Of a DNA stretch of 64,000 nt, positions 1-64,000 are shown piece after piece. A program made the translations under genes and the position numbers. The stretch lies in the IMG/VR virus record IMGVR_UViG_3300037504_000149; one strand, 5' to 3'. The notes under the pieces are model-generated. The model did no database searches, was not told the DNA's origin, and was given only the letters and a program-made list of their open reading frames with translations. Positions within the stretch are counted from its first letter, which is position 1, and every line of letters starts with the position of its first letter. Origin of the DNA: a virus. Taxonomy: Duplodnaviria > Caudoviricetes.

Positions 1-465
1 TTTGAAGATACGTTTGAAAACATAGGACAATACCTAAAAAACAAGCGGAAAGTATTGATAGAAGAGTATGGTATGCCTATGACGTATCGTATTGAGAAGT
101 ATGTTAAGTATACTAAAATTGTAAACTTCTTAGGATTAAAACTAGGAATACCAGAAGGACATACCTTTTATATTAACTTTGGAACGTTTGAGGGGAAGCG
201 TATAATAGAGCTAAGTTATAGAGAGGAGATGTGTTGTCCTAAACTTATTGCTGATGATAATGGTATGTGCGAAGAGGTAGACCTCCGCGTGTTCCCTGGT
301 GCAGTTAAATTCCTTAAGAATTTAGAAAAAATATACTTAGAACAGGAAAGGCAAAAAAAAGAAGAAAAGCAACGCAAAAGAGAAGATAGAAAGAGGAAAG
401 AAGAGCTTCTTTTATCCAAACTAAGGGAGGATAATGAAAAAGGAGTCAGAGATGACGCGCAATGA
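1..465 (+). CDS. hypothetical protein, 5'-partial
   Basis: Frame open from base 1 to TGA at 465; charged C-terminus. Confidence 0.6.
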   Translation, partial: FEDTFENIGQYLKNKRKVLIEEYGMPMTYRIEKYVKYTKIVNFLGLKLGIPEGHTFYINFGTFEGKRIIELSYREEMCCPKLIADDNGMCEEVDLRVFPGAVKFLKNLEKIYLEQERQKKEEKQRKREDRKRKEELLLSKLREDNEKGVRDDAQ

Positions 466-628
466 ATTGAAGAAAAACCTAGCAGATGCCATTACAAAAG
501 CAGCTCGGGAACTTTCGGGATACCCTAATGGCAACGCGGGGGAACAACGAAAGAATTATGAGACCCTCGTGGACTCATATAAAAAACTCTTCGATGAGGA
601 GCTTCCTCAGGTGCTGGACAGGTTTTAG
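452..628 (+). CDS. hypothetical protein
   Basis: AAGGAG RBS before ATG 452. Confidence 0.55.
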   Translation: MTRNELKKNLADAITKAARELSGYPNGNAGEQRKNYETLVDSYKKLFDEELPQVLDRF

Positions 629-662
629 AACAATGACAGCGTCTATGTTGAAGTAAGATACC

Positions 663-704
663 AGGGCCGGAGCTTTCCGGCTTCGGCCCTACCAACAAAA
701 GGAG
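663..704 (+). repeat. 42-bp direct repeat copy 1 (hairpin + ACCA + RBS)
   Basis: agggccggagctttccggcttcggccctaccaacaaaaggag, identical to 1446-1487. Confidence 0.95.
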
Positions 705-710
705 ATAACG

Positions 711-1418
711 ATGAACAACATATCTATCGAGTTTGACCATAACATGTATTTAGCAGTTCACGCAGAAGAGGATGCACGTACACCAGAAATAATGGTAACA
801 TTGTGTGATAAAGATTCTGCGTCAGAACCAGTAAAAATGGACATGTATGGGCTACTTAAATTACGTACTTTTTTAAGTAAGTTACGTGGTATTAAAGCTA
901 TGCAGACATGCTCATACAGCATACCAGGTGGCATAACGGCTACCTATAAGTACCTTGAAGATAAGGATATTCATATAGGTAGTACCTTGGCAAGAGAACC
1001 AGCTATACATATGACGAGTGAGACTGCAGAAAGTTTGCATAAAGCTATCAACATAGTTTGTGATTTAATAGACCGCAATCGTAGGGGTATAATAACTATA
1101 CACACTCAGTATAAGCAACATAAGAGAGCGGGAAATAATGAAATATATAGGAAGAAAAACAGAAAGGAGATGGCAAAACGTACACCAGATTTTGTAGTTC
1201 GCGCACAAAAAGCTGAAGACGAGGCTTATTCAGTTTACAAAAAAGTACGGAGCTACGAAAAGGATGCAGAAGAGTATTTGGAAGCTGCGGTTGCGTATGC
1301 TGAAGCAGCTAGAATTTACGCTGAAGATAAGTATAAGGCTGAAGCAGGTAGAATTTACGCTGAAGCTAAGCGTAAGTGGGAAAAAGCGGCAGCTAAACAT
1401 ATGGAAGAGAAACTGTAG
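711..1418 (+). CDS. hypothetical protein
   Basis: 235-aa ORF, strong RBS, helical C-terminal repeat (AEAxRIYAE twice). Confidence 0.75.
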   Translation: MNNISIEFDHNMYLAVHAEEDARTPEIMVTLCDKDSASEPVKMDMYGLLKLRTFLSKLRGIKAMQTCSYSIPGGITATYKYLEDKDIHIGSTLAREPAIHMTSETAESLHKAINIVCDLIDRNRRGIITIHTQYKQHKRAGNNEIYRKKNRKEMAKRTPDFVVRAQKAEDEAYSVYKKVRSYEKDAEEYLEAAVAYAEAARIYAEDKYKAEAGRIYAEAKRKWEKAAAKHMEEKL

Positions 1419-1445
1419 AGGGACGTAGAAGAAACTGCGCCCTAA

Positions 1446-1487
1446 AGGGCCGGAGCTTTCCGGCTTCGGCCCTACCAACAAAAGGAG
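1446..1487 (+). repeat. 42-bp direct repeat copy 2
   Basis: Identical to 663-704. Confidence 0.95.
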
Positions 1488-1492
1488 GAAAG

Positions 1493-1801
1493 ATGAAAAC
1501 TTTATACAAGTCTTTTCGATGTTGTGATAACGCTTACTATTACCGATGCGCTATTGTTGTAGCAGAAGACGAAACAGAAGCAAGCAGTTTGCTATATGCT
1601 CGTGCAGAGGAAAATGAAGAAGTATACCCTAGGGGTTGGTGGCATGATGTATCTCACCGTCCATTAGGGAAGATTGAATTGAAGCGAGGCGAAGATCCCA
1701 TCTTGTGGTATGATAGTGCAAACATAGTTTCTCTGCTTACTAAAGGAGAAGAGTTGTTTGAGGCTATGAAACAGTTATATTCTTCTAAGAGGAGAAAGTA
1801 G
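1493..1801 (+). CDS. hypothetical protein
   Basis: AGGAGG RBS, 102 aa. Confidence 0.7.
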   Translation: MKTLYKSFRCCDNAYYYRCAIVVAEDETEASSLLYARAEENEEVYPRGWWHDVSHRPLGKIELKRGEDPILWYDSANIVSLLTKGEELFEAMKQLYSSKRRK

Positions 1802-1868
1802 AGGATAAAAAAGGAAGCTTAACGGAAAAAGTCCCGCACCCTGTGTGGAAAAAAGGAAGGAGAGAACG

Positions 1869-2138
1869 ATGCGAAAGCTAACTGAAGTACGAGATGGTAG
1901 CGGTCGAAATATAGAATTGCACGATGCTAAGTATAGCTCCAAATGGGAAATAAGCATCCTAGGGAATGGTGATCAAAGTGTTCCTGTTACCATAACAGCA
2001 GAGGAAGTAGAGGTAACCTCAGATGGTCGTGAAATGCCGACAGACTGGGTTTACTTTGTCGTGGACGATGCACGGAAAGTAGGTATTGATCGTTTTCTTT
2101 TAACATATCGCGAGTGTGATAGAGAATCGGCTAACTAA
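1869..2138 (+). CDS. hypothetical protein
   Basis: AAGGAG RBS before ATG 1869. Confidence 0.65.
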   Translation: MRKLTEVRDGSGRNIELHDAKYSSKWEISILGNGDQSVPVTITAEEVEVTSDGREMPTDWVYFVVDDARKVGIDRFLLTYRECDRESAN

Positions 2139-2153
2139 AACAGAGGAACAATA

Positions 2154-2744
2154 ATGTCTAATTTTCTAGTTTGGGATCGTTACTTTTTGCGTATCGCACG
2201 TGAAATCGGTAAAAAGGCTAACTGTTCATCAAGAAAAATTGGTGCGGTACTTACTAGAGATAATTGTATTATATCTACAGGTATGAATGGATCACCTATG
2301 GGTATACCACATTGTAAAGATCGTTTTTATTCCTTCGAAGAAGTTATGACATTTGCCGAAGTAGTAGCTTCATCTATTGATCTAGAATACATTAAGGATA
2401 AACAAAGTAAAGGACATTACAAAGATAGCGAAGAAAATTTTAAACCTGGTTGTCCTCGGCGTATTCTAGGCTTCCCCAGTGGTACTGGTTTATCATTATG
2501 TAATGCTGGACACGCTGAGCGTAATGCACTTATTTTAGCTGCCCGTAACGGTATAAAGACTTGTGGTAGTACATTAGTATGTTACTGTGGTATTCCTTGC
2601 AAAGACTGTATTATCGAGATAATTAACGCTGGTGTAGAAAGTTTAGTTTGCTTAAAAACAGATATTACTTATGATAATTACAACATATGGTTACTTAATA
2701 ACAGTAATATCAGTGTACGTACTTATAGTAAGGAAATGTTATAG
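2154..2744 (+). CDS. dCMP deaminase
   Basis: CSSRKIGAV, GMNGSP, HAERNA and PCKDC zinc-deaminase motifs. Confidence 0.92.
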   Translation: MSNFLVWDRYFLRIAREIGKKANCSSRKIGAVLTRDNCIISTGMNGSPMGIPHCKDRFYSFEEVMTFAEVVASSIDLEYIKDKQSKGHYKDSEENFKPGCPRRILGFPSGTGLSLCNAGHAERNALILAARNGIKTCGSTLVCYCGIPCKDCIIEIINAGVESLVCLKTDITYDNYNIWLLNNSNISVRTYSKEML

Positions 2745-2836
2745 TTTTTATGCGATAGAAGTTAACTAGTATAAAATTAAAGTAGAAAATAACTACATAA
2801 ACACTAATCAAACCTAAGATATGTAGTAAAATTTCC

Positions 2837-2865
2837 TTGACATTTTCAATTACTTTTGCTATACT
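2837..2865 (+). promoter_or_regulatory. sigma70-type promoter
   Basis: TTGACA-17-TATACT with extended TG. Confidence 0.8.
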
Positions 2866-2895
2866 GTTTGTGTTGGCATTCGTGACGGAGGGGAC

Positions 2896-3486
2896 ATGGG
2901 ATTATATTCTGCTAATTTGTCTACAAAAGTAGACTGGATCAAAGATCAGCATAATGCTGTAAACCATATGTACGGTGAGCATCCTTACACTTTTCATCTA
3001 AATGCGGCTGTTGAGGAAACTATTCATTGGTTTCACTTTTCTGAACCTATTAAAGACCATTTTCATATGTTATTTAAACAGCATGCTTTGGAAGAATTAG
3101 TTCTAGCAACGTGGGGGCATGATTTACTTGAAGATACCCATTGCTCCTATGATGATATCTATAAACATTTAGGTGTTCTTGTAGCAGAAATTATATTTGC
3201 AGTAACCAACAATAAAGGCCGTAATAGAAAAGAACGAGCTGATAAAAACTACTACAAAGGTATAATGACTACCCCTGGAGCAACATTAGTTAAATTGTGT
3301 GATAGAATCGCTAATGTCAAATATAGTAAAGAAACTGGTTCAAGTAAGTATTTTATGTACCGAACTGAGATGCCACATTTTATGGCTAGTTTGTTTCCGG
3401 TAACTACTGATAGGCGTTTTGCTTTATATTTTGATGTTATCACCCATCTTATGTCTCTTTTCGACGATTGGAGTTCTGATGCCTAA
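2896..3486 (+). CDS. HD-domain hydrolase, RelA/SpoT (p)ppGpp-hydrolase-like
   Basis: PYTFHL, GHDLLEDT, VKLCDRIAN motifs. Confidence 0.85.
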   Translation: MGLYSANLSTKVDWIKDQHNAVNHMYGEHPYTFHLNAAVEETIHWFHFSEPIKDHFHMLFKQHALEELVLATWGHDLLEDTHCSYDDIYKHLGVLVAEIIFAVTNNKGRNRKERADKNYYKGIMTTPGATLVKLCDRIANVKYSKETGSSKYFMYRTEMPHFMASLFPVTTDRRFALYFDVITHLMSLFDDWSSDA

Positions 3487-4435
3487 GCATATTTTTAAGC
3501 CGATGAAAGCTCCCTCCAAGGATCTACTCCGGCTGTTTAGTGATGAAAGTGATAAGTTTAATCCTGATAACTTCCCCTTTCAGAATTATGGTGCAAGTGT
3601 TAAATACGATGGTATCCGTGCTGAAATTTCAAATGGAGACATTCTTTCTGCACGTGGTAAAGCTCTAGGTAATAAACATTTCCATGAAGTATTTACACCT
3701 ATTTTTGAATGGTCTAAAGCAAACCCTACCATTCATGTAGAAGGTGAGTTATACCATCCTGATTTAACGTTTCAAGAGATCACTAGTATTGTCCGTTCTC
3801 ACGATGGAGAATTAGATAAACTTGAATTTCATGTGTTCGATTTCCAAGATATTAATATACCTGATAGGATTTTTAAAGAACGTTATTCTCTACTCCGTAG
3901 TCATGTAGAAGCTAATGAATGGGGTGAAGGTATAGTAGCTGTCGAGCAAGAAGTTTTACATAACTACGATGAGTTTTACCAATTATTCACTGATATTACT
4001 GAAGATGGTGGCGAGGGCTTGATGTTGAAAGCTTGGGATTCTCATTATAAATATGGTCGCGCCACTGTTAATCAGGGAACCTTTTTCAAAGTTAAAAAGT
4101 TCCTTACCGCAGACGTTACTATTACAGGATTTATTGAAGGAGAGAAACTAAAGGATGGTGCTGAGGTACGAAAAGGTTATTGGGATGGTCGTACTGAGCG
4201 TTCACGAAAGAAAGCTGACTATCAAAAATCAGGTACACTAGGTGCATTGATTGTGCAATTTGGTGAACATGAAGTTAGGGTAGGTTCTGGATTGAATGAT
4301 TCACTCCGTGAGAAAATATGGCGGAATCAACCTGAGTTTATCGGTCGTACTATTGAGATGCGTTATATGGATTGTGGGCGTAAAAACCTCCCCCGTTTCC
4401 CTACTTTTATTCGATTTAGAGAAGATAAGGATTAA
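3479..4435 (+). CDS. lig: ATP-dependent DNA ligase
   Basis: KYDGIR adenylation motif, EGELY, EGLMLK, LPRFPTF. Confidence 0.95.
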   Translation: MPKHIFKPMKAPSKDLLRLFSDESDKFNPDNFPFQNYGASVKYDGIRAEISNGDILSARGKALGNKHFHEVFTPIFEWSKANPTIHVEGELYHPDLTFQEITSIVRSHDGELDKLEFHVFDFQDINIPDRIFKERYSLLRSHVEANEWGEGIVAVEQEVLHNYDEFYQLFTDITEDGGEGLMLKAWDSHYKYGRATVNQGTFFKVKKFLTADVTITGFIEGEKLKDGAEVRKGYWDGRTERSRKKADYQKSGTLGALIVQFGEHEVRVGSGLNDSLREKIWRNQPEFIGRTIEMRYMDCGRKNLPRFPTFIRFREDKD

Positions 4436-4652
4436 TCTATAATGACATGAGGGGTTGTTATGTATACCAGCGAACAAGTTGTTGTTATACGGCATAAACG
4501 ACCTATTAAGGTTGTATGTGATGTATGTGGTAAATCATCTTATATAGGTTCTATTGAAGGGCTTACTTATACAACAATAAATTTTAATGTTGCAGATCTT
4601 GTCTAACTTTACGTCTATTCTACGTAACTTTCGTGTAACAGAAAGGTCTAAA

Positions 4653-5171
4653 ATGGATAGCTTCATTGAGAGTTTAATGGGTCATAAACGGAAGATTGTT
4701 TCTATAGTAGCTCCTATTGAGGATACTAAAGAAGTTTTAGGTACAAGAGGGTTTACACCTATAAAAGATTTGAAAGTGGGAGATATTGTACAGTATCGTC
4801 CCAAGATTAATCCTAACAAATCACCTATAATGAATCACCCTATTTTGGTTGTCAGGGTTTTCCCAGCACCAAAATGTAACCCTAACGCTGATATAGGTAG
4901 TGTAGCGTTTTCAGAAAGGTATGACTTTGAGGGAGTTTGCTTAATACGTATGTACGAAACAGACGAGGAACCAGACGAAAACGAAATCTTCACTAACCCA
5001 CATACTCAGTCTAAACGACCTGATGAGATGTCAGAAGAGGAGTTCTTGGAGTATTTGGATCAGCAGCATATAGACGAGCCGGAAGATATACAGAAAGCTC
5101 ATACAAAGCTACTTGCAGAATGTATACAAGTGTGTGCATTCGACTCTCGCCGTTTTGAGCGTGTAAATTAA
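4653..5171 (+). CDS. hypothetical protein
   Basis: GAAAGG RBS before ATG 4653. Confidence 0.7.
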   Translation: MDSFIESLMGHKRKIVSIVAPIEDTKEVLGTRGFTPIKDLKVGDIVQYRPKINPNKSPIMNHPILVVRVFPAPKCNPNADIGSVAFSERYDFEGVCLIRMYETDEEPDENEIFTNPHTQSKRPDEMSEEEFLEYLDQQHIDEPEDIQKAHTKLLAECIQVCAFDSRRFERVN

Positions 5172-5193
5172 ATTTTATAAAATGGGGATAATT

Positions 5194-5222
5194 TTGAAAT
5201 ATTCCCCGTTTTATGCTATACT
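5194..5222 (+). promoter_or_regulatory. sigma70-type promoter
   Basis: TTGAAA-17-TATACT with TG; followed by gtttgtgt as in the 2837 promoter. Confidence 0.75.
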
Positions 5223-5244
5223 GTTTGTGTGTCTGGGAGAAAAT

Positions 5245-5595
5245 ATGATTCTATTAGGAGATACGTTTAGTACAATTTATACCCTTGAATTCCACTTCTC
5301 TAGAAAATTAACTGAAGTGGAAAAGGATTATTTTAACGACTTGTATATTACTACATTCACTAAACGTCAATGGACAGAAGCCTATCTTACCGAAGAAGAT
5401 GGACCAGATGATGATACAAGTTTTATAATAACAGAATACTCTAACTTGTCACATTGGCCTTGGTTAAATAAACTGATAACTAAACTTCGAGCAAAGTTTT
5501 TACTACATAAATTTGAGCGAAAGTATAATGTTATGGCAGAATTACGCCATATAGAATTAATACATATTTCATGGTCTGGGGCTTATAGTGAGTAG
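5245..5595 (+). CDS. hypothetical protein
   Basis: GGAG RBS downstream of promoter. Confidence 0.65.
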   Translation: MILLGDTFSTIYTLEFHFSRKLTEVEKDYFNDLYITTFTKRQWTEAYLTEEDGPDDDTSFIITEYSNLSHWPWLNKLITKLRAKFLLHKFERKYNVMAELRHIELIHISWSGAYSE

Positions 5596-6148
5596 AGGTA
5601 CATCGATAGCAGGACGTAAGAACACATCTGGGCCTGACTTTTATTGCACTCCAGAATGGGCAACTCGGGCATTGATGGATAATTGCGCCGAAGTAGGTGG
5701 TTTCGAGGGAACTATTTATGAACCAGCTTCGGGCAATGGGGCAATGGCTAAAGTTATAGAAGACTATTACCCAGATGTAATAGCGTCGGATATCCAAGAA
5801 GAATGCTATGGTGAAAGTAATGTAGACTTTTTAGATATTACAGATTTTAAAGTTGATAATATTATAACAAATCCTCCCTATAAATTAGCTCAAGAATTTG
5901 TAAATAAAGCTTTAGAACTAACTAATTCTAAAGTAGCAATGCTTCTTAAGTTAACCTTTTTAGAAAGCACTAAACGTCATAAATGGTGGAAGACTGTTCC
6001 ACTACGTAAAGTTTGGGTGTTTTCGCGTAGAGTAACAATGTACCCTTACGGTACTGAAAAACCTAAGAATAGTGGTACTATAACATATGCGTGGTTTTTA
6101 TGGGAACACAATTATACAGACGAACCAGTAATAGGATGGATAGAATGA
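5588..6148 (+). CDS. DNA adenine methyltransferase (phage type)
   Basis: DFYCTP, EPASGNG SAM motif, ITNPPY. Confidence 0.9.
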   Translation: MSRGTSIAGRKNTSGPDFYCTPEWATRALMDNCAEVGGFEGTIYEPASGNGAMAKVIEDYYPDVIASDIQEECYGESNVDFLDITDFKVDNIITNPPYKLAQEFVNKALELTNSKVAMLLKLTFLESTKRHKWWKTVPLRKVWVFSRRVTMYPYGTEKPKNSGTITYAWFLWEHNYTDEPVIGWIE

Positions 6149-6450
6149 TAAAATATACAGTAATAGAAGTAAAGATGAGACAGGATAATACAATTGCTAA
6201 TATAAGTAATTATACATTAGATGATAATAATAGTTTATTGGATTTTATTAAAAAAATATTTATCAAATGGAGTGATAACGAGCAAGATATGTTAGCTGAG
6301 TATGAACCCCATAAACTTATCAAATATATTGAAGATAACAATTCTATAGTTTTAACAGATCCTGATGGTGTAGTTTATCTAATTCAAAGATATATACCAG
6401 AACCTTCAAACTACGATATTGCATACTTTAAAAGTTTGGATAGAAAGTAA
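6145..6450 (+). CDS. hypothetical protein
   Basis: ATGA overlap with upstream gene. Confidence 0.65.
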   Translation: MIKYTVIEVKMRQDNTIANISNYTLDDNNSLLDFIKKIFIKWSDNEQDMLAEYEPHKLIKYIEDNNSIVLTDPDGVVYLIQRYIPEPSNYDIAYFKSLDRK

Positions 6451-6479
6451 CTACAGATAGTATAGTTGGAAAGGATCTT

Positions 6480-6890
6480 ATGTATTTACTGGAGTGGGCA
6501 GGTATTGGTGTAGCTGCTTTTATAATCGCTAAGATTATTATATCTTTCTTCAAAGGTCGTAACACACAACATGCCGTAAATTGTGTGTATTTTAACACTA
6601 ATTCTCCGATAGTGTCTGGTGCAAGAACTAATTGTCAAGTTTGTGGAAAGGTAGATCATTTTGGCTATGTTATTTTGCAAGAGATAGCAGATGAAGTTTA
6701 TGAAAAATGCGGATTATCTAGGGATGGAACTATATGCTTAAATTGTTTACTTCAGGCATGTGAACGGCTAGGTATAGAGCAAAAAGTAGCGGGAGGTTTG
6801 AAAATTGGATTCGTGATGTTTTATAAAAGTATAGAAGATAATACTGAACCTATATTACCAGTACAACCACCTAGTAAGTCAAGTAAATGA
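6480..6890 (+). CDS. membrane-anchored Cys-rich hypothetical protein
   Basis: N-terminal hydrophobic helix, CxxC motifs. Confidence 0.65.
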   Translation: MYLLEWAGIGVAAFIIAKIIISFFKGRNTQHAVNCVYFNTNSPIVSGARTNCQVCGKVDHFGYVILQEIADEVYEKCGLSRDGTICLNCLLQACERLGIEQKVAGGLKIGFVMFYKSIEDNTEPILPVQPPSKSSK

Positions 6891-6900
6891 AAGGTGTTAT

Positions 6901-7125
6901 ATGTTAATTTTACAATGGATTGCAGCAGCACTAGTTAGTGTAGGTGTACTTTTATTGGCATTAAACAGGTTACATAAATTAGGATGGATTTTAGTTTTGA
7001 TTGGAAATGCGGGTTTATTAGTTTGGGGCAGTCTTTCCCATAACGGTGGAGTTGTTATAATGGGGTCTGTCCTTACAGCTTGTGCAATACTTGGGTTAAT
7101 CAAACATAAAGGAATGAAGTCATGA
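6901..7125 (+). CDS. small membrane protein
   Basis: Three hydrophobic segments. Confidence 0.65.
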   Translation: MLILQWIAAALVSVGVLLLALNRLHKLGWILVLIGNAGLLVWGSLSHNGGVVIMGSVLTACAILGLIKHKGMKS

Positions 7126-7751
7126 CTATTGGTAAGTTTGATAGAATACTTTGGTACGACTTAGAAACAACCGGACTTGATGTAAACACACACCATATAA
7201 TGCAATTATCTTATGTCATTGATATTTGTGGTGATGTAGTGTTAGAAAGAGACATAAAGTTTAAACCTTACAATACTGATACTATATCCCCACAAGCATT
7301 AAAAGTGACTGGTATAAATAAAAATGAACTACTCTCCAGAGAAATGACAGCTAAAGATGCTTTTGGACTTTTATTAAGTGATTTGAATAAACATAAAGGA
7401 GGCCAAGGTAAAGGTTCCCCACGATTTATAACAGGTGGGTATAATATTGCTGTGTTTGATAAGAAATTCTTAACTGAATTCTTTGAACTCAACTTATTAA
7501 AAAAATCTTCATGGCCACCTAAATATTATTACTATTTTTACCAACAACCGGTACTAGATGTAATGTACTTTTATATGTCATTAGCGTTAGGAGATCCTCT
7601 TTTAAAAGAGTGGCATGAAACAGAGAAGTTTAATTTAGAGAATATACACGCAATGCTGTTAGAAAAAGATATGAAAGCTCACGATGCTTTAGCAGATATA
7701 CACGCAACTAGAGATATATATTACGCACTTATAGACGTATTGAACATATAA
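7122..7751 (+). CDS. DEDDh 3'-5' exonuclease (DnaQ-like)
   Basis: YDLETTG, GYNIAVFD, AHDALAD. Confidence 0.9.
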   Translation: MTIGKFDRILWYDLETTGLDVNTHHIMQLSYVIDICGDVVLERDIKFKPYNTDTISPQALKVTGINKNELLSREMTAKDAFGLLLSDLNKHKGGQGKGSPRFITGGYNIAVFDKKFLTEFFELNLLKKSSWPPKYYYYFYQQPVLDVMYFYMSLALGDPLLKEWHETEKFNLENIHAMLLEKDMKAHDALADIHATRDIYYALIDVLNI

Positions 7752-7761
7752 GGAGATATTT

Positions 7762-8244
7762 ATGGAACGCAAATCACTGGATAACGAACTACGTAGATTG
7801 GAAGATACGCTTAATGTCAGAATAAGTGCTTACTTCCACCCTAAAGAACATACGGTTAGATTGGTTATCAAAGATAAATATGATCAAGAAAATGATTTAA
7901 CGGTAAACTTTTCTTATTACAAATTATTTAAAATAAATTATAACACTGAAGTTAATTATGATTTATTGGAATATGTTCTCAATCAAGTAGTTATGAAGTA
8001 TTGGAACACACCTACTGATAATAAATTAAGAACTATTGAGGAAATGATTAATCTTGGTGAGGCAAACGTGAAAAGTAAGGAAGAGTATCGAAGAAGAAGT
8101 GAACGCTCAGGTGTTGCTTGCCCTCTATGTGGTAAGGAAATGAGAATTAAAGAGAAAATGCTATATACCTCAGATTCTACGTTACCAAGCACGACATTTG
8201 CGTGTGACTCTTGTGACAACGAGGTAACTATACAAGGAGTTTAG
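7762..8244 (+). CDS. hypothetical protein with C-terminal zinc ribbon
   Basis: CPLC...CDSC. Confidence 0.7.
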   Translation: MERKSLDNELRRLEDTLNVRISAYFHPKEHTVRLVIKDKYDQENDLTVNFSYYKLFKINYNTEVNYDLLEYVLNQVVMKYWNTPTDNKLRTIEEMINLGEANVKSKEEYRRRSERSGVACPLCGKEMRIKEKMLYTSDSTLPSTTFACDSCDNEVTIQGV

Positions 8245-8246
8245 AT

Positions 8247-8630
8247 ATGGTTACTGACCAGGACATTATAGAATTACTAGCTAATGAAATACAAGACCTA
8301 GAAGCAATATTGTATAATTTGTGGGACAATTTACATATACTCCACATTACTACTAATAATTTAGTAGAACATCTAAAAGATGAACCGTTATGTGATAAGA
8401 ATTATAAGAAATTGTACTTGCATGGTCTTGAAAAAATAAAAACAGGTATATCTAATGACCATTCTTACGAATCTAATTGTGAATATACGTTATACGATTT
8501 ACTTTTAGATACATACAACGATTATTTAGTTAAAATTGAGGAATATAAAAAATTAACAAAATTTGATCCTGTTAAAGAGTTTGATTTAGAGTTTGAACTA
8601 CCTGAATGGATTTTACCAGAGGAAGAGTAA
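8247..8630 (+). CDS. hypothetical protein
   Basis: AAGGAG RBS, 127 aa. Confidence 0.7.
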   Translation: MVTDQDIIELLANEIQDLEAILYNLWDNLHILHITTNNLVEHLKDEPLCDKNYKKLYLHGLEKIKTGISNDHSYESNCEYTLYDLLLDTYNDYLVKIEEYKKLTKFDPVKEFDLEFELPEWILPEEE

Positions 8631-8632
8631 TT

Positions 8633-9244
8633 ATGGAGGACGACCCGAATAAGCAACCTAAAAAACACAATTATATAAAGCGTATAGCCGTCTTCGATAT
8701 TGACGATGTACTGCCGTACATTTGTTATAGCTCTAAAGATCCCGCTTCTAAAAGGAAGTTTGCAGGACATGAGGTTAATTTATCTAATCCTAAATTTATC
8801 TTATTTAGACAATATCTAGATAACTACGGTAAAATATTTTGTGAAAATTGCGGTATTGTAGGAGAATACTTCGCTTTAGAATCAGCTAAGAATGGTGAAG
8901 CTGAAGTACATTTAAATCTTTATGGTTATGATAACGAAGGTGATGAAGTTTTACTAACGCGTGATCATATATTACCGAAGTCTAAGGGTGGTAAAGATGC
9001 GTGTTATAATATGCAGGTATTATGCTTACCTTGTAATAAAGCTAAAGGTGCAAAATTAAAGCATGAATTGTTTATTTCTCAGATGCCTACAGTATCTAGA
9101 GGTAAAATCTTGGGAGCTTTATTTAAGGGTACTAGAAATGCAGGATTGTTTCATCATGAACAAACACCAGTATATATCAATAATAACACTATTAAACCAT
9201 TGTTAAAGTATTTAGAAACTCTTGGTTTAACTATAGAAAATTAA
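8633..9244 (+). CDS. HNH endonuclease
   Basis: CENC...TRDHILPKSKGG...NMQVLCLPCNKAKG. Confidence 0.9.
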   Translation: MEDDPNKQPKKHNYIKRIAVFDIDDVLPYICYSSKDPASKRKFAGHEVNLSNPKFILFRQYLDNYGKIFCENCGIVGEYFALESAKNGEAEVHLNLYGYDNEGDEVLLTRDHILPKSKGGKDACYNMQVLCLPCNKAKGAKLKHELFISQMPTVSRGKILGALFKGTRNAGLFHHEQTPVYINNNTIKPLLKYLETLGLTIEN

Positions 9245-9265
9245 CAGACATTTGATATTAGTTTA

Positions 9266-9357
9266 GGAAGGGTTGACCCCAGTAGGTGCGGGAAGCAGTC
9301 TTGAAAACTGTTGATCGTTAACGCGATTTGTGGGTTCGAGTCCCACCCCTTCCGCCA
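9266..9357 (+). tRNA. tRNA-Ser(UGA)
   Basis: Cloverleaf, loop CTTGAAA, long variable arm, G73-CCA. Confidence 0.92.
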
Positions 9358-9393
9358 ATTTATCTAAGGCGTAACTGTGCTTGGAGATTACTG

Positions 9394-9933
9394 ATGTATA
9401 TATCATGGAAAAAGCTACTAAAAACTGCTCTTCGAGCTTGCTCTAGAGTAGTATCATCCCCCCCTAGTTTATTAATAACTTTCCTTAAATCATCATTACA
9501 GATACTTTTATATAAGAATAAAATCTTTTCCTTCCATAATGCTGTTAGAGCAGCGACATTATTAAAGTTGCCTAACTGGAAGAAGGCTTTAGGAAGGGTG
9601 ATAGCCCACGTTCACCTTAAAGCTAAAAAATATTATGAGGATAAAGTTATCTATCTTCGCAATCATAAAGCTCTTAAAGAGGGCAGGTTAGAAGATGTAG
9701 ATATAGATGCTGTTAGGGCTGCTAAGTCTGCTTCTTGGGTCGCTTATCTTCTTGGTTTCGATGATGTCGATACGACTTCTGCTGGTTGGAATGCTGCTGA
9801 GGCTGTTATGGCTGTTGGTGATGCTGAGTATATTGCTGTTGATGCTGATTATGCTACTTATACTGCTGCTAGAGCTGTTGATAATGTAGATACTCTCATT
9901 GACACCTACTTTGATGTTTTGGAGGAAGTATGA
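9394..9933 (+). CDS. Ala/Trp-repeat paralog 1
   Basis: Homologous to the four following ORFs. Confidence 0.8.
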   Translation: MYISWKKLLKTALRACSRVVSSPPSLLITFLKSSLQILLYKNKIFSFHNAVRAATLLKLPNWKKALGRVIAHVHLKAKKYYEDKVIYLRNHKALKEGRLEDVDIDAVRAAKSASWVAYLLGFDDVDTTSAGWNAAEAVMAVGDAEYIAVDADYATYTAARAVDNVDTLIDTYFDVLEEV

Positions 9934-10442
9934 GTAAGATGATACTTTGGAAAACAATGGAAGACACAGAAGGTATCTGTAATGAAACTTTAGAGGAAGT
10001 TATTGAACAACTAGGGGGAGATGGTATTACCTTATCTCAAGCACGTAAAGCTTGTAAGAATAAAATCTTTTCCTTCCCTAATGCTGTTAGAGCAGCTAAA
10101 GCATTAAGGCTGCCTAACTGGAAATTAGCTTTAGGTAAGGTAGTAGCTCATGTCCACCCTAAAGCTAAAAAATACTATAAAGATGAAGCTGTCTATTTCT
10201 ATAACCAGAAGATTCTTGAGGAGGGTAGATTAGAAGATATAGATAGTGCTGCTGCTGAGGCTGCTGTTGATGCTGCTGCTACTTGGGCTGCTTGGGATGC
10301 TGGGGCTGCTACTAGGGCTGCTAGGACTGCTGCTGATGCTGCTATGTGGGCTGCTACTTGGGCTGCTGCTGATGCTGCTGAGGCTGTCGATAATGTAGAC
10401 ACTCTCATTGACATCTACTTTGATGTATTGGAGGAAGTATGA
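9930..10442 (+). CDS. Ala/Trp-repeat paralog 2
   Basis: ATGA-coupled tandem paralog. Confidence 0.85.
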   Translation: MSKMILWKTMEDTEGICNETLEEVIEQLGGDGITLSQARKACKNKIFSFPNAVRAAKALRLPNWKLALGKVVAHVHPKAKKYYKDEAVYFYNQKILEEGRLEDIDSAAAEAAVDAAATWAAWDAGAATRAARTAADAAMWAATWAAADAAEAVDNVDTLIDIYFDVLEEV

Positions 10443-10903
10443 GTAAGATAATACTTTGGGAAACAATGAAAGATACAGTTGGTATCTGTAATGAAACTTT
10501 AGAGGAAGTTATCTCTAAACTAGGAGGAGATGGCATTACTCTACCTCAAGCTCGTAGAGCTTGTAAGGATGGAATCTTTTCTTTTCCTGATGCTGTTAAA
10601 TCAGCTACGGCATTACAGCTTTCTAACTGGAAACTAGCTTTAGGGAAGGTAGTAGCTCACGTCCATCCTAAAGCTAAAAAATATTATGAGGACAAAGTTA
10701 TCTATATTCAGAATCAGAAGGCTTTGGAGGAGGGTAGGTTAGAAGCTATAGATCAGGATGCTGCTAGGGCTGCTGCTAGGATGGCTGCTTGGGCTGCTGC
10801 TGATGCTGAGACTGCTTGGGATGCTGCTGATTGGGCTGCTGAGACTACTGGTGATGTAGATGATCTTATTGACATCTACTTTGATGTATTGGAGGAAGCA
10901 TGA
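10439..10903 (+). CDS. Ala/Trp-repeat paralog 3
   Basis: ATGA-coupled tandem paralog. Confidence 0.85.
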   Translation: MSKIILWETMKDTVGICNETLEEVISKLGGDGITLPQARRACKDGIFSFPDAVKSATALQLSNWKLALGKVVAHVHPKAKKYYEDKVIYIQNQKALEEGRLEAIDQDAARAAARMAAWAAADAETAWDAADWAAETTGDVDDLIDIYFDVLEEA

Positions 10904-11406
10904 GTAAGATGATACTTTGGGAAACAATGAAAGATGCAGATGGTATTTGCAATACCGATTTAGAGGAAGTTATCTCTAAACTAGGAGGAGATGGCATTAC
11001 TCTACCTCAAGCTCGTAGAGCTTGTAAGGATGGAATCTTTTCCTTTTCTGATGCTGTTAGAGCAGCTACAGCATTAAGGCTGCCTAATTGTAAGTTGGCT
11101 GTAGGTAAGGTAGTAGCTCATGTCCATCCTAAAGCTAAAGATTACTATAAAGATAAAGATACCTATTATCGTAATCAGAAAGCCCTTGAAGAGGATAGGT
11201 TAGAAGATATAGATATCGATGCTGCTGCTTGGGCTGCTGAGGCTGTTGCTTGGGATGCTAGGGCTGCTAGGGCTGCTAGGGCTGTTTGGGCTGTTGAGGC
11301 TGCTGGGGTTGCTGCTGCTGCTAGGGCTGCTGTGGATGCTGCTGGGGCTGTCGATAATGTAGATACTCTCATTGACACCTACTTTGATGTTTTGGAGGAA
11401 GTATGA
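10900..11406 (+). CDS. Ala/Trp-repeat paralog 4
   Basis: ATGA-coupled tandem paralog. Confidence 0.85.
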   Translation: MSKMILWETMKDADGICNTDLEEVISKLGGDGITLPQARRACKDGIFSFSDAVRAATALRLPNCKLAVGKVVAHVHPKAKDYYKDKDTYYRNQKALEEDRLEDIDIDAAAWAAEAVAWDARAARAARAVWAVEAAGVAAAARAAVDAAGAVDNVDTLIDTYFDVLEEV

Positions 11407-11909
11407 GTAAGATATTTTGGAAAGAATTAAGAAATATTGAATATATCTCCTATAAGAGTTTAGCGAAGTTTATTGATATATTAGGAGGAGATGGTATTAC
11501 CCTAGAACAATTTCGTGAAGCTTGTAAGGAGAAAGTATTTTCTTTTCCCAATGCTGTTAAAGTAGCTACAGCATTACATCTTCCTAATTGGAAGAAGGCT
11601 TTAGGGAAGGTGGTAGCTCACGTACATTCTAAAACTGAAGAGGGTTATAAAGATAAAGATGATTATTTACATAATCAGAAAGCCCTTGAAGAGGGCAGGC
11701 TAGAAGATATAAATATAGCTGCTGCTGAGGCTGCTGCTAAGGCTAATGATGGTATTTGGGCTGGTGAGGCTGCTAGGCGGGCAGGTGATACTACTTTGGC
11801 TGCTGAGGCTATTAGGATTGCTTGGGCTGCTGAGGCTGCTACTTGGGCTAATGATAACGTAAATGATCTTATTGACATCTACTTTGATGTATTGAAAGCT
11901 GCTGATTAA
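11403..11909 (+). CDS. Ala/Trp-repeat paralog 5
   Basis: ATGA-coupled tandem paralog. Confidence 0.85.
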   Translation: MSKIFWKELRNIEYISYKSLAKFIDILGGDGITLEQFREACKEKVFSFPNAVKVATALHLPNWKKALGKVVAHVHSKTEEGYKDKDDYLHNQKALEEGRLEDINIAAAEAAAKANDGIWAGEAARRAGDTTLAAEAIRIAWAAEAATWANDNVNDLIDIYFDVLKAAD

Positions 11910-11949
11910 GACTATCAAGTTAATTGAATCTGTACTAAAAGGATATGGT

Positions 11950-12150
11950 ATGACTAAACGGCAGAAAGAAGTTCTGATGGTTCTAGTGAATAGCCACCCC
12001 CTCCCTACTGCATTAACTGCTCCAGATCATCGAGTAGCTAAAAATACAATAAAGAAGGGGTGGGTTACACGAACTGAAGAAGCTATACCACGATATAGCT
12101 TAACAGAGAGTGGCATTAAAGCGTGCAAAGATTATAATCTAATGTACTAA
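11950..12150 (+). CDS. small winged-helix-like protein
   Basis: KKGWV...YSLTESG pattern. Confidence 0.55.
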   Translation: MTKRQKEVLMVLVNSHPLPTALTAPDHRVAKNTIKKGWVTRTEEAIPRYSLTESGIKACKDYNLMY

Positions 12151-12530
12151 TATACGTAAGCGTATACATCAATTACAGCATTATTAGCTGAAAACTCTAG
12201 CTGGACATCTAGGCCATGTAAAACTTCATCGAACGCAAAAGCCCAATTATCTGCGCCATCAATTACTTCTGGGTATGAACTGGAAACACTGACTAAATTT
12301 GATGATGAGACACCTTCCTTAATATCTAATGTAGTAGCTACATTATTAGTTACAATTACAATACCTCGTAAACGTTTAAATAATGTTTTAGTGGTTAGCT
12401 CACTATAAGTAGATATCACTGTCGATAATTTATCAGATGTTACGGTCACACCATTTGGAATACTATAAGATGTTTGATTGATTAGTTCATAACGATGATC
12501 GATACTACTAAAAGGATTTAATGTAGGCAT
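12147..12530 (-). CDS. hypothetical protein (isolated minus-strand gene)
   Basis: AGGAG RBS before ATG at 12530; TGGTATAAT -10 at about 12561-12569 on minus strand. Confidence 0.7.
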   Translation of the reverse strand: MPTLNPFSSIDHRYELINQTSYSIPNGVTVTSDKLSTVISTYSELTTKTLFKRLRGIVIVTNNVATTLDIKEGVSSSNLVSVSSSYPEVIDGADNWAFAFDEVLHGLDVQLEFSANNAVIDVYAYVY

Positions 12531-12585
12531 GATTCTCCTGTTTGAATTGTTTTCGCTATAATTATACCACAACGCCCGAAAAATC

Positions 12586-12614
12586 TTGAAATTCCTAGCG
12601 ACGTATGTTATACT
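12586..12614 (+). promoter_or_regulatory. sigma70-type promoter for tRNA-Phe/Ile
   Basis: TTGAAA-17-TATACT with TG. Confidence 0.75.
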
Positions 12615-12627
12615 GTATTCGGATTAC

Positions 12628-12705
12628 GGTGAGGTAGCTCAGTAGGTAGAGCACCTGGTTGAAGCCCAGGGTACTGCGGGAGTTCGATTCTCCCCCTCAC
12701 CACCA
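12628..12705 (+). tRNA. tRNA-Phe(GAA)
   Basis: Cloverleaf, loop TTGAAGC, CCA. Confidence 0.92.
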
Positions 12706-12709
12706 ATAT

Positions 12710-12783
12710 AGCGGAGTAGCTTAGTGGTAAAGCAGGTGGCTGATAACCGCCAGATGGCAGTTCAATTCTGCCCTCCGCTACCA
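12710..12783 (+). tRNA. tRNA-Ile(GAU)
   Basis: Cloverleaf, loop CTGATAA, CCA. Confidence 0.92.
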
Positions 12784-12799
12784 TTAAAGGAGTAAGTGT

Positions 12800-13882
12800 A
12801 TGGGCACCATTAGATACAAAAATATCAAGAACAAACTTCATACTTCCTTATTTAATAATAATTACAAATATGTTGACACAAAACGTATAGCAGCATCTAA
12901 TACACAATATAACATTGGCGATATATTTTCAGGGGCTGGTGGATTAACGCTAGGTTTTCAAATGGCAGGTTATAATCCAATATTTAGTGCAGAATTAGAC
13001 AAAGATGCATCTGCAACATATAAAAATAATTTTCCAAATACTTATCATTATAATGGGTATATACAAAATATAAGTAAAAATATGGCATTAAATGCAATTG
13101 GTGAAAATAAAATACACATATTATGTGCAGGTTTTCCGTGTCAGGGCTTTTCTATTGCAGGTGCAAGGAATGCTACAGATAAAAGAAATCAGTTATTTAA
13201 GGAGTTTATAAGATTTACAAACTATTTTAAACCATGGTTTGTTGTTGGTGAAAATGTTCCGGGAATTATAACGCTAAATAAGGGCAAATTTTATGACCTT
13301 ATTATTAACAGTTTTAAAGAAATAGGTTACCCAAATATGTCTGTTCTTATTTTGGAGTCTGCCGATTATGGTGTTCCACAATATAGACCAAGAGCGATAT
13401 TTATTGCTAATCGTTTTGGATTGGTAAATCCGTATCCTAAAGAAATATATAATACTAATGAACATATCAGCATAGAGAACGCTATTGATGATTTAAAATA
13501 TGTTCCTAGAAATCCAGATATAAATCATGAATGGACTCGTCACTCTAAAACAATGGAAGAACGTATTTCTTATGTAAAAGCTGGAGGCTCTCTTTATGAC
13601 AGCTATACAGATGCATGGAAAAGACAATATAAAGGTAAACCTTCGATGACAATAAAAGAAAACCACGGTGGTGTCCATATTCATTATGAACTAAATAGAA
13701 CCATTTCTGCAAGAGAAATGGCTCGTTTACAAAGCTTCCCTGACTCGTTTATTTTCAAGGGCAGGATGAAACGTGTAATGTTTCAAGTTGGTAACGCAGT
13801 ACCACCTCTCCTAGCTTATCACATTGGACTTGCGCTTAAGCCGTCGTTGGTCGAAATTGAACAATTAAAGTTAGGAACTTAA
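12800..13882 (+). CDS. DNA (cytosine-5) methyltransferase
   Basis: FSGAGG, GFPCQGFS, GENVPG, QYRPR, GNAVPP motifs. Confidence 0.95.
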   Translation: MGTIRYKNIKNKLHTSLFNNNYKYVDTKRIAASNTQYNIGDIFSGAGGLTLGFQMAGYNPIFSAELDKDASATYKNNFPNTYHYNGYIQNISKNMALNAIGENKIHILCAGFPCQGFSIAGARNATDKRNQLFKEFIRFTNYFKPWFVVGENVPGIITLNKGKFYDLIINSFKEIGYPNMSVLILESADYGVPQYRPRAIFIANRFGLVNPYPKEIYNTNEHISIENAIDDLKYVPRNPDINHEWTRHSKTMEERISYVKAGGSLYDSYTDAWKRQYKGKPSMTIKENHGGVHIHYELNRTISAREMARLQSFPDSFIFKGRMKRVMFQVGNAVPPLLAYHIGLALKPSLVEIEQLKLGT

Positions 13883-13894
13883 CATCCTATTGAA

Positions 13895-13921
13895 CTGCCC
13901 TCCGCTACCATTAAAGGAGTA
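13895..13921 (+). repeat. 27-bp duplicate of tRNA-Ile 3' end + RBS (att-like)
   Basis: ctgccctccgctaccattaaaggagta, identical to 12768-12794. Confidence 0.92.
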
Positions 13922-13924
13922 TGT

Positions 13925-14089
13925 GTGCGTAAAGGTACAAAATCATTACTTAAGTGGCTAGGTATCATAACTGTATTGAGCTTTACAGGTTTAATTTTCT
14001 TTACAGTTATAATACCTATGTTATTACCAGCTATTGTTCTTACACTAGCTGTGATTGGTGTTATTTATTTACTGTCTAGATACCTCTAA
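13925..14089 (+). CDS. small membrane protein (not in ORF track)
   Basis: GTG after AAAGGAG; MRKGTKSLLKWLGIITV..., two hydrophobic helices, 54 aa. Confidence 0.6.
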   Translation: MRKGTKSLLKWLGIITVLSFTGLIFFTVIIPMLLPAIVLTLAVIGVIYLLSRYL

Positions 14090-14100
14090 AGGAGTTTACT

Positions 14101-14343
14101 GTGAAAAATCTTTTCAAGAAACAACCCTTGGCTATGTGGATTGGTGTATTCTTTCTAGGCATCGTCCTTACAGCATTAGCCATTAAACTCTTTCCTCTCT
14201 TCTGTGTTGTCGTAGGTTTGAGTTTGGTCAGTCTTCTAGTTATAGGTCCGAAAAGCATTAAGCAGTTGTTTATGCGAGCTAAACGGATTCATATGATTAA
14301 CGAGGCTGGCAAAGCTGGTAAATACAAGCATACACTAGACTAA
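14101..14343 (+). CDS. small membrane protein
   Basis: RBS, two hydrophobic helices. Confidence 0.7.
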   Translation: MKNLFKKQPLAMWIGVFFLGIVLTALAIKLFPLFCVVVGLSLVSLLVIGPKSIKQLFMRAKRIHMINEAGKAGKYKHTLD

Positions 14344-14350
14344 AATTTAC

Positions 14351-14427
14351 TCCCCGGTAGCTCAGTTGGATAGAGCACCTGACTACGAATCAGGGTGTCG
14401 GAGGTTCAAGTCCTCTCCGGGGAACCA
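14351..14427 (+). tRNA. tRNA-Arg(ACG)
   Basis: Cloverleaf, loop CTACGAA, CCA. Confidence 0.93.
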
Positions 14428-14447
14428 ACACACTCTAAGGGGATATT

Positions 14448-14771
14448 ATGGCAAAAGCAAGTAAATCATTACAGAAAAGTAAAGATCGTAAAATAAGAAT
14501 TGAAGACTGGGTTATCGAAGCTGTAAAACCTGAACGTAGGCATAAATCTACTGGTTTTATAGCAATGGCATCAGGTATAGACAAGGCAGTTTTAAAAGGT
14601 ATCATCTATAATCATCCTGATTATGATGATGGTGAGGAAGTAGAAATTTACGATATAGTAAACTACGATTACAACCTAAGAGTAGCCCGTACTGGGTCGT
14701 ATGAAATTAAATTAGGCCAACCTACTAAAGATTACGTCAAGTGGTTACATCAAAACGGATACGTCTACTAA
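14448..14771 (+). CDS. hypothetical protein
   Basis: 107-aa ORF with RBS. Confidence 0.7.
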   Translation: MAKASKSLQKSKDRKIRIEDWVIEAVKPERRHKSTGFIAMASGIDKAVLKGIIYNHPDYDDGEEVEIYDIVNYDYNLRVARTGSYEIKLGQPTKDYVKWLHQNGYVY

Positions 14772-14785
14772 AGAAAGGGCATAGC

Positions 14786-16135
14786 ATGGATAAGACAACC
14801 GCTAACTGTGAAGAGTTTACCCCTATGGATGGCCAGCATAAGGTATCTAAAGCCTTTACTTATATTCCAACTATTGAAAGGCATCTGATTAAGTATGCTT
14901 TGACCAAGTTGTTAGAGGACAATCCACCTATCATGTTTTCGCGTGCTAGTGACTTCACTAACGCACCTCCCACTTTAACTATTAAGGTGGGTTATGAGCA
15001 GCAAGCGCAGGTAGTTGATAACGCTTTTGTTTTATGGGAAGATTGTGTATTACGTTACTGGGAGGCTCAAGTAGGTAATGAAATACATTTGTTTGTAGAC
15101 ATACTTGGGCAATCACCTGAAATTGTGGAGGATTACGAAAAGCTGTACAAAGAGTATATACAGCGTCACAACTTCTACCAGGGCAAGACTCTTAAGTTCA
15201 CTCGCGAAGGACTAGAGTTTATGCCTGCCGTAGACCGTCCGTGGGAATCGGTTGTCTACGATGACGATACTAAAACCGACATCCTACTTAACACTTATGA
15301 ATTTCTGAGCGACGAAAAATATCATGTTGTGGGCAAAAAACGTGGTATCCTGCTGGAAGGGCCTCCGGGAACAGGTAAAACCTCAATGGTAAAGGCTATC
15401 TTCCATAAGCTGCGTGAAAACGGAATTACACAGATTTACCTGTCCGATGACTGTTTTAGTCAGATGAGTGTCGATGCTATGTTTAGGTTTTTTGATACTT
15501 ATCTTGCTCCAGGCTTGATGGTGTTTGAGGATATTGACACCATTGGTGAGAGTAGAGAATCCAAGAGTTCAATACTTATTGGCTCTCTACTAACTAAGTT
15601 TAACGGTATCAACGATTTAACTAACCCCATTGTGATGATGGCAACCACTAACCGGATGGAAGTGTTAGATCAAGCGTTGACGCGACCTCAGCGATTTAAC
15701 CGAACAATTACTTTTGGATACCCCGAGTATGATATACTTGTATCTATATTCGAGAGATTGTTTGGGTTTGAACCTCCTGAAAAACTACATGATATGCATG
15801 AGGAGGGGAATAGCGTTAAACAGGCAGGTAAGTTTAAAAACACTAAACTTACAGGAGCCCACATCGAGGATATATACCAAAACGCTAAGATGCTAGCTAT
15901 CAAACGGGATAGTACAGTAGAGGAGTGTTTAGATGATGCGATGGAGCTAACACGAAAGAACTTCATCACAAGCATTGGTAGTGAAAGTATCACCAGGGGA
16001 TTTGGTTTTGGAGCTGGTATAGCTAAAGGAAGTAAAAAAGAGGAAGATACCCTTGTAGAATTAGACTCCCCCGATAAAAAAGAGGATGATGATCCTAAAC
16101 GCGACCTCCCCAAAGATCCCGTAGATGAAGAATAA
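14786..16135 (+). CDS. AAA+ ATPase
   Basis: GILLEGPPGTGKT Walker A, VFEDID Walker B, TTNR..LDQALTRPQRF SRH. Confidence 0.92.
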   Translation: MDKTTANCEEFTPMDGQHKVSKAFTYIPTIERHLIKYALTKLLEDNPPIMFSRASDFTNAPPTLTIKVGYEQQAQVVDNAFVLWEDCVLRYWEAQVGNEIHLFVDILGQSPEIVEDYEKLYKEYIQRHNFYQGKTLKFTREGLEFMPAVDRPWESVVYDDDTKTDILLNTYEFLSDEKYHVVGKKRGILLEGPPGTGKTSMVKAIFHKLRENGITQIYLSDDCFSQMSVDAMFRFFDTYLAPGLMVFEDIDTIGESRESKSSILIGSLLTKFNGINDLTNPIVMMATTNRMEVLDQALTRPQRFNRTITFGYPEYDILVSIFERLFGFEPPEKLHDMHEEGNSVKQAGKFKNTKLTGAHIEDIYQNAKMLAIKRDSTVEECLDDAMELTRKNFITSIGSESITRGFGFGAGIAKGSKKEEDTLVELDSPDKKEDDDPKRDLPKDPVDEE

Positions 16136-16239
16136 CTTTCTTCAAAAGTCGAGCTGTACCGGCTTAAGGGTAGATATAAGTACGGTTGATATACCTGAAG
16201 TAGAAACTACCCATTCCTGAACTAGAACAAAGAGGTAAT

Positions 16240-16644
16240 ATGTTCTACCAGATTAAGAAATTGTTAACTATTGGATTATTGTTAGTAGCTCTTCTTCTAG
16301 GAATTGAGCTTATAGGAAGTGCTCAAGGAATAGCAGAAGCAATGGAAGTTAAAGAAGATATGGGCAGAATAGCTGCTCAATACGAACAAATGCAAATTAA
16401 CTTTGGAGTGATGGCACGTACTCTCCAAGGTCAAATATATAAGATTGAGTATTTAGAAAAAGAACGTGAAGCTTTGTTTGAGCTTACGTCAAACACTCGA
16501 CCAGCATCTCATTACACAACTAATGACGCTTGGCGTGAGCCTTTTGAGTCATGGGCTGAGCAGTTCAATGATGATGCAGTAGAGCAAGCTTTGGGTTCGG
16601 GTGGATTTGAACTTACGGATCCTAACGAAATTCCGGGTGAATAA
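16240..16644 (+). CDS. membrane-anchored coiled-coil protein
   Basis: N-terminal hydrophobic helix. Confidence 0.7.
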   Translation: MFYQIKKLLTIGLLLVALLLGIELIGSAQGIAEAMEVKEDMGRIAAQYEQMQINFGVMARTLQGQIYKIEYLEKEREALFELTSNTRPASHYTTNDAWREPFESWAEQFNDDAVEQALGSGGFELTDPNEIPGE

Positions 16645-16646
16645 CC

Positions 16647-16675
16647 TTGACTTTTTCAGTGAGTTATGCTATACT
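16647..16675 (+). promoter_or_regulatory. sigma70-type promoter for tRNA-Tyr
   Basis: TTGACT-17-TATACT with TG. Confidence 0.8.
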
Positions 16676-16688
16676 TGTAGTGTTGAAT

Positions 16689-16780
16689 GGCAGGGTGCTA
16701 GAGTTGGCTGAATAGGACAGGCTGTAAACCTGTTGCCGATGTGCTGAACACCGGGGGTTCAAATCCCTCCCCTGTCACCA
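16689..16780 (+). tRNA. tRNA-Tyr(GUA)
   Basis: Cloverleaf, loop CTGTAAA, long variable region, CCA. Confidence 0.88.
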
Positions 16781-16781
16781 C

Positions 16782-16851
16782 GCGAGGCGTGTAAGGTTTG
16801 GGGATTTTCGCTACCTTAAGATGATACTATGTATCGCCATATACGCCTTGC
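16782..16851 (+). ncRNA. putative structured small RNA between tRNAs
   Basis: 12-bp closing stem gcgaggcgtgta/tatacgccttgc enclosing two hairpins. Confidence 0.5.
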
Positions 16852-16857
16852 ATCATA

Positions 16858-16931
16858 GCCCCGGTAGCCAAATGGTAAGGCGGGGGATTGCAAATCCCTG
16901 ATTATCGGTTCAAGTCCGTTCTGGGGCTCCA
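16858..16931 (+). tRNA. tRNA-Cys(GCA)
   Basis: Cloverleaf, loop TTGCAAA, U73-CCA. Confidence 0.9.
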
Positions 16932-16938
16932 AAAAATT

Positions 16939-17208
16939 ATGAACAGACACAACGCCAGCACAGATTATATTGCCGCTGAAGAGTGGGATCAATACTTTGA
17001 GCACACTTTACGTGCGGTAAATATACAACACATTAGCGATCCGGGCCTTAAAGAGGCTATTAAAAGATGGCGACGTATTCAAAACATCTTTACAAAACAT
17101 CAACATGATTATGGCGTTCCAACCAATGATGATAGCTTGTATGAGAGAGCTGATTATTGGTACGAACGAGCAAGAACACTATATAAACAGCAGCAACTAG
17201 ATGTGTGA
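16939..17208 (+). CDS. hypothetical protein
   Basis: ATG just after tRNA-Cys. Confidence 0.55.
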   Translation: MNRHNASTDYIAAEEWDQYFEHTLRAVNIQHISDPGLKEAIKRWRRIQNIFTKHQHDYGVPTNDDSLYERADYWYERARTLYKQQQLDV

Positions 17209-17215
17209 TTACATT

Positions 17216-17293
17216 GGGCCTGTAGCTCAGTTGGTTTAGAGCCCCCGCCTCATAAGCGGTTGGTCGTGGGTTCAAGTCCCACCAGGCCCACCA
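17216..17293 (+). tRNA. tRNA with CAU anticodon, probably Ile2 (lysidine type)
   Basis: Loop CTCATAA, GGGCCTG acceptor; separate fMet and Met genes exist at 47.2 kb. Confidence 0.8.
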
Positions 17294-17313
17294 ACTATCC
17301 TAAGGAGAAATGT

Positions 17314-17517
17314 ATGGAAGCCACAAAGAATAGTCTACGTAAAGCAGGTGGTATAGGGTTTTCAGGATTACTAACTGTAGCTTTTGTTGTACTTAAACTA
17401 ACTAATGTAATTGATTGGAATTGGTTTTGGGTATTAAGTCCGCTGATTATACCTACAGGAATGATCATGCTGCTCATTGGTATATTACACGTTTTTGGTC
17501 CAAAACATCTAAACTAG
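17314..17517 (+). CDS. small membrane protein
   Basis: GGIGFSGLLTVAFVVLKLTNVIDWNWFWVLSPL, a common phage TM family pattern. Confidence 0.75.
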   Translation: MEATKNSLRKAGGIGFSGLLTVAFVVLKLTNVIDWNWFWVLSPLIIPTGMIMLLIGILHVFGPKHLN

Positions 17518-17593
17518 TGGCAGGTGGCCTAATGGCTAAGGCACCCGGCTGTTAACCGGATGATTGAGGGTTCAAGTCCCTCCCTGCCAGCCA
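17518..17593 (+). tRNA. tRNA-Asn(GUU)
   Basis: Cloverleaf, loop CTGTTAA, G73-CCA. Confidence 0.92.
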
Positions 17594-17639
17594 AACATTA
17601 CCCAGTAGCGAAAGAAGTGACACTTAGGAAGGACGCACC

Positions 17640-18413
17640 ATGCCTGGTTACAAAGGTACACCTACTTCCATCGATTACAACGACACACCTCAAGAGGGCG
17701 TAGCTGTGTCTGATAAGATGGCATCACCTAGATATACTGGATTGCATTACACTTTAGGCGGTCCAGGTAAGTTGGGTATTGATGCTGTAGAATACATAAC
17801 TACTGGTAAACGTGGTAGTGGGCGTTCTCTACACACTACTTCTGGATATCAAAAATTCGTAGATGGCTTACGTGGTGCTACGTCTAAGTATCTGCTCAAT
17901 TTTATTAAGAATATCAATGATCGTAAAGTATTCTTTAGCACTAGGAGTTATAAAGAAATCGTAGAGTTAGCGAGCCTTAAGACTGTAAATATTGAACTTT
18001 GTGGTACATGGCACGAGTTTAGCGCTGTACACACCGAAGTGGCACCGTCTATAGATACATTACTAGATGGAGTTAATGCCGCAGAAACAGATACTTGTAC
18101 TATATTCTATGATGGTAAACAATTCCAATTCGTAAAACAACAGGAAACTGTAACATCACCTGTATTACGTTTTAGCTTTAGAAGCTTGTACGATCCTAAA
18201 TACTTAGCTTTACTAGACTATAAGATCGCCAATAATGTAAAAGCGAAAGATGCTTGGGAGTTACGAGCATATAGAGATGAGCAATGCAAGCAAGAAGCTG
18301 CAAGTAATATTGAGGGCTTGGAGAATGAGATTAATAAACTTGTCCGACGTAGAAAGGAGCTGCTGGAAGGTACTTGTAAATTGTACACATGCACATATGA
18401 GGAACAAATATGA
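17640..18413 (+). CDS. hypothetical protein
   Basis: 257-aa ORF, GAAGGA RBS. Confidence 0.75.
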   Translation: MPGYKGTPTSIDYNDTPQEGVAVSDKMASPRYTGLHYTLGGPGKLGIDAVEYITTGKRGSGRSLHTTSGYQKFVDGLRGATSKYLLNFIKNINDRKVFFSTRSYKEIVELASLKTVNIELCGTWHEFSAVHTEVAPSIDTLLDGVNAAETDTCTIFYDGKQFQFVKQQETVTSPVLRFSFRSLYDPKYLALLDYKIANNVKAKDAWELRAYRDEQCKQEAASNIEGLENEINKLVRRRKELLEGTCKLYTCTYEEQI

Positions 18414-19117
18414 TACAGTTTATATGTAATAATAATTATAAAGAGGCATCAACACTTAGCAGAATATACCAACACATGACCAATGGTAGTCCTTGGGCAA
18501 TAATATCAGCGTCCCATACTCAGTATATAGACGGCGAGCCTGTAGGGGGAAAAGAGCTTCCAGAAAATGAAGATCGTATGTTTGATATGATAGAAGAATT
18601 CTATACTTTAGAGGACGGCCAACCGACAGGGTATATTCCGATAGATGGTGTTTGGTGTGAAATAATTGAAAAAGATAAAAATGATAAGCCTATAAAAATA
18701 GACATACAGTTCGAAGATTCCTTATTTATACCTAATATGTCATACTCAGAAGTTGTTGCGTTAGGTGGTAATTTTGATCAGCATTCTGTTTTTTGGGGTA
18801 GTGGGGAATCGTTTGATGATAGCTATTATTTAGACTTAGATGAAAACGTAGCACATAGAATACTTAATTGGAGAATTTTACCTCATACGGAAAAAGAACG
18901 TGATATTAGATTCGGTACAGAGGATGAAACTAAGGATACTGATAAAGAGAAATATCGTAAAGATCATCCTTCTTGGGAACTATTATCTGATGAGGAAAAA
19001 GCGAAGAAAGAGTTAGAGGATTCTTCAGGTGCTACAAGAATCCCCGGAGACAGAAACTTCATTTTCGATATAGAGTGGGATAAAACTTCCGATCCCTTCG
19101 AAAACGATAGAGATTAA
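18410..19117 (+). CDS. hypothetical protein
   Basis: 235-aa ORF, ATGA-coupled. Confidence 0.75.
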   Translation: MIQFICNNNYKEASTLSRIYQHMTNGSPWAIISASHTQYIDGEPVGGKELPENEDRMFDMIEEFYTLEDGQPTGYIPIDGVWCEIIEKDKNDKPIKIDIQFEDSLFIPNMSYSEVVALGGNFDQHSVFWGSGESFDDSYYLDLDENVAHRILNWRILPHTEKERDIRFGTEDETKDTDKEKYRKDHPSWELLSDEEKAKKELEDSSGATRIPGDRNFIFDIEWDKTSDPFENDRD

Positions 19118-19124
19118 GTATTAC

Positions 19125-19201
19125 GGGCGGTTAGCTCAGTTGGTTAGAGCGCTTGGCTTACATCCAAGAGGTCGTGAGTTCGAGTCTCACACTGCCCACC
19201 A
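19125..19201 (+). tRNA. tRNA-Val(UAC)
   Basis: Cloverleaf, loop CTTACAT, CCA. Confidence 0.93.
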
Positions 19202-19209
19202 ATTGCTCT

Positions 19210-19295
19210 GCCGGAGTGGCGAAATGGAAGACGCGGAAGATTCAAAATCTTCTAAAGGTTACTTTGTGTGGGTTCAAATCCCACCTCCGGCACCA
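19210..19295 (+). tRNA. tRNA-Leu(CAA)
   Basis: Cloverleaf, loop TTCAAAA, variable arm, CCA. Confidence 0.92.
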
Positions 19296-19308
19296 CTTAA
19301 GGAGTATT

Positions 19309-19833
19309 GTGTATAAAGCCGACTATATAAACAATACCTATGAAGCATTTGAGTTAGGTAGTACCAGTTATAATACTGAGCATGATTGGCAGCTTAACGG
19401 CGTATTATTCTTAACTGAAGTAGAAGATGGAAAAACACCTAGTTTATTACCACTGATCAAGTCAATAGATTTTAGTAAAAATTATATACTAGGCTTAGTA
19501 ACTAAATTTCAAGATCAAAAAATAATTTTCTGCCCTCCCATTGTAGGTAATTTATGGGCTATGCTATACTCTTTAGATAATAATGATCATATCGCTGATG
19601 CATTTTCAGAAATAGAGTTTACTAAGGATCTACAGAACGCAGCAGTATATTTAACTCATAGTGGTAAGTGGAGTGTTGAAAATACTAATAATTTAGTACC
19701 ATTTCCTTTTGGAAGAATACGACGAGTGGTTTTACATGATGAAGATATCGATGTTCCATTCTTTACAATGCTTTGGTATCCTCAAGCATTTACCGCTATA
19801 CAAGAAATTCACGCTAGAATAGATAAGGAGTAA
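19309..19833 (+). CDS. hypothetical protein
   Basis: GTG after AAGGAG; track ORF start overlaps tRNAs and was trimmed. Confidence 0.7.
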   Translation: MYKADYINNTYEAFELGSTSYNTEHDWQLNGVLFLTEVEDGKTPSLLPLIKSIDFSKNYILGLVTKFQDQKIIFCPPIVGNLWAMLYSLDNNDHIADAFSEIEFTKDLQNAAVYLTHSGKWSVENTNNLVPFPFGRIRRVVLHDEDIDVPFFTMLWYPQAFTAIQEIHARIDKE

Positions 19834-19835
19834 GT

Positions 19836-20306
19836 ATGTATTTACAAGAATTTTTAAACAACTCTTACACAGGGCTTAGAGAAGGTACGTTAAAATTAGA
19901 AAATGATACTGATGAAGAGCTATCAGTGGATACGTTTAAGAAACTTTACACTGAATTGAAGACTCACGGAGTAATTCCAAATAAGGCTTTCAAACATTTA
20001 ACACTACACTTAGAAAAAGCTAGTGATGATCTAGGGCATACGTGGTACAATGTATATGCTTCTGATGGAATTACGCCAGTTAAGATTGGTTTAGAGGCGA
20101 TAACTTGGGAGCAATGGCTAGGTATACAAGTCGATCCTGCTGTAGTTGATCGAGGTTTAGTTGCTGCTTGTGTTATTGCAGAAGCTATGACAGAATTTGG
20201 TTCGTCGTACTATGAGCATCGAAAAGCGGTAGCAGAATTTTCTGCTATTATGGAACAGCAACATTCTGCTGATGAGGATTCAGAAATTGTCAAAGAGCTA
20301 CATTAA
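19836..20306 (+). CDS. hypothetical protein
   Basis: AAGGAG RBS. Confidence 0.7.
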   Translation: MYLQEFLNNSYTGLREGTLKLENDTDEELSVDTFKKLYTELKTHGVIPNKAFKHLTLHLEKASDDLGHTWYNVYASDGITPVKIGLEAITWEQWLGIQVDPAVVDRGLVAACVIAEAMTEFGSSYYEHRKAVAEFSAIMEQQHSADEDSEIVKELH

Positions 20307-20802
20307 AAGCTTTGGGTATAGACAATTTTACTACCGTAACCATCTTGTTAGGCGTGCATATTCAAGATGTGATCTAGCGCTTAATCCTCGTGATTTGGAA
20401 AGAATTAAAACTAAATTACGTAAAGGATACACTAGATTAGCTGAGGAAAACAACAAGTATTTAATTCACGAAGTCACTTTAGGTAAGTCTGTTATTTTTG
20501 CTGTTATTGATAAAAGTAGTAAACGATTAGTGACATTTCTCAATAGTCTAGATTGTAAATTTTCACGTAGTAAAGAGTTAGAAACCGATGCTTTTAGGTT
20601 TTATAAGTATGTATTAAGACCACAAGACCTAAAGCAAATAACTAAATTGATACAGTCTAACCGTAGTTTACCATGTGGTAAAGCTAACGATAGATATAGT
20701 GTTAGGCAAGTTAATTACGACAAAATAAGTTTTCTTGTAGAGTATGACAAGAGATCACACAAAGTAACAGCTTTCCTGCCACCCGAGATGAAGTGTAGAT
20801 GA
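20272..20802 (+). CDS. basic hypothetical protein with internal domain duplication
   Basis: PRDLERIKTKL...KRLVTFL and PQDLKQITKLI...HKVTAFL. Confidence 0.65.
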   Translation: MRIQKLSKSYIKSFGYRQFYYRNHLVRRAYSRCDLALNPRDLERIKTKLRKGYTRLAEENNKYLIHEVTLGKSVIFAVIDKSSKRLVTFLNSLDCKFSRSKELETDAFRFYKYVLRPQDLKQITKLIQSNRSLPCGKANDRYSVRQVNYDKISFLVEYDKRSHKVTAFLPPEMKCR

Positions 20803-20810
20803 ACTACCGT

Positions 20811-20886
20811 GGGAGAAGTAGTCTAACGGTCAAGACAACTGGTTGTGGCCCAGTCGATTCCAGTTCAACTCTGGACTTCTCCCCCA
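20811..20886 (+). tRNA. tRNA-His(GUG)
   Basis: G-1:C73 pair, loop TTGTGGC, CCA. Confidence 0.92.
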
Positions 20887-20946
20887 ACTTTTGCAACTAT
20901 AACTAGCATGGTTAGTGCTTGTTAGCATTATACCGAAGGAGACATC

Positions 20947-21387
20947 ATGGAAACAAGGAACTTCGATTTTATCATTCGTGAAGCTGATGGTATGGGTCGC
21001 GGTACACCTAAAGCTATGGTACGTATCGTAGCTGTAAAGCCTTTTGATGAAACGTCTACCTACATAGAAGTCGATCGTGCTACTGCAATATGCCACCCTA
21101 AAGACAATCCTTCTAAAGCTATGTTTAGGAAGATTGTTAGTGGCAGACTTCAGGCTCTTAAGACTACAAAAAGTATACTAGCTAAAGCTGCTTCCTTTCC
21201 TGATAAAGAGGTAATTAAAGCTAAACGACGCTACAATTCCTTGAGGGATAAGAAGTGTACCATAGAAACAGATAAGGAATTGGTATTGCCAAGGATACCT
21301 TCTAAGTTAAAGTTGGAAGAGCCTTTAGTAGCTAAAGAAGATTCAGATGATTTAGTCTATCATTTCTACCTTTGTAAGTCGTGGTAG
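20947..21387 (+). CDS. hypothetical protein
   Basis: AAGGAG RBS. Confidence 0.7.
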   Translation: METRNFDFIIREADGMGRGTPKAMVRIVAVKPFDETSTYIEVDRATAICHPKDNPSKAMFRKIVSGRLQALKTTKSILAKAASFPDKEVIKAKRRYNSLRDKKCTIETDKELVLPRIPSKLKLEEPLVAKEDSDDLVYHFYLCKSW

Positions 21388-21402
21388 TGATTACAGTAAC
21401 AC

Positions 21403-21479
21403 GGGGGAGTAGTGCAGTCTGGTAGTACACCTGCTTTGGGAGCAGGGAGTCGCGGGTTCAAATCCCGCCTTCCCCACCA
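21403..21479 (+). tRNA. tRNA-Pro(UGG) copy 1
   Basis: Cloverleaf, loop TTTGGGA, CCA. Confidence 0.92.
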
Positions 21480-21492
21480 TTTACAATGTTTT

Positions 21493-21624
21493 AGTAAGGT
21501 CTGGACCACCGGGGCTGCCGTACACATTAATCTACCACAGGGTATTCAGTCCCAGTTAGTTACGGCGGAGTCTGGCTCCTCCAGCTAAGTAGTCGAAGGC
21601 GGTGGATAAGACTACTGTTTTACT
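21493..21624 (+). ncRNA. putative structured ncRNA between the two tRNA-Pro genes
   Basis: Stems ctgga/tccag, gccgta/tacggc, agtagtc/gactact; possible pseudoknot ccaccg/cggtgg. Confidence 0.55.
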
Positions 21625-21625
21625 T

Positions 21626-21702
21626 AGGGTAGTAGCGCAATCTGGTAGTGCACCTGCTTTGGGAGCAGGGGGTTGTGGGTTCGAATCCCACCTACCCTAC
21701 CA
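21626..21702 (+). tRNA. tRNA-Pro(UGG) copy 2
   Basis: Cloverleaf, loop TTTGGGA, CCA. Confidence 0.92.
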
Positions 21703-21721
21703 TAATTAATTAGGAGATACA

Positions 21722-22087
21722 ATGTGTGACAAAAAGATTCCATTGTACAATAACATTCCTCCAACTCCTGAAGACTTAAAAAAGTCGATCATTAAATATT
21801 ATGGAGCACTGCTCGCATTTGAAGGTAAAAACCCTTCAATGAGTGACGAAGATGTACTCTACTGGAGTAATTGGGGAGATTATCGTCAGTCCGAGATTTG
21901 GTCGCACGTCTTTGTAGTAGCTCAAGAACAGCAGTGGCCAGTTGAGATAAACTTTTCTACAGAAACGGGAGAAGGATTGTATGCAGTAAGTCTCTCCGAT
22001 ACAGAATGGTGGTTGAATGCTTTCCCTACTGAAGAGGAAGCAGTAAAGTTTTGTAAGCAGCATAATTTAAATCTAAGAGATATGTAA
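21722..22087 (+). CDS. hypothetical protein
   Basis: AGGAG RBS. Confidence 0.7.
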   Translation: MCDKKIPLYNNIPPTPEDLKKSIIKYYGALLAFEGKNPSMSDEDVLYWSNWGDYRQSEIWSHVFVVAQEQQWPVEINFSTETGEGLYAVSLSDTEWWLNAFPTEEEAVKFCKQHNLNLRDM

Positions 22088-22090
22088 CGT

Positions 22091-22167
22091 GGGGTAGTAG
22101 GCAAATTGGTCAAGCCGCCTGCCTGTCACGCAGGAAATTGCGGGTTCAAGTCCCGTCTACCCCGCCA
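22091..22167 (+). tRNA. tRNA-Asp(GUC)
   Basis: Cloverleaf, loop CTGTCAC, G73-CCA. Confidence 0.93.
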
Positions 22168-22304
22168 TAACTGATTTTAACCTTACTAATTTTTTAAGAG
22201 GTTTATAATACCTTTGTATTACCCTGTGGTAGCAATATCAGAATACTGGTAACAGCGCATCACCTGTCCCATCCTAATATTCCTATATCTCAAAAGGAGA
22301 TCTT

Positions 22305-22628
22305 ATGTCATTATCAGAAAAGGAAATTCGCACTAGATTATACAGTTCAGAACTTAAGATAGCACAATTACATTATATGATAAGTGTTTTGGTACAAAAG
22401 TTAGAACGGGAGAATGTGGTAGAAAAGGATTACCTGAGTAAACTTCTAAATTCCAAGGAGGCGGCAGCGGATACTTTGTCTAAGAGGAATCAAACTGCTT
22501 TAGAGCATTGGCGTAAGTATGCGCTAACAGAGGAAGTCACTCCTATGACTTCGGAGATTCCAGAGGAAGATACTCCTACGACTTCGGAGATTACAGAGGA
22601 AGATACTCCTACGACTTCGGATAGTTAA
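22305..22628 (+). CDS. hypothetical protein with C-terminal 11-aa tandem repeat
   Basis: 33-bp unit about three times at 22528-22621 (EEDTPTTSEIx). Confidence 0.7.
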   Translation: MSLSEKEIRTRLYSSELKIAQLHYMISVLVQKLERENVVEKDYLSKLLNSKEAAADTLSKRNQTALEHWRKYALTEEVTPMTSEIPEEDTPTTSEITEEDTPTTSDS

Positions 22629-22736
22629 GGTGACAGTAAATGGTAGATAGTATTGGTACATTGTTCTTCCGTATTTTACTGAAAGTATTATTATGGCCTT
22701 TCATCATTATAACTTTTGTAACAAGGAGAAAACACA

Positions 22737-23282
22737 ATGATAGCATACCGAATTAAGTTTGTATTAAATCCGGGACAACCCATACTCATTTGGGACGAGT
22801 TCCATAATGGTAAAGTGATAGTAGAAGCCCCTACAACGAAGAATCGTAAAGTAGATACTACAACATATGAGAAAGGTAAACCTATCGAATCTACTTATAC
22901 GGTTGAAGAAGCGTTGGATAGGGGAGAAAAAGAAATATTTTTAGAAGATTTAAACGCGACACATTTAATGAAACATGATGGTAAATTTCGTAGAATTGCA
23001 AATATTGAACGTTTAGGTTTCCCTCCTGGAATTACAAAAGAACAAGCAGCTAATCCAGACATAGAAGATAATGATTGCCTATTTGATGATTGTAGTGGTA
23101 AACTAATCTTATGTCCTGTACGAAAAGACTCAATACCTGGAGTATCGTTATTGTACTGTCCTAGTTGTGATATGAGTTTTAGTATATGTGAGGATTGCAG
23201 AGAGATACTAGCTGATATAAACGTCATTATGATCAGGGGAAATGTATACTGCAAAGAGTGTGCACAAAAATATGCTAGATAA
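22737..23282 (+). CDS. Cys-rich zinc-finger-like hypothetical protein
   Basis: CPSC, CEDC, CKEC. Confidence 0.7.
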   Translation: MIAYRIKFVLNPGQPILIWDEFHNGKVIVEAPTTKNRKVDTTTYEKGKPIESTYTVEEALDRGEKEIFLEDLNATHLMKHDGKFRRIANIERLGFPPGITKEQAANPDIEDNDCLFDDCSGKLILCPVRKDSIPGVSLLYCPSCDMSFSICEDCREILADINVIMIRGNVYCKECAQKYAR

Positions 23283-23338
23283 CACAACACTATCAAGTTT
23301 GGTTGTTACTTTAATTAGATTGTTAAGGTGATATAACA

Positions 23339-23764
23339 TTGTTGAACTCAAGTAAACAATTTTGGTCATTTTATAGTTTACCAGACTATAAGTTGTGCTT
23401 GTTTATTAATAAAGACACAATAGTTAAAGGTCCACGTACTGGAGCTTCCACTGTTCGTGAAGCAGATTTGCAAAGAGTTTACCATACCTTAGATAAAAAT
23501 ATAGACAAACGAATAGGTACGCTTCTGTATGAAAAAGGTCTTATTGTGTTTCCTATTAGTAGTGATTTTTTAGCCTTCCCCGTGCGAGAACACTGGTGGA
23601 ATCCAAAAAATCCTGCTATAATAAAGAAGTCATGCGAGCAGCTCGTCAAGTGGGCTAATTACCGGAACGAGTATAAATACGTGCTGCGTAATCCGGGAAT
23701 AGGTGACGACGCTCTTAAGCCGTTAGAAGCTGTTGATAACGTAGTAATTACTGAGCCATCGTAG
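23339..23764 (+). CDS. divergent macro-domain-like (ADP-ribose-binding) protein
   Basis: FPVREHW...IIKKSCEQL...NPGIG resembles phage macro-domain FPTKxHW...PxxGxG; stop codon lies inside tRNA-Thr. Confidence 0.55.
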   Translation: MLNSSKQFWSFYSLPDYKLCLFINKDTIVKGPRTGASTVREADLQRVYHTLDKNIDKRIGTLLYEKGLIVFPISSDFLAFPVREHWWNPKNPAIIKKSCEQLVKWANYRNEYKYVLRNPGIGDDALKPLEAVDNVVITEPS

Positions 23765-23831
23765 CTCAATTTGGCAGAGCAGCCGCCTTGTAAGCGGCAG
23801 GTTGAGGGTTCGAGGCCCTCCGATGGCCCCA
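23755..23831 (+). tRNA. tRNA-Thr(UGU)
   Basis: Cloverleaf, loop CTTGTAA, CCA. Confidence 0.92.
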
Positions 23832-23845
23832 TAATTTAATAGTTC

Positions 23846-23920
23846 GCGGGCGTCGTCCAATTGGTAGGATGGGAGGTTTCCACCCTCCTGATGCCGGTTC
23901 AAATCCGGTCGCCCGCTCCA
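23846..23920 (+). tRNA. tRNA-Gly(UCC)
   Basis: Cloverleaf, loop TTTCCAC, U73-CCA. Confidence 0.92.
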
Positions 23921-23942
23921 ACTGTTTAGGATAGGAGTTTCA

Positions 23943-24200
23943 ATGAATTCTGTGGCGTACTCGTACACCTCTCCGTATGATATTTTTGATGTCATAGAAG
24001 CTACTCCCTCCATACCACTTGTTAAATGGCCTGTATGTCCACTGTGCGCTGCGTATGGGCAAAATGTACCTCAAACACCCTACTTACATCCAATTAAATT
24101 AACTACTTACTGGGAATGTGAACATCATGGTCATTGGAGATATGTAAAGAATGGCTGGAAAAGATTCTTCGATCCAGTAAACGGTCCGTGGGGTGCATAA
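23943..24200 (+). CDS. small zinc-finger-like protein
   Basis: CPLC...CEHHGH, AGGAG RBS. Confidence 0.65.
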   Translation: MNSVAYSYTSPYDIFDVIEATPSIPLVKWPVCPLCAAYGQNVPQTPYLHPIKLTTYWECEHHGHWRYVKNGWKRFFDPVNGPWGA

Positions 24201-24201
24201 T

Positions 24202-24549
24202 ATGGTAGATGAAATAATTAAATTAAAACCTACAAATTGGTATATACTATTAGTGTTAAAGCATTTAGATACACAACGTGGCGAAGCTGTTAATATCATG
24301 AGTATAATATCTAAATCTGTTAAAATGTTTAAAGAAAAGTTTGAGGGATTCTGTTTTACCTCTATTAAAGATACATTAAATAATCTTAAAGCAGTAGGAT
24401 TTGTTGTTTCTTCACCAATAGATAAAGAAAACTATGCCCCTGGACCTCACGTAAGGTGGCAGATAACAAAAGCTGGTAAAGAGCATATACGTAAGACAAC
24501 TGATATCTTTGGCAGACCCAAGAAGAAGTATCTTGCTCAGGAGGACTAA
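24202..24549 (+). CDS. winged-helix-like hypothetical protein
   Basis: LNNLKAVGFV...WQITKAGKE (PadR-like wing). Confidence 0.6.
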   Translation: MVDEIIKLKPTNWYILLVLKHLDTQRGEAVNIMSIISKSVKMFKEKFEGFCFTSIKDTLNNLKAVGFVVSSPIDKENYAPGPHVRWQITKAGKEHIRKTTDIFGRPKKKYLAQED

Positions 24550-24551
24550 GG

Positions 24552-24815
24552 ATGTCTCACCACGTAAACTTCAACTTAGACTCTTTAAGTTTTGAACGTA
24601 ACATGAGTAATGACAGCTACTTAACTAACAGACAAGTGCAGGCTGGTAAACATACTATAGAGATCATTACATGTCCTGAAGGTTCCTATTTGTTTAAGCA
24701 GGACGATGGTGAGTGGGGTGCTGGTAAGGTGCTGTCTTCAAAACAGAAAACGCAGTTACTTAGTACTAGTGAAGATACATTTATTGACGAAGCAAATCAA
24801 ATGTTAGGAGAATAA
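24552..24815 (+). CDS. hypothetical protein
   Basis: GAGGA RBS. Confidence 0.65.
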   Translation: MSHHVNFNLDSLSFERNMSNDSYLTNRQVQAGKHTIEIITCPEGSYLFKQDDGEWGAGKVLSSKQKTQLLSTSEDTFIDEANQMLGE

Positions 24816-25211
24816 ATGTGGCGTTGGGCAAAAGATAAGTGGACAAGCCAAGAACACACGTGGGATATTTTCGGTTATAGTCTGTTGAGTCACGATAAGA
24901 TTGCTCACTTTCTAGGTGGCTGGCTACTATTCCCCCTATTAGCTATATATGTAAGTACACTGACAGCTATAGCTATATCCCTCGGTTTCTGGTGGTTGTG
25001 GGAAGTTAAAGACGCCTTAGTTCCTTACGAAAAAGTAGGTTGGTTAGGGGGCGATGGTTTTAGTTGGAAGGATGGTTTAGCCGCAACACTTGGTATAGGA
25101 TTAAGTGTTCTACTTACTATTAGTTTAGGTTCGTTGGTTGGTTTAATCAGTGGACCAGTATTAGGCGTAACAGCTATGTTGATTAGACCCAAACACGAGA
25201 TAGGAGAGTGA
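24816..25211 (+). CDS. membrane protein (YfiM-like motifs)
   Basis: DKIAHF...WEVKD...GFSWKD, hydrophobic. Confidence 0.65.
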   Translation: MWRWAKDKWTSQEHTWDIFGYSLLSHDKIAHFLGGWLLFPLLAIYVSTLTAIAISLGFWWLWEVKDALVPYEKVGWLGGDGFSWKDGLAATLGIGLSVLLTISLGSLVGLISGPVLGVTAMLIRPKHEIGE

Positions 25212-25303
25212 ATTATGTTAAGTACCAAAGATCACAACAAAGATGAAGCCCTTTTTGGGGATGGAAAAGAAAACAACTTACTAACTATCCAGAACGTAAA
25301 CTT

Positions 25304-25648
25304 GTGGAAGTTGAATTAACGGATGGTACACACGCTGATTGTAAGTTTACAGTAGTATATCCTTATCCAAATATACACTATAGCAATTTAGACAACGTGA
25401 TAAGGTTACACATAGCCGAAGAAGGTTTTCGTGCAAGTGTAGATAAGTTGATGGAGGATATGGAAATGGATTACGAGTTAACCATAGAGCATGAGCACTG
25501 TGTTACAGAACCCACTAATGATTACTTACAAGTTAATGGGTATCATGTTACACTAAAGGTTAAAAGTGATCCTGTAAAGTGTATGATTCAGAATCGTGAT
25601 AAGAATCTTCGTGAAGCGTTTGTTAGTATAAAGCGCCTATTAAGTTAA
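25304..25648 (+). CDS. hypothetical protein (start uncertain)
   Basis: 114-aa ORF. Confidence 0.55.
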   Translation: MEVELTDGTHADCKFTVVYPYPNIHYSNLDNVIRLHIAEEGFRASVDKLMEDMEMDYELTIEHEHCVTEPTNDYLQVNGYHVTLKVKSDPVKCMIQNRDKNLREAFVSIKRLLS

Positions 25649-25729
25649 GATGTAGTTGGCAACACTTGGTATAGATAGCTGTTACGCCTAAATTAAGCTA
25701 CAGTATACTATGTAAACCTTAGTAAGGAA

Positions 25730-25803
25730 TGGGGAGTAGACTAGTGGCAGGTCAGGAGACTTTGAATCTTCAGGCGGTGGTTCGATCCCACCCTCCCCAG
25801 CCA
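25730..25803 (+). tRNA. tRNA-Gln(UUG)
   Basis: U1-A72, loop CTTTGAA, CCA. Confidence 0.92.
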
Positions 25804-25840
25804 ACATTCCAAGACATTAACGACCACACTATTTAACTAG

Positions 25841-25914
25841 TGGGGAGTAGTGCAATGGCAGCACGCTTGGCTCTGGACCAAGTAATGTAGGTTCAAGTCC
25901 TACCTCCCCAGCCA
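25841..25914 (+). tRNA. tRNA-Gln(CUG)
   Basis: U1-A72, loop CTCTGGA, CCA. Confidence 0.92.
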
Positions 25915-25938
25915 AGTTGAAATAATTACGGAGAAATT

Positions 25939-26157
25939 ATGAGCATTGTAAAATATAAGCATCATGAACATGATGTGTACGTAAAGGAAGAATATAAAGG
26001 AAAACATAACGATATATGTTTATGTATAGATTGTAAGCATAGTAACTTCACAGATCACGAAAGTAGTTGTCCTCTAGCTGCTATGCTTTATGCGTTCTGT
26101 CGCGAACATGGTGGGACAGCTATACGTTCTGAATGTCCTCGTTATGAAAGTAAATAG
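25939..26157 (+). CDS. small Cys/His-rich protein
   Basis: CLCIDC, RBS GGAG. Confidence 0.65.
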   Translation: MSIVKYKHHEHDVYVKEEYKGKHNDICLCIDCKHSNFTDHESSCPLAAMLYAFCREHGGTAIRSECPRYESK

Positions 26158-26166
26158 TTAAAGTAT

Positions 26167-26242
26167 GGCGCTATCGAACAAGTGGTTAGTTCACCGGCCT
26201 TTCAAGCCGGAGATCCCGGTTCAATTCCGGGTAGCGTCACCA
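26167..26242 (+). tRNA. tRNA-Glu(UUC)
   Basis: Cloverleaf, loop CTTTCAA, CCA. Confidence 0.92.
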
Positions 26243-26328
26243 AATTTTATAAAGAAGTATGTAGGTATAACTGCTTAGATTTTATGCAGATTACAACAAA
26301 CTAGAGAATTACAACAGCAGGAGTTTAC

Positions 26329-27240
26329 ATGCCTTTCTTCGCCCCACCCAAAACTTTTCTAATCATAGATAGTTTTAACTCTATTTTTCGTAGTCACTAT
26401 GCGTATAAACGTAAGCCATTAACTTGTAAAATTGTAGAAGACGGCGAAGAACGTACACAAGTAGTGAGTGCACTTTATGGTACTTTACGTATTATCTCTT
26501 CCGCTATCCAAAATTACAAACCTGATAATTTTGTAGTGGTGTTAGATTCTAAAGGTGGTAACTTTAGGCATGAGCTTTTTCCTGAATACAAAAAACAACG
26601 AAAGCCTATTCCAGAGGAATTACCGTGGCAAATAAATAAACTAAAAGAAATTCTACCTACATTAGGTTGGCCTGTCGAAGCGATTAAAGGTTACGAAGCT
26701 GACGATATAATAGCTACTATAGTATCTAAGATAGAAGAAGAAGAAGATGACTATGAAACTTACATAATGTCTCAAGATAAGGATTTACTACAGTTAGTTA
26801 CGTATAATGTTAAACTTATTACACGTAGCACAAATAATCCTCAATATCAGCGTGATGGTATGTATGTTCAGGATCGTTATAATCTCCTAACTCCTCAGTT
26901 TCGCGATTACTTAGCTCTAAAAGGAGACGCATCAGATAACTTACCAGGAATTAAAGGTGTTGGAGAAAAAACTGCTACTAAGTTATTGAATAAGTATGGA
27001 GATTTAGAAGGTATTCTTGAAAACGCAGATAAGATAAAGGGTAAAATTGGTAAGCGTTTACAAGAAGGAGCAGATACCGCACGGCTGATGTATAAATTAG
27101 TTGGCCTTAAGACAGATGCACCAATTAGTCCTTTGGATGAATATGTTGTTGGTGAGCCAACTGAAGATGCTTTACGGTTGTTGTCTGAACTTGGATTTGT
27201 CAGTTTAATAGAGTCTATGGGTTTAGCAAGGGAATTCTAA
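26329..27240 (+). CDS. 5'-3' exonuclease / flap endonuclease (Pol I N-terminal-like)
   Basis: FRHELFPEYK, EADDIIAT, DKDLLQL, GDASDNLPGIKGVGEKTA. Confidence 0.95.
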   Translation: MPFFAPPKTFLIIDSFNSIFRSHYAYKRKPLTCKIVEDGEERTQVVSALYGTLRIISSAIQNYKPDNFVVVLDSKGGNFRHELFPEYKKQRKPIPEELPWQINKLKEILPTLGWPVEAIKGYEADDIIATIVSKIEEEEDDYETYIMSQDKDLLQLVTYNVKLITRSTNNPQYQRDGMYVQDRYNLLTPQFRDYLALKGDASDNLPGIKGVGEKTATKLLNKYGDLEGILENADKIKGKIGKRLQEGADTARLMYKLVGLKTDAPISPLDEYVVGEPTEDALRLLSELGFVSLIESMGLAREF

Positions 27241-28211
27241 TGATAAAACAACTTAGAGAACAGTTAATTAATCATCCCCTTAGTGGCAAGTTTATTTATG
27301 CTGCATTAAGTGGTTCACATCTGTATGGTACTGAAACTCCTACAAGTGATGTAGATGTTCGCGGTGTTTTTAAAGCAGACCTAGAAGATATCATTTTTCA
27401 GAAAGACGAGAAAGTTTACAGTTTTGATTTGATGTTAGATGGGGAGCGTGTAGATAATCAATTTACAGAATTTCGTAAATTTATATACGATGCTAGTATA
27501 GGTCAAACTTACGCTTTAGATATATTATTCGCTAATCCAGAATCAATAATCTACGTAGATCCACAGCTAGGTAGATTATTATTGAAACATAAAGATAAAT
27601 TATTATCCAGGAATATGTCAGCAATAGTACACTATTGTATAAACCAAGCGAAAAAATACACAGAACGTGGAAAAAAGTACAATACATATAAACAATTGCA
27701 GATATTTTTAAAACCTTTCAAACCTAACACTAAGTTGTGTGAAATAGATTTAGTTGATGCTCCAGTAGACATAGTGTCTAAAGTTAATAAAGGTACTGGT
27801 ATTGAAGAAGATTTTATTAGTATAGGAAATAAACTATTTCCTATGAATACTAAAGTAAACCAACTTCGTATGAGTTTGAAAACTACACTAGATAATTATG
27901 GAGATAGAGTTAAAGAAGCAGCTCAACAGGGTAAAGATTTTAAAGCTTTATCTCATGCTTATAGACTTGTTACTGAACTAGAAGAATTGTGGTTGACAGG
28001 TAAAATAACTTTCCCTCTTAAAAACCTAGAGTTTATTAAACAAATTAAACGTGGTGAGTACATATGTGATGATTATGGTAGCGAATTACATAATCATATT
28101 GATACTATCTTAGAACAACCAACAAAACTACCAGAAACTTACGATGAAGATTTTTGGAATAGTATTATCAAAAACGCATATATGTACCCTCAAAGTGACC
28201 CTCTGAAATAA
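27240..28211 (+). CDS. Pol-beta-superfamily nucleotidyltransferase (T4 NrdC.11-like)
   Basis: GSHLYGTETPTSDVDVRG; KALSHAYR. Confidence 0.85.
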   Translation: MIKQLREQLINHPLSGKFIYAALSGSHLYGTETPTSDVDVRGVFKADLEDIIFQKDEKVYSFDLMLDGERVDNQFTEFRKFIYDASIGQTYALDILFANPESIIYVDPQLGRLLLKHKDKLLSRNMSAIVHYCINQAKKYTERGKKYNTYKQLQIFLKPFKPNTKLCEIDLVDAPVDIVSKVNKGTGIEEDFISIGNKLFPMNTKVNQLRMSLKTTLDNYGDRVKEAAQQGKDFKALSHAYRLVTELEELWLTGKITFPLKNLEFIKQIKRGEYICDDYGSELHNHIDTILEQPTKLPETYDEDFWNSIIKNAYMYPQSDPLK

Positions 28212-28224
28212 TTTGAGATTTAAG

Positions 28225-28253
28225 TTGTAATGCTGTATAAATTATGGTATAAT
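28225..28253 (+). promoter_or_regulatory. sigma70-type promoter
   Basis: TTGTAA-17-TATAAT with TG. Confidence 0.7.
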
Positions 28254-28283
28254 ACTATCTGATTGAAGAGTGGCTTGTCTTGT

Positions 28284-28359
28284 GCCCCTGTAGCTCAGAG
28301 GACAGAGCATCGGACTTCTAATCCGAGTGTCGAAGGTTCGATTCCTTCCAGGGGTGCCA
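28284..28359 (+). tRNA. tRNA-Arg(UCU)
   Basis: Cloverleaf, loop CTTCTAA, CCA. Confidence 0.93.
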
Positions 28360-28360
28360 T

Positions 28361-28437
28361 CCCCCAGTAACTCAGTAGGATAGAGTAACGGTTTCCTAAA
28401 CCGTAAGTCGCAGGTTCGATTCCTGCTTGGGGGACCA
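28361..28437 (+). tRNA. tRNA-Arg(CCU)
   Basis: Cloverleaf, loop TTCCTAA, CCA. Confidence 0.92.
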
Positions 28438-28453
28438 ATCTTGATAGATTTCT

Positions 28454-28482
28454 TTGACTTTTGAGTGTGATTATGTTATACT
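28454..28482 (+). promoter_or_regulatory. sigma70-type promoter
   Basis: TTGACT-17-TATACT with TG. Confidence 0.8.
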
Positions 28483-28510
28483 AGATTTGTTAAAATCACA
28501 ATTCGGTTAT

Positions 28511-28597
28511 CCGGGGGTGGCGGAACTGGTAGACGCAACGGACTTAAAATCCGTTGGGAGCAATCCCGTGAGGGTTCGACCCCCTCCTCCCGGACCA
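28511..28597 (+). tRNA. tRNA-Leu(UAA)
   Basis: Cloverleaf, loop CTTAAAA, variable arm, CCA. Confidence 0.93.
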
Positions 28598-28625
28598 AAC
28601 GCATCTTAGATGAGTAAATACAATT

Positions 28626-29398
28626 ATGCTGGAAACCAATAAAATATATTTAGGAAATCATTTGGAAATTTTAGCTTCTTGTAATTCAAACTATATAGAT
28701 TTAACCGTCACTAGTCCTCCTTATGACACTTTGAGAGATTATGACGGCTATACTTTTAGTTATGAGTCTTTATTAACTACGTTATACCGTGTAACTAAAG
28801 ATGGTGGTGTAGTTGTTTGGGTTGTGGGAGATCAAACATACAAGTTTTGTGAATCTCTTACTTCTTTTAAACAAGCGTTGTATGCTGTAGACGTTGGCTT
28901 TAAACTACTAGATACTATGGCTTTCGTAAAACAAAACTATGCACCCGCGTACCCTACAATGAGACGCTATGCACAAGTGTTTGAATATATGTTTGTTTTT
29001 GTAAAAGGCTACAAACCTAAAACATTTAATCCTGTTAGAATTCCCGTTGCTGAAAGAACAAAAAAGCGTAAAAAAAATATGGTGGGCTTAAATATAGGAA
29101 AAAAGATGGTTCATATACAAAGCCTAAAAAGATAGAAAATATAAAAGATACAAAAAAGGTTTCTAATGTTTGGAGTCTTTCTACAGGTGTAAATCCAACT
29201 GAGCACCCCGCAGTATTTCCTATAGAATTAGCTCGGCGACACATTGTAACATGGAGTAACGTAGGAGATTTAGTTTTAGATCCTATGTGCGGGAGCGGGA
29301 CAACATGTGTAGTTGCTAAACAAACAGGACGTAATTATATCGGGATTGATTGTTCTGAGAAGTATTGTGACATTTCCCGACAACGTTTAGCGTGTTAG
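28626..29398 (+). pseudogene. N4C/N6A DNA methyltransferase split by a frameshift in an A8 run
   Basis: TSPPY in the first frame; HPAVFP and DPMCGSGTT in the -1 frame after 29070-29077, ending TAG 29398. Confidence 0.85.
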
Positions 29399-29420
29399 CG
29401 TGTAGTTAAAAGGAGTAAAT

Positions 29421-29669
29421 ATGGATATAGAAAGCTTAAGATACGGTTGGGTTGGACTAACAAGAAGTAATAAAAAACGCAGACTTCGTGCTGCCTTTGT
29501 TTGGTATATGCATTGGGTAGAAGCTCGTCCTCCTGCAGGAAAAGTTATTGTAAGTATTGACGAAATCACTGAATTCTTAGGTATCTCCGACAAAACAGCT
29601 AAAAGATGGTTGGAAGATTGGGGATTAGGAGTGCAAACCCTCGATCCTAGTGATAATTTACTTGCGTGA
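29421..29669 (+). CDS. small HTH-like protein
   Basis: SIDEITEFLGISDKTAKRWL. Confidence 0.65.
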   Translation: MDIESLRYGWVGLTRSNKKRRLRAAFVWYMHWVEARPPAGKVIVSIDEITEFLGISDKTAKRWLEDWGLGVQTLDPSDNLLA

Positions 29670-29687
29670 TGCCGGAGCGGAGAATCG

Positions 29688-30212
29688 ATGGTTAAGTTGA
29701 CTAAAAAGGACATGACTACCCACCTCGAATTTCATTATCCGCTAGGTAAGTGGGTACAGGCGAAAGGCGCTGAACTACCTTTACGCTTATACTGTCGAGG
29801 TTGTTTACATTTATACGAAACTCCTGCCGTTGCAGTTTTCATGTCTCCCCACCATGAGATTCCAAATTACACTCGTTGTTTTGAGGCTATAACAGACGGA
29901 AAAACTATTACCGACGGGACAATAATAGGTACGCGAAAAGTGAAATTGATACAAGAGATCGAGCTACCACAACCTACTACACAACAGCGGTTGTATTTCG
30001 CTCGGTTGTGTGGTATTAAGGTTGGGTACACGGACCTCATGCACCTTCACCTAACTTATTTAACTCATGCCGTAGCTCGTCAACTACACAAGGTTGCCGC
30101 ACTCCAAGCCGCGCACACAGCTCATTGTGCAGCTCGTGATGGTGTTAATATCGTTCCGCTTGCTGAGCGGGCAATTCATCAAGATTGTACTGATTCTGAG
30201 GATAAGGCATAA
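29688..30212 (+). CDS. hypothetical phage protein
   Basis: 174-aa ORF, Ala-rich C-terminus. Confidence 0.7.
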   Translation: MVKLTKKDMTTHLEFHYPLGKWVQAKGAELPLRLYCRGCLHLYETPAVAVFMSPHHEIPNYTRCFEAITDGKTITDGTIIGTRKVKLIQEIELPQPTTQQRLYFARLCGIKVGYTDLMHLHLTYLTHAVARQLHKVAALQAAHTAHCAARDGVNIVPLAERAIHQDCTDSEDKA

Positions 30213-30462
30213 ATGCTTGCGTCGAAAATCATTATTGGTACGGTTGTTGGTGGTGGGTTGATTGTTGGACTGGTAGTATTTGTAATATCCTTTATTGCAA
30301 AGATCATTCATTTTGAACGTCTTATTCGTGAAGAACGTACCGATGAGCTTTTTGATGATGAATAGTCGTGATAGATTGTTATATGTTACTTATTCCTTCT
30401 TGCTAAAATAATGAAGATACCAATCTTTAGATGTAGTAATAACTTATGTTTGGAGGAAAAAG

Positions 30463-30681
30463 ATGAAAACCGAAACTTGGGAAAACATTATATTTGCTAT
30501 TCTTACACTATGTGTGATTGCATTAATGTTTTTCATTGCATTTTCGGCAGGTGCTGGTGTAGTTGATATCGAGGATTCTTATGATATTGAAGCATTAAGA
30601 AAGGTTGTAGAGAGAGGTAAGTTAGCAGAAGCACGTTTAGAAGAGATAGCATCTGAAATATATCAGCCTACTAAGGAATAA
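30463..30681 (+). CDS. small membrane protein
   Basis: GGAGG RBS, one TM helix. Confidence 0.7.
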   Translation: MKTETWENIIFAILTLCVIALMFFIAFSAGAGVVDIEDSYDIEALRKVVERGKLAEARLEEIASEIYQPTKE

Positions 30682-30746
30682 AGTAATTATATTATAGCAA
30701 CTTAGTTTGTAAACTGGTATAGTTACAATTTATTAAGGAAAATTAG

Positions 30747-31382
30747 ATGCTTAAGCTTAGTTGTAGATATGCTATATATTTAATAACTAAAGGTTATGAT
30801 AGTAACCGTGATACATACACATCTAACTTTGTAAATTTATTAAAGAAAAGTAGATTGTTCCATCAATGTTATGAAATTTTTAGGTTTCCACGGTTTAATG
30901 GATTAGACTCTATCTCTCGACCTGGAACATATAGTATATTTAAACTTCTAGATGATGAAGAATCTGGAATGTCTAGATCGCACGTCGTAGGAGCATCATC
31001 TATATTTAGTTTAGTCCAAGAAGCTGTACACACACCACTTGATATTAATGTTTCTAATACATTAGATGATATAAAAGATATTATAGGTATTCTAATGTAT
31101 ACCAATTATTACTTTAAAAACGGCAATATATGTTTTCTTGATAAAAACCCACATGTTTTATTTGTATATGATCCACCTGATATTTTAAAGACATCTGATG
31201 ATAAGACAGTTGCAATCGATGGTACAGATAGCATCAATATTTATTTACTAGATAATAGTTCAATACAAGAAATTGATTCAAATACATCAGCTAATACTAT
31301 TTTAGCGAAATTTCCCGGAAAACGGATTGAAGATTATATAACTAAACATGATACTTCCACACAACATTTTACTGTAAAATAA
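30747..31382 (+). CDS. hypothetical protein
   Basis: 211-aa ORF; its stop lies in the transposon target duplication. Confidence 0.7.
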   Translation: MLKLSCRYAIYLITKGYDSNRDTYTSNFVNLLKKSRLFHQCYEIFRFPRFNGLDSISRPGTYSIFKLLDDEESGMSRSHVVGASSIFSLVQEAVHTPLDINVSNTLDDIKDIIGILMYTNYYFKNGNICFLDKNPHVLFVYDPPDILKTSDDKTVAIDGTDSINIYLLDNSSIQEIDSNTSANTILAKFPGKRIEDYITKHDTSTQHFTVK

Positions 31383-31397
31383 TTCGGAATTATCCCC

Positions 31398-31601
31398 TTG
31401 ACAAACTCAACATACTGGTCGCTTCTCAAGCGCGGTGTGTATGGTATCTTCCATCACGTATCGAAACGACATCTGCGTCGTTACTGTGATGAGTTTTCCT
31501 TCCGCTGGAACAATCGTCGGATCGACGACGGATTGAGGCGGGACTTCGCCATGTACTCCAGTGGAAACAAACAACTGACCTATAAGATGTTGGTAAGGTG
31601 A
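31398..31601 (+). pseudogene. IS1595-family transposase C-terminal remnant
   Basis: WSLLKRGVYGIFHHVSKRHLRRYCDEFSFRWNNR...LTYKML. Confidence 0.88.
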
Positions 31602-31605
31602 TATA

Positions 31606-33555
31606 ATGCCTGATAGAGAGCACTTGGAAAGCCCTTATCCTGATATCAACGAAGAGCGCCTTGCCAAGCTCAGGGAGCTTTTTCCTGAAGCGTTTACCGA
31701 GGGTAGACTTGATATTGACAAGCTGCGTGAAACCCTCGGAGAGCAAGTTAACACGGAGCCTGAACGCTATAACTTCACTTGGGCGGGCAAGCGAGACGCC
31801 TTAAATCAAATACGCAAGCCCTCCTGGGGTACGTTGGTTCCCGCTAAAGATGAATCTGTTGATTTCGACCATACCAAGCATATCTTCATCGAGGGTGAAA
31901 ATCTTGAAGTATTGAAGCTTTTGTACAAGTCATACTATGGTAGAGTGAAGATGATATACATAGACCCTCCCTATAATAAGGGAAAAGACCGTGTATATAG
32001 TGATAAGTGGGATGATCCCAAGGAATATTATCTTCAAGTTACGAGACAAAAAGACAGCGAAGGTAACCTGTTAACAACGAATACTGGTGCCGATGGTAGA
32101 TTGCATTCTAATTGGCTTAGTATGATGTATCCTCGTTTGTTTTTATCCAGACAACTATTAACAGACGATGGCATTTTAATTATATCCATTGATGAAGATG
32201 AACTTGTTAATGTTCAAAAACTATGTTGTGAAATATTTGGTGAAGAAAATGTGTTAGGTAACTTTCCTGTTATTATGAACTTAAAAGGAAATCAAGATGC
32301 TTTTGGTTTCGCAGAAACACATGAATATATTGTCATATGTGCAAAAAATAAACCTACTTGTACAATAAATAAATTTGATGTAAATGAAGAAGAGGTATTT
32401 AATAAATGGAAAGAAGATGAATATGGCTTGTATAAAGAGGCAGATAATCTAAGAGCAACAGGTATAAATGCACCCAGGTCTAAGAGACCTAATTTATATT
32501 ATCCTATCTTTCTTAATATAGGTACAAAAGAGTATTACGTTACACTAGATGATACTCCATTGAACGATAGTGACATTGCTATCTACCCAATAAATAAAAA
32601 CGGTGTTAAATTGTCATGGTATTGGAGTAAAGAGACATTTATAGCAAATAAGCATAATTTAATATTAAAGAAGACAACTAATGGTTGGCAATTTTATAGA
32701 AAACAACGTCCAGATATTGGAAATATACCGACAAAAAAGCCTAAGTCATTCTTTTATAAACCTGAATATAGTACAAGCACCGCGACAACAGATTTATTGA
32801 AACTAATGGGTAAAAAGGTGTTTAGTAATCCTAAACCTATTAAATTTATAGTTGATTTGATACGGCTTTGTTCCGATGACAATTCTTTAGTTCTTGATTA
32901 TTTTGCTGGTTCATCAACAACTGGTCATGCTATTTTCTATAATGCTTTATTAAATAGAGATAACCGGCATTTTATCTTGGTACAAATACCTGAAATATTA
33001 GATATTAATAATAATGACCAAAAAATAGCGGCACAGTATTGTATGGATATTGATAAGCCATGTAACATCGCGGAACTATCTAAAGAACGATTGAGGAAAG
33101 CTATTCAAGATTTTGCAGAAGAACCAATGTTATCAAACAGTCTTGGTTTCCGCGTTTTCAAACTCCAGCCCTCACATATCCGCAAGTGGCAACCTCTGCC
33201 TCCCGATACAACTCAAGAGGAATACCTAGCCCAGCTTGAACAAACGGGTGAACCGTTGTTAGACGGCTGGAACGTCGAGGAAGTGATCTATGAAATCATC
33301 CTCGCCGAAGGCTTATCACTAACCTCAAGGATCGAGCAAGTCCCCTGTGAAATGCAAAGAGTCTATAAGGTTGTTGATGATGAAAAACAGCAACACATTT
33401 ACATATGCCTTAACGATAGCATAGATTATGAGTATATTAAGTCGTTGAACTTGTCTGAAGATGATCGGTTTATTTGCCGCGATTCCGCCCTCGATGATAC
33501 AACAGTTGCTAACCTGGCGCTCATGTGCAGGGTTAAAACCATTAGCGAGTTATAG
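31606..33555 (+). CDS. mod: Type III R-M methyltransferase (Mod)
   Basis: ERYNFTWAGK, IYIDPPYN, HSNWLSMMYPRL, LDYFAGSSTT. Confidence 0.95.
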   Translation: MPDREHLESPYPDINEERLAKLRELFPEAFTEGRLDIDKLRETLGEQVNTEPERYNFTWAGKRDALNQIRKPSWGTLVPAKDESVDFDHTKHIFIEGENLEVLKLLYKSYYGRVKMIYIDPPYNKGKDRVYSDKWDDPKEYYLQVTRQKDSEGNLLTTNTGADGRLHSNWLSMMYPRLFLSRQLLTDDGILIISIDEDELVNVQKLCCEIFGEENVLGNFPVIMNLKGNQDAFGFAETHEYIVICAKNKPTCTINKFDVNEEEVFNKWKEDEYGLYKEADNLRATGINAPRSKRPNLYYPIFLNIGTKEYYVTLDDTPLNDSDIAIYPINKNGVKLSWYWSKETFIANKHNLILKKTTNGWQFYRKQRPDIGNIPTKKPKSFFYKPEYSTSTATTDLLKLMGKKVFSNPKPIKFIVDLIRLCSDDNSLVLDYFAGSSTTGHAIFYNALLNRDNRHFILVQIPEILDINNNDQKIAAQYCMDIDKPCNIAELSKERLRKAIQDFAEEPMLSNSLGFRVFKLQPSHIRKWQPLPPDTTQEEYLAQLEQTGEPLLDGWNVEEVIYEIILAEGLSLTSRIEQVPCEMQRVYKVVDDEKQQHIYICLNDSIDYEYIKSLNLSEDDRFICRDSALDDTTVANLALMCRVKTISEL

Positions 33556-33557
33556 CG

Positions 33558-36158
33558 ATGAAGTTCAAGTTTGACGCCAATATGGACTATCAGGTACAGG
33601 CAGTGCGGTCTGTAGTTGATCTTTTCAACGGTCAAGGCATGAATCGCGGTGACTTGATCTCGACAGACACTGCTCTGTTTACTGTACAAAACAGTCTAAG
33701 CCTTCCCGACGCGCACATTCTTGAAAACCTAGGAACAATCCAACAGGACAATAAACTAATCCAAGATGATGAGTTACTAAAAGAACCATTCGGTTTCCCT
33801 AACTTCACCGTCGAGATGGAAACAGGCACCGGTAAAACCTATGTATATATCCGCACGGCTTTAGAGCTTTATAGAACATATGGTTGGCGTAAGTTTATTA
33901 TCATCGTACCTAGTATAGCCATCAAGGAAGGGGTAACAAAAACGTTTGAGGTAACGAGAGAACACTTCGCCAATCTATTTGGTAACATTCCATACAAGTG
34001 GTATGCATACGATTCAAAGCGTCTTAGCGATGTGCGTAACTTTGCTTACAGTAATAGTGTCGAGTTCATGATTGTTACAATGCAGTCATTTAATGTTAGA
34101 GAAAAGGATAAGCGGATTATATATAACTACAGAGATGGGTTCCCGGAGAAACCAATTGATTTAATCCGTTCAACAAGGCCCATCTTGATTATGGATGAAC
34201 CTCAAAAGATGGGGGGTCAGATAACGACGGATAAGATAGCTGAATTCAATCCCTTGTTCGCACTTCGCTACTCTGCCACCCACAAGGATTATTATAACCT
34301 TGTCTATCGTTTATCTCCTTATGAAGCGTATCGTAAGGGTTTGGTTAAGAAGATCGAGGTCGCAGCGATAACAACTCATAGGGCTACCGGTAGTCCACTT
34401 ATCGTTGTAGAAAAACTAGCATCTCGTAAAACCTCGATTAAGGCGACCCTACGAGTTAATAAACTGTTAAAAAAAGACGATATTCAAGAAAAAGAGATAA
34501 CTGTTGAACTAGGTGATGACTTAGAAACTATTACTAATCTTGGTCAGTATGAAGGTTATGTCGTGGACGAGATCAACATAAGAGAAGGGTTTATATCATT
34601 TCATAATGGTGTAAGAATAATGAAAGGCGAGGGGATAGGCGACAATAAAGAAGAGATATTTCGTATGCAGATACGAGAGACTATAAAGGAGCACTTTTCC
34701 AAACAATATAAATTAATAGATACGGGTATAAAAGTTATGAGTCTGTTCTTTATTGATAAAGTGGCAAACTTTATAGATGATGAAGGCATTATAAGACGAG
34801 CATTCATTGAAGCATTTAATGAGCTAAAGAAGGGTGAATGGACTAAATATGAACCAGAAGATGTTTGGGGTTATTATTTCTCAGAGCAATCCAAGGGTAA
34901 ATATAAGGATACCGGAGGCAGTACACAAAAGGATGAAGACACGTACAACTTAATCATGCGGGATAAGGAAAGGCTGCTGTCCTTCAATGAACCGCGCTGT
35001 TTCATCTTTTCACATTCAGCCCTTCGAGAAGGCTGGGACAATCCAAATGTTTTCCAGATATGCACATTGAATACAACAAAATCTGATATGAAGAAGAGAC
35101 AAGAGATCGGGCGGGGAGTAAGACTCGCTGTAGATCAGGCTGGTAATAGGCTATTTGATGGAGAAGTAAACAAACTCACTGTTTTTGCCAATGAGAGTTA
35201 TGAATCGTATATTGAGACTTTACAGAATGAGATTGAAGAAGAAGGTGGGGATACATCCCATGTTAAGGAAATGGTTAAGGATCATCGAGAGAGAGTTGTA
35301 CTGAAACGCAAGAAGCTTACTCCTGAATTTGAAGCCCTATGGAATCGAATTAAGCAGAGAACTCGATACTCAGTGTACATTGATACTACCCGGTTAATAA
35401 CTAATGTCGTACAGGATTTATTAGAAGAAGGTGTATCCACTCCAAGTATTGTTATGCGTAGGGCAACTGTAGAATTGGAGGATGATTCTTCCGGTCTCTT
35501 CGGAGCTCCTTCAGTTGCAAAACACCTTGGATCACTGGAGCGAAAAGAGCCTTATTCTGATGTGATAGCTGATTTGTTGCACCATCTTCAATATAATAAA
35601 CCTCCATTGCACATAAGTCGCAATACACTATTAAACATCATACAAGAAGTATCAGGTAATCTAAATATACTAGATAATCCATCACAGTTTGTGTTATCCA
35701 CTTCTCGATTCATTAAGAATAGGGTTGCAGAGGAACTTATCAATGGTATAAAATATGAAAAAATGGAAGCATATTATGAGATGGCCCAAGTATTTGAAGA
35801 AGAGGTTGAAACATGGGGTGACCTTGTTTTAAGGGCAGAGAAATCTATATACGATCAAGTATATATTGAAAGTAATATTGAGGAGACATTTGCAAGAAAG
35901 CTGGATAGCTTTCCGCGTATAAAGTTGTTTGTTAAGTTGCCCCGGAAGTTCAAAGTTGGAACACCTGTCGGGGACTATAATCCTGATTGGGCAATTATAG
36001 TTGATGATGAAGATCAACCCGAGACTGAATGTAATCGGTTATATCTTATTGCAGAAACAAAAGGTACAAATAGGATTGAGGAACTACGAACAGACGAACA
36101 ACATAAAATCAAATGCGGACAGAAGCATTTTGAAGAGTTTGAGGATGTTACGTTTTAG
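33558..36158 (+). CDS. res: Type III restriction endonuclease/helicase (Res), C-terminus probably frameshifted
   Basis: METGTGKT, DEPQ, LRYSATH, EGWDNPNVFQIC, QEIGRGVR, YNPDWA...ETKG. Confidence 0.93.
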   Translation: MKFKFDANMDYQVQAVRSVVDLFNGQGMNRGDLISTDTALFTVQNSLSLPDAHILENLGTIQQDNKLIQDDELLKEPFGFPNFTVEMETGTGKTYVYIRTALELYRTYGWRKFIIIVPSIAIKEGVTKTFEVTREHFANLFGNIPYKWYAYDSKRLSDVRNFAYSNSVEFMIVTMQSFNVREKDKRIIYNYRDGFPEKPIDLIRSTRPILIMDEPQKMGGQITTDKIAEFNPLFALRYSATHKDYYNLVYRLSPYEAYRKGLVKKIEVAAITTHRATGSPLIVVEKLASRKTSIKATLRVNKLLKKDDIQEKEITVELGDDLETITNLGQYEGYVVDEINIREGFISFHNGVRIMKGEGIGDNKEEIFRMQIRETIKEHFSKQYKLIDTGIKVMSLFFIDKVANFIDDEGIIRRAFIEAFNELKKGEWTKYEPEDVWGYYFSEQSKGKYKDTGGSTQKDEDTYNLIMRDKERLLSFNEPRCFIFSHSALREGWDNPNVFQICTLNTTKSDMKKRQEIGRGVRLAVDQAGNRLFDGEVNKLTVFANESYESYIETLQNEIEEEGGDTSHVKEMVKDHRERVVLKRKKLTPEFEALWNRIKQRTRYSVYIDTTRLITNVVQDLLEEGVSTPSIVMRRATVELEDDSSGLFGAPSVAKHLGSLERKEPYSDVIADLLHHLQYNKPPLHISRNTLLNIIQEVSGNLNILDNPSQFVLSTSRFIKNRVAEELINGIKYEKMEAYYEMAQVFEEEVETWGDLVLRAEKSIYDQVYIESNIEETFARKLDSFPRIKLFVKLPRKFKVGTPVGDYNPDWAIIVDDEDQPETECNRLYLIAETKGTNRIEELRTDEQHKIKCGQKHFEEFEDVTF

Positions 36159-36195
36159 TTCCTGTAAAAGACGCAGAGGAGATATTCGAGGGAAA

Positions 36196-36312
36196 ATGAC
36201 ACCTAATCCCAAAGACAAACCAGAAGAAAAGGAACGGCTTAAACCACTCTCCATGCACCCTCTAAAGCCGGAGGAAGTGTTAGCGGCTTTTATGAAAGTA
36301 GAGGGGGAGTAA
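36196..36312 (+). CDS. 38-aa peptide at element right end
   Basis: MTPNPKDKPEEKERLKPLSMHPLKPEEVLAAFMKVEGE after GAGGG. Confidence 0.5.
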   Translation: MTPNPKDKPEEKERLKPLSMHPLKPEEVLAAFMKVEGE

Positions 36313-36451
36313 GCACTGGGTTTGTTAAGGGGATAGCTCCGAAATAATTTTGTCTTGGCTGGTTTTTTTCTAAAAGTTATGTTATACTGGTAGCACCAGT
36401 TGGCGAAGAATTTCTTCCCGTTCTGCGGGAACGACGAACTAAGGAGTAACT

Positions 36452-38170
36452 ATGTCTAGATTTAACAAAACAAAGAAGGATGTAGCCAAGACTAGAAACC
36501 ATGAAGGCGCAGTAGCTTATAACTTTCTTGATCCTAAGCTAAAGTTTATAAATACTGCTGCTGGTATGGGTTTCCTTTCTAGGGGTTTTTACCAAAGCGA
36601 GAAAGAACAATTAGATACATTGCTAGAGATGGTACGCGAAAACCCTGAGTTTGCCGCTACTGTTGCAGCGCATCTTCGTAACGATCACAATTACCGTACT
36701 GTACCTTTAATCATTTTAGCTGCGTTAACAAAAACACACAACGTAAGGAAGTTAGTGCCTTATGTTGTTAAACGCGCAGACGAGATGGCTGAAGTGTTAG
36801 CAATCTACAAGTATCTTTGGGGTAACGATACTTTGGCTAACTATACTAGTAAAGGATTATTAAAGGGCATCAAAGATGTAACTCACAACTTTGATCGTTA
36901 CCAATACGCTAAGTATAACAGAACTAAGGCTGAAGTTACATTACGCGATGTGTTGCGTTTAGTACATCCTCGTCCTAAAGATGAGGAACATGACGCAATC
37001 TTTGAAGAGATCATTAACGGAACACTTGCTGCTCCGCCTACGTGGGAAGTTATCCTTTCTGCGGCAGGTGAGAAGAGTAAAGAAGCTAAGTTAAAGGCTT
37101 TGACTCCACTAGTGGAGAGTATAAGCTCTCGTGGTAAATTACCTAGTGAGTGGCAAAACTTGCCAGCAACACTAACAGATGAGCCTATGACTAAGAGGGA
37201 TGCTTGGAACCTTATCTTATCATTAGGTAAGCGTTTCCCTTATATGGCTGCTCTACGTAACTTGCGTAACATCGTAGATGCGGGTGTTTCTGAAAACAGG
37301 ATCAAGGCATTAGCAGATAGACTAGCTGATCCTTGTCAAGTATCTCGCAGTAAGCAGCTACCTTTCCGGTATCTATCAGCAGCTAAAGCGCTGGTAGGTT
37401 ATGGTGGTTTTGATGGTGATACAGGCGCTTTTGATAGAATTAGCACAGATAGAGTGTCTGAAAGCACTATCAACTACGTCATTGCTAAGTTAGAGGATGC
37501 TGTACGGTTATCTGCGGATAACTTGCCTAAGTACGAGGGTTCTACTGTTATCGGTTGTGATGTTAGTGGTTCTATGGATACTCCTATCTCCCACCATAGC
37601 TCTATTAGGTTGTATGAGATAGGACTACTATTTGGTATACTTACATCTATCAGTAATCCCAACAATGCTGTTGGTGCTTTCGCTGAGTTAGCTGAGTTCT
37701 ACACGGCTGAAAACTTGAAGATGTTTGAAAACCATCCATTAAGAGCTGCTGCTAAAGCATATGATCAGATGGGGCATTTAGGTTACATGACTAATGGGCA
37801 TCTAGTGATTCACGCTTTACTAGATCTATACGAAAAGAAGCGTATAGGTACTGTAGATAGAGTGATTTTATTTACTGATATGCAGCTTTGGAATACGTCT
37901 AGGAGGTTCTCCTATGAAGATACCAAAGGACCACTACAGAAAGCATGGAATGCTTACAAAAAAGTGGCTCCTGACGCTAAGCTATACATCATCAACCTTG
38001 AAGGGTACACTACTTGTCCTGTCAATCCTGGGCGTGATGATGTAGTAAACTTCGCAGGATGGAGTGAAAACATACTCCGTTATATTGCCCAGTATGAAAA
38101 TTCTCGTGATGTCATCGACGAGATTTCTGCGAAGTATCCCTCTGAGAAATTAGTTTCTCGTTTAACTTGA
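36452..38170 (+). CDS. rsr: Ro60-related TROVE + vWA RNA-binding protein
   Basis: TRNHEG..AY, KRADEMAE, FDRYQYAKY, RDVLRLVHPRP, TWEV.LS, YMAALRNLRN, SKQLPFRY; vWA MIDAS DVSGSM, T, TDMQ. Confidence 0.95.
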   Translation: MSRFNKTKKDVAKTRNHEGAVAYNFLDPKLKFINTAAGMGFLSRGFYQSEKEQLDTLLEMVRENPEFAATVAAHLRNDHNYRTVPLIILAALTKTHNVRKLVPYVVKRADEMAEVLAIYKYLWGNDTLANYTSKGLLKGIKDVTHNFDRYQYAKYNRTKAEVTLRDVLRLVHPRPKDEEHDAIFEEIINGTLAAPPTWEVILSAAGEKSKEAKLKALTPLVESISSRGKLPSEWQNLPATLTDEPMTKRDAWNLILSLGKRFPYMAALRNLRNIVDAGVSENRIKALADRLADPCQVSRSKQLPFRYLSAAKALVGYGGFDGDTGAFDRISTDRVSESTINYVIAKLEDAVRLSADNLPKYEGSTVIGCDVSGSMDTPISHHSSIRLYEIGLLFGILTSISNPNNAVGAFAELAEFYTAENLKMFENHPLRAAAKAYDQMGHLGYMTNGHLVIHALLDLYEKKRIGTVDRVILFTDMQLWNTSRRFSYEDTKGPLQKAWNAYKKVAPDAKLYIINLEGYTTCPVNPGRDDVVNFAGWSENILRYIAQYENSRDVIDEISAKYPSEKLVSRLT

Positions 38171-38195
38171 AATTTCCGCTGAAGTGTGCTATACT
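38167..38195 (+). promoter_or_regulatory. sigma70-type promoter for pspA and the RNA cluster
   Basis: TTGAAA-17-TATACT with TG. Confidence 0.75.
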
Positions 38196-38232
38196 TATAG
38201 TACGCTAAACGCTAACACAAAGGAGTAAATGT

Positions 38233-38949
38233 ATGGCTAAGAAGGGTAACATTTTCGAGCGCATCGGCAACTTGATCAAGGCGACTATGAATCACCTCCT
38301 TGATAAAGCTGAGATGCCCGAGTATATGCTGAAGCAAGCAATCAAGGATATGCGGGATGAACAGCGTGGAATTACCGATGCGCTGCGTACCGTCAAGACG
38401 CAAATGATTCTTAACAAAAGGCAGATGGTTAGGAGTCGTGAAAGTGCTAAGATCGCTAAGGCTTACGTAGAAAAGTATCAGGACAGTCCTGATATCTCTG
38501 AGCGCATTCAAAACAACGTAGAGCTATCAGCAAGCAACTACGCCACACACATTAAAAACGCTCAGATGTGTAAGTCTAATCTGGAAGCTATGCAGGATAA
38601 GTATGATAAGCTTCTAGATGTTAGTGACAAGCTAGCGCTGATGATCGAGAAACTAGAGATGAGTGCTTCTCGATTGATTGCACAGCATAAAGCTGCTCAA
38701 AGCTTGAGAAAGGTTTACGAAGCGATGGCAGGTATCAACTACGGTGAAGCTATGGAAGTCTTCCAGCGGATGGAAGAACGCATCGAGCAGGAAGATGCTA
38801 TGGCTCAAGCCACTGCCGAAGTTGCAAGCGATCCGTCTCTGTCACCTGAGGCTGCTGAATTCATGAGCGGCACTGATGTGGATGGTCAAGTGGCCCTTGA
38901 CAAAATCTATAATGGTGAGGCAGACAGGGAAATTGCTGAACTAGAGTAG
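38233..38949 (+). CDS. pspA: PspA/IM30 (ESCRT-III-like) protein
   Basis: IFERIGNLIKATMNHLLDKAEMPEYMLKQAIKDM; FQRMEERIEQEDAMAQA. Confidence 0.88.
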   Translation: MAKKGNIFERIGNLIKATMNHLLDKAEMPEYMLKQAIKDMRDEQRGITDALRTVKTQMILNKRQMVRSRESAKIAKAYVEKYQDSPDISERIQNNVELSASNYATHIKNAQMCKSNLEAMQDKYDKLLDVSDKLALMIEKLEMSASRLIAQHKAAQSLRKVYEAMAGINYGEAMEVFQRMEERIEQEDAMAQATAEVASDPSLSPEAAEFMSGTDVDGQVALDKIYNGEADREIAELE

Positions 38950-38950
38950 A

Positions 38951-39093
38951 CCTTCCCATGCCTAATTGCGTGAGGCAAGCGAGGAATATAACACGCAAAG
39001 ATTAAAGTTGTGGCTAGGTAATATGTCGCCTTGAATAACTTTAATCACTTAAACACCAACGCTCATCGTGTTTAAGTTAAACTCCTCGCAAGG
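38951..39093 (+). ncRNA. putative pseudoknotted multi-stem ncRNA
   Basis: Five stems plus a 7-bp pseudoknot ttgcgtg/cacgcaa. Confidence 0.65.
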
Positions 39094-39098
39094 TTCTT

Positions 39099-39177
39099 AG
39101 TGGTAGCGTCGAAGGACGGAGTTACTTCGATTATAAAAGTCGGCACCCAAACTCTTTCCGCCTACTTACCTACCACT
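39099..39177 (+). ncRNA. Y RNA-like module 1 (short)
   Basis: Terminal stem agtggtag/ctaccact, GTCGAAG motif, GAGTTACTTCG, ACTTAC. Confidence 0.85.
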
Positions 39178-39181
39178 TTAT

Positions 39182-39333
39182 ATGAGAGCGTCGCAGTAAA
39201 GAGTTACTTCGCCTGCTAACTGGTAAGTTCTGGGTTCGAATCCCAGGGTGTACAACAAGTTTCACGAGACTTCGTACATCTAACTCAATGGTAGAGTAAC
39301 TAGAGAATCTCTTTACACCAACTTACCTCTCAT
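39182..39333 (+). ncRNA. yrlA: YrlA-type Y RNA with circularly permuted tRNA domain
   Basis: Stems atgagag/ctctcat and gtaaagag/ctctttac; T arm, acceptor, then D arm in permuted order. Confidence 0.92.
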
Positions 39334-39340
39334 TACCTAA

Positions 39341-39415
39341 ATGCGGACGCCGAAGTAGGGAGTTACTTCGTTTATTGGAAAACGCCTACTTCTCTCTACG
39401 CAACTTGCTTCGCAT
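39341..39415 (+). ncRNA. Y RNA-like module 3 (short)
   Basis: atgcgga/ttcgcat, GCCGAAG, gtagggag/ctctctac, GAGTTACTTCG, ACTTGC. Confidence 0.85.
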
Positions 39416-39419
39416 ACAC

Positions 39420-39487
39420 TGGCTATCGTCGATATGGATAGAGTTATAGTATTCCTCCAACACTAGACTCTTCCAATTACATAGCCA
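39420..39487 (+). ncRNA. Y RNA-like module 4 (divergent, CCTCC apical loop)
   Basis: tggctat/atagcca, CGTCGA, agagtt/gactct, ATTAC. Confidence 0.7.
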
Positions 39488-39494
39488 TCGAGTT

Positions 39495-39537
39495 AGGGTG
39501 AGGTAGACTTTCCTCCTTTCAACTACCTCACCCTCCA
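39495..39537 (+). ncRNA. perfect hairpin with anti-SD loop followed by CCA
   Basis: agggtgaggtag/ctacctcaccct, loop actttcctcctttcaa. Confidence 0.55.
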
Positions 39538-39541
39538 CTAC

Positions 39542-39629
39542 GGGCTAGTGGCGGAATTTTGGTAGACGCGCTGGTCTTAGGAACCAGTGGTCTTCGACCG
39601 TGAGGGTTCGACTCCCTCCTAGCCCACCA
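39542..39629 (+). tRNA. tRNA-Leu(UAG)
   Basis: Cloverleaf, loop CTTAGGA, variable arm, CCA. Confidence 0.93.
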
Positions 39630-39736
39630 ACCATAAATAACGTAAAATTACCTGAACTGAACGTGCTGTCAAAAATTGATTTCGAGTGCACGGTTAGAAA
39701 GTATGCACTCCTCGGGTACATAGATGAAGTATTTAA

Positions 39737-39810
39737 GGGGGCGTAGTATAACGGGATTACTCCTGCTTTGCACGCAGGGAATGGGGGTTCGATTCCCCCC
39801 GTCTCCACCA
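39737..39810 (+). tRNA. tRNA-Ala(UGC)
   Basis: G3:U70, loop TTTGCAC, CCA. Confidence 0.92.
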
Positions 39811-39865
39811 AACTACATACGATTACTTCAAACAACAAACTAATATAGAGATTGAAGGAGATGAA

Positions 39866-40279
39866 ATGCCTATTCAACATCACCCTAACAAACATTTATT
39901 ACATTACAAGACTCCTGACGTTACACAAGTTGACGTAGAAGATCGGGAGTCATCTCCCGATATTTTTGAAAATGGGTTATATGAACCAGGATATCACATG
40001 GATAATGAAGGTAATATAGAAATTTTAGAAGTGTCTCTCATTACTAATCCTCAACCTACTCCTAGTTATTGGTTAAAGACAGAAAATGATAATTACATCA
40101 AGTTTTACTACATCAAGAATACTCAAGAATTTATGTGGGAAAAAGGTAACGAAACAACTGAATTACCTGATAACAGTGAAGTTGTCGGTAGTATTACAAA
40201 TTCTGGTAGTATAGAATTTAAGGATATGTCTAAGTTAAGGGATGTTATTAAGAACGGTATTAGTACATATGATGGCTAA
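39866..40279 (+). CDS. hypothetical protein
   Basis: AAGGAG RBS. Confidence 0.65.
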   Translation: MPIQHHPNKHLLHYKTPDVTQVDVEDRESSPDIFENGLYEPGYHMDNEGNIEILEVSLITNPQPTPSYWLKTENDNYIKFYYIKNTQEFMWEKGNETTELPDNSEVVGSITNSGSIEFKDMSKLRDVIKNGISTYDG

Positions 40280-40377
40280 TCATATACTGGTACAAAATGC
40301 ATACAGTTATCAATAAGTATATACACTTTCGTCTCTGAAGGTTTTATTGTAACTTGGTGTATGTGAGAGGAAGATTT

Positions 40378-40453
40378 GGGGCGGTAACTCAGTTGGTAGA
40401 GTACCTGGCTTTTAACCAGGGGGTCGTGGGTTCAACCCCCACCCGCCCCACCA
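40378..40453 (+). tRNA. tRNA-Lys(UUU)
   Basis: Cloverleaf, loop CTTTTAA, CCA. Confidence 0.93.
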
Positions 40454-40487
40454 AATTATCCCAAAGAGGCGTATGTAGAACAAACAT

Positions 40488-40564
40488 AGGTCCGTAACTC
40501 AACTGGTTAGAGTACCTGCCTCTTAAGCAGGGAGTTGAGGGTTCGACTCCCTCCGGGCCTACCA
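40488..40564 (+). tRNA. tRNA-Lys(CUU)
   Basis: Cloverleaf, loop CTCTTAA, CCA. Confidence 0.93.
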
Positions 40565-40588
40565 AACCTTTATTACTTAGGAGATAGT

Positions 40589-40876
40589 ATGTGCCCGGCT
40601 GACCCAGAAATGTACCCCGAATGCAATAAGTTTAACAAAGCTTCAGGTAAGTATCACACTATTATGAATTTTATAGATTGGGCTTGTTCAAAAGGTTACA
40701 GCCTTGTCGAAGTAGATAAAATTGTGGCTGTAGGTAAAAATGGAATTAAACCTCTTGACGTAGATATTATTAGTCCAGAACCCGTTACTGAAGATGTTCT
40801 ATTTGAATACTTTGAGATAGATAGGGATAAGTTAGATGAAGAAAGAGATAGAATGGTGGAGTCCTTAAAAGAGTAG
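40589..40876 (+). CDS. hypothetical protein
   Basis: AGGAG RBS before ATG 40589. Confidence 0.7.
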   Translation: MCPADPEMYPECNKFNKASGKYHTIMNFIDWACSKGYSLVEVDKIVAVGKNGIKPLDVDIISPEPVTEDVLFEYFEIDRDKLDEERDRMVESLKE

Positions 40877-40972
40877 AGGGTCGTCGTGGGAAAAGCATAT
40901 GCTCATAGAACAGGTAGGCGTAAAGAATTGCGCAGTTTCAATACGTTTTGCAAAGTGCTGGAGTGTCTATCA

Positions 40973-41057
40973 GGAAGTGTAGACTAATGGTAAGTCATCG
41001 GTCTGGAACACCGTGGGGTGTAAGCCCTTGTAGGTTCGAATCCTACCACTTCCGCCA
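40973..41057 (+). tRNA. tRNA-Ser(GGA)
   Basis: Loop CTGGAAC, variable arm, G73-CCA. Confidence 0.9.
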
Positions 41058-41086
41058 TACACATAGCAACACTTAAGAGATAAACC

Positions 41087-41353
41087 ATGCTAAAAGATAC
41101 CCATCTAGATCAGATAGATAAATGTACTGCTCAGTTGATGAATACTAATCTACGCCATGATTGTACTGTATTAGGTATACCTAAAAAGCAACATCAACCG
41201 CTTAAGGGAAATATAACTTGCCCTCATTGTAATACACTGATTCCAATAGAAAGTAAGATGAAGATTGGTAAAGGAAATACTGTGACAGTCACTAGTGATA
41301 TTCCACGAGAATGTCCTAACTGCCATAAAGATCTTAAAGTTGTTGTTAGATAG
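41087..41353 (+). CDS. zinc-ribbon protein
   Basis: CPHC...CPNC. Confidence 0.65.
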   Translation: MLKDTHLDQIDKCTAQLMNTNLRHDCTVLGIPKKQHQPLKGNITCPHCNTLIPIESKMKIGKGNTVTVTSDIPRECPNCHKDLKVVVR

Positions 41354-41438
41354 TGCTGAACTTCTCCTAACCTCCCCGTAGGGGTAGTGGGGATTATAAT
41401 TACTACCCCATTTAAAAGTTTGATTTTGTGTGTATTGT

Positions 41439-41524
41439 GTCGGAGTGTCGAAATGGAAGACGCGGAAGATTCAAAATCTTCTAAAGGTTACTTTATGAGG
41501 ATTCAAATCCCTCTTCCGGCATCA
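41439..41524 (+). pseudogene. degenerate copy of tRNA-Leu(CAA)
   Basis: Near-identical to 19210-19295, with D-stem and T-stem substitutions and ATCA instead of ACCA. Confidence 0.8.
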
Positions 41525-41544
41525 GATTATAACGATGGAGAGGT

Positions 41545-42342
41545 ATGGTGTATAAAGCCACAGATTTAAAAAATTTGTTACGCAAATACCACAAACCGCC
41601 GGAATGGGCAATCTTTTTCGAAGTTAGTGATGCTACAGGCGCGAGGGCGAGTCGTTATGCGGACGCCGTGGCGATAAACCTCTGGCCTTCTCGCGGATTG
41701 ACACTGCGGGGCTTTGAGATCAAAGTTTCGCGCAGTGACTACAAGAGGGAGTCACAGATACCAGAAAAGGCAGAAGCTGTCGCTCGTTACTGTGATGAGT
41801 GGTGGATTGTGTCTCCACAGGGGTTGATAAATACTCCAGAATTAGAGTTGCCTACAGCATGGGGTTTACTTGAAGCGGCTGACAATAAACTTCACATTAC
41901 TAAGGCTGCAGAAAAAACAAAAGCTGCGCCACTTGACCGTACATTTTTCGCATCCTTGTGTAGGGCTGCACATAAGCGTATTGTAAAAATCGAGAAAACT
42001 TCCGTAGCACGATCTGACATTCAGCCTACGCTTGATGATGCTTTTAAACGCGGGAAGGCTCAGGCAGCAGCCCAAGCCGAACGTCAGATTGATCGTAGAG
42101 TAAAAGATGCAGAACGTAAAGAGGCCAAGATTAAAGAATTTACAAAGGCAACAGGACTCAGTGCTGACGCTCTTGGTGGGATGCTTATTCGCTATAGGGT
42201 TGGTGAGGCGTTCATGGCAGAGGTTGGTAATCCTACTGCGACAAAAGGTGCAATAAGAAGCGCACAGCGAGTACTTAGTGATATTATGAAGACTATAGAT
42301 AAATTAAATGATGCCTATATGCGGGGGATGGACGGCCGATGA
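41545..42342 (+). CDS. PD-(D/E)xK nuclease-like protein (MmcB-like)
   Basis: FEV...RYADAVAINLWPSRG...GFEIKVSRSD...CDEWWIV. Confidence 0.75.
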   Translation: MVYKATDLKNLLRKYHKPPEWAIFFEVSDATGARASRYADAVAINLWPSRGLTLRGFEIKVSRSDYKRESQIPEKAEAVARYCDEWWIVSPQGLINTPELELPTAWGLLEAADNKLHITKAAEKTKAAPLDRTFFASLCRAAHKRIVKIEKTSVARSDIQPTLDDAFKRGKAQAAAQAERQIDRRVKDAERKEAKIKEFTKATGLSADALGGMLIRYRVGEAFMAEVGNPTATKGAIRSAQRVLSDIMKTIDKLNDAYMRGMDGR

Positions 42343-42417
42343 GGGTGTTAGAGGTACTAACCGGGTGATGAAAGGCACCCTCTAAACCCGTAGGGTTTAA
42401 TGGGTTTAGTAAACCAG
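42342..42417 (+). repeat. about 75-bp multi-hairpin repeat copy 1
   Basis: gggtgatgaaaggcaccc + ctaaacccgtagggtttaatgggtttagtaaacc; recurs at 42740-42817. Confidence 0.85.
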
Positions 42418-42425
42418 GGAGAGTT

Positions 42426-42662
42426 ATGATGAATGCCCTGAAGTGGATTGCACTCGTCGCATCCGTGATCATACTACTTGCTGCGGGAGTGACGGGCTCG
42501 GTCATCCTGATGATGGCTGGCATTTTCGGCTGTATTGTGAGCTTGGTGGCGATCAAGCTAGACTGGTGTGAGGCTCGTGCGATAGCCGTCATCATTATAG
42601 GCACTGCTACGAGCATAGCAGCTTTGGCCTCATTGCTATGGTTGCTATGGTTGATAAGCTAG
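42426..42662 (+). CDS. small membrane protein
   Basis: Three hydrophobic helices, higher GC than flanks. Confidence 0.65.
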   Translation: MMNALKWIALVASVIILLAAGVTGSVILMMAGIFGCIVSLVAIKLDWCEARAIAVIIIGTATSIAALASLLWLLWLIS

Positions 42663-42739
42663 ACGGGGGTCTAATGGTACAGTACATAAAAATGTCTAAC
42701 GAGGAGTTCTTCATTACACAGCTTACAGATAGCACTTTC

Positions 42740-42817
42740 AGGGTTTAGGGAAACCTAACAGGGTGATGAAAGGCACCCTTCTAAACCCGTAGGGTTTTAA
42801 TGGGTTTAGTAAACCTG
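42740..42817 (+). repeat. about 75-bp multi-hairpin repeat copy 2
   Basis: See copy 1. Confidence 0.85.
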
Positions 42818-42827
42818 GTAGATATAA

Positions 42828-43817
42828 ATGCTTAAACTTATACAAGGTGATTGTCTAAAAACGATGCAGCAGGAAATTCCTGCCAATAGTATTGATAGTA
42901 TAATTACTGATCCGCCCTATGGGATTGGTTTTCTAGGAGCAAAGTGGGATTCTCTCCCTCCCGGAAAAGAAGTTTTTGAGGAGTGTTTGAGGGTACTAAA
43001 GCCAGGTGGTTATCTCTTATCTTTTGGAGGTACTAAAACTTATCACAGAATGGCAAGTGCAGTTGAGGATGCAGGATTCGAAATTAGGGATATGATAGAA
43101 TGGGTTTACGGTAGTGGTTTCCCTAAAAGTTATAATATATCAAAAGGTATAAACAAACTAGATGATAAACTTATTGAAAAATCATCCGAATGGGAAGGAT
43201 GGGGTACGGCGTTAAAACCTGCACATGAACCAATCTGTATGGCGAGAAAGCCTTTAGAAGAGAAAACAATTGCTAGGAATGTATTAAAATATGGAACAGG
43301 CGGGATAAATGTAGATGAGTGTAGAGTAGGAGGTATCTCTGGTCGCTTTCCCGCTAACTTCATTCATGACAATAGCGAAGAACTTAGAGAATGCTTTCCT
43401 GAGACAAAGAGTGGTACAATATCTAAAAATTATAAGCAAAAGAAAAGATTTGATGTGGGGGAAAAAGGTAAAGGTAGTAATTTAGATGAGAGCAACTGCT
43501 ATGGAGATTCGGGTAATGCCCTCCGCTTTTTCAAGTCCATAAAGTATTGTGCAAAAGCAAGTAGGAAAGAGCGGGGAGAGTACAATAAACATCTAACAGT
43601 TAAACCTATCGCTCTTATGGAATACCTTGTGACTATGACTACAAAAGAAGGTGGTACGGTTCTAGATCCGTTTATGGGTAGTGGTACTACAGGTATTGCT
43701 TGTATGAATTTAGATCGACGTTTTATCGGTATAGAGTTAGACCCTGCATATTACAAACTTACTAAAAGAAGGATAAGTGAAAATACTTATGATAAACAAA
43801 GGGATAAAGATGTTTAA
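42828..43817 (+). CDS. N6A/N4C DNA methyltransferase (beta class)
   Basis: TDPPY, ALKPAHEPI, HLTVKP, DPFMGSGTT. Confidence 0.93.
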   Translation: MLKLIQGDCLKTMQQEIPANSIDSIITDPPYGIGFLGAKWDSLPPGKEVFEECLRVLKPGGYLLSFGGTKTYHRMASAVEDAGFEIRDMIEWVYGSGFPKSYNISKGINKLDDKLIEKSSEWEGWGTALKPAHEPICMARKPLEEKTIARNVLKYGTGGINVDECRVGGISGRFPANFIHDNSEELRECFPETKSGTISKNYKQKKRFDVGEKGKGSNLDESNCYGDSGNALRFFKSIKYCAKASRKERGEYNKHLTVKPIALMEYLVTMTTKEGGTVLDPFMGSGTTGIACMNLDRRFIGIELDPAYYKLTKRRISENTYDKQRDKDV

Positions 43818-44258
43818 AGAAAAATCCGAGGACACGAATTATGGCATCATTGAAGATCGGCTTAGGGTTAATGAAGGCAATGAGCTAGTAGATGTACAGG
43901 TATGTAATAATGTCGGCATTTGGATGACCGTCGTTCGTTTTATTACTGACAAATGAGGAGAGATGGATACCAAACCAAAAAGAAAGAGAAAGAAGATAGA
44001 TCCGTATGACCTTTCTTCTGTACATAAACTCTTAGAAAAGAGTTCTTTGAGAAGTGCAGAAAAGCGCAGAAAAAACACTAGGAATAAAAATAGTTTCCGA
44101 ACAGCATATGACCTGACAAAACGACCTTGGGACTGACAAATGATAAGTGATTTAGTTTATTACTTAGATTAGTTAGATATAATCACACCAGTATTACTGC
44201 TGGCACGGGAATCTCTTTTGTGGGCTCCTGATATGTCAGACGATACCCTTAAGGAGCT

Positions 44259-44759
44259 GTGATGATTTATATAGATATTTTTCCATACGACGATGATTGT
44301 ACTGAGTGGGGTTGGGGTATTACTATTTTCACAGAAAAGAGATGTAATTCTCTGTCCCCTACTACAATACACGATAGTAAAGATGATGCCCGTAACGCTG
44401 CGCTAAAATGGACTAAAGAGATGGATATTTCTGCTGAATTCCGCGAAAGTGAAGACTCTAGGTATTTTGACTGGCCTCTAAAATTTAGAAATGTACAGAC
44501 CTTTTATTGCACCTGCGGTGGAGTTGGAATACAAGTAGCACATTATCCTGCTGATTCAGTTAGTCCTAAAACAACACATATATCTTATGTTGCAGTGAAC
44601 CCACATAACATAGGTTTGTGGGATCGCATTAAGAAAGGATTTCGCTACATTTTTACTGGAAAACCTGTAGTAAACCATACGGTAGAGCTGGAAGAGGAAG
44701 GTGTCAAAGCGTTGATAGACTTCCTGCAACAAAGTTTTATCTTCGAAGAAAAAGAGTAA
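44259..44759 (+). CDS. hypothetical protein
   Basis: AAGGAG RBS. Confidence 0.7.
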   Translation: MMIYIDIFPYDDDCTEWGWGITIFTEKRCNSLSPTTIHDSKDDARNAALKWTKEMDISAEFRESEDSRYFDWPLKFRNVQTFYCTCGGVGIQVAHYPADSVSPKTTHISYVAVNPHNIGLWDRIKKGFRYIFTGKPVVNHTVELEEEGVKALIDFLQQSFIFEEKE

Positions 44760-44780
44760 CTAGATCGGACAAGCGTAGTG

Positions 44781-44807
44781 TTCGGTTCGAGTCCGGACCA
44801 GGACACC
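44781..44807 (+). other. tRNA 3'-fragment remnant (T arm + acceptor strand)
   Basis: ttcgg ttcgagt ccgga ccaggac acc with no matching 5' half. Confidence 0.4.
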
Positions 44808-44864
44808 CTATTAATATTACCAATCTACTTGATGCATAATAAAACCCTCTCCAAGGAGACTTCT

Positions 44865-45089
44865 ATGTCCAGCCATACAGTGCGAATTAGTGATGAGAGC
44901 AAAAGACAACTGGAGCAACTGTCTGCGTTCTATCAGCTCAGTCAGATAAAGACTCTGGAGATGTGTCTGGAAGCCGCTTATCGTGAAAAGATTTTAGAAG
45001 AGGCTAATCGAGCTTATGCGCGGCAGAGGGTTAATAAAGTTGCTTGGCAGGAGGAGCAGGAAGAACGTAAGCTGTGGGGTATCTATTAA
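44865..45089 (+). CDS. orphan antitoxin-like ribbon-helix-helix protein
   Basis: MSSHTVRISDESKRQLEQL...LEEANRAYA...AWQEEQEERKLW resembles antitoxins of MazF/PemK modules. Confidence 0.6.
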   Translation: MSSHTVRISDESKRQLEQLSAFYQLSQIKTLEMCLEAAYREKILEEANRAYARQRVNKVAWQEEQEERKLWGIY

Positions 45090-45176
45090 GGTGCTTTTCT
45101 TTAAAGACACGAGGAAATTAAGATGAAAATAAATCTAGAGATATCAACAAATTAGAGGATAGGGGTTTAACAGCTT

Positions 45177-45605
45177 ATGCGACGAGGTACATCTCTCAAG
45201 CTACTACAAGAAGTTAAGGCACGTCAAAACCCCTCCCACCCCTTATATTACCAACCTTTTATATCCTCTAAGAGTAATTTACTTAGAGATTACTACAAAT
45301 CTAAACTTAATATACCAACTGAATTTAGGGTTATTACTAACCATTGCTCTACTATAATTGCTAAAAACTATAATCGTGTAGTGGTTGGTGATTATGGAGC
45401 TTATGTAGAATTTACTAAAGAACAGTTAAAGGCAGAATTAACTAATAAATTTGGTAAAGCTAAACGCAGGGGATTGAAATATATTTGGAAACAAACTGTA
45501 GACTCATGTCACACTAAAGTTTATTTCCAATTAAGACGTGTACAATATGCAGATTACATTCCCGGCCATTATTACATAGATCCTGCACATCTAAACTGGG
45601 TATAG
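45177..45605 (+). CDS. hypothetical protein
   Basis: RVVVGDYGAYVEF...VQYADYIPGHYYI. Confidence 0.7.
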   Translation: MRRGTSLKLLQEVKARQNPSHPLYYQPFISSKSNLLRDYYKSKLNIPTEFRVITNHCSTIIAKNYNRVVVGDYGAYVEFTKEQLKAELTNKFGKAKRRGLKYIWKQTVDSCHTKVYFQLRRVQYADYIPGHYYIDPAHLNWV

Positions 45606-45632
45606 ACAAAAGTTGTTTAAGGGAGTATCTTT

Positions 45633-46538
45633 ATGTTAGCTAACAATTTGACAATCAGTGTTCCTAGTAGAGTATGCGATAAGGGGTGCCCTTACTGTAT
45701 TAGTAGAGTTACTCCTTCTCCTAAAATTGATAAACAAACCTTTTACGAAAATATACCTAAATTAAAGAAACTAATCGATAACGTAGGTATTACTTCAATA
45801 TTAATTACTGGCAAAGGAGAACCTTTTTTATATTTTGAATTAGAAAGATTAATAGATAAGTTTAAAGAATATCCTTTAGAAATACAAACTAACGGAGAAA
45901 GATTATCTAAAGCAGTGAATAATAATGTAACTTCTATTGAAGTAATGCTACAAAAACCTATTAATGCTATATTAAAGCATATTAATGTACTCTCTATATC
46001 GGTAGATAGTTTTTCTCAATACAAATCTTTACAGCAGCTTATAGGTAAAATAAAGCATACTAGTCCATCTACCATCATTAGATTATCTTTTAACGTGACT
46101 AAACAATTATTAGATCTTCCCGATGATTTAGATATAGATTATTATATTAAACATAGTGCTGAAGCCGGTGTTCGACAAGTAACATTTAGAAGAGTTTCTT
46201 TACCAGATACTATACCTACAAGTATCAATGACGACAATAAGATAATATCTTCAACATATGCAGCTATTAAAGGGTGGATAGAAGAAAATGCTAATGCTAA
46301 AATGTTTGCTACATGCTATGCTAAGTTACATAAATTAATCGAGAATCTTGAAGCACCTTGTATACGTAAATTTAATTTTGGTGGCGAAGTGTATGATCTT
46401 GGTGGTTTATCGCTAGCTTTAATGGACGTAACTTGTGTTCAAGAAAATCATAATGAAGATAATTTACGTAGTTTAATATACCATCAAGATGGACATCTAT
46501 ATACATCTTGGAATAGTTTGGGAAGTATTTTATTCTGA
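45633..46538 (+). CDS. radical SAM protein
   Basis: CDKGCPYC, ITGKGEP, QTNG. Confidence 0.9.
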   Translation: MLANNLTISVPSRVCDKGCPYCISRVTPSPKIDKQTFYENIPKLKKLIDNVGITSILITGKGEPFLYFELERLIDKFKEYPLEIQTNGERLSKAVNNNVTSIEVMLQKPINAILKHINVLSISVDSFSQYKSLQQLIGKIKHTSPSTIIRLSFNVTKQLLDLPDDLDIDYYIKHSAEAGVRQVTFRRVSLPDTIPTSINDDNKIISSTYAAIKGWIEENANAKMFATCYAKLHKLIENLEAPCIRKFNFGGEVYDLGGLSLALMDVTCVQENHNEDNLRSLIYHQDGHLYTSWNSLGSILF

Positions 46539-46582
46539 TTTATGTTATAATCATAAAGCATTAAATTCCACGTGACAAACAA

Positions 46583-47158
46583 ATGAAATTTATCTATTCT
46601 AATAATTATGACATACATTGGTATACGGGACACAGAGGTATTGATTCGTTTCAACAATTAGTAAATTATCCTAGTTGGCTATACCTTACGCAAGATGTTG
46701 AATTTGCTCGTGTATATGGTCCAGTGTGGGAGATTTGGTTAAGAGACAACTTAAAAACATTTGATACTGCCAATGGTAAAGAAGTCGATATGAAAGTACG
46801 TATGTACATAGACTATCTTCTACAAGATAAGACATTAGAAGATTTAGTTTATGAATCAAATTACGAATCGTTTACACAGGAAGAATTATATAATCGCGTG
46901 TATGATGAAGTTGAAGAAATGTTTACTCCCGCAGATGTAAAAGAAGTATCTTTTTATGATGGGGATTTAACAGCGTGGTTGTGGGAAACGTTTGAGTATC
47001 AATTAATAACATTCAACACTACAGCTATTGTGGTAGATTGTTATAACGGTTTGAGTCACGGTAGATTATACTTACCGGATACCAAAAGTTTTGGCCTTCC
47101 CGAAGATGAAGATTACGACGGTCCACCCCCAGGCGAGATGGAATATAACTTGAAATAA
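46583..47158 (+). CDS. hypothetical protein
   Basis: 191-aa ORF after TGTTATAAT -10. Confidence 0.7.
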   Translation: MKFIYSNNYDIHWYTGHRGIDSFQQLVNYPSWLYLTQDVEFARVYGPVWEIWLRDNLKTFDTANGKEVDMKVRMYIDYLLQDKTLEDLVYESNYESFTQEELYNRVYDEVEEMFTPADVKEVSFYDGDLTAWLWETFEYQLITFNTTAIVVDCYNGLSHGRLYLPDTKSFGLPEDEDYDGPPPGEMEYNLK

Positions 47159-47178
47159 TCGCTACATTGTGCTATAAT
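47150..47178 (+). promoter_or_regulatory. sigma70-type promoter for Met tRNAs and thyX
   Basis: TTGAAA-17-TATAAT with TG. Confidence 0.8.
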
Positions 47179-47184
47179 TAACGT

Positions 47185-47262
47185 TGCGGGGTAGAGTAAT
47201 GGTTTAGGACTCAACGGGCTCATATCCCGTCCACGGTGGTTCAATTCCACCCCCCGCAACCA
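47185..47262 (+). tRNA. tRNA-fMet(CAU), initiator-like
   Basis: Three G-C pairs closing the anticodon stem, loop CTCATAT, CCA. Confidence 0.85.
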
Positions 47263-47272
47263 AGTGTTTCGT

Positions 47273-47347
47273 GGCGGATTAGCCTAGTGGTTTAGGCACA
47301 GGTCTCATATACCTGTTACCTGAGTTCGATTCTCAGATCCGTCACCA
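47273..47347 (+). tRNA. tRNA-Met(CAU), elongator
   Basis: GGCGGAT acceptor, loop CTCATAT, CCA. Confidence 0.88.
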
Positions 47348-47373
47348 CCATGTTTAATAAAGGAGTTTATATA

Positions 47374-48027
47374 ATGCAAGCTAAAGTAACATTACTTCAT
47401 TGTACAACTAACCCGGAACAAGTAATAGAATTAGCAGGACGTACAGCACATCGTTCTACAAATAAAATAACTAAACATTCTGCTAAACAATTCTGTCAAC
47501 TGCTAAAACGGCTTGGGCATGAATCTGTCTTTGAGCATGCTTACGCCTCCTTCCAGCTAGAAAACGTATCACGCTCGCTAACTCATCAATTGGTTAGACA
47601 TCGCTTAGCTTCCTATACTCAAGAATCTCAAAGGTATGTAAAGCAAGACGGGTTTTCTTATATTACCCCACCATCACTAAAAGATAAATTAAAAGGTTTA
47701 GATGCTAAATTACGATCTAAATATCGTAATTATATGTTAGATGCTGCTAGTTTTTATAAAAGGCTTATCGAATCTGGCATACCCAAAGAAGATGCTAGAT
47801 ATATAATACCTAATGCTGCTAGTACTAAGATAGTAGTTACAGCTAATTTTAGGCAATGGAGACATATGTTAAAATTACGTGGTAGTTTACACGCACAGTG
47901 GGAAATTAGGGAAGTATTTGTAGATATACTACGTAAACTATGGAAGATAGCACCTAATGTATTTGATGATTTTCAAGTAGAATTAAGGAACGGACAAGAG
48001 TATATAATCCAAACACAAAGGAGTTAA
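47374..48027 (+). CDS. thyX: flavin-dependent thymidylate synthase
   Basis: GHESVFEH, RHRLASYTQESQRY, EDARY, AQWEIR. Confidence 0.96.
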   Translation: MQAKVTLLHCTTNPEQVIELAGRTAHRSTNKITKHSAKQFCQLLKRLGHESVFEHAYASFQLENVSRSLTHQLVRHRLASYTQESQRYVKQDGFSYITPPSLKDKLKGLDAKLRSKYRNYMLDAASFYKRLIESGIPKEDARYIIPNAASTKIVVTANFRQWRHMLKLRGSLHAQWEIREVFVDILRKLWKIAPNVFDDFQVELRNGQEYIIQTQRS

Positions 48028-48028
48028 C

Positions 48029-48616
48029 GTGTCAGAAGAAAAACACATAAACTTTAACGAGATACAAAATGAACTTTCTAAAGGTCCAAACCCTGAAGAG
48101 TTAGAAAGTGAAGAAACTGTAGAGGATCAAGAAGATAATGGTCTAACATTAGAGATTGATCAAGATGAACTAGAAGCTTTATCTAGTGAAATAGCTGAAG
48201 AATACGCATTTAAATTGGATAGTGAGACTTTTGATACTAAAGAAACTTTTGCTATCTATTTCCGTATTCTATTCGCTATGTCTTCCCTAGATATGGTTGC
48301 TAACAACCTTTCTCAACTTGCAAGGGCAGTACAACAGCAGGGTGGAGACTCTCGTCCTTTCGCTGATTTGGCTAATAAAACCTCTATGGTAGGTTTGATT
48401 CTACAACCTCTATTAGAAAAAGTCAAAAATTCTGGCGCTGAACATATTTTAGAGGAAAAGGGTAAAGATTACCAATTAGCAATATCGTACTGGCTCTCCC
48501 AAGAAGCGGTAAGTAAATTTCAAGACCTGATTGCTGCGACTCGGGCTAAGTCCAGTGTCCTTGGACCAGACGGCCAACCTGCTAGTAAGGATAAACCTAG
48601 CATCCTTATTCCGTAA
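48029..48616 (+). CDS. acidic hypothetical protein
   Basis: AAGGAG RBS. Confidence 0.7.
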   Translation: MSEEKHINFNEIQNELSKGPNPEELESEETVEDQEDNGLTLEIDQDELEALSSEIAEEYAFKLDSETFDTKETFAIYFRILFAMSSLDMVANNLSQLARAVQQQGGDSRPFADLANKTSMVGLILQPLLEKVKNSGAEHILEEKGKDYQLAISYWLSQEAVSKFQDLIAATRAKSSVLGPDGQPASKDKPSILIP

Positions 48617-48627
48617 GCAAAACCCCC

Positions 48628-48656
48628 TTGACAAAATTTACGGAATATGATATAAT
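48628..48656 (+). promoter_or_regulatory. consensus sigma70-type promoter
   Basis: TTGACA-17-TATAAT with TG. Confidence 0.85.
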
Positions 48657-48682
48657 GTCCGTAGAAAGTCAAGGAGGGACTT

Positions 48683-49468
48683 GTGGAAAACTTTCGGAAA
48701 GTGGCGCTAATCGGCGCAATTTACAACAACTTCGATAGGCTATTTGACATACTATCTCTCATTCGTATGCGAGATAAGCGTGATGTGAACGCGATTATAG
48801 CCTATGGTGGTATCGATGCACGAGCTTACGGGGATCAATTGAATCGGCTCTCTACTTATGTAGAAGAGACGCTTCAGATCCCCTTTTACCTTATCCCTCT
48901 AGGTATAGATAAGGTAGATAATCTTATTAATTGGTTTGGTGTAGGTAAATTGCACTTTATGCCCACTTCATCCTCCTCCCAAAAAGAACATAATTTTAGT
49001 GGATACAAACAACAGGTAACGGTATACCAACCATCAGTTAATATCGGTGGATTTAAGATTGGATGTAGTTATAAAACATTAGGGAAGCCTGATAGTATTT
49101 ATGGTGAGTCTAACGATGACCCTAATCATCTACATTTATTTGTAGGCAAAGCTGATGACCATGTAGACGTTGGGAATATCCCTACTGTAGTTTCTCCGAG
49201 TTTATCTCATAAATCAAGTTATGTGAGGTATAAGGAAACAGACTTTTTAAAGATAGTTAGGCTGAAAAAAGACTATCCAGAATTCTTCTACTATGGATGC
49301 TCTGTAGACAATGACACTCAACATTTATGGAAAGTACATATCCCAGTTGGTTATGATGGTTGGTGCTGCAAAAAAATAGAACGTTTAGATGCTCGTCCAG
49401 AGTTTAACGTTACTAAAGTAGTTTATCATAACATTCATCTTCCTAGTAGCTCTCACAAGAAGGATTAG
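48683..49468 (+). CDS. hypothetical protein, possibly a degenerate metallophosphoesterase fold
   Basis: VALIGAIYNN...IIAYGGID echoes calcineurin-like motifs but lacks the catalytic residues. Confidence 0.5.
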   Translation: MENFRKVALIGAIYNNFDRLFDILSLIRMRDKRDVNAIIAYGGIDARAYGDQLNRLSTYVEETLQIPFYLIPLGIDKVDNLINWFGVGKLHFMPTSSSSQKEHNFSGYKQQVTVYQPSVNIGGFKIGCSYKTLGKPDSIYGESNDDPNHLHLFVGKADDHVDVGNIPTVVSPSLSHKSSYVRYKETDFLKIVRLKKDYPEFFYYGCSVDNDTQHLWKVHIPVGYDGWCCKKIERLDARPEFNVTKVVYHNIHLPSSSHKKD

Positions 49469-49480
49469 AAAGGAGTTCTT

Positions 49481-51382
49481 GTGACTACTTACGCCTCCAC
49501 TTTGTTAGGTTCTGGGTTTCCGAACAAGCGTAAATCACCTAGAAAGCCTGCGTATTTCGGAGTCCCTAGTACGGAACTTGCTGATAAATTGGTATATTAT
49601 CGGCGCAAGTTTCTACCAATTATTGCCGATCCATCACTAAGTGACGACGGTAACTATTATGAAGTTATTGCTGTCAATCCTGACTATAAGGATTTTGTCG
49701 TTAGTTACTGCATTGTAGACATGGATGCAATTAGTGACTGGGGTTCTTTACCTTCTTCCGTAGTCCAGTATGAGAAGGATGTTTATTCAAACATTTCCGG
49801 GAAGTATTACGGCGTCAAAAAGTTGAATATACGCCGTGATGACCCACGTTATGATTACTATTACTCTTTCTTCCGTGATCCTTATAAAGAATTAGGTTTT
49901 GGGTGGGGTCGCCCAAAGAAGTTCAAGCGTTGGAGAGTAAATAAATCTTTGGCGTATAAGTTACCTCTTAAACATCCTGTGCATCATCACACTACTGTAG
50001 CTGGTAAATCTTTTGAGGGTGTACGTGCAAAACCTTATGACACCACTTACAGCCACAAGCATCGTGAATCTAGGCATGTTGCTGACATTAACAAACAACG
50101 TCGGCCTTACCTGTCACGTGAAGGGCTTAGTCGTGTTTTAGAAGACCAAACCCAGCCACCTGTACCTCATCGTCAGTTGAAGCCCTCTGCAGCTTATGAG
50201 CGCAAGCGCATTGAGGTAGACGAGGAAGATCAGACTGAAGCTATTGTGTCTACCTACAAGCGATTTGGGTATAAACTAACTCCTATTGATACTTGTCGTG
50301 CTGGAGCCTTTTGGAGGTACATCCTGCGTATAGATGATGATCTTAAAGACTATTCCAAGCTAACTAAAATTACAGAAACGCTTGGTATGGATTTAAGTCG
50401 CAGGGATGTAAATGTGTTGTTAGTCCCTGAAATTAAAGGTATTGAGGTACAGGTTCCTACAATGAAAGTACCTCCCCTTTACCTGTATGATCACATTAAC
50501 AAGCTTCGTGATTATAACGATATGTACCTGCCAGTATTCATTGGTGATGTAGGCAGGGTTCGTTACATAGACGGTGACACAGTTCATAGCGATCAGTTCA
50601 AAGTTATTGATTTAGCTGAGGCTCCCCATCTTTTAGTAGCTGGTTCTACGGGTACAGGTAAGTCGGTTTTCCTACATACACTGATACACTCACTTCACGC
50701 CGCCACACAGTATATTGACCCCACACTCATCACCATTTTCGATCTCAAAGGTAATGAGTTTCAGGAATATACTAAATTGGACCCTGTACATGGATTTGGC
50801 AAAGTTGATAACTATATAGACATCTGTACAGGGCATGAGGATGCGATTCAGTGCTTCAAGTTCTACGTAGACACTATGCAGGCTCGTTACAAGTCTATGG
50901 CTAGGGTGAACGATTGTACACCTGATGGTGCTACCATTAAAAATTGGTATGAGTTGCTGGCTTTATGGTCTGTAGGAGATGGCTACGTAAAGCGCGTCTT
51001 AAACGAAAAGAGCCATCGAGATTATGGTCCCATTGTACTCATTATCGACGAGTGGGCAGATCTGCTGTATGGTACAAGCTCGTCTAGTCAACGCAATTAC
51101 ATCGTAGAAAGTCTAAAACGACTAACTCAAAAAGGTCGAGCTGCGGGAATTCATGTTGTGCTTGCTACGCAGTCACCCCGTAGTGATGTGCTGTCAGGTG
51201 AGATTAAGAACAACTTCCCTACTCGTTTGTGCTTCCGTGTACCTACTAAGACGGATAGTCGTGTTGTGCTAGATCGTAACGGTGCGGAGAAACTTACTAA
51301 TCCTGGTGATGGATTGCTACTTAGTCCTTTAGAGGGATATCAAGGTCTACTAACTAGGGTTATTACACCTCTTCCTTGTTAG
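49481..51382 (+). CDS. FtsK/SpoIIIE-family ATPase
   Basis: PHLLVAGSTGTGKS, IIDEWADL, KGRAAGIHVVLATQ, GAEKL. Confidence 0.93.
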   Translation: MTTYASTLLGSGFPNKRKSPRKPAYFGVPSTELADKLVYYRRKFLPIIADPSLSDDGNYYEVIAVNPDYKDFVVSYCIVDMDAISDWGSLPSSVVQYEKDVYSNISGKYYGVKKLNIRRDDPRYDYYYSFFRDPYKELGFGWGRPKKFKRWRVNKSLAYKLPLKHPVHHHTTVAGKSFEGVRAKPYDTTYSHKHRESRHVADINKQRRPYLSREGLSRVLEDQTQPPVPHRQLKPSAAYERKRIEVDEEDQTEAIVSTYKRFGYKLTPIDTCRAGAFWRYILRIDDDLKDYSKLTKITETLGMDLSRRDVNVLLVPEIKGIEVQVPTMKVPPLYLYDHINKLRDYNDMYLPVFIGDVGRVRYIDGDTVHSDQFKVIDLAEAPHLLVAGSTGTGKSVFLHTLIHSLHAATQYIDPTLITIFDLKGNEFQEYTKLDPVHGFGKVDNYIDICTGHEDAIQCFKFYVDTMQARYKSMARVNDCTPDGATIKNWYELLALWSVGDGYVKRVLNEKSHRDYGPIVLIIDEWADLLYGTSSSSQRNYIVESLKRLTQKGRAAGIHVVLATQSPRSDVLSGEIKNNFPTRLCFRVPTKTDSRVVLDRNGAEKLTNPGDGLLLSPLEGYQGLLTRVITPLPC

Positions 51383-51389
51383 GAACATT

Positions 51390-51998
51390 ATGCGTTGGTT
51401 ACTTATACTGCTACTTGTAGTAGTAAGTTGTAGCGATGACGCTAGTATCGAAGATACAAAACTTCGACATAGTGTAGAAGTTTCTACGTCTATCCAGCGC
51501 AACATTTATAAATTAGCAATAAGTGAATTGTTAGAACGTATTGAGGATAATGAAGATAGATGGAAAGAGTTTAAAGATACAGATAGTTTATTCGAATCTG
51601 TGTACATCACTCCGTATAGTGATTTAGTAGTAGATGTTTATCCAACATTCGATACTTGGATTAAGGGTAAGATAAAAGAGTTAATGATAGTTTATCTAAA
51701 TCAACATTCTGAGTGGATTGACGCTGCTGTATCACGTTGCTGGTACTTCGCCTTAGGTGAGTTAATATATGCTCCCCATGACAAAGTGTTCCACACACAA
51801 GTAGAAAAGTTAGTAAATAATATTTTAGTTTCCAAAGATACATGGTTGTATGCTCAAGTACATTCTCATGTACGTCTTCCTACATTATGGTATAATGATG
51901 CAATACCTCACTGGATAAGTTATTATTGGGGTGCAGAAATTTTATATAATGCTGGATATCCATCTAAATCATATGTTATACTGTCTTTAGAAGAATAG
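51390..51998 (+). CDS. putative lipoprotein
   Basis: MRWLLILLLVVVSC lipobox-like start. Confidence 0.7.
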   Translation: MRWLLILLLVVVSCSDDASIEDTKLRHSVEVSTSIQRNIYKLAISELLERIEDNEDRWKEFKDTDSLFESVYITPYSDLVVDVYPTFDTWIKGKIKELMIVYLNQHSEWIDAAVSRCWYFALGELIYAPHDKVFHTQVEKLVNNILVSKDTWLYAQVHSHVRLPTLWYNDAIPHWISYYWGAEILYNAGYPSKSYVILSLEE

Positions 51999-52007
51999 TC
52001 ATTTAAC

Positions 52008-52095
52008 GGAAGTGTGTGCCGAATGGTAAGGCAGCGGACTGCTAATCCGTAGTCTCATACGAGACTTGCAGGTTCGACTCCTGTCACTTCCGCCA
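52008..52095 (+). tRNA. tRNA-Ser(GCU)
   Basis: Loop CTGCTAA, long variable arm, G73-CCA. Confidence 0.93.
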
Positions 52096-52132
52096 TCTTA
52101 AACAGATAAATACATTTAAATAATGAGGAAAT

Positions 52133-52540
52133 ATGTTACTTATATCAGGTAGTAGAGGTATTACTGATTATAAAATTATCACAGATGCTATGAATTATTG
52201 GTTACACGAGGGTAATACTATTCAGCATGGTATTGTGTTAGGTGGAGCTAAAGGAGTTGACACACTAGGTCAATTATACGCTGAAAAACATAATATAAAG
52301 CTTAAAGTTATTAAAGCTGATTGGGAAAACTATCCAATTAGTGCTGGTTACAATCGTAATCATGATTTATTAAAGTATACGGATAGTGCAGTAGTTGTTT
52401 GGGATGGTCAGAGCCGTGGAACAAGGCATATGATAAGTTTACTTACCAATCAACTTATACCAGAACTAGCTACACAGCATCGTTTTTTATTAAAAACAGT
52501 CCTTACAACTAGTTGTAACTTCACATGGTTAGATGTTTAG
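52133..52540 (+). CDS. SLOG-family (DUF2493-like) protein
   Basis: ISGSR, GGAKGVD, AGYNRN, WDGQSRGT. Confidence 0.88.
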   Translation: MLLISGSRGITDYKIITDAMNYWLHEGNTIQHGIVLGGAKGVDTLGQLYAEKHNIKLKVIKADWENYPISAGYNRNHDLLKYTDSAVVVWDGQSRGTRHMISLLTNQLIPELATQHRFLLKTVLTTSCNFTWLDV

Positions 52541-52553
52541 AACGGAGTGACTT

Positions 52554-53657
52554 ATGGGATTTTTAGCTGATGTATTTTCTACGGTTGGGGAATTTGTTGA
52601 AAAAATCTTCTCTAAACGAAATGTACCCTCAGACTATATTGCGAATCGTAAAAAGTACTTCCGTGAAGAGGAGTACTTTATGGACGATGTGGTGAGACTT
52701 AAGTTAAGTAAAGAGGCTCGTGATGGCCTAACCAAAGCTAGAAATTTACTGCGTAATATAGCTAGTGAAGAAGGCATGACACTAGGTAATAGTAATTTAG
52801 CTAAACGTACTTATACTCCAGGCAGTGAAATGCGTGAAGTTAACGGTGTAATGATGACTAGGGAAGATTTTGAAAAACAACAACGTGAGAAGAATGGTTC
52901 AGTAAATGCACTAGCTATACAACAAGAATTTAGTAAACATCCTATTATTAATTCCTTTCGCCATTTACTAGATGTAGTGAATACACTAGATGTAGTGCCT
53001 GCTAGTTTGTCTACAGATAGACAAAAACTTATAGCTTCCTTTATTGAGAAAATTTCTAAACAGTTAGGTACATTACCTCTACACTATCAGCGAACATCTA
53101 AGTTGTGGATTATGCTTGATAAGTTGCGTGAACAACGTGAACGTGCTTGTAGTAGAATTACTACTATAGGTAATAAAGACAAGTTTGAGCAAGTGCTTAG
53201 ACGACTTGATACTAACATTGAGAAAATAGAAAATAAAGCTGCACAGTTCGGGTATATTTTTGTAGCTAAAGCTAACAAGCTCCTAGATATTTGTGATAAG
53301 GTATCTATTAACATTGTCAAGATGGAGTTTGATGTAGCTACTACAAAGATTAGAGAAGAAACTGAAGTCTTACTTGAAGGACAAGATCTAGATTCTATGG
53401 AAGCAGATCTTGATATCCTCTCAGACGAAACGGACGCAATGCTGGATGCTGCACTTGAAGTTGATGAAGATACTGAGTGTGATTTTGCTAAGTTTAAGGA
53501 TGCTTATGAACGTAACTATAACTTACGGCAGCTATCTTCAAGTAACTCTACCTCCTCCGAAAATTCTGATGTTACACCAGACAATACTACTATAGACGAG
53601 AATGATTTAGTAGAGTCTGAGTGTGTTGATACTACGTTTGAGATTATTGACGAGTAG
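52554..53657 (+). CDS. coiled-coil hypothetical protein
   Basis: Amphipathic N-terminus, long helical heptads, acidic tail. Confidence 0.75.
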   Translation: MGFLADVFSTVGEFVEKIFSKRNVPSDYIANRKKYFREEEYFMDDVVRLKLSKEARDGLTKARNLLRNIASEEGMTLGNSNLAKRTYTPGSEMREVNGVMMTREDFEKQQREKNGSVNALAIQQEFSKHPIINSFRHLLDVVNTLDVVPASLSTDRQKLIASFIEKISKQLGTLPLHYQRTSKLWIMLDKLREQRERACSRITTIGNKDKFEQVLRRLDTNIEKIENKAAQFGYIFVAKANKLLDICDKVSINIVKMEFDVATTKIREETEVLLEGQDLDSMEADLDILSDETDAMLDAALEVDEDTECDFAKFKDAYERNYNLRQLSSSNSTSSENSDVTPDNTTIDENDLVESECVDTTFEIIDE

Positions 53658-53668
53658 AAAGGATACCT

Positions 53669-54883
53669 ATGTTTACTACTATTGATAAATATGATCTACC
53701 TATCCATATGTGGGTTGATCCTTCCACCCTGCTATCTGAAACTATCAAACAAGCTGCTAATGCTGCTAACCACCCCAGATCTGTAGGTGCAGTAGCTTTA
53801 ATGCCTGACACACATTGTGGTTATGGTGTTCCTATTGGGGCAGTTGTAGCTTATGAAGACGCAGTTGTACCTTATAATGTAGGGTCTGATGCTGGTTGTG
53901 GTATGGGGTATGTAGAAACTAACCTTCAAGTAGATCAAGTTTATGAAAAACTTCCTAATGGGAAAACGGTGTTAGAGGAAATCTATGCCATGATCCAAGA
54001 ACTTATCCCTGTAGGTTTTTCTAAGCACGATCACGCACAATATTGGCAAGGATTCTATAATGCGCCCAAACAGTCTAAAATCATCTCTAAGGAGCTTCCT
54101 AACGCGAAGAGGCAGTTAGGTACTCTTGGGGGAGGAAATCACTTTATAGAGCTTCAGAGGCGTTCTGACGGCAGGCTATGCATCATGCTCCACTCCGGTT
54201 CGCGACACCTTGGTAAAGCTCTTTGTGATTATTACAATAATCTTGCGAACGATCTTACTAGCTACCCACAGTTGAAAAAGCAGAAGCTTGCTTATTTAGA
54301 TGTACATTCAGATGCTGGAAAGGAATATCTTGCGGCTTTGACATTTGCTTTACGTTATGCTCACGAAAACCGTCAGCATATGATGGAAAACGTTAAAAAG
54401 AGTGTTTACGAAATATTCTTTAATAGATTAGGTATTGAGCCTAAATTTACAGATGAAGTAAATATACACCATAACTATACCTCTAAGGAACGTTGGTATG
54501 GTAAAGATGTGTGGGTACACCGTAAAGGCGCTATTTACGTACCTAAAGGTGCACGAGGAATTATACCTGGCTGTATGGGTACTGCTAGCTATATCGTTGA
54601 AGGATTAGGAAATAAGCTAAGTATGGATAGTGCATCTCATGGTGCTGGACGTACTATGGGCCGTGGTGCAGCTACTCGCAATCTCGATCCGAAAGAGCAG
54701 GAACGTAAAATGCAAGGCATTCTTTACCCTAGTTTTGTTAAGTCAAAGAAGAATGACAAAGTAAAGTATGATTTAGGTGAAGCTCCTGATAGCTATAAAG
54801 ACATTGAAGAAGTTATGGACAATCAGACCGATTTGGTAAAAATTGTCCATCGCTTAGAACCTATAGCTGTTCAAAAAGGTTAG
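53669..54883 (+). CDS. rtcB: RtcB RNA 2',3'-cyclic phosphate/5'-OH ligase
   Basis: MPDTHCGYGVPIG, DAGCG, GGGNHFIE, HSGSR, HHNY, HRKGA, SHGAGR, EAPDSYK. Confidence 0.96.
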   Translation: MFTTIDKYDLPIHMWVDPSTLLSETIKQAANAANHPRSVGAVALMPDTHCGYGVPIGAVVAYEDAVVPYNVGSDAGCGMGYVETNLQVDQVYEKLPNGKTVLEEIYAMIQELIPVGFSKHDHAQYWQGFYNAPKQSKIISKELPNAKRQLGTLGGGNHFIELQRRSDGRLCIMLHSGSRHLGKALCDYYNNLANDLTSYPQLKKQKLAYLDVHSDAGKEYLAALTFALRYAHENRQHMMENVKKSVYEIFFNRLGIEPKFTDEVNIHHNYTSKERWYGKDVWVHRKGAIYVPKGARGIIPGCMGTASYIVEGLGNKLSMDSASHGAGRTMGRGAATRNLDPKEQERKMQGILYPSFVKSKKNDKVKYDLGEAPDSYKDIEEVMDNQTDLVKIVHRLEPIAVQKG

Positions 54884-55518
54884 AGATTAACTAACTTACT
54901 AACCTTTTTGATAATGCTCTTATAAGGAAAGTTGTCCCCGGGGTCACCTTTGTGTCGATTAATTGATTCGTGCCCCATGATACCTTCATAATTTTTCCAA
55001 TCTTCATCACCTTTGTGATATTCCCACCCCCATTCAGGATAGGTTGGGGGAATGTCCCACTCTCTACATAAATGTGCTAATAACAAAGTACAGCTATTTA
55101 GCTGTGCTTTTGTGTATTTAGGTGTATATTCTTGGGGGTGGCTTTCTAAAGCTACACCTAGACTAAGGGCGTTATCATCAAACTTAGGTGTACTTGTAGA
55201 ACCAGCATGCCAAGCTTCATATTTATCATCTACTAGTTGATATATAGTACCGTCGTAACCTATAATGTAATGATAGGATACCTTAGAATCTGGGTTGTTT
55301 ATCCAGTCTAACACGTGTCCCATACCATGAATTTCTCCAGCAGAATAATGTACTACTATTTGAGTAGGGTGTCTCGTGGGTGGGGAATCTAAATGAGAAC
55401 CAGTGTAGTTTTTAGTTTCCTTTTTATCCACTATAGTTAAATTATCTAAACCTTCTTTAAGTTGTGTATATTTACTAAACAAACTTTTTAAATTATCTAT
55501 AAGTTTTTTAATCAACAT
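54880..55518 (-). CDS. N-acetylmuramoyl-L-alanine amidase (endolysin)
   Basis: IVVHYS, SYHYII, AWHAG, GH...KGDPG. Confidence 0.92.
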   Translation of the reverse strand: MLIKKLIDNLKSLFSKYTQLKEGLDNLTIVDKKETKNYTGSHLDSPPTRHPTQIVVHYSAGEIHGMGHVLDWINNPDSKVSYHYIIGYDGTIYQLVDDKYEAWHAGSTSTPKFDDNALSLGVALESHPQEYTPKYTKAQLNSCTLLLAHLCREWDIPPTYPEWGWEYHKGDEDWKNYEGIMGHESINRHKGDPGDNFPYKSIIKKVSKLVNL

Positions 55519-55864
55519 TCTCGTCGTCCTCCTTATACATTAGGAATGATGCTATTTGTTTACCTGTATCTCCACCTAATTTTTCAGCTAGCTTAGAAAT
55601 TCTATCTTTAGTTAGTTTATCTCTAGCTACTCTACCAAGTAAGTAAAGTGCACTCAATATACCCCAAATTGGTGTATAAACTTCGATAATAGTTTTTGTG
55701 CAACTTCCCTCAAGGAAAAATTGAGCAACTATTACACCGACTAGAATTACTGTAGATATTGCCCATACAATCCATGAACTATCATTGGGTTTTAATGTTT
55801 TTCTTTTTTTTGTTTTAGCTACTATCTTATTCTTATCTACTTTAACTTCTGTTTTTTTAGACAT
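55508..55864 (-). CDS. putative holin
   Basis: Two TM helices, directly upstream of the amidase. Confidence 0.6.
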   Translation of the reverse strand: MSKKTEVKVDKNKIVAKTKKRKTLKPNDSSWIVWAISTVILVGVIVAQFFLEGSCTKTIIEVYTPIWGILSALYLLGRVARDKLTKDRISKLAEKLGGDTGKQIASFLMYKEDDENVD

Positions 55865-55866
55865 AA

Positions 55867-56082
55867 TTATCCTTCTGTTACAGTGTACATGGTTTGTTCA
55901 TCAAATATTAAATCATCTAGCGTAAGTGTGTAATCCCAATCAAGATTATCATTCAAATATTGTAGAATATTTTCTTGGGTTCCTTCAAATATGCCCATTC
56001 TTAAAGCTCCTAAAGAATCTCCCTGTTCATCTTTCTTAGTCCATACTACATAAACATTTGTTTCTTTGACAACTAAGTCCAT
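55867..56082 (-). CDS. small tail-associated hypothetical protein
   Basis: AAGGAG RBS, follows the tail-fibre gene. Confidence 0.6.
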   Translation of the reverse strand: MDLVVKETNVYVVWTKKDEQGDSLGALRMGIFEGTQENILQYLNDNLDWDYTLTLDDLIFDEQTMYTVTEG

Positions 56083-56093
56083 ATTTACTCCTT

Positions 56094-58715
56094 TTAAGGT
56101 GTTCTAGCGTCATCCCAGCTATCAGTATCAAGATTAAAGAATCCACCAGTAATTCCATTAGAACCAAAACCTCCAGTACCAATATCACTAAAGGTTGATT
56201 CATCATACTCCCCGCCGCTTAAATAGATTCTAGAGCTAATATTGTTTGTCTTACAATCATTTGTACCACAATTTAATACAGTACAACCATTAGCTCTAAT
56301 AATCGAAGAACCACCGTCCGTAAGTAAGCCGTTTGTATCAGCACCATCTACTTCACAATTGTACAAGCGTAATTCAGCCCCATTGCTAGAACAACGGAAC
56401 GCATACGTCATACCGCCCTTACATATTACATTAAATAGCTTCCACTTGTCACAACCGTTATTCCAAACACCATACTCAGTTACATTATCGGTGGATTCTA
56501 CAATCTTTAGATCTCTGAAACAAACACCAGAATCTGTAAGACTAGTACATTTTATTGCCCCCTGGCAGTCGTCAAAGTGTAAAGCATAGCCACAAACGTT
56601 GGACCAAGTGCTGTTAGAACCAGTAATTCCCCAGTTATAATCTTCCATGTAAATATTTTGTAAAATTAAATTACTTACATCGCCTATATCAAATGCTTTA
56701 TCATTATAGGTTGTATAATTTCCCTTCAGAGTTAAATTGGAGATCGCAGAGTCTGATGCAGGATTGAATGTATCCATTGCGGCACCTGCGGTATTATCAA
56801 TTATGCAAGTATTTCTATTAAATCCCATTATATCTACATATTGCTGACCCGCTATTGCTGTATCTACCTCATAAGTTCCTGGTAAAACCCAAACTACCAT
56901 TCTGTTGTCAGCGGCGGGAGTGTTACCAGACGCAGCAGTTAAAGCGGCAGCAATAGTGGTATAATCTCCATAACCATTTGGACTAACAACATAAACATTA
57001 TCATCTCCGTAAATGGAAGACAACGATAAATAGTCCATCGCGTCGTCAGTTTTTACAAGTATTCTATCATTATCAGCAGCACTAAAACCCTTCACTTCTA
57101 ACTTACTAGTAGCCGCGTTTTCTGCTATTGATGCATCATCATCATCTACCTCTAATGATCCATCTACGTTTTGTGCGAGCATATCGCCCGCCACATCAGC
57201 GGCTATTTTATCTTTGTCTACCGAGTCATCAGCTAATTGGGTAGTATCTATACCACCATCAGGCACATACAATTCATCAGAACCATTAATACCTACGGTA
57301 GTACCATCTGTTCGTATATTATCTGTTCCATCTGTATGACTAGCAGCGTGGGCACCAGGAGTTAGACCAGAATGGGTATGTAATGATGTATCTGATCCAT
57401 CAGTTAACTCTTCTAACTCTAAAGCAGTAACATCAGTATCTCCATCGTTACCACTTATTACTGAATAATCAACATCATTACCTATTTTAGCTGCTGTTAT
57501 ACCGTTATCCTTAACTACTATTTCATTAGATATATTTTGGCCTATTGTAGTATTATCAAAATTAACGCCTATCCTTAGATCTTCATCTCCGCCATCATTA
57601 ACTTCAGTTAAGTCAATAGTACCGTTAGATGTTATTTTGGCGTCTAAATACCCAGAATCTGTATCATTGGAACTTACTTTAACTTTCTCGTCGTCACCAC
57701 CAGGATTAGGAAGATATGTCATTTCTTCATCATCTGTATCATAAAACAATCCAGTAACAGTACCACCTCCACTAGTATCTATAGCAGATTCATCTAAATA
57801 ACCACCTGTAATTACAATAACAGAATCTGAATTAGCTGCTTTTAACGGTTTAGTGCTAGTACAATATAAATCATTTACTTGAAGCGGTGGATTAGCGGCC
57901 GCAGCTTCGTACCCTACACCTATGTCTCCTCCATGTATTTTAGTATCCCCTATATATCCTGTATCTTGACAATATATACCAGTACTATAATTATTAATAT
58001 AACACGAATTAATTTTCAACTCAGTATACGATCCACCTGCAATTGCTTTACTGGTACCAGATGCTGTATTATAAAATAAACAGCAGTTTATCCAACTTCT
58101 ATTACCTAGTCTATTTTTCCAGTAAATACCATACTCATTACAATCAATAAATTGGCAACCATAAAATACCGATTCAGTTATATCAGTATTTTGACTTTCC
58201 CAACCTCTATATAAATTCTCAAAAGTTACATTATAGAATAAATTATCTAAGCAACCACCAGCTAATGATACTTCTGTCGCTGCGATACCTTCCCCAGAAG
58301 CATTGCCATACATACTCAAATTATTTAACTTTAATCTACCACTAATTTTTTCTAACATAGTGATATTTGATGATGCAATATTAACAAATGTTGATAAATC
58401 TGGACCAAACCCTATAATTGACAAATTATATTCCATTAATTGTATTTTAGTCGAGATACTATGTTCTCCAGGCAATACTATAATAGTATAATTATCATTT
58501 CCAGTAGATATAAAATCACTATTTATATGTGCTACCAGTGAGGTAACGGAAGTATAAAGTCCACCTTCTCCTAAAGTGTACACTTTACTTCCAAATATGG
58601 AATTAGCTACATTATCTGAAGTATTAGTAGTACTAGTGGATGGTGTACTATTTAATATTCTTCTTTTCAAGTCTAAACTCAAATCATGCCATCTTATATA
58701 TCTACTTACACTCAT
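56094..58715 (-). CDS. tail fibre/spike with two right-handed beta-helix (pectin-lyase-like) domains
   Basis: IIVLPGEH and VWVLPGTY starts, each followed by Asn/Cys-ladder repeats; acidic linker. Confidence 0.8.
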   Translation of the reverse strand: MSVSRYIRWHDLSLDLKRRILNSTPSTSTTNTSDNVANSIFGSKVYTLGEGGLYTSVTSLVAHINSDFISTGNDNYTIIVLPGEHSISTKIQLMEYNLSIIGFGPDLSTFVNIASSNITMLEKISGRLKLNNLSMYGNASGEGIAATEVSLAGGCLDNLFYNVTFENLYRGWESQNTDITESVFYGCQFIDCNEYGIYWKNRLGNRSWINCCLFYNTASGTSKAIAGGSYTELKINSCYINNYSTGIYCQDTGYIGDTKIHGGDIGVGYEAAAANPPLQVNDLYCTSTKPLKAANSDSVIVITGGYLDESAIDTSGGGTVTGLFYDTDDEEMTYLPNPGGDDEKVKVSSNDTDSGYLDAKITSNGTIDLTEVNDGGDEDLRIGVNFDNTTIGQNISNEIVVKDNGITAAKIGNDVDYSVISGNDGDTDVTALELEELTDGSDTSLHTHSGLTPGAHAASHTDGTDNIRTDGTTVGINGSDELYVPDGGIDTTQLADDSVDKDKIAADVAGDMLAQNVDGSLEVDDDDASIAENAATSKLEVKGFSAADNDRILVKTDDAMDYLSLSSIYGDDNVYVVSPNGYGDYTTIAAALTAASGNTPAADNRMVVWVLPGTYEVDTAIAGQQYVDIMGFNRNTCIIDNTAGAAMDTFNPASDSAISNLTLKGNYTTYNDKAFDIGDVSNLILQNIYMEDYNWGITGSNSTWSNVCGYALHFDDCQGAIKCTSLTDSGVCFRDLKIVESTDNVTEYGVWNNGCDKWKLFNVICKGGMTYAFRCSSNGAELRLYNCEVDGADTNGLLTDGGSSIIRANGCTVLNCGTNDCKTNNISSRIYLSGGEYDESTFSDIGTGGFGSNGITGGFFNLDTDSWDDARTP

Positions 58716-58718
58716 AAT

Positions 58719-60683
58719 TTACCTATGATAATCACGAGCAACTTCTAAAAATCCAGTAACATTTACTCCTGTTCCAGTAGTCGCTCTAATCTGTAAAGTT
58801 ACTTTATTTCCATTTACTAAATCTTCTTCACCTATCCAGTAACTTTCTACATCATTATTTTGACATATTAATGTAATAGTTTTTACACCGTCTATATATA
58901 CGTACAACTCTATGTCATCAGAAAATTTATCTGTATTTTTCGATACACCACAATATACTCTATTAATATACCAATCTTCATCAGCTACCCAAATCCCTAA
59001 GTTCTCTTCATACACAACAGCTCCTGTAGTTGGTGCTTGATTTGCCCATATTATAGGTACTAATCTAGTGTCTTCATCTCTGCCATAAAATTTCATGGCA
59101 TCGGACATAGTAGTTACACCTAAATTGAACATCCATTCATCTATAGATGTTATACGTTCTTGTGCCGTGTATAAATCAGTTAAACTAATAGACTGCCCAC
59201 CACTTAAAGAACCTCCCATTCCACCTAGTATACTTAAGTGAGAGCTAGTTGTTGGCTGGTCATCTGTAGTATTCATTGTACCACTGCCTGACATATTCCA
59301 ACTTGCGTAAATATCAGTCGCGTTTATTGGTACAATTTTAAAGTATACGGTATTTTCAGTATATTCCCAAGGAAGTTTGAACGAAGTACCTTCTACTACT
59401 TTTTCTAAATAACGTTTGTCAGTCTCATCAGGTTGTGCCCCTTCTCTAGCGTAAATAGCATAACGTAAAGCATTAGATATAGCTGTCCATGATAAGTCAA
59501 AATATCGTTTAGCTCCTGTGACAGTTAACACAGCACCTAAAGGTTGGGTTACTCCAGTTGAACCTCCACCAAGCACGAAACTTGTTCCAGCAATCCACGA
59601 ACTACGTGATATACCAGTCCAGTTACGGTAGCAGGCGCGTGCATAAGGCGTTACTTTCATCCCAGGAGTCAAGTTTGGAATGAATATAGATGTAGCTGTA
59701 GATGTTGTATCAGAAATATTATTTCTATTTTCAGTACTATAAACTGGTATCTGAGACAAAGATTGATCTATACCTGCTACTTTTGTAACAGGAACTAGTT
59801 TAAATTCGTAAAAATGCGGTGTAACACCAGAGCTAGGCGCTGTTAATGATAATTCTGCATAAGCCCTAGTATTATGTTCGCTGGAATGTATATTGATACC
59901 ATTATACTTCAAGTCATAGTCCATACCAGTAGAAGATGTAACATTAGTTGGTGTATTTACTGTAACATTAGATGTTACGTTATCATGTCCTCCTGTAGTT
60001 AAACTACCACCATTAAACACATAATTGAATAATGTATATATCTTATCTATTACTTCTTTTAAATTCGTAGGTGTTTGTGTTATATCGTACTCATCATCAA
60101 AAGTAGCTATATTTACATCTGTAGTAGGTATGCTAGCCTCATAAGTATGAGGAGACCACTCTTGCCTACCAGTATTATTTATTGTTAGCCCACCTGTAGC
60201 CGATACAGCGGCTAAAGTTCCAAGTATTATATAACTAGTTGTAGATCCAATAGCTGATGTAGCATCAACTACTGCTGGTTCTACAGTAATAGTTCTGACA
60301 TAATTAGTGGAATCACCCGTAAACTCATTATGCCTTCCATCTGGATTAGATTCTGTTTCTGTTCTCTGAAGTACGATATACTTACCAGCATCGCTTGCAG
60401 TTATCACTTTATCTTGTTGAGACGACATATAAAGTACTTGCCCTAAACCGTTAACCCCGAAGGTAGCGGATACACGAATTGTATATGCCGCCCCTCCAGG
60501 ATTTGCCGTCACCGTACCGCCGCTACATACACCAGCAGTTGAGGTGATAGACACAAACGATCTTATAAGTTCGTTGTATTGTGCATTAAAAGCATCTATA
60601 AAATCATCAGTTTCAGCTTCACAATCGTCAAGCCTTCCCCAAATAATTCCTTCTTGGTTAGCATCTGCTGTAAAATTAGACAT
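58719..60683 (-). CDS. tail/baseplate structural protein with Fn3-like segments
   Basis: Thr/Ser/Gly-rich, LSWTAI...YAIY; position in module. Confidence 0.65.
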   Translation of the reverse strand: MSNFTADANQEGIIWGRLDDCEAETDDFIDAFNAQYNELIRSFVSITSTAGVCSGGTVTANPGGAAYTIRVSATFGVNGLGQVLYMSSQQDKVITASDAGKYIVLQRTETESNPDGRHNEFTGDSTNYVRTITVEPAVVDATSAIGSTTSYIILGTLAAVSATGGLTINNTGRQEWSPHTYEASIPTTDVNIATFDDEYDITQTPTNLKEVIDKIYTLFNYVFNGGSLTTGGHDNVTSNVTVNTPTNVTSSTGMDYDLKYNGINIHSSEHNTRAYAELSLTAPSSGVTPHFYEFKLVPVTKVAGIDQSLSQIPVYSTENRNNISDTTSTATSIFIPNLTPGMKVTPYARACYRNWTGISRSSWIAGTSFVLGGGSTGVTQPLGAVLTVTGAKRYFDLSWTAISNALRYAIYAREGAQPDETDKRYLEKVVEGTSFKLPWEYTENTVYFKIVPINATDIYASWNMSGSGTMNTTDDQPTTSSHLSILGGMGGSLSGGQSISLTDLYTAQERITSIDEWMFNLGVTTMSDAMKFYGRDEDTRLVPIIWANQAPTTGAVVYEENLGIWVADEDWYINRVYCGVSKNTDKFSDDIELYVYIDGVKTITLICQNNDVESYWIGEEDLVNGNKVTLQIRATTGTGVNVTGFLEVARDYHR

Positions 60684-60695
60684 ATTATCCTCGTT

Positions 60696-61865
60696 CTAAG
60701 CTATATATGTGTTACTTGGAAATTTTAATATACATAACGCATACGCTGGTTTTACCCACCTAAGTACTGCTTGCATTTGGTCAACTTCATCAGAAGTATA
60801 ATCATTTAAAAATTCTATTCGTATAGTAAATCTATGAGCATCACCGCTAATATACTTTGATCTTCCATAGATAAACTTATTACCTATCATTCCTGAAATT
60901 TTAGTACCGTCACAATATAATGCACCTAAAAATACATAATCTTTTCCATAGATACCAGCAGGAGTATTAGATGATGTTTTTAGAGTTAGGTATCCATCAG
61001 AATTTAATGTTCCATCAACGTATACATAAGTCCAACCTACCACTGCTGATACACTTGATGTAGTGTCAATTAGTCTACCAGTAACACCATCTCCCGCATA
61101 ACCATACCATTCATCTACTGTGAAATCTAAGGAAGGTGGATTTAATACTGATATTTTTCCAAGAGTAGCAAACCTCATATCGCTAAAATCTTTATACTTA
61201 CCTACTCTTGGTGTTTCTCCTGTTATAGCTGTTAGTGGTAATATAAGTGCATTGTACAGCCCTTTCTGTCGAGAGGCATCTACTGCGGTTTGTATAATTG
61301 TAGTATATTGTGATGCTGTTTGTGTGCTTAATTTGTTAATATCAAACAATTTACCAAACTTATTATATAATGATGTATAAGTTGGTGTATGCTCATCATT
61401 ATCACTAGCGTATAATAACCCGTTACCTAATGTATCATGTAACGCATCTATAATAATATCTGATTCATCTGCCTGAAGCCAAGCAGCTAACGGCCAGTAA
61501 GCCCCATGTACTCCTTTAGTAACTTCCTCACTACCTACCTCTACTTTTATAACGGTATTAGGTATAGTGAAATAGTCTACACTACCTACAGTTATTTTTC
61601 TACCCATCTCTTGTAAAGGTACTGCAAACTCAAATGTACCATCAGAATTGACAGTTGTAGTAGTATGTAAGCTTTCATTAACATACACTGTAACTGTAGT
61701 TCCGGCCGTTGAATCTGTTGTACCATGCCATCTTAATGCTTTATTAGCTAACAATGTAGTATTAGGACTAGTATTCCAAACAGAATCCGAATCGATCATA
61801 TGTTTGATATACTTAAATCGCCTATTATTAAGTTTTAAAGTTGTTGGTGGAGTTAAAGTTAACAT
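60696..61865 (-). CDS. baseplate wedge-like protein
   Basis: Follows baseplate J; C-terminal LRWVKPAY motif. Confidence 0.65.
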   Translation of the reverse strand: MLTLTPPTTLKLNNRRFKYIKHMIDSDSVWNTSPNTTLLANKALRWHGTTDSTAGTTVTVYVNESLHTTTTVNSDGTFEFAVPLQEMGRKITVGSVDYFTIPNTVIKVEVGSEEVTKGVHGAYWPLAAWLQADESDIIIDALHDTLGNGLLYASDNDEHTPTYTSLYNKFGKLFDINKLSTQTASQYTTIIQTAVDASRQKGLYNALILPLTAITGETPRVGKYKDFSDMRFATLGKISVLNPPSLDFTVDEWYGYAGDGVTGRLIDTTSSVSAVVGWTYVYVDGTLNSDGYLTLKTSSNTPAGIYGKDYVFLGALYCDGTKISGMIGNKFIYGRSKYISGDAHRFTIRIEFLNDYTSDEVDQMQAVLRWVKPAYALCILKFPSNTYIA

Positions 61866-63463
61866 TAGTAATAAGTTATGTTACCTAAAGAAGCATACTC
61901 AAGATTAGATATATAAATCTTGTAATCTGTTACACCCTTTAGATCTGATTGTGTAGTTGTACGTAACTCAGTGGATTCATTTTCTTGTTTTCTAAAAACT
62001 TCTAACGGTGTAGCTAAAGTATCAACACCCTCCGCACCTTCAATAGCTCCTATAATATCAGACTCATACACATCATCACCAAGTAAAGTGCCTGGATATG
62101 TATCACTACCGTAGAATACTTCGTTGAGTGCGTTTTGTATATTTTCTTTGACAGTTTCTAAAGCATAGCCACTTTTTAACGTAAGGTCTGATATACCTAT
62201 ATCTATTAATACTCTGTCAGCTTCTTTTACGTACACTTCGCCAACTGTATCATAATTAGACCCTTCATTTAACTTGTCTTGTAGCCATTCTATCTTAGAA
62301 TTTCGTGTATAAGACACATCTACGGTATCCCCGCTTGCAGGCGCAGAACCAGCTTTCCATTGTACTTTGTCTAACGCAAATACTGTTCCAGCTTTCTTAT
62401 GGCTAGTATTCGTAATTGTTACTGTTCCTGCTGGAGTTTCTGTTACTACAGGTATAGAATCTTTTACAAACTCAAAATCAACACCTTCAGTTTTAGAAAC
62501 AGGTGGGCCTCCCCCAGCAGGTGTTACGGTAATACCAGTTACCTCTTTAACAGGCTGTTTATTTAAATAAATATTACCCTGTCCGACTGATTCTATTTCT
62601 TGAGTTTCAGCGCTCTCCTCAAATAACACAACATAGATATCAACACCGCCAGGTCTAATTGATTCCGTATCACCCGGCATAATTACTTTAGCTTGCCTAC
62701 AGCCATTATCAAGCATGAAGTTCTCGTAGCCTGCTCGTGTGGGGATATAATAGCCCTTCATACGACTTTCTACCCTATTAATGAGTGATACCATGCTTTC
62801 TTTGCCAAAGCCTCCTGTGGCGGCGCTACGGTTCGTACAAGAGACATGGCCTGGAGCACCCGTACATTTAGTTAGGCGATATGCGGCAACATTACCTGTA
62901 GCTCCAGAAGTATTGCATTGAGCTGATACATCTATGTAATACCATCCAGTTTCAGAACCGTCATAAGTAGGTGTCTGGCCTGTTACTTGTGTAGTAGTGG
63001 AAAAATACAAGGAAGAGTTTCCAGTATCATAAACCTTTGTGCCGATATTAATTGTTCTAGAAGTTCCATTCTCATAATAGAATCTGATAGTTACAGTAGC
63101 GTATTTATCTTCTATACGTGTTACTCCATAATTTCTAGCCATTGCTGTTATATCATTTTTAACGTAATCCTTCATTTCTTTATAGGTGTAAATTCTTTCT
63201 GTAGAAGGATTAATTCCCATAGCGTTACGTAACTGTTCTATATAAGACGGTGACTGTATAATGTACTTCATACCTTGTATAGTTTGCATCTTATGTAGGT
63301 AATCAAGCAACACCCTAAGATGTGAAGATTCCCTAGCTATAGGGTCTACTGTAGTAATCTTTAACGGATCACCAGGTCTGTTAATAGATAATGTACTATT
63401 AACATCTTTAATACTATTTATTAACCTTCTAGCGATTGTTAGTTTTGATTCTCTTATACTCAT
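61865..63463 (-). CDS. baseplate J-like protein
   Basis: YGVTR...ATV, AQC...GATGNV, TNRSAATGG...ES, PGGVDIYV. Confidence 0.9.
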   Translation of the reverse strand: MSIRESKLTIARRLINSIKDVNSTLSINRPGDPLKITTVDPIARESSHLRVLLDYLHKMQTIQGMKYIIQSPSYIEQLRNAMGINPSTERIYTYKEMKDYVKNDITAMARNYGVTRIEDKYATVTIRFYYENGTSRTINIGTKVYDTGNSSLYFSTTTQVTGQTPTYDGSETGWYYIDVSAQCNTSGATGNVAAYRLTKCTGAPGHVSCTNRSAATGGFGKESMVSLINRVESRMKGYYIPTRAGYENFMLDNGCRQAKVIMPGDTESIRPGGVDIYVVLFEESAETQEIESVGQGNIYLNKQPVKEVTGITVTPAGGGPPVSKTEGVDFEFVKDSIPVVTETPAGTVTITNTSHKKAGTVFALDKVQWKAGSAPASGDTVDVSYTRNSKIEWLQDKLNEGSNYDTVGEVYVKEADRVLIDIGISDLTLKSGYALETVKENIQNALNEVFYGSDTYPGTLLGDDVYESDIIGAIEGAEGVDTLATPLEVFRKQENESTELRTTTQSDLKGVTDYKIYISNLEYASLGNITYY

Positions 63464-63471
63464 ATTAATTC

Positions 63472-63936
63472 CTATAACTCAAAATTAGGATAAACAGGAA
63501 GTTCCTCATTAGCTTCACTTTGGGCATGTACCTCAACAACAAACTTAGTAGGTGCGTTATCCCAATAAGCCACTCTAGTTTTTAAAGTTTTACTCTCTAT
63601 TGAAACAGTTTCATTAGGGGGAAAGCCAGCACCCTTCTGTAAAAAATGTAGATCTTCTATAGCATTTTTAACACCTATTTCTATAACTGCAATTGTTTCA
63701 AATGAATCTAACGGTAAACCTACGAGTAAAGGTAGTATACTTCCAGCATTCCCAAGTAATACACTATTAGGATTGCGCGATAAGACGAAGTTAAACTCCA
63801 AATCTTGTGCACATTTTTCTTCACTCGTAACGAAAGCAATAGTACCAGTTTCCGGATCAATAGTATAGTCGGTTGACTGGTAAGATGTCATAGGTAAACC
63901 AGTACGTAAACTGCGTAATTTTACTGTTTTAGGCAT
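63472..63936 (-). CDS. gp25/GPW-like baseplate protein
   Basis: Size and position upstream of baseplate J. Confidence 0.55.
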   Translation of the reverse strand: MPKTVKLRSLRTGLPMTSYQSTDYTIDPETGTIAFVTSEEKCAQDLEFNFVLSRNPNSVLLGNAGSILPLLVGLPLDSFETIAVIEIGVKNAIEDLHFLQKGAGFPPNETVSIESKTLKTRVAYWDNAPTKFVVEVHAQSEANEELPVYPNFEL

Positions 63937-64000
63937 TAATCTTCCTCGTCCTCATCAAACTCGCCTATACCGGTATCATAAGCGAGTTTGATGAGGACGA

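What the first reader, a model, noticed from the sequence alone, without database searches (positions are those of the whole stretch)
36380..39810. Phage-encoded Ro60 with a tandem array of four Y RNAs carrying different payloads
Seen: a full TROVE+vWA gene (36452-38170), a promoter, pspA, then four adjacent self-closing RNAs at 39099-39177, 39182-39333, 39341-39415 and 39420-39487. Each has a 7-8 bp terminal stem of different sequence with compensated pairing, then CG(T/C)CGA/CGC, a second stem containing GAG, GTTACTTCG (exact in 3 of 4) and ACTT(A/G)C/ATTAC on the 3' strand. The scaffold is constant while the apical domain differs: a short stem-loop, a permuted tRNA, another stem-loop and a CCTCC loop. 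Established: bacterial Ro (Rsr) binds Y RNAs through a GNCGAA(N)G-type stem, YrlA RNAs mimic tRNA, and rsr-yrl is linked to rtcB in RNA-repair operons. Inference: this is a modular viral Ro-RNP kit in which one Ro protein is retargeted by interchangeable adaptor or decoy RNAs, probably against host tRNA/rRNA-cleaving defences, working with the phage RtcB and 30 tRNAs.
Basis: partly seen in the sequence, partly recalled or inferred. Interest (0 to 1): 0.93.

Follow-up and report, generated by a model that had tools for sequence, protein, structure and literature searches.

The report
Phage Ro60 gene with four Y RNAs
An uncultured jumbo phage from tidal-flat and salt-lake samples carries a gene for the ring-shaped RNA-binding protein Ro60 followed by four small partner "Y RNA" genes in a row; the RNAs are real and conserved, but Ro60 with several neighbouring Y RNAs is a known arrangement, and here the same arrays turned up beside Ro genes in other phages and in bacteria.

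Summary
Observation confirmed. 36452-38170 encodes a Ro60/Rsr orthologue: a Pfam TROVE hit, an intact MIDAS motif in the vWA domain, and a predicted fold that matches Ro60 structures. pspA follows, then four tightly packed RNA modules at the stated coordinates, then a CCUCC-loop hairpin and tRNA-Leu.

All four modules share one scaffold:
- a 7-8 bp closing stem that differs in every module;
- C-G-N-CG-(A/C)A-G;
- a second stem ending GAG/CUC;
- a UUACUUCG box (M4 has UUAUAG instead);
- a 3' ACUUNC motif.

A covariance model built from six short modules found the four held-out long modules and nothing else. A relative with 64% identical Ro has six such modules at the same place. Two relatives about 95% identical keep all four. 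Pair counts on 22 modules give 90% paired against 58% in shuffles.

Only M2 is a YrlA-type tRNA mimic, and it scores below Rfam's threshold.

The arrangement is not special to this phage. The same model finds 8 tandem modules beside the TROVE gene of Caulobacter phage CcrColossus, 3-4 in other viral contigs, and 4 to about 10 in Bacteroidota Ro loci. This scan has reported such arrays before on other DNA.

The "retargetable counter-defence kit" reading is untested inference. The verdict is a new member of a known kind. The lineage-specific extras are the pspA insertion and the anti-Shine-Dalgarno-like CCUCC loops.

The parts
36452..38170 (+). Ro60/Rsr orthologue (TROVE ring plus vWA domain), 572 aa
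   Evidence: Pfam TROVE 3.1e-17. PDB sequence hit to Thermus phage phiLo Ro60 9KOP at 2.3e-19 over residues 14-550. AlphaFold model pLDDT 86.7. Foldseek top hits are all Ro60: 1YVP 1.6e-16, 9KOP, 2NVO. MIDAS residues D370, S372, S374, T447 and D476 are invariant in 40 homologues.
38167..38195 (+). Sigma-70-like promoter (TTGAAA-17-TATACT, extended -10 TG) ahead of pspA; the only consensus promoter on this strand upstream of the RNA array
   Evidence: This is a consensus match only. The region holds fewer promoter-like sites than its shuffles.
38233..38949 (+). pspA (PspA/IM30 family), inserted between Ro and the RNA array
   Evidence: Pfam PF04012 1.5e-21. The same Ro-pspA-array order occurs in the relative with 64% identical Ro, L001, and in L188 and L189.
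38950..39098 (+). Structured leader between pspA and the first module; role unknown
   Evidence: MFE -46.2 kcal/mol, z = -4.9, 0 of 200 shuffles fold as well. No promoter-like site was found in it.
39099..39177 (+). Y RNA module M1: short type with an exact GUCGAAG motif
   Evidence: Segmentation. R1 score 80.5 bits, but M1 was in the training set. Conserved in L188 and L189.
39182..39333 (+). Y RNA module M2: YrlA type, with T arm, capped acceptor-like stem and D arm; motif GUCGCAG
   Evidence: Rfam YrlA 27.4 bits, E 0.0011 in a 661-nt search, below the gathering score of 69. Held out of model R1 yet found at 51.5 bits, E 6e-12.
39341..39415 (+). Y RNA module M3: short type with an exact GCCGAAG motif
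   Evidence: In L188 and L189 a G-U pair in the closing stem becomes A-U.
39420..39487 (+). Y RNA module M4: short type with motif GUCGAU, no UUACUUCG box, and a pyrimidine-rich apical loop UAUUCCUCCAACA (YrlB-like)
   Evidence: Fold z = -4.2. Closing stem 7/7 and second stem 7/7 with one bulged U. 100% identical in L188 and L189. It is the weakest member: it was in both training sets and has no orthologue in L001.
39491..39539 (+). Free-standing hairpin with the loop CUUUCCUCCUUUC (anti-Shine-Dalgarno-like); it has no Ro motif
   Evidence: Fold z = -4.1. L001 has two tandem copies at the same place. Of 12 pairs, 7 carry compensatory changes, and the loop UUUCCUCCUUU is invariant. 100% identical in L188 and L189.
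39542..39629 (+). tRNA-Leu(tag), directly after the array
   Evidence: ARAGORN and Rfam. The same tRNA follows the array in L001.
39737..39810 (+). tRNA-Ala(tgc)
53669..54883 (+). RtcB RNA ligase (context only, 14 kb downstream)
   Evidence: Pfam PF01139 4.4e-98.
27240..28211 (+). RlaP-like nucleotidyltransferase of RNA-repair pathways (context only)
   Evidence: Pfam PF10127 1.3e-06.

Best explanation
This is a phage copy of the Ro60/Y RNA ribonucleoprotein system. The phage makes a Ro60 (Rsr) ring protein and four cognate Y RNAs.

Proposed Ro-binding handle. Each RNA is closed by its own 7-8 bp terminal stem. The stem continues, after one unpaired C, into a short bulged helix. In that helix G pairs with C and the variable N of the GNCG motif pairs with the N' of the 3' ACUUN'C. 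CG is bulged out, and A(A)G pairs with (C)UU. By analogy with the GGUCCGA bulged helix of animal Y RNAs and the GNCGAAN0-1G motif of bacterial Y RNAs, this is the likely Ro-binding handle.

Variable part. Above the handle sits a second stem ending GAG/CUC, then the UUACUUCG box, then a different apical domain in each RNA. M2 carries a YrlA-type tRNA mimic. M1 and M3 carry small stem-loops. M4 carries a pyrimidine-rich CCUCC loop.

Expression. The array has no promoter of its own and 4-7 nt spacers. It is most likely transcribed with pspA and the downstream tRNAs and cut out of the precursor, as shown for M. smegmatis YrlA and YrlB.

Function. As in D. radiodurans, Salmonella and Thermus phage phiLo, the RNAs would gate Ro and tether it to partners such as host PNPase. 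During infection this would reshape decay, quality control or repair of structured RNAs.

Shown here: the protein family and fold, the RNA scaffold, covariation, synteny and recurrence. Inferred: Ro binding, processing, partners and any counter-defence role.
For: Protein:
- Pfam TROVE 3.1e-17.
- Sequence match to phiLo Ro60 over the full length.
- Confident model whose 12 best PDB matches are all Ro60 or Rsr.
- Intact MIDAS motif.

RNAs in this lineage:
- Closing-stem pairs 69/69 and second-stem pairs 68/70 across 10 modules, with unrelated stem sequences.
- Swapping stem partners between modules gives 3.5 of 7 pairs on average, and no swap is fully paired.
- Model R1, built from six short modules, finds the four held-out modules at 34.5-51.5 bits. 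The next-best hit in 79 kb scores 11.5 bits.

Covariation on 22 modules from 6 loci:
- 89.8% of cells pair against 58.3% in shuffles (0 of 500 shuffles reach it).
- Sliding the 3' partner by 1-3 columns gives 34-49%.
- The G-C pair of the handle is invariant. The N-N' pair shows all four Watson-Crick types: GC 11, UA 5, CG 3, AU 1.

Conservation:
- The 64% relative has six modules between pspA and tRNA-Leu(tag).
- In the ~95% relatives the array is 98% identical, against about 95% for the Ro-pspA-leader stretch (168 differences in the 3,288 bases laid).

Association with Ro elsewhere:
- The modules sit next to TROVE genes in IMG/VR contigs L066, L015, L038 and L060.
- They also sit beside Ro in CcrColossus, Atuin and Rabbitrun and in 10 bacterial Ro loci.

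M2 aligns to the T and D arms of Rfam YrlA with high posterior probability.

Literature: the GNCGAAN0-1G motif, at least two Y RNAs per species, processing from one precursor, and YrlB-type hairpins with pyrimidine-rich loops (PMC4201824). Phage Ro60 binds two phage Y RNAs and host PNPase (PMC12135203).
Against: - The Rfam YrlA hit on M2 is far below the gathering score (27.4 against 69). M1, M3 and M4 have no Rfam hit. However, the YrlA-bearing CcrColossus and the Bacteroidota arrays also stay below threshold, at 48 bits or less.
- Only M1 and M3 match GNCGAAN0-1G exactly. M2 and M4 each differ by one base.
- M4 lacks the UUACUUCG box and has no held-out support.
- In L188 and L189 the N of M1 changes from U to A without a compensating change, which breaks that pair.
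- The A5 alignment was fitted to the model's structure, so its pair counts lean towards that structure. The hand segmentation does not share this bias.
Confidence: 0.8

Rival explanations
1. The RNAs do bind Ro, but they act mainly as sponges or inhibitors rather than as adaptors with different targets. The RNPs would capture and attenuate a host nuclease such as PNPase, or another defence factor. Several modules would then simply raise the dose or broaden the host range.
For: phiLo Ro60 with Yrl1 or Yrl2 binds host PNPase and attenuates its activity (PMC12135203). The Ro60-like gp130 of phage Bas63 counters the Ppl defence system (PMC11482910). Module number varies freely: 4 in the window, 6 in L001 and 8 in CcrColossus.
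Against: The apical domains are not redundant copies. They differ in kind, and each is conserved: M4 is 100% identical in the ~95% relatives. No partner could be tested, and the host is unknown.
Confidence: 0.25
2. The modules are independent of Ro. They would be processing punctuation or stabilising structures of a polycistronic tRNA transcript, or tRNA-like decoys for anticodon nucleases, and only happen to lie near the Ro gene.
For: The array sits in a tRNA-rich region directly upstream of tRNA-Leu and tRNA-Ala. M2 contains tRNA parts. No promoter of its own was found.
Against: The same scaffold was found only next to TROVE genes, in unrelated phages and in bacteria that have no tRNA cluster there. 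None of the other 29 tRNA genes in the window has such a module. Three of the four modules have no tRNA-like part.
Confidence: 0.07
3. The modules are decayed tRNA genes or a selfish intergenic repeat with no function.
For: They are short, repeated and non-coding, and they lie among tRNA genes.
Against: Both stems covary fully while the unpaired motifs are conserved. The array is more conserved than the neighbouring coding sequence. The modules are not repeats of one another outside the scaffold.
Confidence: 0.02

Closest known systems
Bacterial Rsr with YrlA and YrlB (S. Typhimurium, M. smegmatis) and Yrn1 and Yrn2 (D. radiodurans); Chen et al. 2014, PMC4201824; Rfam RF02553
   Same: A Ro60 orthologue has several Y RNAs on the same strand within a few kb. 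A GNCGAAN0-1G-type motif lies near the 5' end and the two ends pair. One RNA carries T and D arms in permuted order (M2). Another is a hairpin with a pyrimidine-rich loop (M4). In M. smegmatis the RNAs are cut from one precursor.
   Different: There are four modules rather than the two characterised. Two of the four deviate from the motif by one base. The Rfam score is far below threshold. The Y RNAs lie downstream of Ro with pspA between them. The system sits in a phage and is not in an rtcBA operon: RtcB is 14 kb away.
Thermus phage phiLo Ro60 with Yrl1 and Yrl2 (PMC12135203; PDB 9KOP, 9L5Y)
   Same: A phage-encoded Ro60 with phage-encoded Y RNA-like partners that have a stem-bulge-stem layout and a CGAA motif. 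It is the best sequence match among solved structures (2.3e-19).
   Different: The proteins are only about 25% identical. phiLo has two RNAs, upstream of the gene. My model gives only weak hits in the phiLo locus (E 0.05-0.5). Binding and PNPase recruitment were shown for phiLo and are only inferred here.
Caulobacter phage CcrColossus TROVE gene gp139 and its upstream region
   Same: A jumbo phage with a TROVE gene and a tight tandem array on the same strand. The scaffold is the same: closing stem, G-G-CGU-AG, second stem, UACUUCG, UUCCCC. The array mixes short and tRNA-like modules.
   Different: It has eight modules, upstream of Ro. Six of them carry tRNA-like inserts. One is annotated as tRNA-Gln in the GenBank record. 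The sequence is GC-rich and has no CCUCC-loop payload.
Bacteroidota Ro loci (Hymenobacter, Roseivirga, Chitinophaga)
   Same: These are the closest bacterial Ro proteins, at 34-36% identity. Arrays of 4 to about 10 modules lie directly downstream of Ro, as in the window. The pattern UG(Y)CGUAG ... UACUUCG ... GUU(R)C is nearly the same, with the same N-N' covariation.
   Different: They are cellular, not phage. Most of their modules are 125-150 nt long and a few of them give sub-threshold YrlA hits, whereas three of the four window modules are short. There is no pspA and no CCUCC hairpin.

Membership tests
Ro60 / Rsr (TROVE + vWA) | TROVE (HEAT-repeat ring) domain | tested here: met
   Pfam PF05731 3.1e-17 against a cut-off of 23 bits. 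phmmer match to phiLo Ro60 over residues 14-550.
Ro60 / Rsr (TROVE + vWA) | Ring-plus-vWA fold like the solved Ro60 structures | tested here: met
   Model pLDDT 86.7, pTM 0.87. Foldseek: 1YVP E 1.6e-16 with TM 0.65/0.70; also 9KOP, 2I91 and 2NVO. The top 12 hits are all Ro60.
Ro60 / Rsr (TROVE + vWA) | vWA domain with a MIDAS motif (DxSxS ... T ... D) | tested here: met
   D370, S372, G373, S374, T447 and D476 are invariant across 40 homologues. The window sequence reads GCDVSGSM.
Ro60 / Rsr (TROVE + vWA) | Binds Y RNA on the outer ring surface | not testable with these tools
   No protein-RNA binding tool was available. This needs EMSA or co-purification.
Y RNA, YrlA subfamily (Rfam RF02553) | Reaches Rfam's gathering score | tested here: not met
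   M2 scores 27.4 bits against 69, and M1, M3 and M4 have no hit. The threshold is also missed by the CcrColossus array (42.3 bits) and by Bacteroidota arrays (48.4 bits or less).
Y RNA, YrlA subfamily (Rfam RF02553) | tRNA-like domain with near-invariant T and D arms in permuted order | tested here: met
   Met for M2 only. The T arm CUGGGUUCGAAUCCCAG and the D arm ACUCAAUGGUAGAGU align to the model with high posterior probability.
Bacterial Y RNA (general; Chen et al. 2014) | Encoded within about 4 kb of Ro on the same strand | tested here: met
   The modules lie 0.9-1.3 kb downstream of the Ro stop codon on the + strand.
Bacterial Y RNA (general; Chen et al. 2014) | GNCGAAN0-1G motif near the 5' end | tested here: inconclusive
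   The match is exact in M1 (GUCGAAG) and M3 (GCCGAAG). M2 (GUCGCAG) and M4 (GUCGAU) each differ by one base. In L001, 2 of 6 modules match exactly.
Bacterial Y RNA (general; Chen et al. 2014) | The 5' and 3' ends pair into a stem that carries the Ro site | tested here: met
   69/69 closing-stem pairs. All 7 closing-stem pairs have changes on both sides, and 95.9% of cells pair. The N-N' pair covaries with four pair types.
Bacterial Y RNA (general; Chen et al. 2014) | Accumulates as a discrete small RNA that depends on and binds Ro | not testable with these tools
   This needs Northern blots or small-RNA sequencing and co-purification with Ro, which no tool here provides.
YrlB / Yrn2-type Y RNA | [quoted passage not shown] | tested here: inconclusive
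   M4 folds into a long imperfect hairpin with the loop UAUUCCUCCAACA. YrlB has no conserved sequence to test against (PMC4201824).

The most novel reading that the evidence does not exclude
The CCUCC elements are functional mimics of the anti-Shine-Dalgarno 3' tail of 16S rRNA. They comprise the M4 apical loop and the free hairpin at 39491-39539, which is duplicated in L001 with an invariant UUUCCUCCUUU loop and compensated stems. One copy would be displayed on a Ro-binding handle and the others on plain hairpins. They could sponge Shine-Dalgarno sequences of mRNAs. Alternatively they could decoy or recruit factors that act on the 16S 3' end, bringing Ro or PNPase to them. Either would be a Y RNA payload of a kind not described before.
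Probability: 0.15. Interest if true: 0.7.

Novelty: new member of a known kind. Interest (0 to 1): 0.4.

Why it matters
The locus adds a well-supported, sequence-divergent phage example to the Ro60/Y RNA system. It also gives a clean comparative data set. The handle is defined by covariation: the N of GNCG pairs with the N' of the 3' ACUUN'C. The apical domains differ in kind between modules.

With the arrays found here in CcrColossus, Atuin, IMG/VR contigs and Bacteroidota, it shows that Ro loci often encode many more Y RNAs than the one or two characterised per species, and that most of them fall below Rfam's YrlA threshold. A broader covariance model would therefore annotate many currently unlabelled RNAs. 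Some are mislabelled at present, such as the CcrColossus module annotated as tRNA-Gln.

For phage biology, this is a tractable candidate for asking what a phage Ro RNP does during infection. Published hints are PNPase capture in phiLo and a counter to the Ppl defence in Bas63. It is not a new kind of system.

Tried and rejected
- Expression data: no RNA holder is listed among the public runs that hold this DNA, so nothing can be said about transcripts.
- Close relatives in phage collections: megablast against 50,697 phage records found no match. IMG/VR scans with Ro peptides and with the strict motif found nothing.
- Degenerate 23-nt motif scans: they returned 65 stretches in IMG/VR and at least 120 in metagenome contigs, each with a single match. 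By my own estimate most are what chance would give for a pattern of this size. The covariance model kept only a handful; L066, L015, L038 and L060 have tandem hits, and a TROVE gene was checked in L066 and L015.
- The genome-contig scan found only Ro relatives of 31-36% identity. No prophage or host clue emerged.
- No whole genome is held for this window.
- Model R2 found no modules beside the Ro genes of Halogranum virus HGTV-1 (the closest phage Ro, 33% identity), Vibrio phage Va1, crAss-like cr111_1 or the 635-kb phage LR745206. Their partner RNAs, if any, are too different for this model.
- No sigma-70-like promoter was found between pspA and M1.
- CCUCC loops are absent from the other phages' arrays, so they are not a general payload.
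- Two review papers on bacterial Y RNAs (PMC10870794, PMC6047535) are not held, and the supplementary tables of Chen et al. 2014 are not held. I therefore could not check whether arrays of four or more were listed there.
- The MAFFT alignment of the modules (A1) misplaced the 3' strand of the second stem, so I used hand segmentation and model-guided alignment instead.

Full report
**What is there**

The window is part of a 229,864-bp contig of an uncultured tailed phage. It carries a baseplate J gene, 31 tRNA genes, RtcB, an RlaP-like gene, DNA methylases and ThyX. The DNA comes from a tidal-flat metagenome. Relatives about 95% identical occur in hypersaline-lake metagenomes.

The locus runs as follows on the + strand:
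- ORF 36452-38170 (Ro).
- A promoter-like TTGAAA-17-TATACT site at 38167-38195.
- pspA at 38233-38949 (PF04012, 1.5e-21).
- A strongly structured 149-nt leader (z = -4.9).
- Four modules at 39099-39177, 39182-39333, 39341-39415 and 39420-39487.
- A hairpin at 39491-39539.
- tRNA-Leu(tag) and tRNA-Ala(tgc).

**The protein**

The 572-aa product hits Pfam TROVE (3.1e-17). It aligns over residues 14-550 with the crystallised Ro60 of Thermus phage phiLo (2.3e-19). A model built on 40 homologues (pLDDT 86.7) has as its 12 best PDB matches only Ro60 or Rsr structures: 1YVP at 1.6e-16 with TM 0.65-0.70, then 9KOP, 2I91 and 2NVO. The MIDAS residues of the vWA domain are invariant. It is a Ro60 orthologue.

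It is distant from known ones. The best phage match is 33% identical (Halogranum virus HGTV-1), and the best bacterial matches are about 35% identical (Bacteroidota).

**The RNAs**

My hand segmentation shows that all four modules, and the six at the same place in a relative, follow one plan:
- a closing stem of 5-8 bp;
- C-G-N-C-G-(A/C/U)-A-G;
- a 7-bp second stem whose top three pairs are GAG/CUC;
- the box (U/A/C)UACUUCG, which is UUAUAG in M4;
- a variable apical domain of 16-98 nt;
- a 3' linker ending in a variant of ACUUNC (UAUUGC, AGUUAC, CCUUAC or AAUUAC in some modules).

Closing-stem pairing is 69/69 and second-stem pairing is 68/70, although no two closing stems share sequence. If 5' strands are paired with other modules' 3' strands, the mean is 3.5 of 7 pairs and none of 72 combinations is fully paired. 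The motif is far above chance in the window.

**Independent tests**

A covariance model (R1) built only from the six short modules found the four long modules that were left out. M2 scored 51.5 bits and B, E and C scored 39.5, 38.0 and 34.5 bits. The next-best hit in 79 kb scored 11.5 bits.

The relative L001 (NCBI assembly contig) has a Ro protein 64% identical, the same Ro-pspA order, and tRNA-Leu(tag) after the array. It carries six modules, two of them with sub-threshold YrlA hits, and two copies of the CCUCC hairpin. Two contigs about 95% identical (L188, L189) keep all four modules. The array there is 98% identical, against about 95% for the Ro-pspA-leader stretch (168 differences in the 3,288 bases laid). 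M4 and the hairpin are unchanged.

On 22 modules from six loci, 89.8% of cells pair against 58.3% in shuffles (0 of 500 shuffles reach it). Sliding the partner columns gives 34-49%. Thirteen of 14 pairs have changes on both sides. That alignment was fitted to the model, so it leans towards the structure. The hand analysis does not share this bias.

**A refinement of the handle**

Adding the pairs G(9)-C and N(10)-N' shows that the first is invariant (21 of 21 rows). The second uses all four Watson-Crick types: GC 11, UA 5, CG 3, AU 1, with one exception. So the "N" of GNCG pairs with the second-last base of the 3' ACUUNC. CG is bulged and the following A pairs with U (17 of 21).

This resembles the bulged helix that Ro60 recognises in animal Y RNAs. 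It overlaps the GNCGAAN0-1G motif proposed as the Rsr site (PMC4201824). M1 and M3 match that motif exactly. M2 and M4 each differ by one base.

**Payloads**

M2 has a canonical T arm, a 7-bp acceptor-like stem capped by a hairpin, and a D arm. This is the YrlA order. Rfam YrlA aligns to both arms but scores only 27.4 bits against a gathering score of 69. M1 and M3 have small stem-loops. M4 has a pyrimidine-rich loop, UAUUCCUCCAACA, reminiscent of the YrlB/Yrn2 type described by Chen et al.

**Is it unusual?**

No. The motif scan plus the model found tandem modules beside TROVE genes in IMG/VR contigs. L066 has four, one of them YrlA-like. L015 and L038 have three. L060 has two at a contig end.

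A broader model (R2) finds eight tandem modules directly upstream of the TROVE gene of the cultured Caulobacter phage CcrColossus. One of them is annotated as tRNA-Gln. It also finds four or five modules in Arthrobacter phage Atuin and two in Gordonia phage Rabbitrun.

Ten bacterial Ro loci have 2 to about 10 modules, the Bacteroidota ones directly downstream of Ro and with the same scaffold and N-N' covariation. None of these reaches Rfam's threshold. Failing that threshold therefore says little.

**Literature**

- Chen et al. 2014 reported 355 YrlA-like RNAs in 254 bacteria and 22 phages. They listed multiple hits per locus and at least two Y RNAs in every species examined.
- phiLo Ro60 binds two phage Y RNAs and host PNPase.
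- Jumbo-phage TROVE genes are noted in PMC7824862.
- A Ro60-like protein of phage Bas63 counters the Ppl defence.
- I found no text describing arrays of four or more mixed modules. However, two reviews and the 2014 supplements were not readable here.

This scan has already reported phage Ro60 genes with Y RNA arrays on other DNA.

**Mechanism**

Shown: family, fold, scaffold, covariation, synteny and recurrence.

Inferred: the RNAs are cut from a pspA-array-tRNA transcript, because no promoter was found ahead of M1 and the spacers are 4-7 nt. They bind Ro through the bulged handle. Their different tops engage different partners. The link to RtcB (14 kb away) and to defence against tRNA or rRNA nucleases is plausible from the gene content but untested.

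**Lineage-specific extras**

Three features are specific to this lineage: pspA between Ro and the RNAs, only one tRNA-like module of four, and the CCUCC elements.

The hairpin loop UUUCCUCCUUU is invariant across three copies whose stems carry seven compensated pairs. Two of the three + strand TTCCTCC sites in the window are these loops. Other arrays lack them. The phage uses Shine-Dalgarno sites: 34 of 47 ORFs have a core motif upstream, against a 12% background. An anti-Shine-Dalgarno mimic is therefore conceivable, but it is only a lead.

**Verdict**

The functional story is untested. This is a new member of a known kind, of moderate interest.

Noticed in passing
window 39491-39539; L001 13383-13479: A free-standing hairpin lies between the Y RNA array and tRNA-Leu. 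Its invariant loop UUUCCUCCUUU is complementary to an extended Shine-Dalgarno sequence. It is duplicated in the relative, with 7 of 12 stem pairs compensated. It has no Ro motif.
   Followed up: partly
window 38950-39098: The 149-nt leader between pspA and M1 folds much better than its shuffles (z = -4.9). The corresponding L001 stretch (12522-12632) does not (z = -0.9), but it contains an unpaired CCCCUCCCUCC.
   Followed up: partly
L192 (Caulobacter phage CcrColossus JX100810.1) 2761-3956: Eight tandem Y RNA-like modules lie upstream of the TROVE gene gp139. The GenBank record annotates part of one (3173-3240) as tRNA-Gln and places 'terminators' inside the array.
   Followed up: partly
L200, L202, L203, L204 (Hymenobacter spp.), L199 (Roseivirga), L205 (Chitinophaga): Bacteroidota Ro genes are followed by 4 to about 10 tandem modules with the same scaffold. 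Only a few score as sub-threshold YrlA in Rfam.
   Followed up: partly
L015 3465-3597 (also L038, L060): In these IMG/VR phage contigs one module carries a tRNA-like body in the normal D-anticodon-T order (Rfam tRNA 43 bits at 3492-3554) rather than the permuted YrlA order.
   Followed up: no
window 31606-36158: Directly upstream of Ro lie an N6/N4 DNA methylase (649 aa) and an 866-aa ResIII helicase with a C-terminal restriction-endonuclease domain (PF19778, 2.6e-34). This looks like a phage-borne restriction-modification-like pair. The ~95% relative L188 has a ResIII and a methylase gene at the same place, but in the reverse order and with different lengths.
   Followed up: no
window 9266-9357: Rfam calls this tRNA-Sec (51.1 bits against a gathering score of 47). 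ARAGORN calls it tRNA-Ser with anticodon UGA. The long variable arm probably explains the Sec hit.
   Followed up: no
window, whole: Shine-Dalgarno cores precede 34 of 47 + strand ORFs, and GC content is 38%. The host therefore probably uses SD-led initiation, unlike the Bacteroidota that hold the nearest bacterial Ro proteins.
   Followed up: partly

What the first reader, a model, noticed from the sequence alone, without database searches (positions are those of the whole stretch)
38951..39093. Unassigned pseudoknotted RNA between pspA and the Y RNA array
Seen: stems cctt/aagg (38951-54/39090-93), tgcct/aggca (38959-77), gcgagga/tcctcgc (38979-85/39083-89), gattaaagtt/aactttaatc (39000-09/39037-46) and acttaaacac/gtgtttaagt (39047-56/39068-77). 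A perfect 7-bp pseudoknot joins loop ttgcgtg (38966-72) to cacgcaa (38992-98). It fills the intergenic space almost exactly and I do not recognise the family. Inference: a novel ncRNA, ribozyme or nuclease-resistant element of the Ro locus.
Basis: seen in the sequence. Interest (0 to 1): 0.7.

Follow-up and report, generated by a model that had tools for sequence, protein, structure and literature searches.

The report
Conserved pseudoknotted RNA after phage pspA
Between a phage's pspA gene and its row of Ro-partner (Y) RNAs lies a real folded RNA of about 130 bases, held together by a pseudoknot, that matches no catalogued RNA family and is kept in the only other related phage lineage I could find; its job is unknown, most likely a decay-resistant boundary cap or a separate small stable RNA.

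Summary
Every stem and the 7-bp pseudoknot are at the stated coordinates. The + strand folds far better than shuffles (z -4.9). No Rfam family matches, even at E<=10.

Only two lineages carry this Ro-pspA locus among 5.8 billion proteins: the window phage, with a sister strain, and contig L001 (Ro 64%, PspA 52% identical). L001 has the same core in the same slot:
- hairpin P1;
- the P1 loop pairs with the strand just after the 5' side of closing helix P2;
- a hairpin then follows.

All pairs are kept. Four pairs changed on both sides, two in the pseudoknot and two in P2. In the sister strain the element differs at 3.8% of bases, against 11-16% at third codon positions. All five changes are in a loop or make G-U pairs.

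The outer cctt/aagg stem and hairpin P4 are not conserved.

It is not a Y RNA, tRNA, terminator or known ribozyme. A conserved pspA promoter probably drives pspA, the element, the Y RNAs and the tRNAs as one transcript.

My best guess, at about 0.35, is a nuclease-resistant boundary cap for the pspA message. A separate trans-acting small RNA is nearly as likely. Function is untested, and the evidence rests on two lineages. The scan has noted other uncatalogued pseudoknot RNAs in phage tRNA and Ro loci, but none with this sequence.

The parts
38167..38195 (+). sigma-70-type promoter with extended -10 (TTGAAA-17-TGnTATACT) upstream of pspA. It probably drives pspA, the element, the Y RNAs and the tRNAs.
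   Evidence: 10 of 12 matches with TG. The same site in L001 scores 11 of 12 with TG and is conserved in the alignment. No terminator-like site lies between it and the tRNAs. Co-transcription is inferred.
38233..38949 (+). pspA (PspA/IM30 family) CDS; stop codon TAG at 38947-49
   Evidence: Pfam PF04012, E 1.5e-21; 52% identical to the L001 PspA.
38950..38958 (+). 9-nt spacer between the stop codon and P1 (10 nt in L001)
38959..38977 (+). P1 hairpin: 5 bp (38959-63 with 38973-77) and a 9-nt loop
   Evidence: The 5' strand TGCCT is identical in L001. The two A-U pairs become G-U there, and 100% of cells stay paired.
38966..38998 (+). Pseudoknot helix: P1 loop 38966-72 pairs with 38992-98 (7 bp). 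It directly abuts the 3' strand of P1, which is H-type geometry.
   Evidence: Exact complement; duplex energy -8.6 kcal/mol. L001 keeps 6 bp in the same register, with C-G to U-A and G-C to A-U double changes.
38979..38985 (+). P2 5' strand (closing helix, 7 bp), 1 nt after P1
   Evidence: Pair probability about 1.0. L001 has 9 bp here, with two double compensatory changes; the inner AGGA/UCCU is invariant.
38986..38991 (+). Junction between P2 and the pseudoknot (AUAUAA; CAUAG in L001); AUA is shared
   Evidence: Covariance-model alignment of the two lineages.
39000..39046 (+). P3 hairpin: 10-12 bp stem with a variable apical region
   Evidence: Three sister-strain substitutions fall in its apical loop, and C39046T turns the basal G-C into G-U. 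L001 has a different 9-bp hairpin in the same place.
39047..39077 (+). P4 hairpin: 10 bp stem, 11-nt loop, abutting P3 with no spacer. It occurs only in the window lineage.
   Evidence: A39047G in the sister strain gives G-U. L001 has a 25-nt C-rich stretch here instead.
39078..39082 (+). A-rich junction before the P2 3' strand (UAAAC; GGAAA in L001)
39083..39089 (+). P2 3' strand
39090..39098 (+). Spacer before the first Y-type module (about 10 nt to the stem at 39100; 5 nt in L001). It holds the aagg of the non-conserved outer stem.
39099..39487 (+). Flanking array of four Y-RNA-type modules (context, not part of the element)
   Evidence: YrlA model hit at 39197-39318: 27.4 bits, below the gathering score of 69, E 0.0015. 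GNCGAA motifs at 39108 and 39349. The shared GAGTTACTTCG handle is also present in the L001 modules.

Best explanation
Shown: this is a genuine structured RNA domain of about 131 nt on the + strand (core 38959-39089) that no RNA library catalogues. Its conserved core has three parts. Hairpin P1 comes first. Its loop forms a 6-7 bp H-type pseudoknot with the strand just downstream of the 5' side of closing helix P2. A hairpin (P3) follows immediately. P4 and the outer 4-bp stem are lineage-specific extras.

Inferred: it is transcribed from the conserved pspA promoter as part of one precursor: pspA, then the element, then the Y RNAs, the anti-SD minihelix and the tRNAs.

Proposed mechanism, which I commit to at about one in three: the element is a cis-acting boundary cap. 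When host endonucleases cut the short single-stranded spacers to release the Y RNAs and tRNAs, the pspA message is left ending in this compact knot. The knot is the P1/pseudoknot coaxial stack clamped to P2, with almost no free 3' tail. That would block 3'-to-5' exonucleases such as PNPase, RNase II and RNase R, the kind of enzyme that Ro/Y RNA particles recruit. pspA mRNA would then stay stable while the same promoter feeds the non-coding array. The logic resembles the structured 3' end of MALAT1 upstream of its RNase-P-released tRNA-like RNA.
For: The structure is real:
- z -4.9 on the + strand.
- G-U pairs in L001 and in the sister strain work only on the + strand.
- 100% of 100 pair cells are paired across three distinct sequences, and 4 pairs changed on both sides. 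Slid controls give 33-45% paired and no double changes.
- The element differs at 3.8% of bases (5 of 131) against 11-16% at third codon positions, binomial P 0.002 to 1e-5. All five changes sit in a loop or make G-U pairs.
- A covariance model built from the window lineage alone finds the L001 copy as its best foreign hit, exactly in the syntenic slot (14.3 bits, E 0.05-0.18).
- An L001-grade descriptor hit is expected about 0.001 times per such slot.

One transcript: the promoter is conserved in both lineages and no terminator lies before the tRNAs.

Boundary role:
- In both lineages the element starts 9-10 nt after the pspA stop and ends 5-10 nt before the first Y module.
- Its two ends are brought together, as in the neighbouring self-closing modules.
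- Ro loci without pspA put Y RNAs directly after the ORF with no such element, so the element travels with the protein-coding insertion. That fits a message-stabilising role.
Against:
- A plain hairpin would suffice as a 3' stabiliser. Conservation of a specific pseudoknot register, an identical P1 sequence and shared junction bases (AUA, CA, AAA) suggests instead that a specific partner recognises the core, which favours the trans-acting rival.
- Only two lineages exist, so the link with pspA rests on n=2.
- Nested thermodynamics alone prefers an alternative 5' hairpin in the window.
- The L001 fold on its own is not better than shuffles (z -1.0).
Confidence: 0.35

Rival explanations
1. It is a separate, trans-acting small stable RNA and the first module of the non-coding array. 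It would be cut out at both flanking spacers like the Y RNAs and tRNAs. Its conserved pseudoknot core would be a docking or decoy surface for a specific protein, either from the phage (for example PspA, RlaP or RtcB) or a host RNA-handling enzyme. This would make it comparable to the T4 stable RNAs C and D.
For: It has the same modular design as its neighbours: a 7-9 bp closing helix and short spacers. The core sequence and register are conserved while the peripheral hairpins differ in number and size, which is typical of RNAs with a recognised core. T4 also carries unexplained stable RNAs of 139 and 119 nt in its tRNA cluster. Earlier unchecked notes from this scan report other uncatalogued pseudoknot RNAs in phage tRNA and Ro loci.
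Against: No partner is identified. The element lacks the Ro handle: no GNCGAA and no GAGTTACTTCG. P1 lies outside the closing helix, only 9-10 nt from the stop codon, which leaves little room for a 5' processing site. There is no paralogue elsewhere in the window.
Confidence: 0.3
2. It is a self-cleaving ribozyme of a new class that severs the pspA message from the Y RNA/tRNA precursor.
For: The helix order matches the pistol ribozyme: P1 hairpin, P2 5' strand, pseudoknot partner of the P1 loop, P3 hairpin, junction, P2 3' strand (pistol layout from my own knowledge; element layout). Self-cleaving ribozymes are common in phages and beside phage tRNAs (own knowledge).
Against: No ribozyme family in Rfam 15 matches at E<=10. 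The P1-P2 linker is 1 nt, whereas pistol has an A-rich linker of several nt. No G-U dinucleotide is conserved before the P2 3' strand (UAAAC against GGAAA). With two lineages, no conserved catalytic core can be defined.
Confidence: 0.07
3. It is a barrier or anti-termination element acting on whatever travels along the RNA or DNA. It could stall a 5'-to-3' exonuclease (like an xrRNA), keep Rho from loading on the long untranslated array, or modify RNA polymerase (like the put RNA of phage HK022).
For: It sits at the exact switch from translated to more than 700 nt of untranslated RNA. H-type pseudoknots with stacked helices are mechanically strong (established knowledge).
Against: Other Ro loci manage without it. 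The downstream RNAs are themselves highly structured. No xrRNA family matches. The boxA-like CGCTCAT in the P4 loop is absent from L001.
Confidence: 0.1
4. It is a recoding or termination-linked pseudoknot. The knot begins 9-10 nt after the UAG, the spacing used by read-through and frameshift stimulators.
For: The spacer is 9 nt in the window and 10 nt in L001, and the stop codon is UAG in both.
Against: Read-through would add only 7 or 10 unrelated residues before the next stop (read). No slippery heptamer precedes the stop. The spacing could simply reflect tight genome packing.
Confidence: 0.03
5. It is a ligand-sensing riboswitch, or it has no function of its own (a chance fold in a spacer).
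For: It has a compact pseudoknotted core of aptamer size. Only two lineages are available, so the statistics are thin.
Against: There is no expression platform: no terminator and no start codon or ribosome binding site downstream. Against chance: compensatory changes, a low substitution rate and syntenic recurrence.
Confidence: 0.08

Closest known systems
Bacterial and phage Y RNAs (YrlA/YrlB, Rfam RF02553; Chen et al. 2014, PMC4201824)
   Same: Same locus and probably the same transcript. Both are self-closing modules with a 7-9 bp terminal helix, separated from their neighbours by a few bases.
   Different: The element has no GNCGAA(N0-1)G Ro-binding motif, no GAGTTACTTCG handle and no tRNA-like domain. 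It has a 5' hairpin tied in by a pseudoknot, which Y RNAs lack.
Phage T4 stable RNAs C and D (rnaC 139 nt, rnaD 119 nt) in the tRNA cluster
   Same: Phage-encoded structured RNAs of about 120-140 nt of unknown function, lying in and probably processed from a tRNA-containing precursor.
   Different: No sequence or structure homology: the element's model finds nothing in the T4 region. T4 rnaC ends in a T-arm-like hairpin, which this element lacks.
Pistol self-cleaving ribozyme (Rfam RF02679)
   Same: Same order of helices, with the P1 loop pairing to the strand just after the P2 5' side (own knowledge of pistol).
   Different: No model match at E<=10. The element has a 1-nt linker where pistol has an A-rich one, no conserved G-U cleavage dinucleotide, an extra hairpin, and about 2-3 times the length.
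Structured 3'-end caps and exonuclease-resistant RNAs (MALAT1 ENE with mascRNA; flavivirus xrRNA)
   Same: Proposed logic only: a compact knotted fold that ends or shields an RNA next to a separately released structured RNA.
   Different: No triple-helix U-rich/A-rich pair and no ring-forming 5' end can be recognised. No Rfam xrRNA match. Resistance is untested.
Read-through and frameshift-stimulating H-type pseudoknots (for example MuLV gag-pol)
   Same: An H-type pseudoknot starting 9-10 nt after a UAG stop.
   Different: No meaningful downstream reading frame and no slippery site.

Membership tests
Y RNA (YrlA, RF02553) | Ro-binding helix with the GNCGAA(N0-1)G motif (PMC4201824) | tested here: not met
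   No G.CGAA occurs in 38951-39093; the nearest copies are at 39108 and 39349, in the Y modules. The YrlA model hits only 39197-39318.
Y RNA (YrlA, RF02553) | tRNA-like effector domain (T arm and D arm) | tested here: not met
   No tRNA-model or ARAGORN hit in the element.
Pistol ribozyme (RF02679) | Match to the family covariance model, which includes the conserved core bases and the G-U cleavage site | tested here: not met
   cmscan at E<=10 returns nothing in the element. The junction before the P2 3' strand is UAAAC or GGAAA, with no shared G-U.
Pistol ribozyme (RF02679) | Self-cleavage | not testable with these tools
   Needs an in-vitro transcript assay.
Other Rfam families (riboswitches, xrRNAs, twister, hatchet, HDV-like, tmRNA and the rest; 4227 models) | Covariance-model match | tested here: not met
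   no hit overlaps 38951-39093 at the gathering score or at E<=10.
Intrinsic terminator | GC-rich hairpin followed by a U tract | tested here: not met
   No terminator-like site in 38950-39100; P2 is followed by AAGGTTCTTA.
H-type pseudoknot (structural class) | A hairpin loop pairs with a downstream strand, and both helices are supported by comparison | tested here: met
   P1 and the pseudoknot are kept in both lineages, with two double compensatory changes in the pseudoknot. The chance of such complementarity is about 0.001-0.003 per lineage.
T4 rnaC/rnaD | Sequence and structure homology | tested here: not met
   Model R1 on the T4 tRNA region: best hit 7.8 bits, and not in rnaC or rnaD.
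'ACAGCAA-handle' partner RNAs of DUF2828 Ro60-like proteins (earlier notes of this scan) | 7-bp stem followed by (A)CAGCAA | tested here: not met
   P2 is followed by AUAUAACACGCAA in the window and CAUAGCAUACAG in L001. No convincing handle-type module turned up in the window scan. The family definition comes from unchecked notes.

The most novel reading that the evidence does not exclude
The element is a new functional RNA class that physically partitions a phage operon transcript into a protein-coding message and a Ro/Y-RNA/tRNA array. It would do so either as a new self-cleaving ribozyme with pistol-like topology or as a bacterial-phage counterpart of exonuclease-resistant (xrRNA- or ENE-like) knots. 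The latter would shield the phage's own message from the Ro/Y RNA/PNPase-type decay machinery that the phage itself brings.
Probability: 0.12. Interest if true: 0.8.

Novelty: new variant of a known kind. Interest (0 to 1): 0.45.

Why it matters
Phage Ro60/Y-RNA loci and phage tRNA islands hold many small structured RNAs whose roles are unknown; T4 RNAs C and D have gone unexplained for fifty years. This element is a compact case with a defined pseudoknot core. It sits exactly where a translated message turns into a processed non-coding array, in a phage that also carries RtcB, RlaP and about 30 tRNAs.

If it proves to be a decay-resistant cap or a cleavage module, it would show how a phage runs a protein gene and an RNA-repair RNA array from one promoter. 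It would also add a bacterial-world example of RNA-knot-based end protection.

If it is a separate protein-binding RNA, it is a new component of a phage RNA-repair or anti-defence toolkit. The practical limit is that only two uncultured lineages carry it.

Tried and rejected
Searches for more homologues, all negative:
- IMG/VR scans with Ro and with PspA, as single proteins and as alignments.
- IMG/VR scan with the Y-handle pattern. It returned 40 loci, about the number expected by chance. Only L014 is a real Y array, and it has no element.
- IMG/VR and JGI metagenome scans with the pattern for the anti-SD minihelix plus tRNA-Leu. All hits were ribosome binding sites on the other strand or unrelated.
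- IMG/VR scan with an element-specific pattern. The 7 hits all lack the pseudoknot and P2 complements.
- GTDB genome contigs with a stricter element pattern: 0 hits.
- GenBank phages: DNA searches gave nothing (near) or only tRNA matches (distant). PspA by tblastn gave no match. Ro matched at no more than 33% identity.

Other attempts:
- My loose topology descriptor is unspecific, at about 1 hit per 1.3 kb. It is useful only at the stringency of the real copies.
- The MAFFT alignment of the two lineages misaligned the 3' half. I used the model-guided alignment A9 instead, which leans towards the structure.
- Covariance model R1 found no paralogue. The 14.1-bit hit at 48826-48907 on the - strand lies inside an ORF and lacks a convincing pseudoknot.

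Readings rejected:
- Y RNA, tRNA-like RNA or tmRNA, terminator, small ORF (only unconserved frames of 22-45 codons), internal promoter (no conserved -10/-35), boxA-like site (not in L001).
- The 'ACAGCAA handle' family from earlier scan notes.
- The alternative 5' hairpin 38957-72 as a conserved switch; L001 has no counterpart.

Full report
**1. The observation.** This includes the exact 7-nt complementarity between the P1 loop (38966-72) and 38992-98.
- The pspA stop codon is 38947-49 and the first Y-type module begins at about 39099, so the element fills the gap.
- Folded alone, 38945-39100 gives -48.1 kcal/mol on the + strand. That is z -4.94 against dinucleotide shuffles, and none of 200 shuffles fold as well. 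The reverse strand gives z -3.0.
- No Rfam 15 family reaches its gathering score here, and none matches at E<=10.
- ARAGORN finds no tRNA or tmRNA.
- Only unconserved frames of 22-45 codons overlap the element, and no terminator-like site is present.

**2. Context.** The window is part of a 229,864-bp contig. It carries about 30 tRNA genes, a baseplate gene, RtcB, an RlaP-like nucleotidyltransferase and a 5'-3' exonuclease, so it is a jumbo-phage-like genome. The local order is:
- a type III restriction helicase-endonuclease (33558-36158);
- Ro/TROVE (36452-38170);
- PspA (38233-38949);
- the element;
- four Y-RNA-type modules, of which the YrlA model hits 39197-39318 at 27.4 bits, below the gathering score (E 0.0015), with GNCGAA motifs at 39108 and 39349;
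- a minihelix;
- tRNA-Leu and further tRNAs.

A sigma-70-type promoter with an extended -10 lies just upstream of pspA (38167-95). No terminator-like site follows before the tRNAs. I therefore infer one precursor: pspA, the element, the Y RNAs and the tRNAs.

**3. Relatives.** Among 5.8 billion proteins, the Ro protein has one relative at 64% identity, and the next best are at 36-37%. PspA shows the same picture: 52%, a 98% sister strain, then 29% or less. No cultured phage in GenBank has a detectable PspA, and none has a Ro above 33% identity. The family therefore consists of two lineages:
- the window phage (identical Logan contig L002; sister strain on L004 and L005);
- L001, a 16.4-kb NCBI contig with Ro, PspA and a 1.4-kb non-coding stretch.

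The pspA promoter is conserved in L001 (11 of 12 matches, with TG). All further scans of IMG/VR, JGI metagenomes and GTDB genomes found nothing related.

**4. Comparison with L001.** In L001 the pspA stop is 12519-21 and the first Y module starts at about 12633. Between them lies a 96-nt element (12532-12627):
- P1 has the same TGCCT 5' strand, and its two A-U pairs have become G-U.
- A 7-nt loop has six bases (TGTATG) that pair with CATACA, which lies 5 nt after the 5' strand of P2.
- P2 is 9 bp.
- A 9-bp hairpin directly follows the pseudoknot strand.
- There is no counterpart of P4; a C-rich 25-nt stretch takes its place.

On the model-guided alignment A9, with the pseudoknot written in, all 100 pair cells form standard pairs. 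Four pairs changed on both sides: two in the pseudoknot and two in P2, each a CG-to-TA step mirrored on the partner strand. Four more pairs changed on one side, to G-U. Sliding the 3' partners by 1-3 columns gives 33-45% pairing and no double changes. RNAalifold recovers P1, P2, P3 and P4.

A covariance model built only from the window lineage (R1) finds the L001 element as its best foreign hit, at exactly the syntenic place (14.3 bits; E 0.18 in 85 kb and 0.05 in 23 kb). By itself that score is marginal.

A hand-written descriptor of the topology occurs 30 times at the window's stringency and 10 times at L001's stringency in 880 kb of control DNA. That is about 0.005 and 0.001 expected per slot.

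A caveat applies to all of this. There are three distinct sequences from two lineages, and the alignment was fitted to the structure.

**5. Sister strain.** L004 and L005 differ from the window at 11-16% of third codon positions in Ro, pspA and the next ORF, but at only 5 of 131 bases of the element. The binomial P is 0.002 to 1e-5, and the level is similar to the Y modules and the tRNA.
- Three changes are in the apical loop of P3.
- The other two (C39046T and A39047G) turn the basal pairs of P3 and P4 into G-U. These are tolerated only on the + strand.
- None falls in P1, the pseudoknot, P2 or the junctions.
- The outer cctt/aagg stem is broken (G39092A plus an inserted base) and has no counterpart in L001, so I do not count it as part of the element.

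**6. A point against.** Nested-only thermodynamics prefers an alternative hairpin (38957-61 with 38968-72) over P1, 89% against 10%. That calculation cannot credit the pseudoknot, whose duplex is worth -8.6 kcal/mol. With more upstream sequence the MFE returns to P1, and L001 has no counterpart of the alternative. The L001 fold alone is also not better than shuffles (z -1.0). The comparative evidence carries the case, not the energies.

**7. What it is not.**
- Not a Y RNA: no GNCGAA motif, no handle and no tRNA-like part.
- Not a tRNA, tmRNA or terminator.
- Not T4 RNA C or D.
- Not a member of the 'ACAGCAA-handle' family noted earlier in this scan.
- Not any catalogued ribozyme or riboswitch.

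The helix order equals that of the pistol ribozyme, as far as I know that layout. The linker, the conserved bases and the cleavage dinucleotide do not match.

Other Ro loci I looked at put Y RNAs right after the ORF without such an element. These were an actinophage-like contig L014, and L104 and L105. The element therefore accompanies pspA rather than Ro.

**8. Mechanism.**

Shown: a conserved pseudoknotted domain on the + strand, under purifying selection.

Inferred: co-transcription from the pspA promoter, and processing in the short spacers.

I commit, at about 0.35, to a cis-acting boundary cap. Once the Y RNAs and tRNAs are cut away, the pspA message ends in this compact knot and resists 3' exonucleases. 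That would matter in a cell loaded with Ro/Y RNA particles, which in bacteria recruit PNPase (established for Deinococcus and Salmonella; PMC4201824).

Nearly as likely, at 0.30, is a separately released small RNA whose core docks a specific partner. The strict conservation of the core register and the junction bases favours that reading.

The remaining readings are less likely:
- a barrier or anti-termination element, 0.10;
- a ribozyme, 0.07;
- a recoding signal, 0.03, since read-through would add only 7-10 unrelated residues;
- a riboswitch or chance fold, 0.08.

**9. Novelty and score.** As a sequence and structure family it is uncatalogued. As a kind of thing, a small structured RNA processed from a phage tRNA or ncRNA cluster, it has precedents in T4 RNAs C and D. 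Earlier unchecked notes of this scan also describe other pseudoknotted RNAs in phage tRNA and Ro loci, though none shares this sequence. I rate it a new variant of a known kind, with interest 0.45. It is real and tidy, with a testable core, but it is known from two uncultured lineages only and its function is untested.

Noticed in passing
window 38233-38949 (and L001 11805-12521): A PspA/IM30 gene inside a phage Ro-Y RNA locus. No GenBank phage gives a tblastn match to it at 1e-5, and its nearest homologues outside the two lineages are 29% identical or less. A phage-borne PspA looks unusual in itself.
   Followed up: partly
window 9266-9353: The Rfam tRNA-Sec model (RF01852) scores 51.1 bits, above its gathering score of 47, in this phage-like genome. 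A phage selenocysteine tRNA would be worth a look.
   Followed up: no
window 39542-39629 and L001 about 13479-13567: The tRNA-Leu(UAG) genes of the two lineages share a 60-nt identical core, although Ro and PspA are only 64% and 52% identical. The acceptor stem differs by compensatory changes, CTAG/CTAG against CCGG/CCGG.
   Followed up: partly
L001 13385-13478; window 39495-39537: The perfect hairpin presenting UUUCCUCCUUU (like the 16S anti-Shine-Dalgarno sequence) just before tRNA-Leu is duplicated in tandem in L001 (loop motifs at 13402 and 13450) and single in the window (39510). P2 of the element is itself an SD-like/anti-SD-like helix: GAGGA/UCCUC in the window and AAGGA/UCCUU in L001.
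   Followed up: no
L001 12631-13330: L001 carries at least six Y-type modules against four in the window. Two of them are near-duplicate YrlA-like modules with T-arm and D-arm mimics (about 12845-13010 and 13105-13245). The array composition changes quickly while the handle GAG(T/A)TACTTCG stays.
   Followed up: no
window 31606-36158; L005 1-3962: The type III restriction-modification genes (mod and res) directly upstream of Ro are present in the window and in the sister strain. They are absent in L001, where RlaP, a metallophosphatase-like gene and small ORFs precede Ro.
   Followed up: no
window 38957-38972: An alternative hairpin (38957-61 with 38968-72, extended by CC/GG) competes with P1 and the pseudoknot in nested folding. 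It is not conserved in L001. I cannot say whether it acts as a folding intermediate or as a switch linked to translation.
   Followed up: partly
L014 3660-4230: An IMG/VR contig of a different, GC-richer phage has four Y-type modules with the same GAGTTACTTCG or GGTTACTTCG handle upstream of its Ro gene (start at about 4232). One of them has a T-arm mimic.
   Followed up: no

What the first reader, a model, noticed from the sequence alone, without database searches (positions are those of the whole stretch)
39182..39333. YrlA module is a near-perfect circularly permuted tRNA built with tRNA-Ser(GCU)-like parts
Seen, in order: CTGCTAA (39213-19), ctggt, aagtt, T arm ctggg-TTCGAAT-cccag, ggtgtac, hairpin aagtttcacgagactt (39257-72), gtacatc, TA, D arm actc-aatggta-gagt, A, actag (pairs with ctggt). 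The 7-mer equals the anticodon loop of the phage's own tRNA-Ser(GCU) (52039-45). The hairpin capping the acceptor stem closely matches that tRNA's variable arm agtctcatacgagactt (52051-67). Inference: it may be a pre-opened Ser-anticodon decoy for anticodon nucleases or a SerRS-interacting mimic. Alternatively, joining 39303 to 39213 (an RtcB-type reaction) and trimming the cap would give a canonical GCU tRNA, as in permuted tRNA genes. The real tRNA-Ser(GCU) heads the apparent operon that ends in rtcB.
Basis: partly seen in the sequence, partly recalled or inferred. Interest (0 to 1): 0.82.

Follow-up and report, generated by a model that had tools for sequence, protein, structure and literature searches.

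The report
Phage Y RNA with rotated tRNA
This is the tRNA-shaped partner RNA (a YrlA-type Y RNA) of a giant phage's Ro60 protein; its rotated-tRNA build is real but already known for this RNA class, and the proposed special link to serine tRNA is probably coincidence.

Summary
The anatomy is as described. Joining 39303 to 39213 gives a 75-nt sequence that ARAGORN calls a canonical class-I tRNA with anticodon GCU.

The element lies 1 kb downstream of a Ro60/TROVE gene on the same strand. It is the middle of three tandem Y modules that share the handle GAGTTACTTCG. A covariance model built only from distant relatives hits it at 77 bits (E 3e-15). It is a YrlA-type Y RNA.

That YrlA is a circularly permuted tRNA, that it might be processed to a tRNA, and that it might compete with an anticodon nuclease are all already in print (PMC4201824; 10.1101/312249; PMC7790460).

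One thing is new here. The heptamer is homologous to the loop of an anticodon-arm-like hairpin found across 94 relatives. The chain break falls at 26|27, 43|44 or, as predicted here, 31|32. The loop keeps the form C/U-U-NNN-A-A while the triplet varies freely.

The serine link is weak:
- Identity of the 7-mer to one of the phage's own tRNA loops has 13-22% odds.
- The body is least like tRNA-Ser.
- The variable loop is class I.
- Only the cap's 9-mer match is unusual (0.3-5%).

Close relatives could not be fetched. The scan has noted related tRNA/Y-RNA chimeras beside Ro60 in other phages.

The parts
36452..38170 (+). Ro60/Rsr-like gene (TROVE plus a vWA-like C-terminal domain), the presumed protein partner
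   Evidence: Pfam TROVE E 3e-17. PHROG 850 RNA-binding protein E 3e-51. 34-36% identical to Bacteroidota TROVE proteins.
39097..39177 (+). Y module 1, short and without a tRNA domain. Carries GTCGAAG and the handle GAGTTACTTCG.
   Evidence: Repeat family D1/D2. Motif scan finds 3 copies against 0.78 expected.
39182..39333 (+). YrlA-type Y RNA, whole module, closed by the terminal stem 39182-88 / 39327-33
   Evidence: Rfam RF02553 27.4 bits, E 0.0015, below the gathering score of 69. Own model R1, built from relatives only, gives 77.1 bits, E 3e-15, at 39179-39319. Fold.
39190..39211 (+). Ro60-docking side. GTCGCAG is a one-off variant of GNCGAAN0-1G. It is followed by the stem strand GUAAAGAG, which pairs with 39309-16, and by the invariant handle GAGTTACTTCG (39201-11), which contains the YUAY of Chen et al.
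   Evidence: motif definitions from PMC4201824.
39213..39219 (+). Heptamer CTGCTAA. It is shaped like an anticodon loop (C32 U33 GCU A37 A38) and is joined only on its 3' side to the anticodon-stem strand.
   Evidence: Aligned by R1 to the 7-nt loop of the relatives' hairpin. Family loop signature. Identical to 52039-45.
39220..39229 (+). Anticodon-stem 3' strand ctggt (39220-24) and 5-nt class-I variable loop aagtt (G46, U48)
   Evidence: The 5/5 pairing with 39299-303 is predicted only: chance is about 1.5% per element, and the family shows no enrichment.
39230..39246 (+). T arm ctggg-TTCGAAT-cccag
   Evidence: The stem covaries in relatives, 98.8% paired.
39247..39280 (+). Closed acceptor arm. 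The 7-bp stem is ggtgtac / gtacatc. Then come discriminator A39254 and ACA in place of CCA, then a 19-nt cap with hairpin 39257-72. The predicted RNase P site is 39273|39274.
   Evidence: The acceptor stem covaries in relatives at all 7 pairs. The RNase P inference comes from M. smegmatis YrlA (PMC4201824).
39281..39303 (+). U8 A9, D arm actc-aatggta-gagt, A26, and anticodon-stem 5' strand actag
   Evidence: The D stem covaries in relatives, 99.2% paired.
39338..39415 (+). Y module 3, short. Carries GCCGAAG and the handle GAGTTACTTCG.
   Evidence: weak R1 match.
52008..52095 (+). The phage's own class-II tRNA-Ser(GCU), used as the comparison partner. Loop CTGCTAA is at 52039-45 and the variable arm at 52051-67.
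   Evidence: ARAGORN and Rfam; sequence.
53669..54883 (+). RtcB RNA ligase gene, 14 kb downstream on the same strand (context only)
   Evidence: Pfam RtcB E 4e-98.

Best explanation
The element is the YrlA-type member of a tandem array of three Y RNAs that partner the phage's own Ro60 protein.

One end of the RNA is the docking module for Ro60. It consists of the terminal stems, a GNCGAAG-like motif and the invariant handle GAGUUACUUCG.

The other end is a complete tRNA fold wired in rotated order: anticodon-loop heptamer, anticodon-stem 3' strand, variable loop, T arm, loop-closed 7-bp acceptor stem, D arm, anticodon-stem 5' strand.

By analogy with studied YrlA and Yrn1 RNPs, the tRNA-shaped end serves as the handle by which a tRNA-binding effector is tethered to Ro60. 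Candidates include an exoribonuclease such as PNPase, RNase P, the CCA enzyme, or modification enzymes. The RNP would act in RNA surveillance or tRNA upkeep during infection.

Because the acceptor stem has the full 7 bp, RNase P probably cuts at 39273|39274. This would yield a two-piece RNA with a tRNA-like 3' end, as in Mycobacterium smegmatis.

The heptamer is the counterpart of the loop of an anticodon-arm-like hairpin that most relatives carry. Its GCU triplet has no special meaning.

Shown: the anatomy, family membership, linkage to Ro60, and covariation of the T, acceptor and D stems in relatives.
Inferred: Ro60 binding, the effector, RNase P cutting, and the trans anticodon stem.
For: - A Ro60/TROVE gene lies 1 kb upstream on the same strand.
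- Three tandem modules share the handle, 3 copies against 0.78 expected.
- Rfam YrlA is the only RNA family matching the element, at E 0.0015.
- Model R1, built from 33 distant relatives and excluding the window, hits 39179-39319 full length at 77.1 bits, E 3e-15.
- In those relatives the T, acceptor and D stems are 96-99% paired, with double changes at 14 of their 16 pairs.
- 51 of 91 related loci hold a Ro60 gene in the stretch fetched.
- The un-permuted join is a canonical tRNA by ARAGORN.
- The heptamer aligns to the relatives' hairpin loop. That loop keeps C/U-U-NNN-A-A with free triplets in 26 hairpin-before-T-arm (cis) and 16 arm-after-D-arm (type B) elements.
- Literature: YrlA is a tRNA mimic with T, closed-acceptor, D order, and the 7-bp-stem YrlA of M. 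smegmatis is cut by RNase P and receives CCA (PMC4201824). The crystal structure shows the tRNA fold (10.1101/312249).
Against: - The Rfam score of 27.4 is far below the gathering score of 69.
- The GNCGAAG motif of this module has one substitution (GTCGCAG).
- There are no expression, binding or processing data.
- The trans anticodon stem is not favoured by nearest-neighbour energies: -38.1 against -41.4 kcal/mol for a shifted local hairpin.
- Perfect trans pairing is no commoner in the family than chance, 2 of 56 against about 0.8 expected.
- The effector of any YrlA is still unknown.
- The joint coincidence of heptamer plus cap 9-mer with one tRNA (roughly 1e-3 to 1e-2, post hoc) is not explained by this reading.
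Confidence: 0.8

Rival explanations
1. Same RNA, different fold. The heptamer is not a free 'pre-opened' loop. It sits in a closed local hairpin, as in most relatives. Here the register is shifted: ACUU-C-GCC pairs with GGU-AAGU, leaving an 8-nt loop UGCUAACU. On this reading the 5-bp pairing ctggt/actag is a chance complementarity.
For: - This hairpin is in the minimum-free-energy fold, 3.3 kcal/mol below the cloverleaf.
- 43 of 56 relatives with the same spacing form the hairpin with the handle's UUCGN.
- R1 aligns the window onto that hairpin.
- Trans 5/5 pairing in the family is at the chance level.
Against: - In the family register the window's hairpin has only 3 of 5 pairs.
- The shifted hairpin consumes the variable loop, losing G46 and the A15:U48 pair that the rest of the tRNA core keeps.
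- The trans stem gives exactly canonical tRNA spacing.
- RNAfold ignores tertiary contacts.
Confidence: 0.3
2. Anticodon-nuclease decoy or competitive inhibitor. The displayed GCU heptamer, and the anticodon-like loops of relatives, soak up or block a host tRNA-cutting defence nuclease. RtcB and the phage tRNA set repair or replace what is cut.
For: - The loop signature U33/A37/A38 is kept across the family while triplets vary, as expected if different nucleases are targeted.
- The RNAs sit in tRNA arrays: 63 of 91 loci hold at least one tRNA gene call. In the window, rtcB lies on the same strand.
- Competitive inhibition of an anticodon nuclease by YrlA has been suggested in print (PMC7790460).
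- There is a weak trend for the triplet to match a co-resident tRNA, 12 against 8.6 expected, p 0.06.
Against: - The same design occurs in bacterial chromosomes beside Ro60 (Roseivirga, a Clostridia MAG), so it is not a phage-specific counter-defence.
- Triplets look random with respect to tRNA class.
- In the window the loop is not closed by its own stem, whereas anticodon nucleases generally read the stem-loop.
- Salmonella YrlA works without any anticodon loop.
- No nuclease is known for tRNA-Ser(GCU) in this unknown host.
Confidence: 0.08
3. Real exchange with the Ser gene. The cap hairpin, and perhaps the heptamer, were copied from or converted by the phage's tRNA-Ser(GCU) gene. Both hairpins may be read by one factor.
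For: - The exact 9-mer ACGAGACTT is present only at 39264 and 52059 in the 64 kb.
- A match of 9 or more to this tRNA occurs in 0.3% of cap shuffles.
- The same tRNA also owns the identical heptamer.
- The 19-nt cap is unusually long for the family.
Against: - The comparison is post hoc. Against any tRNA the 9-mer odds are 4.7%.
- Across the whole 152-nt module, about one chance 9-mer match to some tRNA is expected (my arithmetic).
- The two hairpins differ in loop and in one stem position.
- The rest of the body is unlike tRNA-Ser.
- Other Ser(GCU) variable arms and other caps show no such link.
Confidence: 0.15
4. Permuted pre-tRNA. The RNA is cut at 39212|39213 and 39303|39304, the ends are joined by RtcB into a circle, and RNase P/Z open the cap to give a working tRNA with anticodon GCU.
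For: - The joined product is a canonical cloverleaf.
- The acceptor stem is 7 bp.
- rtcB is encoded by the phage.
- The possibility was raised for YrlA in general (10.1101/312249).
Against: - No bulge-helix-bulge or other known cleavage motif lies at the two sites (by eye).
- No splicing endonuclease is known in bacteria.
- A class-I body with GCU would not be charged by SerRS (established identity rules).
- The phage already has a normal tRNA-Ser(GCU).
- Relatives have breaks at other positions, and their triplets include ones with no natural tRNA, such as AUU and AAU.
Confidence: 0.03

Closest known systems
YrlA (Y RNA-like A; Rfam RF02553) of Salmonella Typhimurium, Mycobacterium smegmatis and mycobacteriophages (Chen et al. 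2014, PMC4201824; structure in Wang et al. 2018, 10.1101/312249)
   Same: - Encoded next to Ro60 on the same strand.
- Carries a GNCGAAG-type motif near the 5' end and a YUAY before the variable region.
- Has T arm, loop-closed acceptor stem and D arm in that order, with tRNA tertiary bases kept.
- Has a 7-bp acceptor stem, as in M. smegmatis, where RNase P cuts and CCA is added.
- Has short sister Y RNAs (YrlB-like) alongside.
   Different: - Scores only 27 bits on the Rfam model.
- Carries the handle GAGUUACUUCG, typical of Bacteroidota and many uncultured phages.
- Keeps an anticodon-loop-shaped heptamer, whereas Salmonella YrlA is stated to lack an anticodon loop.
- What Chen et al. call a 'less-conserved V stem-loop' reads here as an anticodon arm: 5-bp stem and 7-nt C/U-U-NNN-A-A loop, followed by a class-I variable loop.
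- The point where the chain enters the tRNA differs among relatives.
Circularly permuted tRNA genes of Cyanidioschyzon merolae and some other algae and archaea (Soma et al. 2007, as cited in 10.1101/312249)
   Same: The 3' half precedes the 5' half, the acceptor stem is closed by a loop, and the anticodon stem is formed by the two ends of the transcript.
   Different: Those precursors carry a bulge-helix-bulge motif, are cut by the splicing endonuclease, are circularised and become working tRNAs. Here no such motif is seen, the ends run into a Ro60-docking stem, and the product would have no matching synthetase.
Tandem (dimeric) tRNA transcripts, the proposed ancestor of YrlA (Sim and Wolin 2018, as cited in 10.1101/312249)
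   Same: After the YrlA itself, the next-best hits of the family model in this window are junctions of adjacent tRNA genes. Examples are 28310-28387 at 44.6 bits and 25755-25868 at 36.6 bits. The cap begins ACA where the phage's tRNA genes have CCA.
   Different: The outer halves of the two tRNAs are replaced by the Ro60-docking module.

Membership tests
YrlA-type Y RNA (Chen et al. 2014 criteria; Rfam RF02553) | Encoded within about 4 kb of a Ro60/TROVE gene, on the same strand | tested here: met
   Ro60 at 36452-38170(+), element at 39182-39333(+).
YrlA-type Y RNA (Chen et al. 2014 criteria; Rfam RF02553) | GNCGAAN0-1G motif near the 5' end | tested here: inconclusive
   This module has GTCGCAG, one substitution. 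The two sister modules have exact GTCGAAG and GCCGAAG.
YrlA-type Y RNA (Chen et al. 2014 criteria; Rfam RF02553) | T arm, closed acceptor-like stem-loop and D arm in that order, with conserved T and D loops | tested here: met
   Rfam alignment, ARAGORN on the un-permuted join, covariation in relatives.
YrlA-type Y RNA (Chen et al. 2014 criteria; Rfam RF02553) | Score at or above the Rfam gathering threshold (69 bits) | tested here: not met
   27.4 bits, E 0.0015. A model of the phage/Bacteroidota clade gives 77.1 bits.
YrlA-type Y RNA (Chen et al. 2014 criteria; Rfam RF02553) | Bound by Ro60/Rsr in vivo | not testable with these tools
   Needs immunoprecipitation.
Canonical tRNA gene | Contiguous cloverleaf in 5'-to-3' order with a free acceptor end | tested here: not met
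   Neither Rfam tRNA nor ARAGORN calls a tRNA at 39182-39333. It is recognised only after rotation. ACA stands where CCA would be.
tRNA-Ser (SerRS substrate or mimic) | Long class-II variable arm between the anticodon stem and the T stem | tested here: not met
   The variable loop is 5 nt, aagtt. The hairpin that resembles the Ser arm sits on the acceptor end. The body ranks Ser(GCU) 21st of 31.
Permuted tRNA gene (Cyanidioschyzon type) | Bulge-helix-bulge motif at the junction, to be cut and ligated | tested here: not met
   Between the anticodon stem and the next stem there are 16 unpaired nt on one strand and 5 on the other, with no 3-4-3 motif (judged by eye).
Permuted tRNA gene (Cyanidioschyzon type) | Mature, ligated tRNA detectable | not testable with these tools
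   Needs RNA-seq or RT-PCR across 39303-39213.

The most novel reading that the evidence does not exclude
Ro60-partner RNAs of many phages and Bacteroidota would not be just elbow mimics. They would be whole tRNAs, anticodon arm included, whose chain is opened at different places (26|27, 31|32, 43|44) to take the Ro60 handle. Selection would hold the anticodon-loop architecture while letting the triplet run free. That would mean the loop is read by something, such as an anticodon nuclease, a loop-modifying enzyme or RtcB-linked repair. In this phage, the GCU heptamer and the Ser-like cap would then be a matched pair tuned to tRNA-Ser(GCU).
Probability: 0.1. Interest if true: 0.8.

Novelty: new variant of a known kind. 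Interest (0 to 1): 0.42.

Why it matters
What the tRNA-like end of bacterial Y RNAs binds is still an open question. This phage RNA and its relatives show three things. Many YrlA-type RNAs keep a full anticodon-arm look-alike, not only the elbow. The loop's architecture is conserved while its triplet is not. The Ro60 handle can be spliced into the tRNA at different points. That narrows the candidate partners to proteins that see a whole tRNA. It also fits the published idea that these RNAs arose from tandem tRNA transcripts. On the practical side, it flags a source of false tRNA calls: ARAGORN called 31 'tRNAs' on such elements. The serine-specific story, which gave the finding its high first score, does not hold up on present evidence.

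Tried and rejected
1. Close relatives for the co-variation test. None of the relatives is in the GenBank phages, in viral contigs or in genome contigs. The decisive comparison could therefore not be made.

2. Is the YrlA body derived from tRNA-Ser(GCU)? No. That tRNA ranks 21st of 31 in similarity.

3. Do YrlA-like heptamers match a tRNA in the same locus more than chance? A first result looked significant (p 0.003). It was inflated by ARAGORN calling the Y elements themselves as tRNAs. After removing 31 such calls, p is 0.06. The apparent 83% identity to 'neighbouring tRNAs' was the same artefact.

4. ARAGORN on all rotations of 80 relatives was too permissive to place the break points. I replaced it with an explicit stem parser.

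5. Is the Ser variable-arm sequence a conserved identity element that the cap could mimic? No. 25 other tRNA-Ser(GCU) genes have unrelated arms.

6. Promoter and terminator scans around the Y array and around tRNA-Ser gave chance-level counts.

7. The first pattern, CGNAGNANNGAGTTACTTCG, gave a hit count I estimate to be near the chance level in viral contigs. Only L008, and a few other loci (L012, L015, L020) that the second pattern also recovered, were real.

Full report
**What is in the sequence**

From 39213 onward the + strand reads, in order:
- CTGCTAA
- ctggt
- aagtt
- T arm ctggg-TTCGAAT-cccag
- ggtgtac
- a 20-nt discriminator plus cap with hairpin 39257-72
- gtacatc
- TA
- D arm actc-aatggta-gagt
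- A
- actag

The strand ctggt pairs with actag, and ggtgtac pairs with gtacatc. I joined 39274-39303 to 39213-39254 and added CCA. ARAGORN calls the 75-nt product a canonical class-I tRNA with anticodon GCU, with 7/4/5/5-bp stems and 7-nt D, anticodon and T loops. The bases that hold a tRNA together are in place: U8, A14, A15:U48, G18G19, A21, G46, G53-T54-T55-C56, A58 and C61. In the natural order, neither Rfam's tRNA model nor ARAGORN calls a tRNA here.

**Context**

The window is part of a contig of about 230 kb with 31 tRNA genes in 64 kb. It has no DNA match, and no Ro60 match above 33% identity, in GenBank phages.
- 36452-38170 encodes a Ro60/TROVE protein.
- A PspA-like gene follows.
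- 38950-39540 is non-coding and strongly structured (z = -6.6).

Within that non-coding stretch lie three tandem modules. They share a 5' arm ending in GAGTTACTTCG and a common 3' arm. The middle module is the finding.

Rfam's YrlA model is the only RNA family that matches the element. Its 27.4 bits (E 0.0015) fall below the gathering score of 69. RtcB lies 14 kb downstream.

**Relatives**

The pattern GAGTTACTTCG-N(8-38)-GTTCGAAT finds 87 stretches in IMG/VR. The handle is also present beside Ro60 in Bacteroidota chromosomes and in a Clostridia MAG.

There are 183 distinct elements. Of these, 94 have a clean T arm, a closed acceptor stem of at least 6 bp and a D arm. 51 of 91 such loci hold a Ro60 gene in the stretch fetched.

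I aligned 33 of these elements, all distant from the window. The T, acceptor and D stems are 96-99% paired, with compensatory changes at 14 of their 16 pairs. A covariance model built from that alignment hits the window at 39179-39319, full length, at 77.1 bits and E 3e-15.

The element is therefore a member of a large Ro60-linked YrlA clade that the Rfam model covers poorly.

**What the heptamer is**

In relatives with the same spacing between handle and T loop, 43 of 56 form a hairpin. The handle's UUCGN pairs with NCGAG across a 7-nt loop, and a 4-5-nt variable loop of the AGGUC type follows. The pair next to the loop covaries: AU 11, CG 9, UA 6.

In 16 of 16 elements where the handle abuts the variable loop, a perfect 5-bp, 7-nt-loop arm sits after the D arm instead, in the canonical anticodon position.

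In both groups the loop reads C/U-U-NNN-A-A.
- Position 2 is T in 24 of 26 and in 16 of 16.
- Positions 6-7 are A in 81-94%.
- The middle triplet takes 15 values among the 26 and 10 values among the 16.
- Class-II anticodons (Ser, Leu, Tyr) occur at the random rate in these class-I bodies, 9 of 43 against 9.4 expected.

The model aligns the window's CUGCUAA to this loop.

Chen et al. [quoted passage not shown] Wang et al. (10.1101/312249) state that Salmonella YrlA lacks the anticodon loop. Reading this arm as an anticodon arm is my re-interpretation. It is secure for the type in which the arm follows the D arm. It is arguable for the type in which the arm precedes the T arm.

**Where the window differs**

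In the window, the strand after the loop is CUGGU, not NCGAG. It makes only 3 of 5 pairs with the handle but 5 of 5 with ACUAG after A26. This puts the chain break at 31|32 and leaves the heptamer attached on one side only.

This is a prediction and needs caution.
- Perfect trans pairing has about 1.5% odds per element and is not enriched in the family, 2 of 56.
- Nearest-neighbour folding prefers a shifted local hairpin by 3.3 kcal/mol.
- In favour of the trans stem are the exactly canonical spacing and the retained variable-loop bases.

**The serine link**

Identity of the 7-mer with the loop of the phage's tRNA-Ser(GCU) is exact. However, 17 of the 128 possible loops of this form are used by the phage's own tRNAs, so a match to one of them has 13-22% odds.

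The cap shares the 9-mer ACGAGACTT with the Ser variable arm. Cap shuffles reach 9 or more against any tRNA in 4.7% of trials and against this tRNA in 0.3%. The similarity of the other strands follows from both being hairpins.

Otherwise the body is unlike tRNA-Ser, which ranks 21st of 31. Other relatives with Ser-type triplets have short, unrelated caps. 25 other tRNA-Ser(GCU) genes have unrelated variable arms.

A family-wide test of whether the heptamer matches a co-resident tRNA gave p 0.06, once false tRNA calls on the Y elements themselves were removed.

SerRS recognises the long variable arm and the acceptor stem, not the anticodon (established knowledge). This RNA has a 5-nt variable loop. 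I rate the serine link as probably coincidence, with about 15% left for a real sequence exchange. The close relatives that could settle it were out of reach.

**How it most likely works**

The inference rests on the studied systems (PMC4201824; 10.1101/312249; PMC7790460).
- Ro60 docks on the stem that carries the GNCGAAG-type motif.
- The tRNA-shaped end recruits a tRNA-binding partner. The RNP then acts in RNA surveillance or tRNA upkeep during infection, alongside the phage's large tRNA set and RtcB.
- With a 7-bp acceptor stem, it should be an RNase P substrate like M. smegmatis YrlA, with a cut expected at 39273|39274.
- The cap starts ACA where all but one of the phage's tRNA genes have CCA.
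- The family model's next-best hits in the window are junctions of adjacent tRNA genes. Both of these points fit the published tandem-tRNA origin.

**Novelty and verdict**

Three ideas are already in print for YrlA:
- It is a permuted tRNA.
- It might be processed to a tRNA (10.1101/312249).
- It might inhibit an anticodon nuclease (PMC7790460).

I did not find two things in the papers I searched. One is the family-wide anticodon-arm signature. The other is the variable break point, of which this window is the 31|32 case.

Earlier notes of this scan describe other tRNA/Y-RNA wirings beside phage Ro60 in other genomes. One note places a CCA enzyme elsewhere in this genome. I did not test either.

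Verdict: a real and well-built YrlA-type Y RNA, a new variant of a known kind. The serine-decoy reading is unsupported.

Noticed in passing
window 39108-39129, 39190-39211, 39349-39370: In all three Y modules the Ro60-type motif CG(A/C)AG(UA) is complementary to the (UA)CUUCG end of the handle GAGUUACUUCG. In module 3 this gives an 8-bp hairpin with a 4-nt loop, which the terminator scan picked up. This local hairpin competes with the long-range GAG/CUC stem that appears to covary among relatives (by eye). It may be an alternative or docking conformation.
   Followed up: partly
L105:791-861, L173:3997-4064, L142:3102-3172 and 28 other calls: ARAGORN calls many YrlA-like elements as tRNAs, using the Ro60 handle as a false acceptor and D arm. 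It made 31 such calls in the fetched loci. This is a likely source of spurious tRNA annotations in phage genomes.
   Followed up: yes
L051, L052, L059, L060, L066, L084, L088, L120 (e.g. L051:4009-4180): This is a subclass in which the handle abuts the variable loop and a perfect anticodon arm follows the D arm, so the break is at 43|44. It holds 16 of 16 elements with short spacing, and 14 of the 16 have Ro60 nearby. The triplet CAU is the commonest, at 5.
   Followed up: partly
window 28310-28387, 25755-25868, 23782-23871: Junctions of adjacent tRNA genes score 36-45 bits on the YrlA-clade model. This illustrates directly how a tandem tRNA pair resembles the YrlA core.
   Followed up: partly
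window 41438-41523: A second tRNA-Leu(CAA) call has a low Rfam score (34.8 bits) and is the only tRNA in the window without an encoded CCA (CATC instead). It is possibly a decayed or atypical copy.
   Followed up: no
window 9266-9357: Rfam's best model for this gene is tRNA-Sec (51.1 bits against a threshold of 47), while ARAGORN calls tRNA-Ser(UGA). The anticodon loop CTTGAAA suggests Ser.
   Followed up: no
window 52133-53657: Between tRNA-Ser(GCU) and rtcB lie a YspA/SLOG-domain protein (Pfam E 4e-13; PHROG 289) and a 367-aa protein with no Pfam or PHROG match.
   Followed up: partly
L133:5556-6000 (Clostridia MAG), L008:3680-4200, L132:7585-8200: These are arrays of three or four tandem Y modules with the same handle. 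Several modules in one array carry different anticodon-like loops. In L133 the loops are CUUUUAA and AUGAUAA.
   Followed up: no
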